DNA of 64,000 nt from Cirrosporium novae-zelandiae (Eukaryota), in assembly GCA_026023565.1 (NCBI GenBank), contig JAPETS010000037.1, positions 186,001 through 250,000 of the forward strand. The letters run 5' to 3'. Shown in pieces: positions 1-64,000 of the stretch. Position 1 is the stretch's first letter. Each line of letters starts with the position of its first letter. Made by a program: the position numbers and the translations under genes. The notes beneath the pieces were generated by a model. That model had not been told where the DNA came from. It saw only the letters and a program-made list of their open reading frames with translations, and made no database searches.

Positions 1-836
1 TATCTACATAAGTTTGCCTCCTGTTAGAAGACATGCCAAAAGGACGTGGAACATCCACTACTTGAGCGGATACCCAGTGTTAGGATATACAACCTGGCTG
101 CGCCGTAACACCTCCCCTCACGCAAATGTTAATTTCTGCTTGTTATAAATCCTCATAACGATTTACCTTTTACTATTTTCATTAACACAAAAAACAACAA
201 CCGAGATATGATCAAAAGATCAAGAAATATTAGAATATTTTTATTTACATTAACAACATCCAGCCCACAACTAACTTTAAAACAATCCCCTACTCTCCTG
301 TCACATCTCATTAATCCGAATTAACAGATCAACAACAAAGATGGTTTTAAATAATTAAAATCGCCACACAGACTTCAAGTTGATGAAGTAATTAATGAGA
401 TTTTTTCGCTTTTGGATTTTGTTTCCCTCTCTTTTTTTCGGCTGCCAGATTGTCCCTTTTGTTCCTTTTCCTTTCCTATTACCCCCCATGTATGTCATAC
501 TCCGTTAAAAGAAAAGAGAAAAGTGCCCAGAGAAGACTTCGAGGGTGGTGATTATTCTGTTCTTGTACTCGTCATACCCGAAGTCATGAGGGAAATTCGT
601 ACGGCCCTTACCCCTCCCCCTCCACCTCGCACGCTAGGAACTGTAGGTGTTCCGTCCGTGTTTCTCATCAGTAACTAGGAAAAATATGTCGTAAATCATA
701 AATGTAACTGCGTGTAGCTGTTTCCCACTCATTTCTATCCCAAGTAGATATATTAGGTATCACAATGTAAAATCTCACCGCTCAAGGTGTACTACTGCAA
801 CTACCCTCAACATTAAGTTTCACTTATCTTGATAGC

Positions 837-3335
837 TTAAGCGAAAGCAATGAAAGCCATCACGCCAACTAGTGCTGCGTATGCTGCATTCACTGGAGTG
901 TTAGTTCTTCCGACTCCAGAGAACGCTGGTGCGGCTGTGGTTGACGAGGCTGGAGTGGTTTCGCTCGTGGCTGCACCGGTTGGAGTTGACTCTGCGCTGG
1001 TTTCAACTGTAGAGTAGCTAGTTAGAGAGCTGGCAGATTTGGTCGTCTTCGTTGTCTCGGCCGATTTTGACGGCGCAGAAGATGTAGTGACTGGAACAGG
1101 AGTCGCGGAGCTGTAGACCGGTAGAACAGATGACTCCGTGGTCACTGGTACTGGAGGAACAGAACTGTATGCAGACGGAACTTCACTACACCAAGAGACA
1201 CAAGCTGTGATAACCGTTGTTGTTGATGGTACGATGGTGTATCCAATAGAGGAGCTTGTGTAAATGCTGATTGGAGCAGTCGTGCAAGGTACCGCAGTTG
1301 TATAGGTTGTGTACACAGGGCTTGTTGTGACTGGAGCCAGTGGAGCCGTTGATTCAGCGCAGCCCCATGCACAGGTTGTAATGACAACTGTGATCGAAGG
1401 CGTGATTGTGTATACGGTAGATGAGCTCGTGTATGTTGTAGCCGGGCCAGTTGTGCAAGGGACCACTGTGCTGTATGTCGTGTATACAGGAGGTGTATAT
1501 GGTGTAAAGGTCTCTGACACAGGCGAAGGCGGCAGAGTGGATTCTGAGGTTACCGGTGGTGGAATCGGTGTGGTGCAGATGGAGAGTGTTGAGGTAGAAA
1601 CCGTATAAACGGTAGACGAGCTAGTATATTCACTAGTGCAGGGGACCCATGTGGTATATGTTGTGTAAGCGGTGGTTTCCGATGGTGAAGGTGGTACATA
1701 TGTTCCAGGAGATGTGTATGAGGTGCGAGAAATCGGATATGGAGGAACACTGGACCATGATGGCGAGGATGAAGGCGGTGGGGGGGGTAAATGTGAAGGT
1801 GATGAAACTGGCCAACTTTCCGTGCAAGGGCTTGAGCTTGGGGTAGTTGAGACTGGTGGTACTGGGGGAACCCAGGAGGTCGAAGAAGTTGTCACAGGCA
1901 CTGGGGGTATTGTGGTTGATTCGTTGCACGAAGATGAAAAGCTTTCAGGAGGAGGTACCCATGATGAACTTGGGGTTGTAACTGGTACTGGTGGCACTGA
2001 AGTCGACATAGACTCGGTGCACGAAGTCGAGAAGCTTTTGGGAGGGGGTGGTACCCACGACGACGACGAGCTTTTGGGAGGTGGGGGTACAAATGAACTT
2101 GAAGTTGTAACTGGCACTGGTGGCACCGACGTCGACATAGATTTAGTGCATGAAGTCGAGAAACTTTTGGGAGGTGGAGGCAACCATGACGACGAGCTCA
2201 TGGGTGGAGGTATCCATGAGGAACTTGAAGTAGTAGCCGACACGGGTGGTACCGGAATTGACATAGATTCAGTGCATGAAGTTGAGAAACTTTCGGGAGG
2301 CGGGGGCAACCATGAAGACGGCGAGCTTTTGGGAGGTGAGGATACAAATGAACTTGAAGTTGTAACCGGCACTGGCGGCACCGACATCGACATAGATTCG
2401 GTACATGAGGTTGACGAGCTTTCAGGGGGCGGGGGTACCGATGATGAGCTTGAACTTGTGACCGGCACTGGCGGTATTGACATTGACGTTGAAATAGATT
2501 CGGTACATGAAGTCGACGAGCTTTCAGGAGGAGGTACCCATGACGAGCTGGAAGTTGTAGCCGGCACTGGCGGCACCGACATCGAAATAGATTCGGTACA
2601 TGAGGTTGACGAGCTTTCGGGAGGCGGGGGCAACCATGAAGACGGCGAGCTTTTGGGAGATGGGGATACAAATGAACTTGAAGTTGTAACCGGCACTGGC
2701 GGCACCGACATCGACATAGATTCGGTACATGAGGTTGACGAGCTTTCAGGGGGCGGGGGTACCGATGATGAGCTTGAACTTGTGACCGGCACTGGCGGTA
2801 TTGACATTGACGTTGAAATAGATTCGGTACATGAGGTTGACGAGCTTTCAGGGGGCGGGGGCACCCATGATGAGCCTGAACTTGTGACCGGCGCTGGCGG
2901 CATTGGCATCGACATCGAAATGGTTTCGGTGCACGATGTTGAGTTGTTGCCTGGTGGAGGAAACCACGGCGAGGAACTTGACGTCGTGATAGGTACTGGT
3001 GGTACTGATGTAATCCACACAGGTGGTAGAGATTCACTTGTTGAGATTGTTGGGATTGTTGAAGAAGGAGGCGCCCAAGTGCACGCGCTATGCTTGCAGG
3101 AAGTGACGGTTACTATGGAAGTAGTCCATGTAGTCAAGATAGAATTTGAATGGCTAAATGTGATAGGGCAGATGGTTGTCGTAGTAAACGTTGTCATCGT
3201 CATCTCTTCCTCGGATACATAGAGTGGAGGTGAAGCATCCCATGCCGATTCCCATTCCGATCCCCATTCGCGCTGGAGGATTCTTCCTGCAGCAACTGAG
3301 CCAGCTAAGGCCAACCACGGCAGTAAGTTCCTCAT
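837..3335 (-). CDS. GPI-anchored Ser/Thr/Pro-rich cell-wall/adhesin-like protein with Cys-containing tandem repeats
   Basis: First ATG at 3335 (the track start at 3353 is TTG). Signal peptide MRNLLPWLALAGSVAAG, about 11 PPPPESSSTSCTES..VPPVPVTTSSS repeats, TYTTxVPCTT repeats, and a C-terminal omega-site region plus hydrophobic tail (FSGVGRTN...AALVGVMAFIAFA). Single exon. Confidence 0.85.
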   Translation of the reverse strand: MRNLLPWLALAGSVAAGRILQREWGSEWESAWDASPPLYVSEEEMTMTTFTTTTICPITFSHSNSILTTWTTSIVTVTSCKHSACTWAPPSSTIPTISTSESLPPVWITSVPPVPITTSSSSPWFPPPGNNSTSCTETISMSMPMPPAPVTSSGSSWVPPPPESSSTSCTESISTSMSIPPVPVTSSSSSSVPPPPESSSTSCTESMSMSVPPVPVTTSSSFVSPSPKSSPSSWLPPPPESSSTSCTESISMSVPPVPATTSSSSWVPPPESSSTSCTESISTSMSIPPVPVTSSSSSSVPPPPESSSTSCTESMSMSVPPVPVTTSSSFVSSPPKSSPSSWLPPPPESFSTSCTESMSIPVPPVSATTSSSSWIPPPMSSSSWLPPPPKSFSTSCTKSMSTSVPPVPVTTSSSFVPPPPKSSSSSWVPPPPKSFSTSCTESMSTSVPPVPVTTPSSSWVPPPESFSSSCNESTTIPPVPVTTSSTSWVPPVPPVSTTPSSSPCTESWPVSSPSHLPPPPPSSSPSWSSVPPYPISRTSYTSPGTYVPPSPSETTAYTTYTTWVPCTSEYTSSSTVYTVSTSTLSICTTPIPPPVTSESTLPPSPVSETFTPYTPPVYTTYSTVVPCTTGPATTYTSSSTVYTITPSITVVITTCAWGCAESTAPLAPVTTSPVYTTYTTAVPCTTAPISIYTSSSIGYTIVPSTTTVITACVSWCSEVPSAYSSVPPVPVTTESSVLPVYSSATPVPVTTSSAPSKSAETTKTTKSASSLTSYSTVETSAESTPTGAATSETTPASSTTAAPAFSGVGRTNTPVNAAYAALVGVMAFIAFA
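1870..2970 (-). repeat. Coding minisatellite (about 96-130 bp units) with a 324-bp higher-order duplication
   Basis: 2341-2510 recurs essentially identically at 2665-2834 (offset 324 bp = 108 codons). Confidence 0.85.
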
Positions 3336-5793
3336 ACCGGCGGCGAGTTTCAAACAAGAGCGAATGTGATGACCTAGTTATCAACGAAAGTGTACAAGAG
3401 TAGAGCTATGCTAACAAGAAGACCGTAGCGAGAGAGTCCTGCTTGTCGTGGTGAATCTCTGAAGCCAAGGCTGAGATTGAGTGATTGATAGACTCAAACA
3501 ATTGATGGAGAAGGAAGGAAAAGGACAAAAGGACTGGAGAGGTCCAAGTCATATAAGGATGGGTTGGATCAGCAGTTGGTTCCAGCCACCAAAACAAAGT
3601 AGAATGGGGCTGTAGGGACATGGATAGAATATGATCAGAGCAACCCTCGTTCCCGATCCTGCCTGTAGGACTAGAGAGGGAGCGGCCAGTGACTGGTCTG
3701 ATGCCGGGGACTTGCATAGACTGATGCTATCCCAGGCGATGACCATCTGCCATGAGCTTCCCAATGAACAAATTAAGGGACAGGTAGGTAGCCAGCCGGC
3801 TGGTAGACTTTAGAGCTTTTTTTTCATCTGCCATTAATCATGTAAAAATCTAACGAGGCAAAGAAAAACAGGATACCTACAACCAAGGTAGAAGAATCGA
3901 TTGGTCGGCTAAGGAAGACAATGAAGCCGATTGAATTAAAGAGCCTCTTATGCCTCGTGTCTTTCTTGTTTTGGACATCCTGCTCATGAGATACAATCAA
4001 CAAAGACAAATGTGTCACCGCATAGTTACATGATCCTGTACGAGAAATAATTAACGTGGTTGAGAATTGCAATATCAAGGGAAACAAGGTGGAGTAAGCT
4101 GTTTGTTGGCTGGGATACCGAGAGGCTGGTGAAGTGGATATTTGGCCATCCTAGTATTAAAAATTAAGCTTAGAGGAATATACTAATGCAAGTTTAGTGA
4201 CCTCGTAATCGTAATCATTATAGGATCTATTTAGTCAACGTTGCAAGCCCTGAGAAGAGGGGTTGGAAGATTGTGATTATTCTTTTGGTGTTGTGGTTGT
4301 TATGGGTTGTTGTGAGCAAGAAAGGTTGCGGTGGTGAGGTGAGAGGGGAAGGGAGAAGGAAAAGAGAGGTTAGTTCGGATTGATGTGGTTTAGTGGCTAC
4401 ATAATAATTGGTTAGATTCAGGTACAGAGTAATCAGCCAGAAATCAAGAAATATCTTTCCGAAGATTTCCATCAAGATGAGAGGCGGGGAAGGTGAAGAA
4501 CTGGGGAAGAGATGGAGAGGAGTATGAGTGAGTTGAGTACTAAGACAACCAGAACTCTCCAGCTCTCCCAACCCCCTGCCCCTGCAATTCCATTTTTATA
4601 CACCCGTTCATCCTCTCCTTCATCCAACATCGAAAACCCCACCTATCCCATAATTATCCACTCACTCATTTATTCGTCTAATTAATTAATATAATCACTT
4701 TGGATGTTCTCTTGGTTCCCCAACCTCAATAAATTATCCCGCTTAGAGTTTTTCTAACCAGCTTACTTTTTCTCTAGGCTTTTCGTTCCTTGCTCCCATG
4801 TCTTCCCAACTTCGAAAGAGGATTCGATCATGTCGGATACCTGCATTACGTTGCATAAATCTGCAAGGTCATAGACGAACGGCCTGCTGGCTAAATGTAC
4901 CTTGAGTCTTGAGCCTTTTTTTTACTACAGAGATTACATATCTCCTTGACCTTCATCCTCCGTCTCCGTTATGACTGCTCAGGTTCCATTGGTACCGTTG
5001 GTATAATTGCTACAATATGCGTCGGTTGTATCCTCATCAGAACACTTTGGCCACTTCGTTGGCTACTTCTTCGGCCATATATTCGGGTACGAAATATCTA
5101 CGCCACCCCAATTCATGCCGTCAGAGGTCACTCACTCATCATCCCTCTGTACCGAGCACAAAATTCCCAATCTGTGTTTCTGTGCAATCCTTTGCAACCT
5201 AAGGAGGAGTAAAGGTACACAATACCATCCTCCTTCGTATTAGTCCTGCTGATCACCCTGCCCCAGATGATCTACGATTCGTCGTGCAGTTTTAGAGCAG
5301 TAGAATATATTAATGTCTCAGGTCTGTTCAACTCTTGGGCTCCACTGCAAATCCATCGACACTACTCACGAACATATGGATACTTTTCCATCTTTCTCCA
5401 TCTTTCGCTAGTCAGATTAAATTTGCAGAGCCCTCACAATTCACTTATTTTTTCCCACAAAAAGATATGAGACCAAATCGGAACCTTCGGCTACACAGCC
5501 GTCCCGACATCACTTGATACTAAGACACTCCCCACTGTTATGGCCTCATTTCGGCCAGGACAGGTTGCATTTACATCCTCGGTCATCTTGACTTATGCTT
5601 CCTCAACACTCCGAAGTTCTCTACATCCCCACAGAAGCACTGCTGAAAAAAAAAACAAAGCCAGTCCATGTGCAGGGCGATCATTCTCCACCATTTTTCT
5701 TTTTTTCTTCGTTCCTGTTGTTATTTTTGAACCTCCGTAGGATCAGCACATGGAATGAAGAAGCAGCATGATGACCTTGGCAAGTCTGAAAAG

Positions 5794-7648
5794 TTACAAG
5801 TCATCATCATCCTCTTCTGATTCACTGATATATCCTTCCTCGTAGGCTTCAATCATCTCTTCTAACCTGTTTGATAAATTTTCTCTCTCTTCAAGAGCAA
5901 TAAATGGGTTAATCCTGCTTTTGACATTCTTGATGTAATTAGCAACGTCGGTAGAGGTAGCCAATGCGCCCCGGACTGCAATAGAGCTTGAATGCTGCGG
6001 GATGTTAGGGAAAATCTTGGGGAAGCTATCCACAAGCGGAAACTGAAGGCATATCTGGTGCCTGAAACAATCGAGAAGTTAGCAACGTCAAATGGTTCTT
6101 AATGCGCGAGGCATAGTAGATAGTATGCGTAGAAGGTTTCGACCGTCCTTCCTTGCAGAGACTGCAACTATTGGTGGCAACTCAGGCCGAGCGCAGCGTA
6201 CTTACTTCTCAACCACAGATAGACCAGCTATGCGTCGGTGCTTTCGTTCATAATCTGCCTCCCCGGATGACTCGTCTGGTATTTTAAAGTTGCCACGTAA
6301 GACCTCTGTCTGCGCAAAAATATGATCCTTTTTTCTGTACTTAGACTGCTCGGGTAAGAAGCCCAACTCGAACCGAGAGTCTTCCATGTCGTTAGCAGAT
6401 ATTATGTTTGCATTCCGTGGCGACCGCCTATCGTCCTCTTGCTCGTCTCTAGCGTAACGGCGGTTGTATTCCTCCTCATCTGCTATAGAACACTTTAGCC
6501 TAGATATCGTTCTATTTCCTTGTAGATTGAGGTTTGCTTCTAGTTGATCCAGCGTAACTCGACCTTGGGATGATTTTACACGTGCAAGCACTGTTATTGA
6601 TTCCATTGCCGTAGATAGGAGAGCGGAAGTATGCCAATCTGACTCTAGAGACATGCTAATGTCTGATGGGAGTTGAGTCACTGGAACAGAGAGGGGGACG
6701 TATGTTGACGCTTGACCAGACACATCGGAAAGCGATCGTACGACATTCGCACTTCTAAGCATTTTCTTGGCCTGGAACCTAATCAGAAAATTTCAAGATA
6801 TATCTAGAAGTTGCATAAAGCCATGCAAACTCACCCTTGGGACTTTTCTTGAGTCTTCGAGCCCCCAAACCCATAGTGTTGTCTTCCCATACTCATCTCT
6901 TAGTCTATCCAGATACTGAGCAGCAAACCCTCCCCAAGCATCGTCAACACTTGTCATGATCTGGAGCGCTTGGATCTGATCACACTCTTCCGCGAAGGGT
7001 CTTAAATCACGATCAAGAAGATCATGCTCCTTGTCAAGGTTACCAAATAGCTCTTCTCCGGACGTCCAAGACTCGAACGGTCGTAACGTTGAGTTTAGTT
7101 CATAGTCATTTAGCTGAACTATTGACTTTGGATGATAGAACGGCCGATTAAAGTCAGACCAGTATCGAACAGTGTCAGTCGTGAGTTGTGGTGGAGAAAC
7201 TCCTGCTTCCAGACTTTCCTGGTATACATGCGGTTTGATGGGCTCTTCCCGAACTGTTGATACTGCACCAGCCCTTGGGTGTTATATGTTAGACACCAAT
7301 TAGAGTATAGATCAGACAGAAGCGTTACCATTGACCGGCCGGGTTGCTATCTTGGATTTCACCATACAAAGCATTGACCTTGCGCAAAGAACCAAATCCT
7401 CCCTTGAGATCATAGATCACGGTACGAGGTGTGAATGTCTCTCCGCCATCAACACCAATACCTGGTCTGAAATGAACATCGTGATCTATGGGTGATTCTT
7501 CATTAGAAGAATACGTAAAGTAGGATTCCTAGTTCTATTATCAACGGGGAACGTTTCCAATAGTAATCTTACGAACCTGAGCATTCCAGAAATGTGTCCC
7601 AAGATAGTTGCTCCTTTGCCCTAACTGCAGGGTTATTATTTCATGCAT
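5794..7648 (-). CDS. DML1: Misato/DML1 tubulin-like protein (mitochondrial distribution/mtDNA inheritance), multi-exon
   Basis: Spliced translation starts [30 protein letters not shown]...HDVHFRPG...[17 protein letters not shown], the misato segment II signature. Acidic C-terminus [16 protein letters not shown]. Four GT-AG introns visible. Confidence 0.92.
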
Positions 7649-8022
7649 CGCTTGGATAAGCAAACCGACGATGTAAATCTATGCGAAATATGACACGGTT
7701 AAATCCGGTATTTCCAATCTATTTTCAGAAAGAGATTTTATTCCAGTCAACTCTTAGAAATAAAAGGATAACTCCCGATGTCTTGATTGGTCTGCGGGAT
7801 AGATTCTCTGCTAACTGGAACGTGTGATTGTTAATAACTTCGAGGGTCTCAGGGTTGATGTTTTCGATGTCGCTATTCACAAATCGCCTGATATTCCTTG
7901 ACTATCTATCCACACTACATACACTTAACATATGTTCTTAATGCTTGCTCTACCAATCAATAATATATTACTTAATTTCATCCAAACTACACAACAATCA
8001 AGACCTGAGAACTAAAAAAGCC

Positions 8023-8655
8023 ATGACTTGGTGGACAGGGCTAGCCTCTCTTCAATTCCCAAGGAATCTCCCTACATCACCAGTTCCTCAAGTGGGGGAT
8101 AAGGCCCCAGCGGATGGAAATATTATATTACCTATAGATGGGAAATATACCATCATTACCTTTCTACGCCACTGTGGCTGTCCATGTATGAGCTATTATT
8201 ACACCAAGTACGATAGCTAGTGCTCATTATCATATCAAGTTGCAGAAAAGACATTCCTAGATCTCCGCAGTCTTGCTGCGTCCAACCCCTCTGTCCAATT
8301 TGTCGCTGTTTCTCACAGTGACGAACTTTCCACAAATAATTGGCTGAGTGCTGTTGGCGGAGCCGGCTCGATAAAGATGATTACGGATCCCGAACGTGAG
8401 TTATATGCTGGATGGGGCCTTGGAGTATCAAGCTGGTTCCATTTCTTGAGCCCAACAGCCATGTGGAGTGCATATCAGCTAGCCAAAGATGGAATCACAA
8501 ATCGACCAACAGAGAGTGGAAATAGATGGCAAACAGCAGGAAGCTTTGCCGTTGATCAAGATGACATTGTAAGGTATGCACATGTTGCGCAGCATGCTGG
8601 AGATGTTCCTGACTTTGAGAAAGTCTTGGAGCTAGTCGACGTCAAAGGATTGTAG
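8023..8655 (+). CDS. AhpC/TSA-2 (peroxiredoxin-like 2/AAED1-type) thioredoxin-fold protein
   Basis: Intron 8186-8239 joins TFLRHCGCP to FAEKTF. Downstream TDPERELYAGWGLG and GNRWQTAGSFAVD are typical of this family. Confidence 0.8.
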
Positions 8656-8901
8656 TAATCTGCTTGGAGGAATATTCGGGAGCGGGTCTCGGAGATGAGA
8701 GATCTATGATCCTAATTACCTATATCGATGTCCATAGTTTAGTAGATAATATATATCTCGAGAGTTAACAGTTGTAAAAAATCCTGAGAAGAGTTGTATT
8801 GTGTAAACGTAGAAGAGAATTGTCAATGATGGTAAATGAGGTCGAGAAATAATGTTCCTCAGCAAGGGCCAATCACGCCAACCAACCTTAGATTATCTAG
8901 A

Positions 8902-8922
8902 TTAGGGCTTATTTTGTCACAC
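8902..8922 (+). promoter_or_regulatory. Candidate ribosomal-protein promoter element (TTAGGGCT, Tbf1/IFHL-like) beside a partial Homol-D-like GTCACA
   Basis: TTAGGGCTTATTTTGTCACAC lies about 150 bp upstream of the RPS5 ATG. TTAGGGCT-type motifs are known from ascomycete ribosomal-protein promoters. Confidence 0.4.
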
Positions 8923-9065
8923 CCACAATAATCTTAGCGACCTCCAAATCTATCTGAAAGACTAACCTGGCCGTTGCAGCAAGTTGACCATTTACGACTA
9001 ATTCAACCACCTCTTCGTCCTCAATTCTCTTCACACATACAGTTGCCCGCCGCACTGCAGTCAAG

Positions 9066-9933
9066 ATGTCCGACAAGGGCGAAATCGAGGTCGAAAGCCC
9101 CACCAGCTTCACAGTGCTGCCCAAGGAGGTTACTCAGGAAATCGGTTCCATCAAGCTTTTCAATAAATGGAGTTATGAAGATGTTGAGATCAGAGATATT
9201 TCTCTAACGTAGGCTATATCCTTGAAGGAATATATCATTCCTACGTATTGTGATCCGAAGCAATTTCAAGAGGCATCAAAAACGGAATTTCGGGACTAAA
9301 AGCTAATTGCATATTTACGATAGTGACTACATTCAAATACGCTCCCCTGTTTATGTATCTCATTCCTCCGGCCGATATGCTGTAAAGCGATTCCGCAAGG
9401 CGCAATGCCCTATCATTGAACGCCTCACCAACTCTCTCATGATGAACGGCCGCAACAATGGTAAAAAGCTTATGGCTGTCAGAATCGTCGCCCATGCTTT
9501 CGAAATCGTACGTCTTTACCTTTTACTTCTGGCTGATTAAATGTTCCATTAAGCAAAAGAAACTTGAAGTGGCATGAAACTGGATAGCTACTAATTTGAG
9601 ATTTTGCGCGCATAGATTCACATTATGACCGACCAGAACCCCATCCAGATTGCTGTTGATGCCATTGTCAACTGCGGTCCCCGTGAAGACAGTACCCGTA
9701 TCGGTAGTGCCGGTACCGTCCGAAGACAGGCTGTTGATGTTTCCCCTCTCCGTCGGGTCAACCAGGCTATTGCCCTTCTCACAATTGGCGCTCGCGAAGC
9801 CGCTTTCAGGAACGTAAAAAGCGTTGCTGAGTGCTTGGCTGAAGAGTTGATCAACGCGGCCAAGGGAAGCTCGAATTCGTATGCCATCAAGAAGAAGGAT
9901 GAGTTGGAGCGTGTGGCGAAGAGCAATCGGTAA
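9066..9933 (+). CDS. RPS5: 40S ribosomal protein S5 (uS7)
   Basis: Exons 9066-9208, 9324-9507, 9616-9933. [42 protein letters not shown] and C-terminal [14 protein letters not shown]. Confidence 0.98.
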
Positions 9934-10595
9934 AGCGTTGATATGGTTGTTCTGTGGTGGGCTGGGCATGATAAGGTACATGAAAGATGGATACTCGTGC
10001 TGGTGGTTATGCGGGCCCCGAAGTGAGGAAACTATCAATTGACTTCGAATACGCCTGTAGCTATCAAATCTACGACTTTACTGATAAGGTTTGGCCGGCG
10101 GGGCTTGATTCATCGGAGTATTGATCTAAAATAAAAAGCACCAGACTATGTTACTTTCTTCTTGAAGCTTGCTCAGATAAAAACTATTGCAAGCAAAAAG
10201 CTGGCTGGATATAGAAGTCTTTGGTAAGTGGAAGAACAGGAATGTAGGTAACTTCCTAAGGAAATTGTCATTAGTTGGAAACTCGTTAATTTTAATGCGA
10301 GCCTAATCTACTTGACAAAAATTTGATTGAGTAGGTCAGTAGATAAATGAAGATATCTGGGTGCTCCCTCTAATTAATTGAATAAGAAGTGGGTGGGTGT
10401 GTCAATAACAGGACTCTACTGTACCTTTTATGAGTAGTGGGGGGTTCACCATCCACGTTGCTGGGCAACAGGCCAGAGTTAGCGTAAACATCATATTCCC
10501 AACATCCTGGACTCAACCATCATACTAGGAATGCGCTGTATCTGCAAACACCCTCAATAGTAATAATTCAATATTATTTAATACTCACAGCAATC

Positions 10596-12657
10596 ATGGA
10601 TCCTGATGTTTCATTGCCTCCTACACCTGGGCTACCACTGTTTCCTGTTTCCCCAGAACGAACAAATCAACAACGACTGCCGCAATCGCCCTCACTGCCC
10701 GCCAGCTTAGCAGATAGGCTACATCATGTCCGCACTACATCAGATGTCCAGAGCAAGGTTGCGGCTTTCAATAATCTCAGCAGAGATGTCGCAGAAAGAA
10801 GACGTTTCAATGAGGCCGCCTTGAAGCGCGCTGTTGTTGGAAGAGAAGCGGCTGAAGAAGATTTGAAGCGGGTCAAGAAAGATATGGATGAATGGAGACA
10901 TGAAGCAGAGGAGCGAAGGATACGGGAGAAGAAGATCATGGAGAGGCTGGAAACTGTTATGGTGAGTACACTTCGTTTCACGTCAGATAACTTTCTCATG
11001 TAATATGACGTTTTAGGATGATTTACATCACACAAAGGAGTCGCATGCTCATGCCCAGGCACTGTATGAGAAAGAAATACGAAGAGCAAGAAAAGAAGCG
11101 TTTAAGGCATCTTCTACTATGGTAAAGATTCAGGAAGAACTTCAGGCCACCCGGAGTGCCCATCGCATTGTGAAAGCCGAACTAGATCTACAAAAAGTTA
11201 AAACAACCCGCAACGAGCAGGATTGTTTTCAGGCCCAAGATGAACTTGTTGCCGTTCATGAAGAACTTGAACGAACACAAGAAAAGCTCAAAATTATAGA
11301 AGAGGAGAAAGATACTTTGAAGAATAAGTTAGAAAGGGAAGAGGTAGAGACGCTAGCTAGCTCTGGTGCTCTCGCGCTTCCATCTTCTCCGCGGAAGAAA
11401 TCGACTCCAAGGCTCTCCGTGCAAAACCGGGAGATATCTCCATCGCCAATGTCTCGAAGGCTATCATTCAAGGAGAACGTCGACCCTGAATTACAGATTG
11501 CATCGGAATTGGAGAAAGTGCACATGGAAGAGATGAACAAGTTACGTCTGGACCTAGACTGGGAGAGAAGGAGAGCTGATACCCTGGACGACATGATCGA
11601 TTTTCTAAAGATGGAATGCCAGTTCAAACGTTGTTCCTGCCGAATCGCAGAAAGCCGGGGGGCTCCCTACATTCACGACCAGGATGCTGATACTTTAAGG
11701 TCTCTATATGCTGGGAAGTATCCATCACCTATATCTACCTCATTCCCAATTCCAGAGGAACTTATCGTAACAGTGGATCCTGTGAAGTCTGACGTTAAAC
11801 ATGAGCCGAAAGGAGAGGATACAGAGTTTATGACAGTACAAGCAGAACCACGACTTAGCTTCTCTCCTAATTCTGGTACCTTCCATGCTGTTCCTCCCAC
11901 GGAAGATATTCCAGAGGCTCCAGTTGATATTCTAGATGAGCCAATAGAGCCCCTTATGGACCCGGAAGCCCCAGCTGAGGATTATCCAACGGAGGTTGAA
12001 CCCCAAATTATGGAAGGGGAATATGTGGCAGAGGATGAGGCTCAGTTTGAGGTGTTACAGCTAGAAGCACAATTAGAAGGTCTACAGCTGGAGGCGTCAC
12101 AACCAGAAGTGCAACAGCTAGAAGCACAGCTAGAAGGATTGCAGCTAGAAGCACCGCAACCAGATGTATCGCAACTGGAAGTACCACAACCGGAGGAAAT
12201 TATATCCACGGAAGTTGTACCAGATGAAGTTGAACAGCTGATGGAGCAAGCCCTAGACCCCGAGGAACTTGAAGCACGCAGACTTGCCCTTCCACTGTCT
12301 CCAACAGAAAGCTCCCATTCTCATTCGTCTCAGAAAGTGTTGATCCGGGAAGTCTCACCACTAGATGGCCAAGGGCCTCCTCAAACACCAAAGCCAGCCT
12401 TACTACCACCCATTCTCTTCCGCGCGACTCCCAAAACCATAGGCCACGCAAGCACAGCCAGGATTCCCTTGACCGACGCCTTCCCAACAACCATCACCAT
12501 GACCCGCGAAGAAATGCTCGAAGCAATCAAGCGGCGTCGCGGCCGAGCTCGCAGTCTCGCAGCCAACAGCCTGGCACCCCGAAAACCCATGATAGACCCG
12601 GGAGAACAACAACGAAGGGACATCAGTGCCCCTGCGCTGAGCTCCTACAACGGCTAA
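10596..12657 (+). CDS. Fungal coiled-coil protein of unknown function
   Basis: Intron 10962-11016 joins the two long ORFs in frame (..LETVM|DDLHH..YEKEIRRARKEAFK). Heptad-rich region, Cys cluster KMECQFKRCSCR and acidic internal repeats. Confidence 0.8.
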
Positions 12658-13431
12658 CCTAAATTTTCCACTGCATGAAAAAAAAATTCTTTCCTTTGTT
12701 TAGTTTCCATCGTCTATTGCATGTGTACGAGAATGTTGGAAACTAGACAAAATGTCTCGCATGGCGTTCTTGGAGTATTACGGCTGGTGTTTTCAGATCC
12801 GGTTTTGGGATGGTGGGGGTGGTGGTGTGTGGTGGGGTATCTATATTTGCATGAACCTAGGTACTCAACTAACGATGGCTTTGGGGGAGTCTTTTTTACG
12901 AATATTGCATGTGTTGTGTTGTGTTGTATTGTGTTTGTTATACCTCATATCAGGCCAGACAAAACGAGACAAGGCAAGACAAGGCAAAACAAGGCTATAT
13001 ATAGCCAGGAAAAATAACCCAGGTTTTTGCAAGTTTGTGGATATATATGTGTGTGTAACGGTTTCTTCTTTCTTCTTTCTTTCCTTCTATTAATAAATAC
13101 ATAATAATAAAAGAAATTAACAAGTTTAATTAATTAGTTGAGGTTGAGGTTGGCTCATCAATATATTAATATTTGTTAGTGTATTTGTATGTGTAGTTTT
13201 GATATATATATATGATGTTATATTTTGATATTGGGGGATTTGTATCCGCTTCAGTTGGGTGGATGTGTGGTATCGATATTGATATACCGATACTTGTGTG
13301 TTGCTTTTTAAGTTTTGGTGGGTGGATGGGTTGTGGGTTGGCTGGTAGGTGGGTAAGTGTGATGTTGGAGTATCGACTTACCTCCTCCTCTTCATCCTCC
13401 TCCTAAACTTCCACCACCACCACCTACCCGA

Positions 13432-14207
13432 TTACTCCTCTCCTATTACCCCATCCCCACCCCCAGTTTTCCTCCTCATCCCCCCCACCTCCTCACAAAA
13501 AACCCACTCCCCACTCCTCCCACCGCCCTTTTCCAAAACCCTCACCCCCTGCAAAACACACCCGCGATCAACAGCCTTAACCATATCAATGACGCTCAAC
13601 CCGGCCCCAACAACGGCGCATAAGGCTTCCATCTCTACGCCTGTTTTTTCTATGCATTCGACTTTAGCGAGGATGCAGATGCCGCCGTGGAGGGGTATGC
13701 CTATGTCGTTTTTGTTGTTGTCCTTGTCTTTCTCACCAGAAGAAGAAGTGGGAGCAGGTTCCACAACCACCACCTCCACCTCCACACCCGTAAGTCCAAT
13801 ACCCGAATGGCATAGCGGTACGAGCGTGGGACAATTCTTAGCAGCCATGATCCCCGCGATGCGAGCGACAGAGAGCACGTCGCCTTTTTTTAGGGCGTGG
13901 TTCTTTATTAGGGGCAGCGGGTGGGGGGTCGAGAATTGGATCGTGCCTTGGGCGGTGGCGTGGCGGTGGGTGGGGGGTTTGGAGGTTATGTCGACTTGGT
14001 GGATGGTGCTTGTGGGGGTTAGGTGGGGGAGTTGGGGTTGTTGGGGTGGGGACGGGGATGGTGGTGGTTTGGTGGAGAAGAGCCGGGGGAGGATTCGGAT
14101 TGAGGGGTGGGTGGGGGGTTGGCGGTGGAGGAGGTTTGTTGAGATATGGGTCCATGGTGAGGTGGGGAATGGTCGTATGGTGGTGGTAGCGGTGGTAGCG
14201 GTGTTAC
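13432..14207 (-). CDS. MOCS1: Cyclic pyranopterin monophosphate synthase (MoaC/MOCS1B) exon, probably reached by splicing from MoaA
   Basis: Frame open from about 14238: LPHLTPTSTIHQVDITSKPPTHRHATAQG...KKGDVLSVARIAGIMAAK..LVPLCH...KTGVEMEAL...IDMVKAVDR...EKGGGRSG. No in-frame ATG upstream of the domain. The 5' boundary is an inferred acceptor. Confidence 0.88.
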
Positions 14208-14485
14208 CTTTTCCGACAAAGAAATTAGTTGCAGGATTCTATAGATTAGGTGCATGGCCTGTTCTGATGCAGGCTTGAAATGACCGTCTTGAAAAGGGAT
14301 ATATATATCACACAGTACAGGCGTAAAAGAAACTTCCAATGATTAAAATCGTATGATTAATATTTTGCAGGCGGCGTATCATATAATGACAAAAAAAAAC
14401 ATATCGCCGGACATGCCTTTTCCCACTCTGACATCACTATAGTACACAGAGTAAAAGATATAAAAACACAATTTGGGGTCAGAGC

Positions 14486-15823
14486 TTACCCACCAATCAA
14501 TATCATCGGCCGGTTCTTCATATGTTCCAGCTCCCCCATCCCGGCATGACGCTCCTTCTTCCGTTTTACGGCCATGCCAATCACCTCTAGAAGCTCTTGC
14601 TCCCTTTCGCTCCAGCCCAGGGGTCCTGAACTACCCCCGGCAGCTATCCGTTCCATTTCCACTTGTTTGATAGCTTCCATAGCTTCTTCGTCGATGGGTT
14701 TGCCCTCATTACCCTTCCGTAATAAATCTCGCAACGATACTTCATTATTCCCAAACAAACAGACTTTTAGATTGCCGTCGCCCGTGATGCGTAAGCGATT
14801 GCAGGTTCCGCAGAAGTTATGTGTCATGCTCGTGATAAATCCTACCCGTCCCTGAAAGCCCGGGACCTCAAAAGTCTTGCTGGTATCATTTTTTGAATCC
14901 TGTACTTTCCGCAGGCCAGGGTACTTTTCGCGAATAAGCGACAGCATTTCCTTATACGATAACATTTTATTCTGGTTCCATTTATTTCCATCAAATGGCA
15001 TATATTCAATAAAACGTACTTCGAGATTTTGGTCGCGGGTAAGTTCGAGAAAGGGGATTATCTCTCGCTCGTTGATCCCGCGCATCACAACGCAATTGAG
15101 TTTCAACTTAATGTTTGCGCCCAGACGGTTCATTTCAAGAATGCGAGAAAGGGACTTCATGACGGCGGGAAAGGCATTGCGTCGAGCCATTAATTGGAAT
15201 TGAAAAGGGTCCAAGGTGTCGAGGGAGAGATTCACGCCTGTCAGGCCGGCTGAGACAAGGCTATCGAGCTTACGGTGAAGGGAGACGCCGTTTGTTGTTA
15301 AACAGAGCTCTTCTAGGCCATTTCGACGTAATTCACCGATTTGAGTCATAAGAGGTATTATATCTTTGCGTATGGTAGGTTCACCACCCGTTAGACGGAT
15401 CTTATTGACCCCTTGCGAAACGAAAAGGGAGGAGAGGTAAACAATTTCTGGCGTGGTAAGAAGAGATGGTGGAGGGGAGAGAGGAACACCCTCCTCGGGC
15501 ATACAATAGAGACATCGCAAATTACAACGTTCGGTTATCGAGATGCGGAGATAGTTGTGTTGTCGAGAAAAGTTGTCTGTCAGAAAATGCGAAATGGGCT
15601 TCACATTCTTGGGAAGAATTCTTTTTCGTACAGCTTGTTCAGGTAGGTTTAGAGGAGCAATTGGGGAGGGGATGTCGTAGGCTGGCGTTGCAGGAGTGGG
15701 GGATGATGGGGTAGCTGTTGATTCCCCTCGGAATTGATGAGTGGAGACGGGAACCGAGACTCGGAGGCGCTTTGTCGGCCTCAAGAGCACCATAGACGAG
15801 CGATTCATAAGAGAGCCTCCCAT
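14486..15823 (-). CDS. MOCS1: GTP 3',8-cyclase (MoaA/MOCS1A), radical SAM, with N-terminal mitochondrial-presequence-like region
   Basis: [19 protein letters not shown] (CxxxCxxC), [16 protein letters not shown]...KVCLF second cluster, and the C-terminal RPMILIGG double-glycine end. Confidence 0.96.
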
Positions 15824-16190
15824 AGTTAATAGACAGAAAGGAGAAGGACAGTAAGGAGGAGAGGAAGAAAATATGAGGGAAATTGGGGCCGTTGAGACCT
15901 TTCGGGGCAGGCAAATGGGGTAGTCCAGAGCTTTTATCTGATTAGACTACCACAGTAATTATCTATTACAGGATGACGTCTGACTGAGTCATCCGCCAAG
16001 ATATCAATTACTTGTAGATACCTAGCTATGTACTATACCGTACTGTACTGTACTATACATGATGGTCTAACTGGCTGCTATTGGCCTGATTTTTCTCTAA
16101 TAATTCCATCCACAGTAGTAGGACGGAACAAAGCATTCCATGCAATAGACTATACAATAAATCCAGCTTAATTTTCATCTCACATCGCAC

Positions 16191-19100
16191 CTATTTGCCC
16201 TCAAACAGCTTCGTCAGGGCAGGTTCGAGTTTCTCTAACTCCGCAATCTCCCCAAGCTTGACCCTCATATAATCAAATGCAACGCCAACTTTCAGATCAA
16301 GGTCCATTTCTTGGTCATCCTGGGCTTCCTTCATTATCATGTCTGTAGATCGGGGCGAGGTGGTTGATGAGTACCCAGCAACCTCATGTTGTTGTCGTCT
16401 AGGAGACCTTGTAGAGTTTCTCGACGAAGTATTGCTTCGTCTAGAAGGCCTTTGACTTCCCCGAAGGATTGTACCTTCTTGTGGGGGAGATGTACTTCGC
16501 CTACCAGAATTCATAGATCCCCGTCTGGCTGTCTTCGCATTTAGCACCGAAATACTTGTATTGCCATCTGACTCCATGCTGTAGGCTTGACCTGCCACAT
16601 TCATCCTACCACGTTCTACAACTCCATCCTTTTCTTCTCCCCATACTTCAGTTTCTTCCCCTTCCTCTTCTGCTAGCCTCTTCGACTTTATCTTCACCTT
16701 GTTTAGAACAGGAAGCTTCTGATATCGTTGAGAAAAATGGGTCAATATGGCACGGCGATTTTTCATTGCACAAGCAACGGTCAAGGCTTCCGATGTTGTC
16801 GAATGTTTTTTAGCCATGGCGTCGACCTGAAGTTCATCGTCAAAGGTTGCCTCATGAATTAAGAGATGGCAATTCTGACTCAGATGATGCCGTGCCCATT
16901 GCATGCATGGCCGGCAATCACCAGAGTATCCAACTTTGAGACCGCTTGGGAAAGCAATGGTGAGAGCCAAGGCGCCTTTACAATGGTCCACAGGCGTAGC
17001 GTGGAGATCAGATAGCCCAACGGCTGATGCAACTGAAGATACCGGAACAGCATGGCCATGCCAGGTCAAGGTTCCGGATGGGGCAACTGCTGCTATCGGC
17101 ATGACTCTCGAATAACCAAAGTCTTCAACGGAAGCATATTCAGCAAGCCAAGAGATCATGCCTTCATCAGAAATCACAGCGAGACGCTTGTTTTCGCTAT
17201 TTGAAGATATCTCTGAAAGAACTGACTCTGGAGAGAAAGAAGAAGGGTCGGTCACATCAGGTCCTGGGGTAGAATACCCCCCATGAACGGTTTGGTACCA
17301 AGCCTTGATAACTGAGGTAGTACCAAGGTGATGGTCTGCATGCAAATGACTGATCCAAATCATTTTGAGATCATGTAAAATCTCTGTGAGCTGTTCTGGA
17401 GTAAACACCCGGCGAAGCTGGCCAAGTGTGTTCTCTCCACAATCAAATAAGTAGGATCCAAACCCAGGGACACGAAGTAGGGTCGCAGAGACATTCCGAT
17501 ATTTCGATGGCAAAGCGGATCCAGTACCAAGGGTGACAATCTCCGCATCTTGACTCGGAATATCGGCTTGGACTTTTTTGAGGTGAGCTTTGAATTCAGG
17601 GTCTGAAACTTGTTCCTGGGCTTTTCTTGCGAGAGCTAAGACTTCGGATGGAGTCTTTCTGACAACCTCGGCCGTGTTTAGGAAAGGAACGGTTTCAGCG
17701 TTACTGGATCCGGTATCTGGCTCGAGATGAAACATCTCTCCTCTTTTTGCTGGTGAGAATAACAAGTCGTCTCCAAGAGATTCATCCGGGACTCCATAAC
17801 CACTCTGAGGCAAGGTTGTATTGTCATGTACTGGCACAAAAAACCTCTGTTTGTCAATTTGATGTAATTGAATAGCGCTGGATGCTGCACTAGTAAATGC
17901 TAGATAGTTAGGACAATGATCTCGGGATGACACAATGTGCTTGACCTTGTCCATTCCTTCACAGAACTGCCTCAAGCGTTCGTCCCGGCTGACTCCAGGT
18001 CCTAGTATCCAGATTATTGCTGCAATTCCCTTCATAATTTCCAAATCTTTCCATTCTGGTCGTGATATAAGGTTTTCAACATATTCCATGCTCGGAAGAT
18101 CAATCACTGCAATCCCACAGCCGGGCCGATCTTCTCCTATGACCATTTCAGGGGTGATTGTCTTTCCATCTGTTGATTGAACCGATTCTCCACGTGTTAG
18201 CATCCCTCTGTCCTTGGGTCTGATTTTTAGCTCCTCCGCCTTTTTTGCATCGAACTTCCCGCGGCGAGTATATGTCTTTATGATGTAGGATACAGATTCT
18301 TTTGAAGGCTTTGTTGGTGGCAGACCTGCAACAATTGCTCCTGGCCAAGGCTGACGAGCGAGAACAGTAATATTTGGCACTGGATCCCCAGGGCCCGGCA
18401 ATTTCAATCTTTTTAGTTTGTTTGTCATAGGGTCCAAGAGATAAGCATTTGCACCGTCGTGTATATCCTTTAAGGGAGTTTCAACCAGTTTATCCATTCT
18501 CCATTCAGAGTTGAACATCTCATGCACAATAGCATTCCGAAATTTCTGGTCTCTGTCAGGGTCATCTGCGCTAACTTCCTTGTCAAACTCATCCCAGGAT
18601 CTCTTTCTGAGAGAAGACGGACAAGGGAAATGATGAGGTTGTTCACTCTGCGATGTCGAAGGAGAGATGGGCATGGCCCATATTTTCACATTTCCATCTG
18701 TCCAGTTTGGCTCTCTGGGTCCCTTGAGGTCCTTATCTATGCTTCCAAGGAGCTCGTGAACTTTCACAGGCATCCCTTTCCTAAAGATAAACCTCCTCGC
18801 AGTAGCCAGACTATGCGTCAAATTCATTGCGCCATGAATAGTTAACGAAGTCCTCGAGGGTGGTGGTTCTTGCTTTGTAGGGATCCCTTTTTTGCCACCA
18901 TTTTGGAATTGTTCCCTTCTTATTCGTTTTTTCTCGGCATTTTCTGCAATAGAGGCTGCGGAACCATTCGTCGCATCTGCAAGGTTCAAAATCATTCCAA
19001 TCAAGCCACCAGTACTACTCCATTCTGTCCGACCCGTCAGGAAGAAATCACTGACTTTCCCAAGCTTTACACCCCGCTGAATGCATGCTCGAGATGTGCC

Positions 19101-19208
19101 CTCCCCGATATTGCCCAGGAGATAGCGCTTATTCTCAAAGTGCAGAAGGATGGTGGTACCAGAAGTGTCGGAGGTGGGAGTAGTGATAAACTGGATGTAG
19201 GATCTCAT
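16191..19208 (-). CDS. TRZ1: tRNA 3' endonuclease RNase Z, long form (ELAC2/Trz1)
   Basis: LGNIGEGTSR, TLGTGSALPSKYRNVS, DCGENT, SHLHADHH, YSGDCRP, HEATF, HSTT and LTHFSQRY motifs. Intronless 1005 aa. Confidence 0.96.
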   Translation of the reverse strand: MRSYIQFITTPTSDTSGTTILLHFENKRYLLGNIGEGTSRACIQRGVKLGKVSDFFLTGRTEWSSTGGLIGMILNLADATNGSAASIAENAEKKRIRREQFQNGGKKGIPTKQEPPPSRTSLTIHGAMNLTHSLATARRFIFRKGMPVKVHELLGSIDKDLKGPREPNWTDGNVKIWAMPISPSTSQSEQPHHFPCPSSLRKRSWDEFDKEVSADDPDRDQKFRNAIVHEMFNSEWRMDKLVETPLKDIHDGANAYLLDPMTNKLKRLKLPGPGDPVPNITVLARQPWPGAIVAGLPPTKPSKESVSYIIKTYTRRGKFDAKKAEELKIRPKDRGMLTRGESVQSTDGKTITPEMVIGEDRPGCGIAVIDLPSMEYVENLISRPEWKDLEIMKGIAAIIWILGPGVSRDERLRQFCEGMDKVKHIVSSRDHCPNYLAFTSAASSAIQLHQIDKQRFFVPVHDNTTLPQSGYGVPDESLGDDLLFSPAKRGEMFHLEPDTGSSNAETVPFLNTAEVVRKTPSEVLALARKAQEQVSDPEFKAHLKKVQADIPSQDAEIVTLGTGSALPSKYRNVSATLLRVPGFGSYLFDCGENTLGQLRRVFTPEQLTEILHDLKMIWISHLHADHHLGTTSVIKAWYQTVHGGYSTPGPDVTDPSSFSPESVLSEISSNSENKRLAVISDEGMISWLAEYASVEDFGYSRVMPIAAVAPSGTLTWHGHAVPVSSVASAVGLSDLHATPVDHCKGALALTIAFPSGLKVGYSGDCRPCMQWARHHLSQNCHLLIHEATFDDELQVDAMAKKHSTTSEALTVACAMKNRRAILTHFSQRYQKLPVLNKVKIKSKRLAEEEGEETEVWGEEKDGVVERGRMNVAGQAYSMESDGNTSISVLNAKTARRGSMNSGRRSTSPPQEGTILRGSQRPSRRSNTSSRNSTRSPRRQQHEVAGYSSTTSPRSTDMIMKEAQDDQEMDLDLKVGVAFDYMRVKLGEIAELEKLEPALTKLFEGK

Positions 19209-20217
19209 TAGGCGCCAGTTTACGCCTCGCGCTCTGAGAGACAGATTGAGTGAGGTTGAGGGTGAACGAAGACGTAGCCTCCGTATGTTCAGTTATAATC
19301 CTTGCGGAAGTGAAGTAATATAAATAATTTTCGGACAATCAAGTTAGTTATTCTCAAATCGAGCATAGAGGCTGCGAAGACGATAAGAATACCCAAGGGA
19401 GTGATGATCAGAAACTAGAAGGTAATGCTCTATTAAAGCTTCAAATTAGTTTGAAATTGACATGAGAACAGTCATCGAGGTAGAGAAGGAGTATGAGTCA
19501 AGATTGAATGAGTGGACTTGGGGAGGGTAATAAAATATAATGATGACTTGACTGCAGAGTGAATGTACGGATCAGAGCTTTGGTTTTTTTTTTTCGTGGG
19601 CGGTCAGAACTTCTACCAATCACACACATGAATATTAATTCCACCGCGGCAGTAACAACTACATAACCTTCTGGTACGGATTGTTGGGCTAAGGGCTCCC
19701 TTCCTGCTTATTGCCCGTCGCTTCCTTATAATTACACTTGGTATATACCCCGCCCAACGGGCGACATAGACTTATTAGAAAAAACAACAACTTCATCCAT
19801 TCTGCTTTCCCATGACCACCATGTTCACCACCTTCAAATGATAATATGTGAAAAATAGTGAATATGACTCTAAAATATCTCATCACAAATCTACCTCATC
19901 TGATTAGTAATAATAAGAGTCACTAACCTTGTACAGATTCCACAAACTCCAGGAGGGAATTACAGAAATAGAGCATGATGAGAACGGAAAGAGGGCGAAA
20001 GTAGGGCGCATCTTTTCATGTTATATTTATTCCATTGCAGGCACCTCTATATTTACATAACACCCAATAGCCGACCCACAAATCTCTACCTAGTCTCCCC
20101 AAACTCCAAGTACAAACGTATAGCCTTATCTGTCAGGCATTCCCACCCAGTTCTCAGCCTGGACAGGCTTGGTAATAACAAATGAAATTCGTGACCACAG
20201 CCATCATATACAAACAC

Positions 20218-22096
20218 CTAGAAATGGGGAATCAAACAATCCAAGCGCAAACAACTTGACTCCATATCTGAACATAAGCGCTCTAACCGATCCATAGCTG
20301 CTGCGCTGATTTCACCATCGTCATAATCATCTCCCACTACCAATTCGATGCGAGAAAAGACCTTCTCCACTCGGATGCTGCCAAATAGCTCTTCAGTATC
20401 GTCGACCTCCTCAACTTTCCCCATCTCGGAAGACGTAGGAGTATTAGGAGAATCGACAAACAGAGCGAAGTGAGGATCAGATTCATCAAGTTCTATTTCA
20501 GGATCTGGCGTCGCAACCGGCTCATTGGATTCTACTGCCTTGGGAAGCGTAGGAGGGGTCTCAACACAGGGTGTTTGATCTTTCTCGTCGTCGGAGAAAC
20601 CTAACACGGAGCTAGATGTCTTCTCAGACAATATTCCACTATCAATGTGATCTACTGCAGGGCCTTCAGGGATGGAAGTGAGAGCATAGACTTGGGCGTC
20701 GTTGACAGGTAGTCCAGAGCCATAGTTGTAATTATTGTCAATACTCAAGGTGTTGAAATCCATGGTTGTTTCCGGAACTAAGGTCATACCGATTTGCATG
20801 TTATGTTGCTGTTGTGTGAGATGGTGTGGATTTGGATCCTTGGGAAGATTCTGCGAAGTCATCTGTTGAGGAGCTTGCATACCAGCTGGGAGGACACCTC
20901 CATTGTTACTCAAGTTGTCTAAGAAACCCGAGAACGCTGATGAGGAAAGAAGCATTCTCGTCAAATCAGACAAACGCTTGTTCTCTTCCATTAGGGCACG
21001 GTTGTGAATCTTGAGATCGTTAGCCTCGTTTGTCCTAGCGGCAATTTCCCCTTCTAGTTGACTGATGTATTCTAAAACCTGTTAGCAGTTTCTACACCAA
21101 AATTAAGAGAGCGAATGTACCTTTTCTTCGTGATCGGAAGGCACGAGCAGAGACCTTGTTTCTCAGTTGACGGCGCTCCTTACTGCTGAGTTTTTTCCCC
21201 TCCTCGCTATTTAGAAGCCTCTCGTCTTCATCCATGTCTTCTTCATCCTTCTTTACACGGACTTGGTGTGGCATAGCATTGGAAGAGGAAGCATTTTCAT
21301 CATAGGAGACCACGCTGCTTTGCCGCATCTGGCTTAGCAAACGGGATATACGTTCTTCAACCATGGGATCATTTGGACTGTAAGCATTTGAACCCGAAGG
21401 ATGACCCCCTTGTGCTTGGGCTTTCTGACGCTGTTGATTGATAATCTGCTGCTGTTTCTGTTGACGAGCTTGAGCTTGGGCCTTGGCTAGAGCTGCTTGT
21501 TGCTGGTGCATTCCAGGCCAAGCACGTTGAAAATTCTGGCTAGGAATTGTGGGAGCTCCAGATGAGTCCTGTCCACCCACAGCACTAGGATCAACACATT
21601 CAGGCTGTGAATTCTGTGAGTACATTGATGGAACTAGATCACGCTCCGGGGAATCTAATTCAAGGTCCATATCAGGGGTGCCATCACCAAGCATGGGGAA
21701 GCTTCCCATAGAGTCAAAGTCGAATGGAGTCGAGTTCATGCCGAAATAGTTATTATCACTCATCATATTGAATTGTTGCATATTTGCCTCGTTAACCGCT
21801 ATCGTATTAGCCAGCCCTCCAGCCGGAAGGCCAGTCTGTTGTGGATGCAAGTCATATCGATGGCTTGGACCGTTGAAGTTTTGGGCATTTCCCAATTGAC
21901 TTGGAACCGTGACAGGTTGAGGTGTTGCGAAAGAGGGAGGCTGAGTTATGGGTGCCTTTCCCTTGGAAGATGGTGATAATGACGGTGATGGATAAACTGG
22001 ATCATAGTTGATGAAAGACTCCATAGGATCGAGGCAGGCGTTGCTAGCACTGTGAGAGGCAGCAGTTGAAACAGGTAGTTGCGAGGATGTGGCCAT
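20218..22096 (-). CDS. bZIP transcription factor (probably LziP/MBZ1-like group)
   Basis: Intron 21072-21120 joins KKLSSKERRQLRNKVSARAFRSRRK to EYISQLEGEIAAR..L...N..LMEENKRLSDLTRMLL (basic region plus zipper). Gln-rich region present. Confidence 0.92.
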
Positions 22097-23965
22097 TCCT
22101 TTACAGCCTTCTAAACCAAGGCTAATATTTGCGTTTATCGTAAAGATGTTGTTGCGATTGATAAATTTAGATGGTTCTGGGATGGTTCAAGCTCAAAGAT
22201 GAAGACCGAGAAACCGAGTTGTCTAATAGATGGATAAGGAAATTATCGTCGTGAAGGTTGGTATCGCGTGGAAGCGGACGTGGGACAAAAAAAAGTTGTT
22301 CTGGAAGCAGCTTGCGTGGCCTGTGGTAATCACTTAATATAATGGCTGCCTGCAGCGATGTTTTTTAAATCCTCACTTTCAGACTTAAATATGTACGGTA
22401 TTGTATTAATTGCGAACAGTGAATTGAAAAGCTGAGAAGATTATTTATTCAAAGAAAGATTGATGTCGGTAGTAAATTGACTTTTGTGAATTGTAAACGT
22501 TGGATATTGTTGTTTGTTGTTGGATTTGGATAGATGATTTGATTGTTGAATTTGTTGTTTATTGATTGATTGGGGGGCAGGATTGTAAAAACGTGGTAGT
22601 GTAATGAATGAAAGAGTTGAGGGAAGGGAGAAGGAGGAGATGGAAAGAATAGGGATGAATTGGGGGGGGGGGGGGGGAGGGCATTGAAGGCCAAGGAGCA
22701 GGGAGCTTAGAAGAACAGGCTTTTTCTTGCTTTTTTTGCGATTAGCCGTTTCAAGGGAGGCAGTGTTCTTCAGGGATTTGACTGGGGGGGATCCTAAGGC
22801 ACTTTTACTTCACCGGATCCAACGCCGGGGGAGCATACGCGGCCGGTAACCCAAACACCTAATTATTGCATAACTACCCAGATACATAACTACCTAGGTA
22901 TATAACTACACAACTCCAACCACTCAGAGCTTCACGGCCTTTACACGCCGTTACACTCATCCAATAATCATCTTGGACCTATTCCAGGCATCCCTGCACA
23001 GCTGAAGGGCACGTCAGCAACCTAGCCGGACAGGTTTCCCTCCGACTTGCCGACATCCTTATCGGTCAATAAACCTCGGTCGGTCTAGCCAACTCCCGGT
23101 CAACCGCCGCCGAAAAAGTACTTTTGGCCTAAACTTTAGTTTGATTGCTTTTACTTTGATTTATTTTCCATAGGTTCCTTTTCCTTTTCTCCTCTGAAGC
23201 GGTTCCACATGGTGACATGGACCATGCTGACCATGCTGACCACGCTAAAAAAAAGGCTAAACTGATTCGGGTAATTATGCAGTTTATGTTAATTGAATAG
23301 TAAATTCATGTGGAGCCGTTGCACAAGATACTTTTGCAAATTCTTTTCAACTGCCTACCCGAGTTAACTACCCGTTCCAGCACATTGCTATTTACAGTCA
23401 CTACTACTCATAAGTTATAACATCCGTCTCCTCCCCCCCTCATTCTAGAAGAGGTAAAATACGCCTCAATTCATTTATTAACTGCTCAAGTAATTATTTA
23501 TACTTCTTAAGCTATGGGAAAGAAGAAACTGTAGATCTTTTTCAGCCACAGTGAAAAGCCACCGAAAAATTCCCAGGAAAAAAAAAATGAATTACCTCAT
23601 ACTACCACAATAGAATATCATATCCCCTCCCAGTTTATGGGACATTTCGACTTCAATCTTCAATGTAGAAAGGCAGAGAAAAGGTTCATAGATATCCTTG
23701 CATTCGATAAGCCTCACTGAGGTACCTAGGTAACATACCTATGTAATTAATTAAACAGCTTCTCTAGTTCCTGGTCAGGTCAATCTCCAACTACCAAGAA
23801 ATTGATCAAGGATCCAACGACCGAATGATATTTCCAGAACAGAAGACAACAGGCCTCTCTCACTAGACCAATATCATCAAAAGAAATCTCCGACACCATG
23901 TTCCACAGCCTATTCCTTTCGTTCAATTCCAATTGTCCTTTTCATGATTCTTCACTCAGTCGCTT

Positions 23966-25218
23966 TCATTCTCTTGCTGCCTCTTCTTCATACACGGCAA
24001 AGCTCAACTCGCGCCAGATACGGTGCCACCAAGCGTACTCTCTGAGATCTGTTGTCTGCCATAGATCCGCATAGGATCCTAGGAGCGCAGCGTCCAACGC
24101 GTCGGTGGCAAGACGCAGTGCTTGGCTCATGCCCACGCGAGCGATGGGCGAAAGCCTGAACTCTGCGCGGAAACGTTGAATCGCCTCGAGGCGGCTCATG
24201 TTGGAAAAGGTGAACTGAAGGAATAGAACTTGCTCGAGGTCAAGGTCTGTGTGTGGTGTTAGGTGGAAGTTAACATGTAAAGATAGATGAACTTACCGAG
24301 AGGTTGAAAGGTTTCCCGGACGGTGTTTTCATGGCGACGAGAACGTAAAGCTTCGACAGTGCGATAAATAGGCAAGACCTCCCAGCCTGTCTCATTGCGT
24401 ATCCCTTCACTTCTCGCCCGTCTAACTCGTTCAATCACTCGTTCCGCTCGTCTAATCAGGCGTAAGATTGTCCTAATCTGCTCGAGTTGGGTTTCAGTGA
24501 TCCGCCCGGGTCGGTTCATGATTCTGATAATCTCATTGATCTGCTCTGACAGCTGACGTCGTATGGCGTTGATTGAAGGTCTTGGTTCCCTTAGAGTTCG
24601 ATGGAGCTCGACGGGAGTCATTCGGTGAGTGATGATGATGGGACTCTGGTTACTAGGGCCGCTTTGAGTAGAAGGCTCGGGGGGTTGACTGTTTCCCGGT
24701 ACGGTGGGCAATGGATTGGCATTCGCTCGCCGGTCTTGTTCAGCAAGAAGTGCAAGTAGATTTGAAATAACAGCTGCTCTTGAGTTCGTTTCAGGATCTA
24801 CAGACGCGGCGTGCCTCGCAGAATCACTTCGCGCCTGAGCGGATGGTTCAAGTAGTGATTCACTTCGAGTCACTTGGACGGCAGTAGAATCAAGAATCTG
24901 GTCGCTGCTGGTTTGGTCATGGGTAGGAGCATCAGCTCGCCCTTCACTTCCAGCTTCTCTAGGATGGGCAGTAGCATTCTGGCTACTGCTGGCTTCGCGA
25001 TTTCCTACATTTGCGCCACGGTTAACAACTATTTGGTCACGGTTTGCAAAAACCTCCCAGTTAAATGGGGAATGGTTGTTGCCATTTTTACTCTCACTCT
25101 CACTAGGGAAACTACCATTGGGGCTGTCCGTAGCATCCAGAAGGGCTTGTATCAAGTGTCGGTGTTCCGCCGACCTATTCAGCCTGCGGACTAGGAGTGA
25201 GTGGTTGTTTCGAGGCAT
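23966..25218 (-). CDS. Hypothetical (orphan-like) protein, 2 exons
   Basis: ATG 25218 (MPRNNHSLL). Clean intron 24247-24296 (GTAAGT..CTAAC..CAG) joins the 366-aa ORF in frame to the 23966-24199 ORF. No domain recognised. Confidence 0.65.
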
Positions 25219-26699
25219 GTTTATTGCTTCGAGAGGGGAAGGAAAGAAAACAAGTAGATTGAGATGATGGTGAGGTATGAAAGAAAGTGTGTGTGTATAT
25301 GGAGTTTGTGCAGAAGATGCAGTGATGAATTTGATAATACCTCTAGCGCGGAGAGGCATGCGTTAGTCGACGAGGACGACTAACCTGTTCATCTTTGCTT
25401 GGTGCACCTGAGATGATAATGAGAGTGGGGGTTTGAGAAGAAAGAAAGAAAGAAAGAAAGATGGTTGCTAGAGAAAGGTTGTTTGTGTATGTACGTGAAA
25501 GAACCTACCGGAAGCCGACAAGGGGGGGAGGTATGCGGAGAAACACAAGACAAGTCGACAACAGGTCCATAAAAGACGGTATCCCCGTACGGTCAACATA
25601 CCAAGAGGGAGGCTCATCCTCTCCCCTTAATCCAGAGGCATTATATTGTGTATTTTGTTATTTTGGTGTGTTAAGAGGGGTCATGCTATTTTCCATCTGG
25701 TGAGTCTGTGGTTCTTTTTTATATTCTTTCTATGCTCCTTAGTATTTACCTTGGTCATATCTATATATACCTTGCTTGCCCGCTAATCTAGGGCTAAATG
25801 GAGACCTTGTTTTTCAAGGATCTCGCATATGCCGCAACATATTATTTAACCCTATACGATTAGAGTACCGTGCCACCACGACATCACGTTAGTGAACGGT
25901 TGATCATTAAACAAGTATATACATCACCCCCTCTAGACCTAGCAGACATCAATCCGTTGTAAGCGCCAGGGTTTAACAACCACCAGTTATGAAGGATATC
26001 GATAGGGGTTAAAAGGCTCTCAAACACAAACGTAACCCTTACTATGTAGTATGGTATTCCTATTGCGAGTCCGGCTGCAATGTTGGATTCAGTTCTTGAG
26101 TTTCGGTCAAGGAAGGCTCCAACTATAATAACGGTGGCGGCAGTATAGCCGGCAAGTCTTTCGAGCATCGTCTCCGGGTTACGAGGGAACGGGTTTTAGC
26201 AAGATTCTATGCTGCGCTCGGAAGGGGGTATCTGAAAGGGTTATTTTTACTTACTAGAGAATAAGTAATTACCAGGTTTTTGGTTTGTATTGAATGGATA
26301 TATGAACATCCTTTAAACTGGGGCCAAAGAGAAAATTTACTACCCACACCTTCCTTCTCTCTCTCCTGATAGTCTTCCTTATTCAGGCTGTTCCATCAAG
26401 ATAGCTTTTGAGGGATTCGTTCTATTGTCTATTGCATAACTGTGGTGGAAGAAATATATTGGAAATAGTTTTCAAGCCAGTTTGGGTGTATCAATATGGG
26501 GAGATTATTAGTTTTGAGAAAGCAGCCCCGTAGATATGAAGTGACGCTGAGGTTCAGCCGAAGAGAGGCACTCGTGTAGAGTTCCATCTAGTATGGGGAT
26601 GTATAGTCAGCGATCCATAAGTATTGATATATCACAATCCATCTCTACTCTTTTTTCAGGACCTCGAGCTTCCCAAGTAAATTCTGCCTGGCCTTATAC

Positions 26700-27560
26700 T
26701 TAGTCTATACTTTCATCCGTATTGTTGGAGAATGCTGTATTCACAGATCGCCAGTCGTCCGGGTTAGTAATATTTGATGCCACGATAAACGGATCAAATA
26801 TCACCATCATGCTCCCTTCTATGGATAGTCTTCCTCCGGGCTCGCTTTCCCTCTGAATCCCAACCATCCTTCTCTCCCTTGGGGCCAGCTGCCTTACCGC
26901 AGAAATCATCAGATGTCTCGACAGTGCCGGGAACCATGCATATTGCATAATGTTATCATCGTCTGCAGCCGATGGTATCCTCATGACGGCATCTTCGTAT
27001 ACCTTTGGTAGAAGCTGTATTATTAGCCGGAGAGGCATGCTGCGCATCGGATGGGTCCGAAACTCGTGGACAAATTCCATTATTATGTCTATCAGGGTCC
27101 ATTCATGCCAGACGAGGCGAAGGAAGGAGACTTGTTCATCGTTCAGACCTATGTGAGGGTTAGCAACGAAATAAAATAGACATTCTTTAGCTGAGCTAAA
27201 CTCGGATAAAGTCGATTGATTTTGTTTGTCAGGGCCTTCTCGACCATGTCGCTCTGAACGAAAGGTCAAATATACTAGTAGCATGTCGAACAGGCCTTCC
27301 CACAGAATACATAAACCCAACCTGGCTTTCCAAGCTTAACTTCGCTTTTGGCTACAGCAAACCTGAAAGAGGGTAATTACTTACGGAGCCTTTCACGCGT
27401 CCTTGCAAGCTCGGTTGCGGACTCAGGTTGTCGGCGCGGGATATTAAGGCGAATAATAAAGTTTCTTCGATGAGTTCCTGTCTCGAAAAATTCAAGGTCC
27501 AAATCTAGTTCATCCCGGATATTGGGGGGCATTGATGGTAGAGCGGTTTCTAGAACCACT
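26700..27560 (-). CDS. Hypothetical orphan protein, multi-exon or degenerate; 5' end uncertain
   Basis: 206-codon open frame (26700-27320) plus an upstream open segment (27377-27559) ending at a GTAAGT donor (27384). No recognisable domain and no secure start. Confidence 0.4.
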
Positions 27561-27794
27561 CTTTTATAACATGAATATTGATAATAAATCCTGCGGTCGG
27601 AATTATCGTAGCTACGCAGTCGATATACCGCCGGACACTGTTTTCTGGTCTCAACTGTTTGCGTAGGGTAAGTAAATAGAAGTTATACATATTAGAAATT
27701 AGCATATATTTATAATCCAAAGCATTGTTTGGCTAGATAGACAATTATAAGCCTTCTGTTTGTCGTATTGCATCATTTCCACGTCTTGTATCCT

Positions 27795-27857
27795 AGACGA
27801 CCAATAGTAATTCTTAGACGACCAACAGTAGTTTTCAGATGACCAATAACAATTCTG
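27795..27857. repeat. Three imperfect 21-bp tandem repeats (AGAYGACCAA...)
   Basis: agacgaccaatagtaattctt / agacgaccaacagtagttttc / agatgaccaataacaattctg. Confidence 0.8.
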
Positions 27858-30284
27858 ATTGTGTGTAGTTGCGGTCCAAGACGTTTGATATTTTGACATT
27901 GGCGCTGGCTGGAAAATAAGGCTAAGCCCTGCACTCGTTTGTAGTTTTGAGCTCTGAATCAGGCTAATTACAGGCATCTGACTTGATAGTCTATGGCGTC
28001 TACATTCCATATAGAGCCTTGCTTCTTAAGACACAATATCATTATTTGCTGTTTTTATTGGAGCATGGAGCAGATAGATGCGACAAATTTGTAAATTCTT
28101 TGTGTGGGAATCGCTAGCTAAATAGTGTATGACGCGCGACCAGTTTGTAACCCTAACAGTTGTTGCACTCTGAGGCCTGCTTTGTTCGAGAAGCCTAGCC
28201 CTTTCTAGAGCAAGTTAGGTCGTCCATCTCAGTATATCCCCCTGACATGTTTTAATTGAAGGCCATGGGAGACATGTTAGGGAATAAATTGAGTCCTGTT
28301 ACTTCTATCGGGAAAGAGGATCGATCATGTCATGAAATCTGAAGTTCAAATAGACTACCTAGGTATGTAGTAAACCACTGCAACTATCCGTATCATAGAT
28401 TGTTTGTGGTGTTTGACTTTTTCTTAGCTAAAAGTAATATCATTTCCTCTCTCTCTCTCTCTCTCTCAGAAGAGCCTTCAACTATGGATATATCTCTTTC
28501 ATACTTTTAGCCTCAATTCCCTTAGAGGCGTCCTCTATAAGAGAAGGTCGACTTGGATCATTGCTTCGAGTCTCACATCACACGAAAGCCTTCCCGATCT
28601 GGACGCAACTATGATGGAAGCCAGGTTCTCTCAGAGTCGTGACCTCGCCTCCTTCCATTGGAACCATCTTTATGATGAGGAGTGACTACGATTTAATGCC
28701 GCTTTTTTTCTTTTCTTTTTCTATTCAACTAGAGCCCTCTGCCATAATTCATGCCCATTTTCAGCTTCAATTTTATATGACGAATATACATTCTTTGAAG
28801 ATATACATAATGACTGATAATCGCTACTCGTCACTATCCCCTTCACCCCTACCAATCCCACCTTCTTCATCTCGTTTATCTAATACTAGACGATATCGTG
28901 CGCTAGTGAGGCCATCACCCTGTATTAAGAAAATGTCTAGGGCAATGCCGGGATCAGCCTCTCGTCATACAGATCCTCCTCCAGGCCCTAGATTGGGGGT
29001 TACCTTCGTCGCCGCCCGTCTGATAAAGAGGCTTACTAGTCGTAGAATAAGGATTAAGTTTACGCAAAGTAAGGATGACAGCCTACGCTTTTATTCTCCA
29101 CCCAATTATGTCTGCAGAAACGATTGAACATCTGTACTGGATGAAATTCCTCGCTTCGATCAGCTTTACCTGGCCACAAATCCTCGTTGGAGTCCAACTG
29201 TTATTCCCTAACTCGGAAACTGCACGTATAATTGCCACATCTCATCCAAAGGATGCAATTCTTCTTTTTCGCAACGAGCTTCGGGCTCTATCGATGAACA
29301 ACCGAGTAGGTGGTGGTAAGTCTACTTCAAGTCGCTCTTAGTATTTTTGCTCTCATATTGACAATTTCAATAAGAAGCAATTTTACAATATCAATGGGCC
29401 AGAAGTTTGCCGATGGACGTCATAAGAGTATTGTTGTAGATGCGCGATTGGCCTATTGGCTTGCATTCATGGCAGGTCAAAGTGGGATGTAATTCTAAGA
29501 TTGTTGTCTCATGCTGTGATGTTGGGTAGACTCTACAGAGGCATTAGGGTTAGGGCATGATTATCTAGGCACATGTAAGTTACCAATTCTGGCTTGTTTG
29601 CACAGTATGCAGGCAATATAACCAAAAATAAAAAGTTTGGATTTTCTTGTCCAACGAATTCTTTCTTTCTTGGCTTCTCATGCATCTCCAAGCGCCCATC
29701 TAGCCATTAACCCATCAGCCATCAGTCCTATCAAGAACTCTTCATAACCAACCATCTTCTAGTAAACATCAGCATCTCATGCTTAAAATAATCTACATAT
29801 TAGTTAAACGCTGGCCCACTAATCTCTTTTATTGGCTTTTAGAATCATGTTTCAGTGTGTCTGCCCTACCACACCTTGACCATTGGGGCGGAAGTTGCAG
29901 AATCCGAAGCGTATCCGGTGTCTCTCTAACCGCTTGGGTTTCCAGGTACCTTGAACCTTGGGGGGTGAGTCGTGATAATAATACTGTATATCCTGGGGTC
30001 ATTCGGAATCCTCGGACTCTTGGGCTTCATTAAATTGCTCGCATTTCCCATCCGTTGTTTCCGTTATCTATTGTTGTTGTTCAGTAGAGCTCTGGTTAGC
30101 TTTCCGAACAGGTGTTTATCAATCATTAATATTTGGCTTTGGTCTTTCCTGTTGTCTCTCCTCCCTCATCAGTTCATACGCTATACATTTATCTATCTAT
30201 CTATCATCCATCTATTTATCCATCCATCTATCCATTTATCTATCTCATAGCACCGGGTGATCCAAGTGATACTCAATGCATATA

Positions 30285-31051
30285 ATGTCTACAACGAATC
30301 TCAATCAATCCCCACCAAACTTCGACCCACCCCCCCTCTTCTCTAAAACTGACATCCTCGAATCTTCTTACATTGCCAAACAAGAACGTCTTTCCCGGCT
30401 GCGTGCGGCTCTTTCTTTGTTCGTGCTCGCTGCTTCCCTGGGAATCGTGGGATGTGAGGGTCATGCCCTGCATGTATACCATGAGACCCATCTGGGTGTA
30501 CAGTGGCATTTGCCGCTATGGCCGTCGGATTTTGATATCCGCCCGACGATTGCACTGCTGAGTGGGGGCGTGGTGACTGCGGTCGGGGGATTGGTGTATC
30601 TGAGTGTTGCTGCTGTGCCTTCGGTTTGTGGTACTCTTGTTTTTGCCTTTGAGCTTTTGATGATATTCGTGAGAGTTGCATAGTGATTAAACATGTTTTA
30701 TTCTTGTAGCCTCGACCCCGACTTCTGATCTTGAATATCCTCGCCCTTGCAGCATATTCGTCGAGTTTTGTGACGATGCTCATTGTCCTCGCCTTTTCGG
30801 CGTACGTCAACTCCCGTGTCAATGATTCCGCAAGCACAGGCAGACAGACCCTTGAGAGTTGGGCATGTCGGTGGAGTAATGCCGGGATGGCTCGGTTGTG
30901 TAAAGAGAGCAGAGCGAGTGTTGGGTTGGGAGTTGGTACCACGGTGTTGGCCTTGGCCGGAGTTGGAGTTGTAGGTTGGGGAATTTGGGAGTGGTGGGGG
31001 ATGAGAAGAATGAGGAAGCAGCAAGAGGAAACAGGTATGGAGATGGAGTAA
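30285..31051 (+). CDS. Fungal multi-pass (about 4 TM, MARVEL-like) membrane protein
   Basis: Intron 30624-30709 joins VAAVPS|PRPRLL. Four hydrophobic segments, LPLWPSDFDIRPT and TLESWACRW...LCKESRAS loop motifs. Confidence 0.8.
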
Positions 31052-31483
31052 GAGATGTAAATGAATGAATGGATGGATGGAATGGAATGACTTCAAGTGA
31101 GAATAAGAATGGGATGAGCTCTTACGGAGGATATCTAAATTGCTCTGCCGACGACTTTTAGCTTGCAGAGCGTGCTGGACACGAACACGAACGAGTAGAC
31201 GACACCATAGTGACTGAAAAGAATAAAAAATATATCGCCGTTGCGATCTGGTAGCGAAGGACTTTTTATCTCTGTAATGAATGAGGATTAAGTATATAAG
31301 AGTATTTTTTTTCAAAGGCATTTATATTTAATGCCGGGTCTCTAAAATCCATCATAAATCATAAAAATTATGAGGGCGCATTTAACAACCATAGCCAAGC
31401 TGCCACGACCCACACGCCAAAATCCAGCTCTATCCCCTCAAAAACGCCTCCCCAAAAACGCCCACCAGGTCTCATCCCATCCC

Positions 31484-31990
31484 TTAAAAATCCAAAAGCA
31501 GCTGCGGCGCCACCTTCTCCAAATCCTCCACCTCCAGCATCCCCCCCCTCCCCTTCCCCTCCGCTTCCTGACGCTCCCGCTCAAATTGGGCCCTCACAAT
31601 CGTCTCCCTCACAAACACCTCCACATACTTCCCCAGCACCTTCCCGGCCTCCACCCCCATCTTGGTATTTTCCTCTTTGAAATGCATTTTTGTGATCGTG
31701 GAAAGCAGTTTCTGGGGAATCACGGTATTGGGGTCGTTGGATACGAGTGCTGCTGTACGGCCGTTTGATTGGCGGCGGCGGCTGCTACTGGAGGCTTGGT
31801 TGCTGTGGGCGCGATGGGGATCCGCTGTAGCCGCGGTAGTGGTGGTGGGAGTAGATGTGGATTTGGATTTGGATTTGGAAGGTTTTCCGTGATTGCGGGG
31901 GGTGGATTCATAGGGTGTTCCTGAGGGGCGCGGGGGCTTGAATGAGGGACGGCCTCGTTTTGGGGCGTTTGAGGTTCGGGTTGGTGGCAT
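31484..31990 (-). CDS. MHF2: Centromere protein X (CENP-X/Mhf2) histone-fold protein
   Basis: IPQKLLSTITKMHFKEENTKM..EA..VLGKYVEVFVRETIVRA and terminal LEVEDLEKVAPQLLLDF. Confidence 0.9.
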   Translation of the reverse strand: MPPTRTSNAPKRGRPSFKPPRPSGTPYESTPRNHGKPSKSKSKSTSTPTTTTAATADPHRAHSNQASSSSRRRQSNGRTAALVSNDPNTVIPQKLLSTITKMHFKEENTKMGVEAGKVLGKYVEVFVRETIVRAQFERERQEAEGKGRGGMLEVEDLEKVAPQLLLDF

Positions 31991-32382
31991 GGTGGGATAT
32001 GTGGATGATTGTTTTTTGTAGATGGTTTGGTCTTGTGATACTTTAGAGATGAGGTGGAAGGTGATTACTGAGGTAATGGATGTTTGCGATGTTGGGAGAA
32101 CGTGGAGGTTGTTGGATAAATATCTAGATAGCTAAGATTCAAACCGTGGAGCAATTGATATTACGACTTGACGCGCTATCACGTGCCTGAGGTTGTCTAG
32201 ATAGGGAAAGGTGTTGATAATTATCTACCTAGATAGGATTGGATAGCTACGCTAGGCTATCTAATCGTGATGATCTACTCGAGTAGTTATTCAACATGAC
32301 CAAAAGATACCGACAAAGTGGTGCCGTAGATTTAATCATTATTTACTACAGTATGTATTCAAGACTAACAGCTACCTCTGCT

Positions 32383-33677
32383 CTAATCGTATCTGAATTC
32401 CTGTCCAACAATCTTCTCACTTAAGCTCCAGAGCTTTTCAGCATTATCCTTATCCAAAGCATGAGGTGCGGCAGTATCATCAATTGCACAAGCAGCGATA
32501 CACTTTCCACTTTGGTCTGAAACCCGTTAATAAGAACTTAAGAAGTTATGAATGAAGATTAATTTACCTGCAATAGAGGGATCGAACGCGGCAACAATAT
32601 AGTTGGCCGCTCCCTGTTCGACTGACCTGAATGGAATAATCTTTGTATTTGGTTTCCCGTCCTCACCCCACCAACCTATTAGGTCATAGTAAGCAGGTGC
32701 TCTATCTCTATGAGTCGAGTATGGTACTACCTCTTGCTTTCAGCTCCTCCATAGGGATGTCTCGGTTCAGGTTTGTACCAGCGACCGCTAGTTCTCTAAG
32801 TTAGTCAACAAAATAAAATATTGGAAAAGGCAATAACTGACCTCCTGGATCGATTCCAAAGGATCTAATGTTTTTGTGTCCTAACTTTTGGGCCAACCCA
32901 ACGCTAAAGAGTATATTTGCAGTCTTGGATTGAGCATACCCTAAGAACTTGTCATAAGATTTACCGCCCTATATAATCAAAGAGGTTAGAAGAAACACAT
33001 CCTTATGCGCACGGGCTAACATACATTGAAATTGACATCATCAAAGTTGACACCTGTTGCACGATGGCCCGCACTTGAGATATTGACGACACAAGCTCCA
33101 TTTGGTGCCTTGAGCATTGCCGGCATGATGAGGTTGGTAAACAAGAAATGACCAATGTGATTAAGGCCGAAATGCCACTCAATACCTTCACCCGTGGTTC
33201 TATATTCTGGTGTCATCATAACCGCCGCATTGTTGATTAGTACATCCACGACGGGTGTCATCTGGAGAACCTTCTCGGCGGCCTTTCTCACTGAAGTCAA
33301 GCTGGAAAGATCAAGCTCTAGAGCCTTGACATTGTCATCTGGAGATTTTTGAATCTTGTCGATAACCTCCTTTATACTCGTTTCCCTTCGACTAGCGAGT
33401 ATCAGAAGTTTGGGATGCTGTTTGAGGATGGCCCGAGCAGCCTCTGCTCCTAACCCCCCCGGACTTATTCCAGTGATGATAACTGGTTTCTAATGTCAGC
33501 GTGGATTATGGTTTTGGGGGATAGTAACGTACCAGTCTTGCTCTTGATTTCCCCAGCTAACTCAGCGGCCGCCTCGTCGTCAGTGGTATTGAAATTGAAA
33601 CGGTCACTCGTATTTACGTGGGTAGCCAACGAGGCTGTTGCTACGTCGGAAGTGGCATTGAAGTTAAAGTTGCTCAT
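32383..33677 (-). CDS. Short-chain dehydrogenase/reductase (retinol dehydrogenase/WWOX-like), multi-intron
   Basis: ITGISPGGLG (TGxxxGxG), LINNAAVM, HFGLNHIGHFLFTN, VVNISSAGH, catalytic YAQSK and terminal KLWSLSEKIVG. Several short GT-AG introns. Confidence 0.9.
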
Positions 33678-34232
33678 AGCGGCTGCTCAATTAGTCTGGA
33701 TTTGAAAGAGGCTTGTTTGAAATTTGAAAAGTTATTGCATTGAAAGCTATCTTCTATTTTGTTCGAGTAAGTATGCCTTATATACATGCGTATCTGCTCT
33801 TCGATTCTGAATAGTCGCTTTAGCTATGCTGTATATTAGACCAAGAGGGAAAGTTGATGATGCCATGTTTAGGCTTCCCAGAGATCTATGACTCCAAAGA
33901 GTAGATTTACTGGGTTAAAAGTTCTGACAAAATCCAGATATGGAAGTATTGCTGGCGTCAACAAAGATGCTACTCTTAGAATGTTCAATCACCTAGATAA
34001 TCGAAATCATCAATTTGTATTCGTCCATCATTTCAAAGCAGGTCCGTTTAGCGGCCGCAATAACTCCGTCGGTCATAATATCTTATCTCCGCCAACACCT
34101 AAATTGGTCAAATATCTTCAGTTCTAGGCAATATATGGAAATCCAGCTGATGCAAGCCATGTTCACTGATTTGGTTATTCTGTCTATGTTTTGAGATTTC
34201 TCAGAATTTGACTATACTTAGTCTAGTTGCTC

Positions 34233-35995
34233 ATGACATCTATTCTAGCAAATGAAGGCTCAAGCCTGACATTCTGTCACTATAATCCTCAAGATGCAGT
34301 AGGTCGTTCCAAAAAGACCTCTAGATTGAATGGCGAAGTTCGGAAGCACCAGAATAAAATAGCATCAAGAAGATACCGTTTGTTCCCCTTGGGTCCTAGA
34401 TACAAAATAGACTGCTGATGTAGAATACAATGAACTTTAGGAGAGAAGCAGAAGCGGAAGCTAGAGACTCTAGAACGGCTTATTGCTTCTCAGTCTTCAG
34501 TTGATCCGTCTGTACCTTTATCCGCACCATCGTCTATACTATCAAACCAGGCTTTAGTGGTGCAAGATGCTCTCCCAGTTCAGCAATTTGTCTCGACATC
34601 GATACCGAGCTCTAACTCAACAAGCTGTGCATGGACTGAGCATAGTACATATGGTTTTCAGGACTTCCCTCTTGACTACGGAAACTCTTTATTCGGAGGG
34701 GGATATTCTCCTTTGAACGAAATTGCACAAGAGCCTCAGTCTCAATCCGATCAAACAATATTTCCCGAGTGGCTCGACTCGATACCAACACTGCCATCCA
34801 ATGTCAATAATGTACTAAGCTCCAATAATACCAACCCGCTGATATCTGTTTCCACCTCCCAATCCACCCCACACCAAGTCGAGTCAGACACCGTTTCAAA
34901 CATTCCCGGAAATATACATCTCCAAACACGGGAACTAACTTCCAAAGACAGAGAAAGAGGCATCCGAATTCCAATATCAACCCTCTTAAAGCGGTACAGA
35001 CAGCTCACCACTGACCAAAAACGCGGGCTCCTCAGAAGTATCGTCAAAAGCGGCCTCCATTTTGTCGATGCAACGCGTTCTCAACTAGATCTCCCTGACA
35101 GTAATTCTACAACAAGTTCAGTAGAAGCACACAGATATGATGAATCTTTCCCCGACTCCACAGATCCGCAATGCGCACCGGAAAATACCCCATTAGCCAA
35201 AGAGCCACAGGATGATACGGTTTCCATCACTCATAACGGACATAGACATAATAGACAAAATAAACAAACCCCAATTATAACTCTCCCCTCCCTCTACACC
35301 AATAACTTCCGCATCCACCAAGTCTCCTTCTTCGCAGCTATCTTCAGCAACGCGCGCGCGCTCGGTTTCGAATTCGACGACTACCTGGAAGAGGATAGCA
35401 TAAGCCCCGTTTGCATTTCCGCGCACCCCTCCTCCCCCTTTCCCTCCCCCTCGGGCCCACCAGCAGCAACCATCAATCAAACCCAGCTTCAAACCCACCA
35501 AAAGAAATTCTCCTCTGTCCCTAGGGACCTCCGCCCCACAGCTAACCAAATAGCAACTACCCATCATCCATACCTAGTACGTACTTAAAAAAAATAAAAC
35601 CAGCAATACATATCCCCACCCCCTCCCCACTTATTAACACCCCACCACTAACACAAAAACCCTAGGACCTCTTCCCCTTCCCCACCTTCCGCAACCGCGC
35701 CATAGCAGCCCAATCCACAACCCCCCCCTTAATAGACGAAAACGAACTCTGCCTCGACCTCACCAGCGACGGTCTCATATGCTGGGGGGCAGCAGAAACA
35801 ACAACAACGGGACTTGGAAATGTAGGCGTGCCGTGGAGTATGCGGAGCTGGGAGCCACAGGGTTGGTTTTTGAGGAAGTATTGGTTTTTGATTGGGGGTG
35901 GGGATGGGAATGGGGAGGAGGGGGAGGGGAATGAGATGATGGAGTGTGCGAGGTGGTGGAGGGGGATTAGGGGTGAGGATGGGGGGGAGTTTTGA
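34233..35995 (+). CDS. bZIP-like regulator with C-terminal DUF3425 domain
   Basis: Introns 34378-34440 and 35577-35665 give RKHQNKIASRRYREKQKRKLETLE (basic region) and PRDLRPTANQIATTHHPYLDLFPFPTFR...LICWG...PWSMRSWEPQGWFLRKYWFL...WWRGIRGE (DUF3425 pattern). Confidence 0.85.
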
Positions 35996-36226
35996 AGATC
36001 GAAGATTGATGGGGTGGGGTTGGTCATACATGTATGTATATTTATATGTCTACATTAAAGTTTGATTTCTTCTTTTTTCCTGTTTATAATCTTAAATGCG
36101 GTGGGTGGGTATCTCGACAAAAGGGACTTGTACATAAAAAAAAAAATAAACAAACAAATATTTAAAAAAAACTTCCCTTTGCACCTACTACTTAACAATT
36201 AGCCAACCCAACCAACTCAGCTCAGC

Positions 36227-37806
36227 TCAACTCCCATCCCGCCTCTCCCTAAAATTCCTCCTAGAACCCGTCTTCGAATTTCGCTTCCCACCCCCACCAG
36301 CGTCATCCCCCTCCCCAAACCCCCCCACCTTCTTCGCGGGCCAATTCCTGGCAAGGTCGATATTAGCCCTGGGGGCGCACATTTCCAAAAAGACAAAAAT
36401 CAGATAATCCACCAGCACACACAGGCAAAAGAGTTTCCCAGCCCAGATGCCGCAGCCGTAGTAGCGCTTGAGGCGATCGATGAGGGCGAAACTCTGGACG
36501 GCGGAGCGGCCGGCACTCCAGCTACCCCCCGGGTGATTTCCGTAGAATTCTTCCTCGCTGATGGCGCCGGAGATGCCATCGTAGACGCGCTCCGTGCGCT
36601 GGGCGACGTCCGTCCACGAGTACATCATCTTGACCTGGTCGTGGAACTTGTCAGTGCGCACGCGGTTGGAGCGGAGGGCCGCGATCGCCTTTCCCGTCGC
36701 CTGCACCAGGTCGTCCTCTTCAGGTTTGGCGAATGTCGTCATGTGCTGTGGGAGGACCTCGGGGATTCCCCCCACGCGCGTGCATACGACGTACAGGCCG
36801 CAGCTGGCGGCTTCGACGATGACAGTTCCAAAGGCCTCTGTCAGCGACGGGTGCAGGTAAATGTGGCCACGAATCATGACGTCCCGGACCTCCTCGTGGC
36901 GGACGGGCCCTAGCATCTCGACCTTTTCTTGCAGCATATTTTTTTCTAGCATCTGTTCCAGGTCGATGGCTTTGGGGCCTGAGCCCGCGATTATGAATTT
37001 TACGTTGGGGTAGTTTGCGAGGATGCGCGGGATGGCTGCGATCAGGAGGTCGGTTCCTTTGTTGTAGAATAGGCGGGATATTACTATGATTGTAATGGTG
37101 TCGTCTGGTCCGACATGGCGTTGCAAGGGGCGTGTTTCCTTGGGGGAGAAGGTTCCGTCGTCCCTGCGTTCTTCGTTGTATGAGAGGGGTCGGAAGTTTT
37201 CGGCGACGACTGCGTTTGGGATTACGGATACCATCAGTGGGTCGAGCGAGGCGCGGAGGACGGTGTTTTCTTTGCTGTGTGCACTAGTCAGTCTTCGTTA
37301 TCCTAGGTGGTCTGGATTAGATTATCTTCGTACCAAGTATGACTGACGCAGATGACATGGTCCACATCACTCAGCGCGAATTTCAATATTTTGTTCGCCA
37401 GTATACTGGCGGCATCTGCAAACCCAAAGAGAGAATGATCCGTGAAAACTGTCCTCAAGCCCATCGTCCTCGCATGCAGAATCGCCTCGTGGCAGAAGCT
37501 GCTCAGGCTTGCATGGCCATGGACTATCTCAATCCGCTCTCGGATGATGATGTTTCTGAATATGGGGAAAAAGGAGAAGACGGTTGGCAGTGTCGTTTCG
37601 CGGTAGATGACGAAGAAGGGAACATAGTAAACCTTGAGGCCGTTGGTGAGGTACCTTACTCCCGTTCGACCTCGATAGGCATGGGTGATGATAACGACCT
37701 TGTGTCCGCGGTCGATTAGTTTGGTGGATAGTTGGTATATGTGACTTTCGACGCCGCCAGGTTGGGGGAAGAAGAAATCACTGATCATGGCAATATTGTA
37801 AGGCAT
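36227..37806 (-). CDS. GPI3: Phosphatidylinositol N-acetylglucosaminyltransferase catalytic subunit (PIG-A/Gpi3)
   Basis: [18 protein letters not shown]; intron 37275-37333 gives [43 protein letters not shown]. Confidence 0.96.
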
Positions 37807-38299
37807 TGCAAGCGGTGCGGTGGGGATTCGACCTTTGTCGAATCTGACATCTTGGTATTAATTAGGCATAGAGGGGGTTTATGCGCCGTAACGTATTAGT
37901 GATGAAGAGGAGATTTCATAAGAGTCATCATCAGATATAAGAATCATCAGAGATGTTCCATTGAATTGACAACTTGACAAGTTGTGTGTGGGGGGGGGGG
38001 GAATTGTTTCTTTCCCGTATTGTGAAACGGAGGTTTGTGTGGAGTCGCCGCAACTATCCAACTTTTGGGTTGAGCGTCATTCCATGCCTCGGTTCGTTTA
38101 CAGACAAGACAAAAAATTCTCTTTTTTTGTCTTGCGCAATAATCGCAGGTTTAGGACTTGCTAGTGGACTAGTCAATTGACTGTATTTATATATTTCCGC
38201 TTTCATTAAGGCATCTGGCCGTCAGACATCGCCTTTAGTCGATATATCCGCATAATTGTCGCCATTTTTTATTACAGTCTTCCCGTGCAGTCAATCGCT

Positions 38300-40366
38300 A
38301 TGGAACGCCAACACGAAGAGAACACGGTCAGTGGTGGAGCTGCTACATCAGATAAGCGGGGGATGAAAAGAAAACACGCACCAGAGGGGAATCCCAACGA
38401 AGAAAATTTTAAATACAAAAATATTCGCAAAAAGTATGAGAGATCGGCAAAGCTTTCAAAAGTATTGCAGGACCGTCAAGATGCCAAGTCTACGATAACG
38501 CAAGATGAAGGTGAAGAGGTGGAAAATGTAGCTGTGAAGGTACAAGGTCTTGAGCCGTTCCCTCAACCAGAGCCTGTTGTTGAAGAAATTGCACCCCCAA
38601 CATATTCAACCCAGCTTTCCTGGGTCGCGAAACCCGTAACTGTCTCCGCAGACTCGAGGAAATCATTCACCGAGCTTCCCATCAGCAACAAATCGAAATC
38701 TATCCTTCAGTCAAATGACTATCATGATGCTCTCGCTGTCCAAGCTGCAGTCATTCCCCTTCTACAAAAACAAGATTCAACTTCAGGAGACTTGTGCATT
38801 GAAGCCCAAACAGGGTCTGGAAAGACGTTGGCATATGTTCTACCATTGATAGAACACCTTAGGAAGAGAGTAGTGACTAAGCTACGAGGGCTGATTGTGG
38901 TTCCAAACGAAGAGCTAGTTCCCCAGATCAAAGAAGTATGTGAAATGTGTGCAAGTGGATCATCGCTCCAGATTGCAACAGCATACGGAACGAAAAAATT
39001 CAAGGAAGAGCAAGAATCACTAATCAAAAAGAGTGAGAGATATGATCCCGAAGAGTACCGCAAGGACAAGAGGAAACCTCTTCTCTCTGATGACTATCTT
39101 GATAATGGTAGCTACGCAGACCTCATTTCGAGGATTGAGAATGACCTTCGGATTTTGCCTAAGCATGCTGCAATTTACTCATCTAAAGCGGATATACTGG
39201 TCTGTACTCCTGGACATCTTGTTAAACACATCAGGGAAACTGAAGGGTTCACTTTGAGCGATATTCAATGGCTTATAGTTGACGAAGCAGATAAGCTACT
39301 CAACGAGAGTTTCCAAGGTTGGGTGGATATTTTGATACCTCTTTTGGAATCCAGACAGCCTTGTGAGAGGGTTGATACGGACCGGCAAATTTTACAGGCT
39401 ATGAAATTTCCACCAGAACGGCGACGAGTTCGAAAGATCATACTTAGTGCAACAATGACCGAAGACATAAGCAAATTGATGTCCCTGAGACTCAACAAGC
39501 CGACCTTAGTCTCTGTAAAAAGAGAATTAATAGTTACAGATATGGATATTGATCAGCTTATCATTAATCAAAAAGATTCTGAGCAAGTGTTCGATCTTTC
39601 AGACAAGCTCGAGGAATGGCGGCTTCCCCTGCCAAACGGAGAAGAGTCTAGAAAACCACTATACTTGTTGCAGCTTCTCCGCCAACGATTATTGTCTAAA
39701 TCGGACCCTATAGCTTCAGCCTCAGACTCCGAGGAATCCGAAAGTAGTTCGTCCGATGATTCAGAGGATTCAGAAAGCGACAGTGATACATCTACATCTA
39801 CATCCTCTTCATCTGCTTCTGCTTCTTCTCACTTAAGCCACCGGCATGATACTAGCTCACATTCTAAGCTTCGTGGTATCTTAATTTTCACTAAATCTAA
39901 TGAATCTGCCAACCGTCTTTCTCATCTTCTCTCTATCCTTGACCCAAGCCTGAAATCTCGCTTAGCTACTCTAACAAAGGCATCATCTACCCACCGAACA
40001 CTATCCTCATTTCGCTCCGGCAAACTATCTGTCCTTGTTGCCACTGACCGCGCTTCCCGTGGTCTTCATATTCCGAATCTAGCTCACGTTGTCAACTACG
40101 ATGTCCCTACTAGCGTAGAAACATATGTACACAGAGTTGGAAGAACAGCGAGAGCCGAGAAAGACGGGCAGGCATTCACTCTGACAGAACACCAGCAAGG
40201 AAAGTGGTTCGAAGAACATATTGCGAAAGGCGAAAAGATTCGGAGAAAAGGAAATAGGAGGGTGAATTTAATTAAGGGCTTGCATGTTGGCGAAGAGTTG
40301 GATGGACCTTATCGGGTGGCGTTAACAAAGCTGGAAGAAGCTGCCAAAAGTGGACAGAATAAATAG
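38300..40366 (+). CDS. DBP6: DEAD-box RNA helicase Dbp6/DDX51 (60S biogenesis)
   Basis: AVQAAVIP Q-motif, GDLCIEAQTGSGKTLAYVLP, DEADKLL, SAT, LIFTKSNESANRL and HRVGRTARA; KPLYLLQLL fits Dbp6. First ATG at 38300. Confidence 0.88.
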   Translation: MERQHEENTVSGGAATSDKRGMKRKHAPEGNPNEENFKYKNIRKKYERSAKLSKVLQDRQDAKSTITQDEGEEVENVAVKVQGLEPFPQPEPVVEEIAPPTYSTQLSWVAKPVTVSADSRKSFTELPISNKSKSILQSNDYHDALAVQAAVIPLLQKQDSTSGDLCIEAQTGSGKTLAYVLPLIEHLRKRVVTKLRGLIVVPNEELVPQIKEVCEMCASGSSLQIATAYGTKKFKEEQESLIKKSERYDPEEYRKDKRKPLLSDDYLDNGSYADLISRIENDLRILPKHAAIYSSKADILVCTPGHLVKHIRETEGFTLSDIQWLIVDEADKLLNESFQGWVDILIPLLESRQPCERVDTDRQILQAMKFPPERRRVRKIILSATMTEDISKLMSLRLNKPTLVSVKRELIVTDMDIDQLIINQKDSEQVFDLSDKLEEWRLPLPNGEESRKPLYLLQLLRQRLLSKSDPIASASDSEESESSSSDDSEDSESDSDTSTSTSSSSASASSHLSHRHDTSSHSKLRGILIFTKSNESANRLSHLLSILDPSLKSRLATLTKASSTHRTLSSFRSGKLSVLVATDRASRGLHIPNLAHVVNYDVPTSVETYVHRVGRTARAEKDGQAFTLTEHQQGKWFEEHIAKGEKIRRKGNRRVNLIKGLHVGEELDGPYRVALTKLEEAAKSGQNK

Positions 40367-40522
40367 CACATGAAGGCGATACTGTATCATTATTTGCCTC
40401 TTATATTTTCCGTTGGCATTGTGTGATCGTCCCAGTATCATGAGTCTTGTGAGTCTGAGGCTGGCGTATGGCTAATGTTCAATCAATCATAGTGGAATTA
40501 GCTTCAAATATGGTCTTAACCA

Positions 40523-40820
40523 CACGTGCCACACTAACTAACAGTACTGTGGTATGGCTGTTGCAAAGAATAATACGAATATCTAATTCTCAAGCTTTAT
40601 TTTTATTATTTGCACGTCGACATGAAGTTCTCTTACCCCTTCTTTGACGTCACATTTTTCCTGACCCTCGCATGACGCAGTCATAGTGGCAAATATATAT
40701 TGAGCTACTCCGCATTCACTATGTCGACATATTTGCATCTACCGGCTCCTTTAATTAAGTAATTAAATCAACTACACGTGCAATTAATACTTGAAACACA
40801 GCAGCCAAGAATCCACGTCA
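40523..40820 (+). promoter_or_regulatory. Cluster of ACGT-core elements (CRE TGACGTCA, E-box CACGTG) upstream of the small protein gene
   Basis: CACGTG 40523-40528, TGACGTCA 40645-40652, TGACGC 40673, TATA-like run near 40693, CACGTG 40775-40780, ACGTCA 40815-40820. Confidence 0.5.
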
Positions 40821-40822
40821 AA

Positions 40823-41255
40823 ATGAATCCCGATGGCCATCACTCAGCAAAGGCCTTTGACTCCGGCGCTAATTCAACCATGAAAGCCCAAGATTTAGCC
40901 GGCGGAGTTCATGGACCTCCGAATCAGGCAGTATGTTTATTGTTCCAATGTCCGCTTGATATCAACAATGCTGACTGCTTCAACCAAGACTGGAACTGAA
41001 GACAAGAGCGGAGGAAGTGTGCTTGATGCCAAAGGAGCCATTGGAAAGCAATTTACAAGTACATCTCCCACTTCAAAAATTCATCACCTTCTGGCAATGG
41101 GTAACAAGAGAATAGCTCAAGGGATGGTTGGTGGGACCGCACAAGCGATCGGTGGACCATTCGACAAGGAGGGCATTATTGGGAAACATTTCAATAAAGG
41201 TGGTATAATAGGAGATGCTGCACAATCGTTGGCGGATACCAACAAGCCGCATTGA
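40823..41255 (+). CDS. Small Gly-rich fungal protein with GxIGKxF repeats (function unknown)
   Basis: Introns 40931-40988 and 41059-41115 give MNPDGHH...GAIGKQFTTQGMVGGTAQAIGGPFDKEGIIGKHFNKGGIIG. Confidence 0.7.
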
Positions 41256-41668
41256 ATGTGCATGTAGTTGAGTTATTAGTGTAGTTCTCATCACCAGGGC
41301 TATTTACACATATTGATGAACATATTTTACCTAAAGGGGAAGGAATTTCCTTTAAGATAAGATCCTCAGCCCAAATTTAAAAAAAAATTCTAATTGATAT
41401 CCCCCTTCTTTGTTTTTGAACCCTAGAGTAACTGTTGCGGCATCATCATTTCCTTCCCATCCAATGAGAGCATTCCTCCGGGTTGAGCTTTCACATCCGC
41501 AAGCAGCTGGTTCGCTTTCATTTTTACATTCCTCGCTCCGAGGCCTACAAAGAACAGAATATCGTCAACCTCACCTCATCTCAACCCCAAAAAAACCATC
41601 CCCATCACTTCACACCTCTTGACGCACCCTGAACGAAACAAACCTATCACCACTCCTACTGACCAACC

Positions 41669-43043
41669 ATGCTTCCTGAACTACCCAGATCACAACGCAA
41701 ATCGCGACCCAGGTCGCCACCCAAACAGAAGCCCAAGTCATGGCGTAGATCACCATCCGAACCACGGCCCATGTCGCTACCAGAACGACAGCCCACGCCG
41801 CCAGGCATGATACGTGAACCCGAACCATCACCAACAGAAGGTCCTGTGCCCACCAGAAGACGACTCTTCAGCTTCGACAACAGCGTCCGCAAAAAGTCCA
41901 ACAAGCCCACCAAACCCACCAAATACCCAGGACCCAAACTACCCGCCCCAGAGATAATAAGAACCGTCAATAACACTGGCCCTACTCCCCACCCCGGTGT
42001 GTTGAAGACCCACAAAACATCTAAACCACCATTCAACCCATCAACAATGCTACCCAAATTACCGAAACCAACCTCCAGAATGGAAACAAAATCCCAACCC
42101 GACAAGAGTATCTTCGACGCCCTTAGGAGACGACGCGAAGAATCCAAAAAACCACCACCATCAAAAGGCACCACACCCCCCAAACGACTATTCTCCAACC
42201 TCATCTCCAACGCCCCCACCATCCCCGCAGGATGGACGTCACACACAAATGTAAGCACCATCTTCGACGAGCCAACCCACAACAACCCCGAAATACCCAG
42301 CTCAAGACCCATACCAGAACCGAAAGCAGTGCCTGTAAAAAAAGGGATCATCACGGAGCGCTACGGCAATATCTTCGACGTTCCCAGCGGCCCTAATAAG
42401 GTCTTACTTCGTACGTCTCCTATCCTACTTACCTCTATCCCATCAAACGTGCCAACTAACCAACCACCCCCTCAAACTCAGACGCCTGCAACTGCCAAGG
42501 AAGTTGGGGCGCGGGCGTAGCCGCAGGGTTTAAAACAAACGTGCCTCCCCCCTTCTCCCACCCTCCACCACTAACATCAACACTAACACCCACCAGTACC
42601 CAGCCGCCTACAGCATCTACCACAAACGCAGCCGCACCCCCACACTGTTAGGCCACACCCTCCTGATCCCCCCCCAATACCCCGACGTAGCTTCCACCAA
42701 CCCCCGCACCCACTGGATCGGATGCCTCTACACAAAACCCACAGTCGGTGCCTCCGGGCCCAAATCCTCCCCCGAAGAGATAGTAGACGCGACGGCCAGC
42801 GCGCTAGAGAGCCTGAAGGGGCTTTTGGAGAAGCTGAAGGATCAGCTGCCGAAGGAAGGGGGAGGAAGAGGAGACGCGGAGTGGGAGCTGCATATCGTGA
42901 GGATCAATTCTGGAATCTTTAATGTCAAGTGGGAGAGGAGTGTGAAGGCTTTGGTAGAGTCCGGGTTGGATTTTACGGTTTGGGTTCCTAAGAAGGATTC
43001 TTTGAAGCCGGGGGTGACGAAGGGGACGGTTAGGGGGGAGTGA
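41669..43043 (+). CDS. POA1: Macrodomain ADP-ribose-1''-phosphate phosphatase (Poa1/TARG1-like) with long Pro/Lys-rich N-terminus
   Basis: Introns 42411-42481 and 42541-42596 give GNIFD...[27 protein letters not shown]...LGHTLLIPP...HWIGCLYT...RINSGIFNVKWE, the Poa1-class macro signature. Confidence 0.82.
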
Positions 43044-43955
43044 GGGGGGTGTAAAAATTTTTTTCATTTCCTTTTGTATCGGGGCGTTTTGTTATATGGA
43101 ATGGAATTCGTTAATTACTTACTTACTTACTACATACCTTCTTCCATCCAAAATCATCAAATCACAAATCTTTCCCAAATCCCTCTCAATCAAATGCCCC
43201 CCATCCATCTTGACATCAACAACAGCAACAGCAACAGCAAACCCCACCCCTTTAATGTATATAGGATTCAAAAAAAAAGAGAGAGAACCCAGCCCTACCA
43301 AAACAAAACAAAAACAGAAAAATGTCCCTGCTAAAACACCACACACACACACAGAAAAGATATCCATAATTCCATACTTTTTCTTCTTCTTCTCTCTTCT
43401 TCTGCTTCCCCCCTAATAAATTGAGATCTAGTTTAAATTCTCGCTTTCCTTTACGACTTACAATACGAGGTAAAAACTCTCTATTGAAAAAAAAATGAAC
43501 AATAAAAAAAAGAAATAGCCTTTTCCGATCGATCGATACTTGCAAGGTAGATAGAGAAATCCCCGAAAAAAGAAAAAGAAAAAGAAAAACAAGCCCATAA
43601 GTATATAATTGTTTTTTTTGCTGCTGTTGCTGCTGATCAAAAGTTTCAATTCATATTCCCCCCACCGTGACCGGCCGTTCATAACACACACACAAGTAAA
43701 AAAAACACCAATAAGTGGATGAAGCTTATTTCACTTTCCACCACCAAAAGGAAGGAAATTTCTTTCAAAACCAAAAAAAAAAGTCCCTGAGCTCCCGCTG
43801 CGTTTTTTTTTAAAATCATCATATGCTAGAGCATGTAAAAAGAAAAGAGAAAGAAAGAAAGAAAGAAACGTCCCTTATTTAGAAAGTATTTTAAACGCGA
43901 CGTAATTCATTCAAGCTGGTTTTAGGTCGGATCAATGGCCCCCCGACTGTCCAAA

Positions 43956-46900
43956 TCATCTCCCGAATTTCCATCCGTTTACGTCCACCATATCGTCCAC
44001 AGGCGCGTATTGGCCAAATACTGCATCCCAGTGATCCCAGTCGAAATTGTTCGGACTGTTTCCATCTACGGGGACTGGCTTCGCGTTTGAGGATGCACTT
44101 GATGGATCCACGGGGGCTGAAGTTGATGGAATCGTCGCCCCTGATAGTATGTGCGGGGGGTAATAATTTGAAGAATATGTGGTATAGTTAGGCTGATGGA
44201 ACGATACAGGATCTGTGGATGTTGTTTGCGATTGGAGTTGTGGATGCTGAGGCTGTTGCCCTGAGGGAGTTGGATAGGTCGGATATGTGGTGGACCCAGT
44301 AAAGTTGTGTGAAGACGACGAAGGGTGGCGGAGGAGGGTATGCGGGTATGGTTGCGGAGGGGGATTACTTCTAGAGGGGTTTATGGGCTCACACGGAGCA
44401 GAGTAGAAGTACTGTACTGCTTGTGCAGGGTCGGTAGGCGGAGGGTGCATCATCGGAGTATTTGAAAGGCCGAGAGAATCTGGCGCTGTACCTGGGGGAG
44501 CCGATCCAGTAACGTTTCCTGTGTTTCTTGCGGTTTTATATGCTTCCGTTGCTTCGGCATCTGCCTGTGCAGCAGCTAGGAGATCGTGAAATGCGTTGAA
44601 TCTGCTGGGCTTCGGAGTGACTTGGCTATCGGAACGGGTTGACTCTGGGGATTTCTTTATCGTAGTATCACCGGTTGACTTGCTTGCAACAGTGCTCGGT
44701 GTATCAGCTTTTGCATCCTCGCGCATGCGCGCCTTTACTTGATCTGGTTCGGTCCACAAGAGATCAGGATCCAACCCAGCCTTCCTCCAAGCCTTATGTC
44801 TCAGCCTCCGGATCATATCCCATGCTTCTCGTCCACCCTCGCGAAGTGGTCGTTGAACAGAAACTCCATCCTCACCACTTACAATTCCTCCATCTGGTCC
44901 AGAAAGAGAGAAAACCTTGTCTATATAGAAGCGAGATTGTGATGCCTCAGCACTATGAGGACGTTCGTAAAGATCCACAAGCATGATCCTGCATATACTT
45001 TAGCAACTAATTATTCTGGAATTTCTTGAACTGGCTCTTACATAACGGCATGCATGGGCTGGTGTGTTCTATATTTCCTTTAGTTATTGTCTTTAGCATC
45101 TAACCGGTTAAAACTTACCCTGGCCAACTCCAATGGAATGGCTGGAATACAGGATCGGTTGCAAGTTGAATGAATTTATCCATGAAGCCGTGGCAATGTC
45201 TCAAAGCACTAGCAGAAGGTAAGTAAGAGCTTCAAGATCCATAATATGGGACGCGCTTTACCATTGTCGTGCATTTTCCCATAACTTGCTTCTAGCATTT
45301 TTCAAGAATGGTGCATAAGCTACGCAATATGTCTATTATGAACAATCAGTATTGCTTTGAAGGAATTGGAAGATTTTGACACCAACCTTATCAATAAGTA
45401 ATGATAACCATATTTTAGCCCACTTATAGAAAGCTATTATTGCATTTTTATGATATCGCAAGTGTTGGTCCGTAAGGCCGTCTAATGGCAGACAGCCCTT
45501 GAACGGGTCGAACTCATCCTTGGTCGCCGGCCTCCCCTTTTCAAAGTTTGCATCATACATTGAACCGCCATCCTGATTTGGGCTAGGACAGAGTTCAGAC
45601 AAATCAGCCTCCACGTCAGGAATTCTCTTCAGGGTTTCGTTCAAGATTCGTTCAGATTCCCAAACATATTCCCGCATTCGCTCCAAGTCTTTTTTGTGGA
45701 TTGGCTTTGCGCCTAGAAGAATTTCAACTGCCTTTCGGGACAACCCTAAGCTAGAATGTTAGAAGAATAAACATATCGAAATAGTACGGGGAGCTTACGC
45801 ATCATACGATTCCTTGCCTTAGCTACAACATAAACGATAGAGACCATTGATTCCCCGCCACAGTTGAGAGGATCATCCGGATTATCAGGTGTCCGATCTC
45901 CGTTGGCAACTTCCTTCTCATAGTGTTCTCCTTCAGCCGTGCCAAGTAGACTATCCTTAAGCTCGCTAACCTCCTGGACATCATAGAAATTATCAGAACA
46001 TATGGACGGAGGCAACCCACTACAAATAGACATGATATGATCAAGGGCAGATATTCGCCACCAAACCCGACGTCGTATTTCCGAATGAGGAGAGCCAATA
46101 CCAAATTGAGCTGGATCTCTATGGAGACCCATCATCTGTGCAACCCGTAGAGCCAAGGAAATAAAAAAACTCCCATGTAAGGGCTCCTCTTCCCGCGCGA
46201 GTATAGTCTGAACGATAAGAAAAGCTATCAAAGAAGGCACAGTTGGTGACTGAGGGAAAGATGTGAGTGTTAAACACCGAGTGACCTGGTCATGGAACTG
46301 AGCCGAAAGTCTTGCTCGTGGAATGTTTCCAAAAAGCCCCTTCAGTGCCTTTGCGGCAATACTTACGGAGCCAGCGTACCATATCGCATAAAGCAGGGGG
46401 ATGAAAGCCGGATATTGATAAGGACCCTTGATGTCTTTCCCTTGGTCATACCAATCCCAAAATGATTCGTAAAATTTTAGAGTGGTTGGTGGGTGGACCA
46501 TGGGTAAGATAACATGAACCCCGGTCATGTAGCAACGATATAGCGTATGGCTTTGCTCCTTTGTCGGCATGTGCTCTAGCAATTCCGGGCTGAAGGTATG
46601 GAATCGAGATGGGTGGGAATCGCTAGGTCGAAAGAAAGTGGACTTTTCTATCGCTCGGTCCATCGAAGGAGAGTCCCCCTGGGCTGGAGTAGCGTGATCA
46701 GTAAAACCGTTGCTCGTATCATTATTCAAGTTGTTAACATCAAGGAGGTGAGGACCTGAGGTTGCGGGACTAGATTTCTTGCCCTGGGACTCACTTGAAG
46801 GGGCTTTTGTGGACGGGTTCGAATAATAGCGGTTCTGGTCCTGGAGGAGCTGGTTAAGTTCAGATATCTGCAGGACCAAATTAGCCCTAGCCAATAGGCT

Positions 46901-47949
46901 TTTCAAGATATTCTTACCTGATCAGCGATATAGCCCCAGAACGTATTTCCAACGTATCTATAAGCCATCAGCTGTTATATCAAACAGTCCTAGCCAATGT
47001 ACGGACCTGGTTCGGCCATTGTCCTGAAAACTCAAATGACCGAGATTGAGATTATTTATCGGGTCTGCAAGGTCGGATGAATTCTGCGGAGATATAATGG
47101 GAAAATCATGTTCTGATCCTCTCTCGCTAGAATCTCCCCTCGATGAACTCTGCCATTGTGAAGATGACCTGTAGCTTTTAGGCGCCTTTCGCTTCGCTGT
47201 TGTTGTATCGGGAGCCGGAGTAAAGGGTTCTTGGGGTTGAAAGGACATTCGTCTAGGATCGCTAGGATCTTGTGGAAGGTTGGGTTCAAAGGGGCCCTGG
47301 AATCCATTTCGACTCAGCTGCTCCACCATGGTAGTGAGCCGATCAAGGCGTTCTTCGATAATTTTATGATCTGGGCTTCGTGACCGAAGTTGCGGGTCCA
47401 AGGGATACGGGTCGTTGCCCGAAAGTTGATCCTGGGGATTTGTCTGCGTTCCATACTCCTCGCCATATTTGGGTTCAACATCTAGTCTTCTTCTCTTTGC
47501 ACTATGTGGAGGTGGGACATCTGTGAAGTCGGGGTTGATAGGAGTCGCAACGGTAGCTCTGTCACTTTGTACTGACTTTGGGGTCGCACTGTTCGAATCG
47601 TAGATGCATTCTTCTCCAGATTTCAGACAATTGGAGCAGGTAGGGTGTACCTAACGAAGCCTTAGTAGAGTCTATAAATGGTATTGTTGAGACTGACCTT
47701 GTCGCATTTGACCTTTCGTCGTCTACAGACATGACAGCTGTAGCTTGTGCGATTGCGGGTGATGGGTTTCCCTTCTTTTCCATGACCTTGGCCTTGGTAG
47801 CGATGAGATTGAGGAACGTTTTGGGAGAAGTTTTCGTTTTGTGGAGGTTGAGGAATCTGGTAATTCATGCCATAGAACATGTCTGGGGCCCCTCCGCCAC
47901 CGGGCCGCTGTGACTGCTGAGAAGGATAGACATTGTACTGGTCACCCAT
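43956..47949 (-). CDS. Zn2Cys6 transcription factor with fungal-specific middle-homology domain, multi-exon
   Basis: SCHVCRRRKVKCDK|VHPTCSNCLKSGEECIY; ALRVAQMMGLHRDP; EIRRRVWW; at least 7 introns including a micro-exon near 45043-45069. Confidence 0.92.
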
Positions 47950-48581
47950 GTTGACAATACTCGGGGAAGTTGTAGCTTTATCGATCCATGTCGATCGCGT
48001 CGAGGATGGCTTCGCATTCGAGTTGAGATATGTACAAAAGTGCCAATTTTCGTATGGAATTACTCGATGGTGTCAAGAAAAGATTACTGTCCATATCGCA
48101 TGGATCTACGTTCTAGCTAAAGGCAATCTCAACGCCCATTGGAGAATCAGCTCTTATGACATCTGAAGTATACTTAAACTATCCCAACATATAAACATGT
48201 CCAAAATCGTGATTTGAGACAAAATGATTTTATTTCTATTACTTACGAATCTCCAGATTCTGTCCACATTAATTTTACCCATGTTAGCTCAACACCCACT
48301 ACAAGCTCATATATCTATAATCATGGGTAGATTTAGAAGCTGGATAGCTCTAACTTTTAGTTTAATATATGACGAAACCCCAGCTCCCTCGCTATGCGAA
48401 GCTGACAATATCATGAATAATCTGACAACGCGACATGCGCGCCAGTAATATGGACTATCATAGAGGTTTCGGCCAAACTTAAGTCCTAGGTCTCTTCGTG
48501 ATAGGTCTTAGTCTAAGTCGGCAGATGGAGGTATGATATGTTGAGTGATTTCCAAGTTGTCCGTCTGGTTTGATTTTACAT

Positions 48582-49396
48582 TTAAGCTTTCCCTTTCTTC
48601 TTCTTATCTTTCTTCTTACTTTCATTCCCACTGCCTGGATCGGTTTGACCTTGTTGAGCCGACACCTCACGGATCATATCCTTCATAAAATTGTCACTGA
48701 CCCCTCCTCCGCTAAGTGCTGGTGAGTGCAAGGGTAGTATGGAAGGCATTTTCCATCCTCGTGGAATTTCCGGCTTTACTATAGGCTTCTCTGAAACCGG
48801 CATCCCAATGAAACGTAAACGAAGGGCGGTCTCTTCTGTAGTTGGTTGTGCTTGGAGATGCTTGGCTACTAATTGAAAGAGATGATGTTCTGTGAAATAC
48901 AAAAGTTGTCAGCAGACAATTCTCCCGATACACACCATGTGGCCATACTATTCCTGACTCTCGAGTTCAGTAGTCTCCCATTTTCTTTCAGTAATACCTT
49001 GACACGGCCAGGATTACTCCAGTCTTTCGGATGCATTTTGCCCGGTTCAAACTGGGCACGTAAACCAAGGAGTTCCACGGCATCCAATATCTCTTTGGCT
49101 AATGGGTTCTCCACAGCTAATTCATATCCAACTCGGCGTCCTCCAACCTTAGACCTTGTTTTGTCAAAATATATCGGGTACAAACATTGCCAGTGTTTGA
49201 TTTTTTCAGCATCGGCAGCGGAAGCGGCTCGAAGGTGCTGTGCTTGAGCCTGAGGAGGTAAGGAACTAGAAGCTGGAAAGTTGGTAGGAGATAATTGCGA
49301 GGACTGATTTGGGAGAAATCCAGGATCAAAATCAGAGGGATCCATTTCCTCGGGATCTGAGTCGGAAACTTCTTCTATACGGGCGTGGTGAGACAT
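48582..49396 (-). CDS. SEC65: Signal recognition particle subunit Sec65/SRP19
   Basis: WQCLYPIYFDKTRS..GRRV...AVENPLA..HPKDWSNPGRVKV; intron 48890-48948; Lys-rich C-terminus. Confidence 0.95.
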
Positions 49397-50713
49397 TATG
49401 TTTGTAAGTTAAGACGCTTGTTGGTGAAATTGATTAGTGGAAGCACACAGCATGAGATTCGAAATAATAAACTAATTATGAGATATTGTGGGGTAACGTG
49501 GGTAACAAACAAACAAAAAAGCGTGGGAGAAAGTTATGCCATTGAAGGTTCATAAAAATAAAGTAGATTACTGTATTGGCTGTATTTATGTGCATTGTGC
49601 TAATTAATTAGCGAGATAACTACCTACTCGAGTAGGTACCGAGTAACATGTATGTATTTTAAGTACTTGTCCAGTCGCTTGCTTACTTTTTATATATTAT
49701 TTAATTTAATAAAAAATCAAGAGACATCACATCATAACCTTTTTCTTCTCCTGACTTTTTCCCCTTTTCTCCCTTCTTCTTCTTGTTATTCGTGTTTGCT
49801 ATAGTTCAAGGGGTATTATTCTGTTGACTTTATTAATATAGAAGAGATGAAAAGACCTGCAGGTATCCTAAATATCCAGAGTGTTGACAAATCAATGTCC
49901 TCGACAGTGGCCTCGACAGTGGCTTTCAACTAAGGCAGGCACTGCATATTCGAGCGTGATGACTAAATATTAGCGCGCTTTCGAGGTATAGAGATTGGTT
50001 CTTCAAATCACCGGGGAAGGTCGTCTAAGCAAGACAGCGTCAAGTTCTAACCTCTCAGGTTGCTTTTGTAAATTCGGGTTATCGCATCATACACAAGACT
50101 ATATTAGTTGCTCTTGGATAAAAAAGACGAAAAAACCTATTTTGATTTCCTTAATTCTCACTCTTCGGCTTCCCGTTTATCAACCCATCGGCATGCCGTG
50201 CATCACGGTCCTCCAATTCAAGTCTGTCGAACTAGCCATTCAATCTCACTATGCTTCTCTTCCAATGTCATCTCTCCTGTGCTTGTACTACTACGATCTA
50301 AGAGAAGGATGTCGTCTTGTGTGGTGAGATTTTGCCACAAATAAATGATCATGGAGTCGCTTTTGTTGCTTCTTTTTCTCTATTTCGATCATGAGACTCC
50401 TTTGGTCTCCTTCTCAATCCCCTACTTTCTTATTTTGTTTTATCCCTGTTCAGGACCTAATACTGGCTGTGATCCTTGTTGAACTTTAGCTGTCTGCGCC
50501 CCCTTCATTTCTATATTGGTTTCGTAGCACTTGAGTTGCCCATATTCCTCTAGGTCTACTTAAAGGCTTCATGTCCAGGCGAGGGAAGAGGCGAATGAGT
50601 GCATACACGCCTCGGTTGTTTCCTAAGTCTGATCTCGTTCTAGGGCTTTAGCCACTCAAGAATCCCTTGTCAGTTACAAACTTGCAAAACGCTTAGGTAC
50701 GGCGGACTCCATC

Positions 50714-52295
50714 ATGCCTACCAGATCCAACGACGAAGATTTCGAGTCCGTGGAGGGTCTATATGCCGCTCAACCTACTGCAGTCTTAACAGCGAACCTT
50801 TCACCGACGGCTAGACGCCCGCCTATGATCGATTACTGCTTGGGTAGCTACATATACTTCAAACATAGGCCTCGGTTGCTCAATGCCTCAGGCGGCGCAG
50901 GTGTGTCCTGCCTCGGTGATGGTAATGCTCGAGTCAGAGCCGCAATGATTTCACAAATCGATCGAGGTCCCTATGCGCATGCCGCGTTCTTTCCGTCATA
51001 TCCATTCGAAGCCCTGACAGCCTATTTGGTTGAGACAACACATGGCCATATGGAACGAGCAGCGATCTTTAACTCGGGTATTTCAAACGTGGTCTTACTT
51101 CCCTACTACGTTGACTGACAAGTTTATAGGATCTGAAACCACGGAGGCTGCCATAAAACTGGCCAGACAGTATTTTGTAGAAATCGGAGAGCCAAAGCGG
51201 CTCAATTTCATCGCACGTCACGGTTCCTATCATGGCATAACCATCGGAGCTCTCTCGATTAGTGGCCACCCTACCCGACGATCTCTCTTTGAGGAAATGC
51301 TCCTCGAAAATGTTTCACTCGTTTCATCATGCAATCCATACCGCGGCCTTCTCCCAGGTGAGAACTTAGAACAATATGTTAAACGACTGCAACAGGAACT
51401 GGACGACGAATTCAAAAGCCTCGGTCCAGAAACCGTCTGTGCCTTTGTCGTAGAACCTATCGTTGGTGCCGTGCGTGTCCCAATAACCCCACCTTGATCT
51501 TAATGATACCTAACATGTCCCTCAATCTAGGCCCTCGGCTGCGTCGGTCCTGTTCCTGGCTACTTCGCAGCCATGAAATCCGTCTGCGACAAATACGGCG
51601 CCCTTTTAATTTTTGACGAAGTCATGTGCGGATTAGGTCGCACAGGAACCCTGCACGCCTGGGAACAAGACGATATCGACATCGCTCCTGATATCCAAAT
51701 GATTGGCAAAGGCCTCGCAGGGGGCTACCAGCCGGTATCAGGGATCCTTGCCAGCTCGCGCGTTGTCGAGGGCCTTAGAAATGGCTCTGGTGCCTTCTCT
51801 CACGGTCAGACGTTTCAGGGGCACCCCTTGTGCTGTGCCGCAGCGCTGGAGGTCCAGCACGTTATTCGCGACGAGAACCTTGTCGCTTCCGTGAAACGAA
51901 GGGGCCGCCTCCTAGGAGACGCGCTAAGGGAAAACCTGTCCTCCCATCCCCACGTGGGTAACATCCGAGGCCGCGGCTTCTTGTGGGGTATCGAATTTGT
52001 CAAGGACAAGAGCACAAAAACTCCTTTCCCCCAATCACTAAATATCGCCCAACGAGTACGGAGGCATGCGGAGGATGCCCACAACATCGCCATTTATTGT
52101 GGCACCGGATCCGCAGACGGGATCAACGGAGACCACATCATGATCATGCCGCCCTTTAATATCGAACAGGAAGATTTTGAGGAGATAGTCCCGCGAGTGC
52201 GACGCACAATTGAAGATGTGTTTAACGAAGAGGAATTCCAATCCTTAGAAAAGAAACCTGTAGAGGAAGATGGCCCCTCTCGCTGTGATAGATAG
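50714..52295 (+). CDS. Class III PLP-dependent aminotransferase (substrate unknown)
   Basis: Introns 51078-51129 and 51471-51530. SGSETTEAAIKLARQY, SYHGIT, EPIVGA, FDEVMCGLGRTG, PDIQMIGKGL (PLP Lys), HGQTFQGHP, RGRG. Confidence 0.92.
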
Positions 52296-53554
52296 TAATA
52301 TAAACCTGTCTAGCCTCAATAATAAAAATGACGCTTCCTTTAACGAGCAGCTGGAGAAATATTGACTACTATCTTACCTACTCTATTAGAAACAAAGATC
52401 CTGAGATGAAGGGTAATGGTGCATTCATAAATGACCAAATAGAGTTTCGATACCGAGGGACAAACTTCATACGTGCATGTAGACTAATACCATAGGTAGA
52501 TATGTGTAACCAGCCTCCCGTCTTGATAATCTATCCCAACCGGATTCAAAATCCACCAAAGAAAAATCTACAAAGGAACCCGACAAAACTTGAAACCAAA
52601 GCCACCAAAAGCTAGAACCCAGAATCTTATTCCAATTCCTATTCCTACCTATCAGCCTTCCGTGCCAATAGATAGCATTTATCAATCTACCCCCCTCTCC
52701 CTCTCTCGCTCCCTCCCCCTGTCAACCACTGAACCTCTAGAAACAAACCAATAATAGCTATATCATTAATCAATCAATTATCCATCAATCACACGTATGT
52801 ATTTCATTTCTTCTATCGATTTCTATAATATATATATAAAAGAAAAGAGCCACAATGTTTTTTCCCCTTTTGGTCCACTCCCCGCTCCCCTCTAGGGAAA
52901 AGACCAACCCATCACCTAACCTCACTTCCCCCCTAAGTATTAAATAAAAACAATAAATAATCGTAGTCACGGTTGATACCTTTTTGCCTTTGTTTTCTGT
53001 GTCGGATCCATTTGTTTTGCTTTGTCTTGCGTTTCTTTCGGTCCATCTATCTATCTATCAATAGATAAGTGGATGGGCGAATGGATGGATGAATATCATT
53101 TGAATTATATATATTCCTCCCTTTATCCCTCCCCCCCCCTCTCCCCCCAAAAACAAGGGACAAGGGGAAGAAAGATTTAAAAAGAAAACTCGCGTAAAAA
53201 CTCTCCATAAAAACGCCTTTATCCTTTTTTTTCTCATATGACATGATCGAAAACCTGTAATCCTGAACGCCATGCTTGATTCACAACATGTTAAAAAAGA
53301 GGATTAAAAAAAGGTATCATAGGATCCAACCCAATTTATCCAGGCACAGCAATAGCACGGCTCGGTTCAATTTTCTTCGCCGGGGGAAGAAAAATAATAA
53401 TAATCTTGTTTCCTCTTTACGAGGATTCTGTCTGTCTCTTTCATACAAACACGAGTTACATGGAAAAGGAATTCAAGGTATTCCTTCCCATCTGTAAAGT
53501 TTCCCAGTCCGGCCCCAGCCGCTGATTTTCTATTTTCTTTGGTTTTGGGGATTT

Positions 53555-55364
53555 TCAACCCTGTTTCAGCTTTAGCAAGGCCCTCGTCAACGTCTTCTTC
53601 TCTTTCCCGTCGGCTTCCATCACGACAAGTAAATCCCGCATCTGGAGGCCCTCGCCTTTCCGACCATCTTCTCTGAATTCGCCAATTCTGCTTCCGGTTC
53701 CTGGCGGGAGACCACCTGGCCCTGCGTTTCCCTTAGGCGTGCTGGTTCCGCTACCGGATCCCACATTAGTGTTCAATCTTCCCATTCCCACACCTGTTCC
53801 AAATCCACTGCCTGGTGCCTTCTTTGCTTTGTTCAGCCAGTCGTATTTCTTTGATGTGATTCCTCCTAATGCCATTGCTACTGTCGCATTTGTGTGTTCA
53901 TGCTGTTGTGCTTCTGTAGCACGAAGTTCGGCTTGTCGCTTCAACTCTTTCTTTGTTGGCTTTTTGTACTCTAAAGCGTCAGGAGCAATGAGGCCAGGAC
54001 CACCAGGTGTACCAGGTGTACCGGGTGTGGAGATGGAATTTGCACGAGAAGGTGCTCCATCAGCGGGAGCACTTGAGGTACGGCGGTTTCTGCGAGCAAT
54101 TCGAGCTTCCTCAAAATTGCGAGCAGTACTTGTGAGAGAACGGAGGGTAGAAGCGAGGGCATTAGGTAATGAAATAGGATTAGACTGTGCTCTCGGAGTA
54201 GTCGCGGAACGGATATTAGCTTCAGAATGTGTGCCTGTAAAGTCTGTCAGAGAAGAATAGACAAGCACAGTGAGATATCATACGCTTCAGAGTATTGGAT
54301 TTGGGGCTCATGGCACTGTCCCAGCCACCCTTTGCTGTTGAAGCTGTTTGAGCATCCGCACCACCTTCAAGAGCAAGATCTGTCCATTCAGCAGGTACAA
54401 CTCCCTGGGAGCCCGTTTGTCGGCCCTTAGCGAGTGCAGCGGCATCTTCAACTAGACCTCGCACGTGTTCTTCGCATGCAAGAGATAAAAGTGAAATGAT
54501 ATCAACTAGAGGGGAGTTTCGGTCAACGATGGCTTCACCCTTATAGATTGTAATGACGGAGCCATCCGGGGATTCAACATCCGCTGATGGATATTTTCCG
54601 TCATTTAGTTTTGTTGCATGAAAAACTGTGTTAGGACCCGGAGGTTGGGCACCATGTTTATAGGTTATGTCCCTAATCTTCTTGTCAAGAGGACGTCCAT
54701 CAAGAAAAGGATAGTTGAGATGGTATTGGCGTCTTTCGGCAAGCTTCCGTTCCGCTATCCTTTTTTGCTCTTGTGCGATCTCTTCCGGGGATTTGTATGG
54801 TACCGCCGGTTGGTTGTATGGGCCTGCACCGTAGAACGTATTTGCTGGTCCAGGCTGATATATCGAAGCGTATTCTTGGAAGCTACCTCCTGAAGGTATA
54901 CCATTACTTGAACCTTGGGACAGAAAAGAGCCAGCGTTTGTATTAAACGAGTTTGCATTGAAAGAAGTTTGATTATATTGCATATTCGAATTAAGGTATG
55001 GCTGAGTAAGAAGAGCTTCTTCCTCTCGTAAGTCGACACCAGATGAGGCCAGCACATCCGCAAGCTCGGTGGTATCTGTAGCCTTCTCGTTTGGTCTTGA
55101 AGGTGGACCCATACTTCCAGGACCTGATGAAGTGTTCATATTTTGTGGTGGAGCATTGAACCCGTTTACCGTATTTCCATTATTGGGCAGTTGAGGATGA
55201 GAAAAGCTTGGTGAGCTATAGGGGGACTGCATCTGAGGTTTTGGTGAGAGACGCTGTCGTTTGTTAGGTGGGAGAAAGCTTCCAGCTGGCGAACCGGCGC
55301 GTGGCGATGGAGCTGCAGAGGGAGGAGAATATGACCGTGGCGGGTAATGCTGAGCCTGCGCCAT
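53555..55364 (-). CDS. TAF4: TFIID subunit TAF4 (histone fold)
   Basis: DVLASSGVDLREEE, LSLACEEHVRGLVEDA, TNATVAMALGG..KKYDWL, QMRDLLVVMEAD. Intron 54235-54283. First ATG at 55364. Confidence 0.88.
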
Positions 55365-55494
55365 GGCGATGGTTGTGGAAGGTGAGGTAGTATTAAAAGA
55401 GGAGGTAGTTGGTTTGATTTTGTGTTTGGTTTTGGTTTTGGTTGAGAGTCCGAGGGGTTGTCTTGTCGCGAAAGTGAATGCGATCGGCCCTCTT

Positions 55495-55503
55495 GTCACG
55501 TGA
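55495..55503. promoter_or_regulatory. Cbf1/bHLH-type site GTCACGTGA in the TAF4-YSH1 bidirectional promoter
   Basis: Exact RTCACGTG match within a 425-bp divergent intergenic region. Confidence 0.5.
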
Positions 55504-55789
55504 TTATAACTTAAAGTCGCGAAGCTTGAGGTCACTTTCAGGTCCTATTGAGATTACTCTATTACAATAGAGACCAGTAGAGAATAATAACACCCGTCTT
55601 TTAATTGACATTTCTGGCCACCTATTGTCTGATCCTGGATTCATCTAACCTTCTGGTTTACTACATATCATTCATCAAAAATTAGCTATTGTCAGAAACA
55701 AGCAACAGCTCTCCGTTCGCGTAAAGATCTTCCAGATTCTCCATTTTACCACCTTAGCAGTTGTTTTGCGATCCCGCCGCGAATGGATA

Positions 55790-58478
55790 ATGGCTACAAA
55801 GAGAAAACACTCGACACTATCCCCGATGGTCGATGGGGAGCCAGTAGATCCTTCCGATGAGCTCATCTTCTACTGCTTAGGAGGAGGGAATGAGGTTGGG
55901 CGATCATGTCATATAATACAATACAAGGGCAAGACTGTCATGGTTAGATAATATATCCTCTTGTTCAGTTCTCTATCTAATTATTCTAATTTGTAGCTTG
56001 ACGCCGGAATGCACCCTGCTTATGAAGGTTACTCCGCCTTGCCTTTCTACGATGAATTTGATCTCAGTACCGTGGACGTACTTCTGATCAGCCATTTCCA
56101 TGTTGACCATGCCGCATCCCTCCCTTATGTTCTGGCCAAGACTAATTTCAGAGGCCGGGTATTTATGACCCATCCGACGAAAGCGATATACAAGTGGCTC
56201 ATCCAGGACAGTGTTCGTGTCTCTAATACGTCTTCTTCTTCCGAACAACGAATACAACTTTATACAGAAGCCGATCATCTGTCCACTTTCCCTAGGATTG
56301 AGGCTATAGATTACTACACTACTCATACTATCTCGTCAATCCGTATCACTCCGTACCCTGCTGGACATGTTCTAGGTGCAGCCATGTTCCTTATTGAGAT
56401 TGCAGGCCTGAAGATCTTATTCACAGGAGACTATTCACGGGAAGATGACCGTCACTTGATCTCAGCTGAAGTACCCAAGAACGTCAAAATTGATGTCTTG
56501 ATTACTGAAAGCACGTACGGGATCGCCTCTCACATACCAAGAGTTGAGCGAGAAAGCGCTTTAATGAAGAGTGTGACAGGAATCTTGAATCGAGGAGGTC
56601 GGGTTCTAATGCCCGTTTTTGCTCTTGGTCGCGCTCAAGAGCTTCTGCTAATCCTTGATGAATACTGGGCGCGGCATCAGGAGTATCAGAAGATTCCGAT
56701 TTATTATGCTTCAAACTTGGCTCGCAAATGCATGGTGGTTTACCAAACGTATGTTGGGGCCATGAACGACAATATCAAACGCCTCTTCCGCCAACGCATG
56801 GCAGAAGCGGAGTCTGCGGGGGATGTTGGTAAAGGAGGCCCTTGGGATTTCAGGTTTGTCCGGAGTTTGAAGAATCTAGACAGGTTTGATGATGTTGGTG
56901 GCTGCGTCATGCTCGCAAGTCCGGGTATGTTACAGAACGGTGTTAGTCGAGAACTTCTAGAAAGATGGGCTCCGAACGAGCGAAATGGGGTGATTGTTAC
57001 AGGCTACAGTGTTGAAGGTACAATGGCCAAGTTGATCATGAATGAGCCCGAAAGTATTCAAGCAGTCATGACTGCTAGCCGTAGTGCAGCTGGGGGACGA
57101 TTAAGGGCACCAGGTCAAGGTAGCGATTCAGACAGAGTGATGATACCAAGACGATGTAGCGTACAAGAACTAAGTTTTGCTGCTCATGTCGATGGTCAGG
57201 AAAATCGAGAATTTATCGAAGGGGTTGCAGCTCCTGTTGTGGTCAGTAAATCTTCTTCCTATCAAATTCGTATGTCTAATAAAGCGTTCCAGATCCTTGT
57301 TCATGGTGAAAAGCACAACATGATGAGGCTGAAATCGAAACTTCTAAGTCTCAATTCAGACAAAGCGTCGAAAGTCAAAGTCTACAGTCCTGCGAATTGC
57401 GAAGAGCTAAGAATACCTTTCAAGGCTGACAAAATCGCCAAAGTGGTCGGCAGGCTGGCCGAAATAACCCCTCCGAAAAACGAGCATGATGAACGTAGAT
57501 TGATTACCGGTGTCCTGGTTCAGAATGATTTCAAACTATCGCTGATGGCACCAGACGACTTGCGAGAATATGCAGGCCTCACTACGACTACTATTATGTG
57601 CAAGCAACGGTTGACGCTTCGAGCTGCTGGCATAGAGCTGATTAGATGGGCTCTTGAAGGTACCTTCGGCGCTATCGAGGAGATTGGAGATTCTAAGAAA
57701 TCCAATGGCGAAATCCAAGTAAATGGCAACGGAGTCTCTCACGGTCACGAGGCCGCAGATGAAGAAATCGATCGATATCCAGGAACAGCTACTTATTTAA
57801 TTATGGGTTGCGTTATCGTGCGATATAGCAATGGAGGAGAAATTGAAGTGGAATGGGAAGGGAACATGTTAAATGATGGTATTGCTGATGCAGTCATGGC
57901 AGTATTGTTTACAGTTGAAAGCAGCCCTGCTGCAGTGAAACGTAAGTACCGTTGAGTATAATTTTCTGATCGGGCTATACTAATGGATTATGTGACCAGA
58001 TTCATCAAAAATGCATACTCATAATCACCGAAACCTCCACGCCAATGTTACCCCCGAGGAAAGATTCTCACGTCTGTGCATGTTTCTGGAAGCGCAATTT
58101 GGATCCTCAATCATACCTATTGAACGTCCCAAACTAAAGCCTAAAGAGGTGACCAATGGAGATGGGATTAAGATGGAAGAAATTGAGGATGGGGATAATC
58201 TAGAAGACCTAGAAGCCGAGGAAATGGAAAGACTCCATAGTCTTGGAATCCCAGTTCCCGGGGTCGAAATCAAGGTGGACAAGCATGTGGCTAAGGTCTG
58301 GTTGGAAACATTGGAAGTCGAGTGTTCATATGGTGTTTTGAGGGATCGGGTCAAGGCAGTTATCGAGCGAGCCGTGGAAACGGTTGCTCCTTTATGGGGT
58401 CAAAAGGACACATACGAAGCTGTAGTCGATGGGTTTCAGCAAAAGCAAAGCTTTGTATCACACCGATATGACTTATGA
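55790..58478 (+). CDS. YSH1: Pre-mRNA 3'-end endonuclease Ysh1/CPSF73 (beta-CASP)
   Basis: GGGNEVGRSC, SHFHVDH, AGHVLGAAMF, FTGDYSRE, ESTYG, FALGRAQE, SFAAH, ILVHGE. Introns 55943-55996, 57242-57292 and 57942-57999. Confidence 0.97.
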
Positions 58479-59450
58479 TAGGATTGGGTATTGTCCGGGA
58501 TAAAGACTGGCTGGTCGGCAATACAGAAAAAAGGTTTCTGTTATAATGTTAACACAAGGTTTACAGGCAGAGGAAGGCGAAAGGCGAAAAGGAGGTCAAG
58601 TAAGTAGGCGGTGTAAATAAATATTTGACCACGAGGGAGGGAGTCGTTCTACAAAGATGTGAAGAAGAAGAAACTTCAAAGTAATAAATGATCAAATCCC
58701 CTCGTGTTCATATGTCTGTTGGGTTAATTATATCAATGTTGAAAGATGATTGGGTTGGATGTTCAACTAATATGGATATTGGTACAGCACATGTCATTGA
58801 TTAATTGATAGTAGATAACTGGGTACTCTTGTACAGTAGGTAGTAGATAGGTAATAATTAAAGATCATAAAAGTCCCACATCGAAAGCTCTTTTTTTTAT
58901 TTCTTTTTTTCTTTTTTTCTTCTTCCTGGTCGTCTAGGTTTGATATATCTAATTCTTTGGGAGGGGCTTCTCGGGAGCTTTTTAGAATTGATTTTTTGGC
59001 TTTTCTTTTTGATTTTCTGGCGCGTCAGCAATGAGGTCAACTGATGGTGAATTTGCCTGATTTGCACAAGCGAAAGATAGTAGAATAGTAGATTAGTTTT
59101 GGATCGACGAATGAATCCATCTCACAAGTCGATTATTGTCTACTCGAGTATGAAAAGAGCCGTAGGAGCCCACCGGTTGGAGGTATAGTGATGATGATGG
59201 TGAAGTAGATTTTTTAGAACTTTCTTACAGGTTGCCCCAATGGTCCCTTAACACAGTAAAACTTAAGTGCCCTGCTTTTTCTATAGTCTGCCTGGCCCTG
59301 TCTGTCCTTCTACCTTTTTGCCCTGTCTGGTCTGTCTGGTCTGTTCTGTCAGTTGGTGTCTTTACAAATCTATCTGTAAAACCTTTGGCTTTAACACCAT
59401 AGACCCATTCACCCACCCAATTCAAAATCCTCCGGGCCTATTGTTCACCA

Positions 59451-59491
59451 CCCATCGCCCATCGCCCATCGCCCATCGCCCATCGCCCATC
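59451..59491 (+). repeat. Heptanucleotide tandem repeat (CCCATCG) x about 5.8
   Basis: cccatcgcccatcgcccatcgcccatcgcccatcgcccatc, upstream of the LAMMER kinase gene. Confidence 0.9.
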
Positions 59492-59995
59492 TAACCCCCC
59501 CCTCTCCCGGGCATTATTCATTCCCCCCCCCCCCCCAAAAAAACTGATCATATTATCCTTCAGCTTTGAAACTTCTACCGCTCTTGAATTTTCTTCTGGC
59601 TACCAATTCATTTCATCCATTATTCTAGTACCTCCTGGGAAGCTAGAATTGCGACTCCAAAATTGCTGTTCCTTATAAGAACTGCAGATTGATCCCGCCT
59701 TCAGCGGGCATGTCGTAAACCCTCCGGCCAGTGAAACGATAACACAACCCCCATCTGTGCACATTTTGCTCAGCTTGCCGAAAAGGACGCCATCAACAAC
59801 GAGGAGCAACTCCTGAGATCTCCAGTTGTCTTCTTCATCCTTTCTATCCATTCTACAGAGACTCCCCCCCCAAATGCCATCGCTCGCTTGTGAACCCCTT
59901 CAACAACGAACCCTATTGCTGTGACTTGGATCAACCCAGATCCGCAGACCCCACTGCATTGCAAACTTGAAGTCACTCAATTCATCAACTGAGAC

Positions 59996-62235
59996 ATGTC
60001 GACTCCCTCGACAGCCACCGCGACCATTCTTCCTCGCTATGGCCTTGACTATTCTCCCTATCAGCAGCCAAATCAATCTTATACTGCTCCTCAGCAAATG
60101 AAGTCATACCGATCCTTCCCTGACAACAACCTATCCACCATGCCGCGAATCACCCAATCTTCCAGACAGACAAACCAAACATCAACAATGACAAATTCTC
60201 AATCCGCTTCGGTGGTGTCAGAAAACCGAGGCAGAAGAAGAAATCCTACGGATTGGGCGGAATTCTATAAGAATGGATTACCAGAAGAAGTTATCGTGAT
60301 AGATGACGACACGCCACCTCCTTCGAATGGGGTGCAAGCCAACTATCCTCCAGTCTCGCAGCCAAATGGGAACGCGACGGCCACTGCAGGACAGCATGCT
60401 ACCAAGAAACGGAAGACGGCGGCATCTGCTGCCTACAATTCCACATATCAACCCGGTTACGCCTATCCCAACAGTTCGAATTCCGCGTCATACTCGGTTG
60501 ATCGAACCGCTTCCCTCCAAACCACCGCACCAACATCCTTGGGTTCTTATACAAGCAGTGGTGATTCTACAGCTTACGTTGACAACACGGCCGTTGGTCA
60601 AAAAAGGAAAAGGGTGACACGAAAGACGACACGAGATGAGGCAAAGAGGAGAGAGCTTGAACAGGCAAATGCTTTGAACGAATACGTACCTCCACCAAGG
60701 CCTCCTATCAAGGCCAGGGAAGTCCATGTGCCCAAGATTCCAGATGTAAGCCGTTTCCAACATTCCGTCCTTCTCATCTAATAAGGCGTAGGTTTACCAC
60801 AGCAAAAAGGATCAGCATGATGATGATGACGGTCACTATATTGTACAGCCTGATACAGATTTGACCGATAGATGTAAGTTTATATCGAATCCACGCTTCT
60901 TTTAACCCCTCTTTTCCGTTATCTGATTTGAAATAATTTTTGACCATCTCTGTTAGATGCTGTTTCACGATTACTTGGTCAAGGCACTTTCGGGAAAGTT
61001 GTTGAGGCTTGGGATAAAAGGAGAAAAACCAAGGTTGCCATAAAGATCATTCGATCAGTACAAAAATATCGAGATGCCTCGAGGATTGAACTCCGAGTCC
61101 TCTCAACGCTAGCTTCCAACGACAAGGAAAACCGGAATAAATGCATCCATCTTCGAGATTGTTTCGATTTTCGAGATCACATTTGTATCGTCACCGACCT
61201 ACTGGGGCAGAGTGTTTTTGATTTCCTGAAATCAAATGCATTTGTTCCTTTTCCAAGCAGCCATATTCAAAGCTTTGCACGACAGCTTTTGACAAGTGTT
61301 GCCTGTAAGTTGAATCCTGGGACACTTTACATTCATTTACTAATTAATTGATTCGACAGTCCTACATGACCTTAATCTCATCCACACCGATCTTAAACCA
61401 GAGAATATTCTTCTAGTCAGTAATGCTTATCAGACCTTTACTTATCACAAAGTGATACCATCCTCCTCGACTACCACAAGGCGCCAGGCCGATTCCCGCA
61501 GAGTATTACTGGACCCGGAAATCCGATTAATTGATTTTGGCTCTGCAACGTTTAACGATGAATACCATTCATCTGTTGTTTCAACAAGACATTATCGGGC
61601 TCCCGAGATCATCCTACAACTTGGGTGGAGCTTTCCTTGCGACATTTGGAGCATTGGCTGCATTCTTGTTGAATTCTTCACCGGGGATGCTCTGTTCCAG
61701 ACACATGATAACCTGGAACATCTCGCCATGATGGAGGCGGTTGTCGGCTCGAAGATCGATACGAAACTGGTTCGACAGGTTCAACAAGGTGCAAGGAGCA
61801 GTAGTGGAAACCAGGCATCGAAGTAAGTTATTCCCTTTGGCATCGCTGCGTAATTACATTTATTAATTTGAGTAGATACTTTACGAGAGGACCAAAACTT
61901 GATTATCCCAATCATGAGACTACGAAAGCGTCGAAACGTTATGTCAAAGCCATGAAACGACTCCACGTAAGTAACACCCTGGTGCTTCCCATCAGTCTCT
62001 AATTGCCTTTTAGGAAACGATTCCAGCTACATCTGGATTCAACAAGCAATTTCTTGATTTACTACGAAAGATATTTGTGTACGATCCCAAATTGCGTATA
62101 ACCGCTAAAGACGCCCTGAAACATCCATGGTTCCGGGAGAGTATTATCGATGATGGCACGGAGGCAATCCGACTCCGGAATGAAGGGGAGCTTAAAAGAC
62201 AGCAAGGCGTTCAAGGGAGAGGCAGATTGGCATGA
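59996..62235 (+). CDS. KNS1: LAMMER (CLK-family) dual-specificity kinase, Kns1/Lkh1 orthologue
   Basis: [40 protein letters not shown] and EHLAMMEAV. Introns 60746-60791, 60874-60956, 61305-61359, 61823-61875, 61967-62013. Confidence 0.96.
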
Positions 62236-63067
62236 TGATGGCCAAAGGCTGCTGCAAGCAAGCGCCACGCATCAGCATTACTTCGAATCTTTGTCACTAT
62301 TCATATAATTAAAAGTGTCGGCCGCATGATGTCATCCACTCGATTTTCTCGGAAAGCCCCTCTTGAATATTTCATGTCCAGACGCATCGAAACGGCCGGG
62401 TTTCCTATATATACACATTTTCATGCAAAGCAGCTCTATTTAAGTGTCATCTTCTAAACCATAATGGCGTATCGTGGGGGCTGGCTGGGCTTAATTCACA
62501 TGGACAGAAAGTGAACATCATTCACCGATACGGTACATCTAGAGGATGTTTTTTTTCTTCACAAACAACCGCATCAACAACCAAGGGAAAAAAATACAGC
62601 AGAGGGATCCAAGATACCCCAAAACAAAACCCCAAATCTTTGGTCAAGGGTAGCAAGGGAGAGAGAGAAAGGGAGGGAGGGATATATTTTATGTGTAAAG
62701 GGACAATTAATCGGCCTAAGGGGGTTTGGGAGTTTGGGTTATGGGAGGGGGAAGGCAAGCCAAGGGATCATAGGATTTGGGGTTGATTATGGGATGAGAG
62801 GGGATGGATGGGGTGGGGAGACGGGAAACGGCAAAGTCGAAACCTCAGGATTGGGTTTTTTCTTTTTCCATTATTTTTGCTTTCCACTTTCTTTTTAACA
62901 ATTTTCCTTCCCTTTGTCGTTTTCCTTTTTTGTTTTTTTGTTTTTTTTTTTGCGACTTCTACACTTTGATGGAATCGATTGACACCAAAAATCAAATCGA
63001 ATCAACCTAAATAGGGGTGGGGGGGCGGAGTTTGATACTTGCCATACCATAAACACACTTTGCCATA

Positions 63068-63153
63068 CCAACTACCTACTACCAACTACCTACTACCAAC
63101 TACCAACTACTACCTACTACTATTACTACTACTACTACTACTACTATCTACCT
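63068..63153. repeat. Compound (ACT)n/(CTAC)n microsatellite
   Basis: caactacctactaccaactacc... followed by an (ACT)n run. Confidence 0.8.
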
Positions 63154-64000
63154 ACGCACTCCGAGAGAAAGGAAATGGGAAGTGGAAACGAGGAATTAAT
63201 GAAAAATGGGGATTATTATAATGAGATTCTTTTTTTAAAGATCCTATCTAAGGAGCGTTTTTTTTTTGGATTCCCTCATTTTCTCTCTCCCTCTCTTCCC
63301 CCCCCCCCCCTTCGAATTTTGAGACAGACAGACCTTCCTTTTATAATACTCCCCCGAAAGCAAAGAAGGCAAAAAAAAAATCCAAAGATTAAAGAAGAAG
63401 AAGTTTTCTCTCTCTCTATCTCTATCTTTATACCCTTACTCCTTTACCCCCACACCCACCATTATATTACGCTACCTACTTACCTGCCTACCTATTTACC
63501 CTAAATAGAAACGCCTAGGCATTGCATAGGATAGCATAGCGAGAGCGATGCTAGAGAGTACCTAGGTAGTTACGTTGCGCACGCACGCATATACACACGC
63601 ACCATACTTGGGAGCCGTTGTGGATATGTGTGTGTATATGTGTGCGCGCATGCGGATTGAATGGATTTCTTGAAAGAGGAAAGAAAGAAAAATAAGAAAT
63701 AAGAATATTTTTCTATATAGAAAAAAACAAATTGATATAGATATATATGTAAATATGAAAACACACAATAACCCTTTTTAATTTTTTTTTCCATCATCTT
63801 CATCTTCATCTTCTCCTAGTTAAGTTGGCCTGACTCAACTAACTCATTTCATTTACCCAACCAATTTAATAACCAACCCCCCCAACCCAGCCCCTCACAT
63901 CTCAAATCTCAAATCTCCCATCTCACATCTCAGAAATAAACCCCCCTGCCATCCCCATCCCCGTCCCAACACACATACTAACAACCAGAACCTTCCCCCC

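Follow-up and report, generated by a model that had tools for sequence, protein, structure and literature searches.

Mitochondrial tRNAs need RNase Z, and this locus of Cirrosporium novae-zelandiae raises the question of how a long-form enzyme whose AUG-initiated product begins directly at the conserved fold might be supplied to the organelle. A preliminary description of the window (the whole 64,000-nucleotide stretch that was analysed) had proposed that a mitochondrial isoform, overlooked by gene finders, arises by CUG or AUA initiation in the 28 codons preceding the annotated start. Our favoured reading, held at slightly less than even confidence, is likewise that these codons would constitute a non-AUG mitochondrial presequence of RNase Z.

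The RNase Z gene and its arginine-rich leader

The open reading frame lies on the minus strand at 16191..19208 (1005 codons plus stop), with translation of the sequence placing its ATG at 19208-19206 and its product starting MRSYIQF. Residues 6-68 match the tRNase Z endonuclease domain PF13691 (E 2.8e-27; 94.6 bits, the cutoff being 27), the C-terminal part matches the metallo-beta-lactamase domain PF12706 (E 1.6e-13), and the HxHxDH histidine motif appears as ISHLHADHH, within a block, ISH[LM]HADH, that is kept across the homologue alignment. The protein is a 100% match to the NCBI entry 'Zinc phosphodiesterase ELAC protein 2 [Cirrosporium novae-zelandiae]'. There are 381 homologue matches, those with names being ribonuclease Z or ELAC2 of Pezizomycotina, full-length at 44-53% identity; the closest non-self matches are just 48-51% identical, there being no near relative in the databases, and no second Cirrosporium RNase Z protein was seen among the 120 matches listed. 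The gene is a long-form RNase Z (tRNase ZL), a full-length orthologue of the fungal tRNase ZL, and its Met 1 is shared by all of the 24 sequences aligned. The annotated product is not the ATG form that the preliminary description took it to be: the public gene model (P0001) is a 1600-aa fusion of RNase Z to the product of an upstream bZIP transcription-factor gene, and carries PF00170. That gene, also on the minus strand (20218..22096), has an intron near 21120-21070, ends at TAG 20220-20218 and is 68% identical to the bZIP part of P0053. Fused gene models at RNase Z are also found in Penicillium salamii and Aureobasidium vineae.

Upstream of the ATG, the RNase Z frame stays open for 28 codons (19209..19292, minus strand; LNIRRLRLRSPSTSLNLSLRARGVNWRL) that hold neither a stop nor an AUG, up to an in-frame TAA (19293..19295) lying within TATAA 19297-19293. 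The preliminary description was accurate on this arrangement, with CTG 19292 directly following the TAA, and on the composition of the leader: seven Arg, no Asp or Glu and no ATG. As an open run it is unremarkable: mononucleotide shuffling of its 84 nt leaves the frame open 37% of the time, and chance alone would yield 28 open codons in 26-37% of cases. Its composition is rarer. Among 43,270 stop-free 28-residue windows from the six frames of the window, 1.9% lack Asp/Glu while holding at least 7 Arg or Lys, and 0.67% hold at least 7 Arg; openness and leader-like composition occur jointly in 0.3% of shuffles. RNase Z alone, of the 16 ORFs of at least 250 aa, is preceded by an in-frame leader of this kind, and the other two frames of the leader contain stops or acidic residues. 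No ATG was found in any frame from 19363 to 19209, the 155 nt upstream of the Met, against 2.1 expected. Set beside the MT-NTE class, the non-AUG N-terminally extended mitochondrial isoforms described by Monteuuis and colleagues in 2019, the locus has an in-frame, stop-free and AUG-free extension (28 codons, 19292-19209), and open extensions recur across the family.

Other properties of the leader point elsewhere. A somewhat less likely alternative is that the 84 nt are an untranslated 5'UTR or core promoter, their Arg-rich reading being a decayed ancestral extension combined with chance, and that mitochondrial RNase Z is encoded by a different gene or directed by an internal signal of the AUG form. 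The chance-level openness would fit this, as would the low helical amphipathicity: the hydrophobic moment, admittedly a crude measure, is 0.34 in an 11-residue window, lower than in 99% of shuffles of the same residues and lower than in 85% of 47 N-termini of relatives, and the alternation of Arg and Leu is strand-like. The codon usage is similarly non-coding-like, with a log-odds of -1.1 that is equalled or exceeded by 63% of stop-free non-coding windows and lies within the lowest 4% for coding windows. The fold of the leader RNA is not significant (z = -1.81; 10 of 200 shuffles as good), and a search of Rfam with 19000-20400 at E up to 1 gave no match. Against the alternative stand the rarity of the leader's composition and the start of the AUG form at the conserved fold, and it offers no visible route to a mitochondrial RNase Z, the Pezizomycotina being reported to have a single long tRNase Z and no short form (PMC2942849).

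The candidate start codons differ in their settings. CTG 19290..19292 (leader codon 1) is in a poor context because it has T (U) at -3 and A at +4. ATA 19284..19286 (codon 3) has the A at -3 that the preliminary description had noted, with C at +4, and an 8-bp hairpin (19284-19266) begins at its third base; CTG 19242..19244 (codon 17) has A at -3 and T at +4, and a start there would add 12 residues, (M)SLRARGVNWRL. None of the leader's near-cognate codons has G at +4. As also described previously, an out-of-frame uORF on the same strand (19289..19366; MLDLRITNLIVRKLFILLHFRKDYN) runs for 25 codons from a weak ATG at 19366 (T at -3, C at +4) to TGA 19291-19289, which overlaps CTG 19292; were the transcript to start farther upstream, this AUG would intercept ribosomes. 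In fungal promoters generally, TATA-like strings followed by a CT-rich tract make a possible core promoter, and such a succession spans 19236..19326 of the minus strand: TATTTATATTA at 19326-19316, the TATAA, and a CT-rich tract at 19272-19236. The GC fraction of the leader is 0.52, like that of the coding sequence, and drops at about 19290 to 0.33 just upstream. The TATA-like strings, CT-rich tract and GC step suggest that the transcript may start at or after 19292, and add to the case for an untranslated segment; if the 5' end falls at 19292 or shortly past it, CTG 19292 would be ruled out as a start codon, and probably ATA 19286 too.

Extensions and start codons among relatives

In 68 of the 118 homologues in which the conserved Met was located, the protein extends 21-595 residues upstream of it, the other 50 starting at the Met. 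All 12 Pezizomycotina-type loci that we examined have open in-frame codons upstream (44-205), and eight have no in-frame ATG in the open stretch. In six of these eight (L002, L003, L008, L009, L013, L014) a purine-NN-TTG-GCN heads an Arg/Ser/Leu-rich, presequence-like stretch, a setting absent from the Cirrosporium leader; L010 has GTG at the position of the TTG, and the TTG aligns with the ATG of P0021, P0037, P0048 and P0108. In two of these loci the TTG is preceded by an in-frame stop, 4 codons away in L008 and 8 in L014, and no AG intervenes. The Pezizomycetes-type loci L009, L013 and L014 (the last placed by an 83% match to Tricharina) have short leaders, of 32-41 residues from the TTG and so comparable to the 28 in Cirrosporium, and the NCBI models of Tricharina, Wilcoxina, Sphaerosporella and Pyronema (Pezizomycetes) start at the conserved Met, with no presequence. 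Hence, given the AUG-less loci and the TTG shared where relatives have AUG, non-AUG starts look common in fungal RNase Z, and their apparent use across the family argues against an untranslated leader. This comparison with relatives lends the favoured reading its strongest support.

The link from these extensions to the Cirrosporium leader is thinner. Its junction with the core, W-R-x-Met, resembles that of relatives: of 67 extensions, 32 have an aromatic residue at -3 (W in 8) and 14 have R at -2; beyond this junction, no homologue of the 28 codons was detected. Conservation of the frame in orthologues is seen as family-wide open extensions and, for the leader itself, at the junction only. 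The last 28 residues of the relatives' extensions average 5.1 K/R and 2.5 D/E, with no D/E in 10 of 65, such that the leader's basic composition could be inherited from an ancestral extension; a homologous segment that is already basic in relatives also suits the alternative of an untranslated relic.

Precedents exist for a single RNase Z gene serving two compartments. According to two studies, Trz1 of Saccharomyces cerevisiae enters mitochondria solely in a version lengthened at its N terminus by non-AUG initiation (Monteuuis et al. 2019, PMC6582344; Skowronek et al. 2014, PMC3866640). The likeness to Cirrosporium lies in the enzyme family, the single gene, an AUG form without a presequence and an in-frame, AUG-free leader as the proposed source of the mitochondrial form. 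However, these sources draw on fractionation and respiration tests for yeast, whereas the Cirrosporium case is built from sequence; neither the start codon nor the leader sequence is related between the two fungi, and the Cirrosporium leader is low in helical amphipathicity. Human ELAC2 is similarly reported to yield two isoforms, for nuclear and mitochondrial targeting, from one gene by alternative initiation, with the presequence between the starts (Rossmanith 2011; PMC3084753); but both of its starts are AUG, while Cirrosporium has no upstream in-frame AUG. In Schizosaccharomyces pombe too, the long tRNase Z must serve nucleus and mitochondria, and there, according to Zhao et al. (2010; PMC2942849), gene duplication (trz1/trz2) meets the need, in contrast to Cirrosporium, where the 120 listed matches revealed no second copy. 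Among fungal aminoacyl-tRNA synthetases, a different enzyme family, Wallace et al. (2020; PMC7049704) distinguish 'DualNCC' from 'DualAUG' starts: in different fungi a weak AUG or a near-cognate codon stands where the mitochondrial presequence begins, much as TTG, GTG and ATG interchange in the RNase Z relatives. The main text of that paper does not contain RNase Z, tRNase, TRZ1 or ELAC; that of a Neurospora study of non-AUG initiation (PMC5487733) does not contain mitochondrial, RNase Z/ribonuclease Z, tRNase or NTE; and PMC11974929 has ELAC2 in its reference list only.

Possible upstream relics, splicing and assembly

If the ancestral extension was longer, its remnants might be sought farther upstream, where the RNase Z frame is interrupted by TAA at 19295, 19346 and 19447. 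Between TAA 19346-19344 and TAA 19295-19293, 43 codons before the Met and in its frame, the minus strand encodes CPKIIY (19320..19337), tentatively a relic of the C-x-I-I-Y motif in the relatives' extensions; C.{1,2}[IV]IY occurs just twice in the six-frame translation of the 64 kb. An ORF at 19498..19629 (minus strand; MCVIGRSSDRPRKKKTKALIRTFTLQSSHHYILLPSPSPLIQS, then TGA) is in frame +1 relative to RNase Z, has 8 K/R among the first 21 residues after its Met, contains an A11 run and has no Pfam match. Within it, out of frame with the RNase Z Met, RTFTLQSSHH (19540..19569, including CTG 19557-19555 with A at -3) is a tentative homologue of the head of the relatives' presequences (F/x-T-L-A-S..., L-A-S-L-H-H); in six frames of the 64 kb, FTL.S occurs twice and L.S.HH three times, the two overlapping only here, with all three patterns having been defined after viewing the sequences. 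None of the homology tests was significant: tblastn of 67 extensions of relatives against the upstream region gave best E values of 0.36-0.51 (19617-19513); a profile HMM of the closest group had no match there above reversed-sequence decoys; with an ungapped PSSM of the C-x-I-I-Y block, no upstream site reached a rank better than 149th; and local alignment of the three upstream frames with 27 extensions gave z = 1.28, -0.28 and -0.61. The relic reading consequently depends on rare short motifs. The three stops, along with a possible presequence head stranded in another frame, accord with the alternative in which the leader is an untranslated remnant.

The same ORF might instead be joined to the RNase Z frame by unusual splicing or recoding, which we consider improbable. 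It begins at ATG 19629 (MCVIGRSSDRPRKKKTKALIRTFTLQ...), is basic and holds the tentative head motif, and in-frame joins exist on paper: for example, a donor at 19552 (GTCAAG) and the acceptor CAG 19236-19234 would remove a 319-nt intron and connect ...RTFTLQ to ARGVNWRL-Met. That acceptor (tgtctctcag, followed by A) is the best in the leader and is used by the public gene model. However, the in-frame joins require introns of 274-1054 nt with poor donors lacking G at +5, none of the four possible acceptors has a CTRAY branch point nearby, and the relatives' extension is encoded without an intron. Taking all ATG ORFs upstream and the four leader AG sites, we counted 128 in-frame joins; none shorter than 274 nt was present among the 25 best of the 128 by donor score or among all those from ATG 19629 or CTG 19557, GC donors included. 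Regarding the alternatives raised in the preliminary description, its candidate 5'UTR intron (19301..19392, minus strand) does show GT 19392-19391, AACTAAC 19349-19343 and AG 19302-19301, the first downstream AG. Its donor, GTATTC, is weak, lacking G at +5, and because TAA 19295 lies past the acceptor it cannot link an upstream reading frame with that of RNase Z, which leaves a 5'UTR intron as its sole possible role. The suggested frameshift from the uORF likewise finds little footing, since a -1 shift has no slippery heptamer at the uORF stop. Reading TAA as sense or by readthrough was rejected, as there are three TAAs in the RNase Z frame and no genetic-code change is known in the fungal group of Cirrosporium.

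An assembly indel or substitution masking an ordinary AUG-started extension is very improbable. Two features might invite error: the sequence comes from a metagenome-assembled genome, and it has an A11 run at about 19594-19584. Yet a second, independently built contig from the same sample (mean word depth 355), which is not independent DNA, shows 0 differences and 0 gaps over 19000-20300, disfavouring the 1-nt error that had been entertained; moreover, the three in-frame TAAs and the frame change would all need to be errors.

A proposed route to the mitochondrion and its implications

Briefly, we advance the following mechanism. Most scanning ribosomes would pass the leader and start at AUG 19208, giving the nuclear enzyme, while a smaller share would initiate within the 84-nt leader, at a near-cognate codon of the RNase Z frame: AUA 19286 or CUG 19244, both with A at -3, or less likely CUG 19292. 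Such a start would add 12-28 Arg-rich, acid-free residues that might act as a mitochondrial presequence. A longer ancestral extension, as in relatives, may have degenerated on the 5' side of TAA 19295, so that the short leader is what survives. The earlier proposal of a CUG/AUA-initiated isoform missed by gene finders accordingly fares well for the family (68 of 118 with extensions, six TTG loci, and yeast Trz1) and less well for the leader, with its low amphipathicity, non-coding-like codons and U at -3 of CTG 19292. These features, together with mediocre contexts, promoter-like motifs and broken upstream relics, weaken the case for the Cirrosporium gene. A broader account seems possible but not probable: in filamentous ascomycetes, mitochondrial RNase Z might often arise from a conserved, strong-context UUG, in some cases GUG or CUG, that annotation systematically misses, and in Cirrosporium this presequence might have decayed and been replaced by a new and much shorter non-AUG leader derived from the final 28 codons of the ancestral extension.

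If fungal RNase Z as a rule carries a non-AUG presequence, then the predicted mitochondrial proteomes of many fungi miss an essential enzyme, and gene finders respond to the open AUG-less frame by fusing neighbours, as in the 1600-aa bZIP-RNase Z model. If true for Cirrosporium, our favoured reading would add an ascomycete lineage far removed from yeast to a mechanism established there, leaving the picture of dual targeting unchanged; and if the ancestral presequence was indeed replaced, the locus would exemplify presequence turnover in an enzyme that is both essential and dual-targeted.

RNase Z and its upstream leader

The ORF at 19208-16191 (minus strand) encodes a long-form RNase Z of 1005 aa, with matches to Pfam PF13691 (residues 6-68, E 2.8e-27) and PF12706 and with the His motif ISHLHADHH in its translation. 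Its sequence shows 100% identity with the RNase Z portion of P0001, the NCBI Cirrosporium novae-zelandiae protein, which comes from a metagenome-assembled genome. This public model (1600 aa) fuses the upstream bZIP gene (22096-20218) with RNase Z across a 1054-nt 'intron' with the acceptor CAG at 19236-19234, so that ...MDR joined to ARGVNWRL-MRSY is treated as coding. Combined bZIP and RNase Z content is also seen in models from Penicillium salamii (1752 aa) and Aureobasidium vineae (1399 aa). The bZIP-RNase Z fusion set (P0001, P0049 and P0053; 16191-22096, minus strand, in the window) suggests conserved head-to-tail synteny together with a recurrent annotation artefact. At the other end of the protein, the last ~150 residues (16191-16700, minus strand) comprise a long Ser/Arg-rich tail (..RRGSMNSGRRSTSPPQEG..SRRSNTSSRNSTRSPRRQQ..), possibly an RS-like or nuclear-localisation region, followed by a conserved terminal block.

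The leader upstream of RNase Z (19292-19209, minus strand) is exactly as the preliminary description had it: 28 codons, LNIRRLRLRSPSTSLNLSLRARGVNWRL, run from the TAA at 19295-19293 into the ATG at 19208, with 7 Arg, no Asp or Glu and no ATG. Its composition is unusual, whereas its openness is not. The latter is at chance level, with 37% of 84-nt shuffles remaining open; open frame and leader-like composition coincide in 0.3% of such shuffles. Among 43,270 stop-free 28-residue windows from the six frames of the window, 1.9% combine zero Asp/Glu with at least 7 Lys/Arg and 0.67% combine it with at least 7 Arg; of the 16 ORFs that reach 250 aa, RNase Z alone has a leader of such composition. Both other frames of the leader DNA contain stops or acidic residues, and ATG is absent from every frame over the 155 nt upstream of the core Met, where 2.1 are expected. 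GC content is CDS-like across the leader (0.52), dropping to 0.33 immediately upstream of ~19290. Elsewhere, a 380-aa ORF at 55364 (minus strand) has 60 open in-frame codons before its first ATG, the last 40 with 6 Lys/Arg and no Asp/Glu (..TKTKTKHKIKPTTSS..), perhaps a further N-terminal extension that annotation lacks, or else a missed exon.

Extensions and a candidate start codon in relatives

In S. cerevisiae, according to PMC6582344 and PMC3866640, Trz1 enters mitochondria solely as a non-AUG, N-terminally extended form, and the AUG form alone yields petites; Pezizomycotina are reported to possess one long tRNase Z and to lack the short form (PMC2942849). The core Met, the first residue of MRSYIQF, is invariant in a 24-sequence alignment and was located by pattern in 118 of the best 120 homologues. 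In-frame residues (21-595) precede it in 68 of these 118, including three gene-fusion models, and the other 50 begin exactly there; the pattern missed two homologues, a bZIP fusion and one that likewise begins at the core Met. Many of the extensions have Arg/Ser/Leu-rich, presequence-like N-termini and clade-specific conserved blocks.

At the DNA level, a metagenome scan furnished 12 Pezizomycotina-type RNase Z loci whose N-terminus was inspected. All 12 have 44-205 open in-frame codons upstream. Two more distant loci match neither of the patterns described next: L015, with just 8 open codons, and L027, whose 97 open codons include no ATG and no TTG-GC. An in-frame ATG lies 99-132 codons upstream in five of the 12 (L001, L004, L005 and the near-identical L011 and L012) and is absent from six (L002, L003, L008, L009, L013, L014). 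In all six AUG-less loci, purine-NN-TTG-GCN heads the presequence-like part (ACG TTG GCG, ACA TTG GCT and GCA TTG GCT, twice each), with the TTG aligned to the ATG of the homologous proteins P0021, P0037, P0048 and P0108. L010 has GCA GTG GCT TCA at this site; it lacks the core Met, with an ATG 16 codons ahead of the core. An in-frame stop precedes the TTG by 4 codons in L008 and 8 in L014 with no AG between, so an upstream exon cannot be spliced ahead of it. L014 is from Pezizomycetes (83% identity to Tricharina praecox), and the NCBI models of Tricharina, Wilcoxina, Sphaerosporella and Pyronema start at the core Met. In filamentous ascomycetes, mitochondrial RNase Z appears to have a conserved non-AUG start at the TTG site.

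Translation of the Cirrosporium leader and its alternatives

Support for a non-AUG leader is weaker in the Cirrosporium gene than across the family. TTG-GCN is absent from the leader; its in-frame near-cognates (all minus strand) are CTG 19292, with T at -3; ATA 19286, with A at -3 and C at +4; and CTG 19244, where A stands at -3 and T at +4. Transcription starting at 19292 or slightly past it is consistent with the GC step, with TATA-like strings at 19326-19316 and 19297-19293 and with a CT-rich tract at 19272-19236 (all minus strand), and would leave CTG 19244 as the sole usable near-cognate. A point in favour is the junction W-R-L-Met, which resembles those of relatives at -3 (aromatic in 32/67, W in 8) and -2 (R in 14/67); at -1, where Cirrosporium has L, relatives have K/R in 54/67 and L in just one. 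No significant RNA structure was found in the leader fold, and an Rfam search of 19000-20400 gave zero matches. Among the sequencing runs listed as containing 17500-20300, none was of RNA.

A strong rival, if on the doubtful side, is that the leader is an untranslated relic or 5'UTR. Its codon-usage log-odds is -1.1, a usual value for non-coding DNA that falls within the lowest 4% of coding windows, and its helical hydrophobic moment (0.34) is lower than in 99% of shuffled versions of the same residues and in 85% of N-termini from 47 relatives, the Arg/Leu alternation being strand-like. Together with the missing TTG-GCN, these features weaken the originally proposed non-AUG mitochondrial presequence, which is partly supported by yeast precedent and by the start pattern in relatives.

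The out-of-frame uORF from ATG 19366 does stop on the TGA at 19291-19289, as described; a frameshift there was rejected, no slippery site being present. The suggested intron at 19392-19301 ends ahead of the TAA at 19295 and is therefore possible as a 5'UTR intron alone. An odd splice joining an upstream ORF to RNase Z is improbable: the in-frame joins from upstream ATG ORFs that we viewed need introns of 274-1054 nt with poor donors and no branch point near the acceptors, and relatives have no intron in the extension region. The proposed 1-nt assembly error is disfavoured by a separately built contig (depth 355; same sample, hence not independent DNA) identical over 19000-20300 with zero gaps, making any assembly error here very improbable. 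A short non-AUG presequence is the likeliest reading, albeit a tentative one, because the family needs and seems often to use non-AUG starts and no AUG route exists here.

Possible remains of a longer extension, and implications

CPKIIY, which is in frame with RNase Z, 43 codons upstream of the core Met and flanked by two TAAs, matches a block 26-29 residues ahead of the Met in the closest relatives. RTFTLQSSHH (19569-19540, minus strand; with CTG 19557, A at -3) is part of a 43-codon basic ORF that runs from ATG 19629 in frame +1, and is similar to the relatives' presequence heads FTLAS.. and LASLHH... By patterns set post hoc from sequences already viewed, C.{1,2}[IV]IY occurs just twice in the six-frame 64 kb, and FTL.S (2 occurrences) and L.S.HH (3) coincide at RTFTLQSSHH alone. 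General homology tests of the upstream region against the relatives' extensions gave nothing significant. Tentatively, both may be remains of a decayed longer extension; if so, this ancestral extension now changes frame at least once and is interrupted by several stops, and just the 28 codons past the TAA at 19295 are still joined to the core Met.

The same 43-codon ORF contains an A11 homopolymer (19584-19594, minus strand) coding KKK, an indel-prone kind of site that could shift its frame; the second same-sample assembly agrees with the window there. In the interval separating RNase Z from the bZIP stop, a consensus-like donor AAG/GTTAGT at 19927 (minus strand), with ACTAAT and several AGs close downstream, is preceded by a small ORF from ATG 20011 (MRPTFALFPFSSCSISVIPSWSLWNLYK); the region 19870-20011 may hold an intron of a 3'UTR, or else a small gene that annotation lacks.

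UUG-start RNase Z is not mentioned among the entries listed by literature searches, nor in the main texts of PMC7049704 and PMC5487733, nor in the relevant passages of PMC2942849, where the word 'initiation' is absent from the main text. The conserved TTG start in relatives is a more interesting result than the Cirrosporium leader. We infer that the mitochondrial form of fungal RNase Z may commonly be made from a UUG start overlooked by annotation; the Cirrosporium leader, if translated, would add a case to the known non-AUG mitochondrial extensions.
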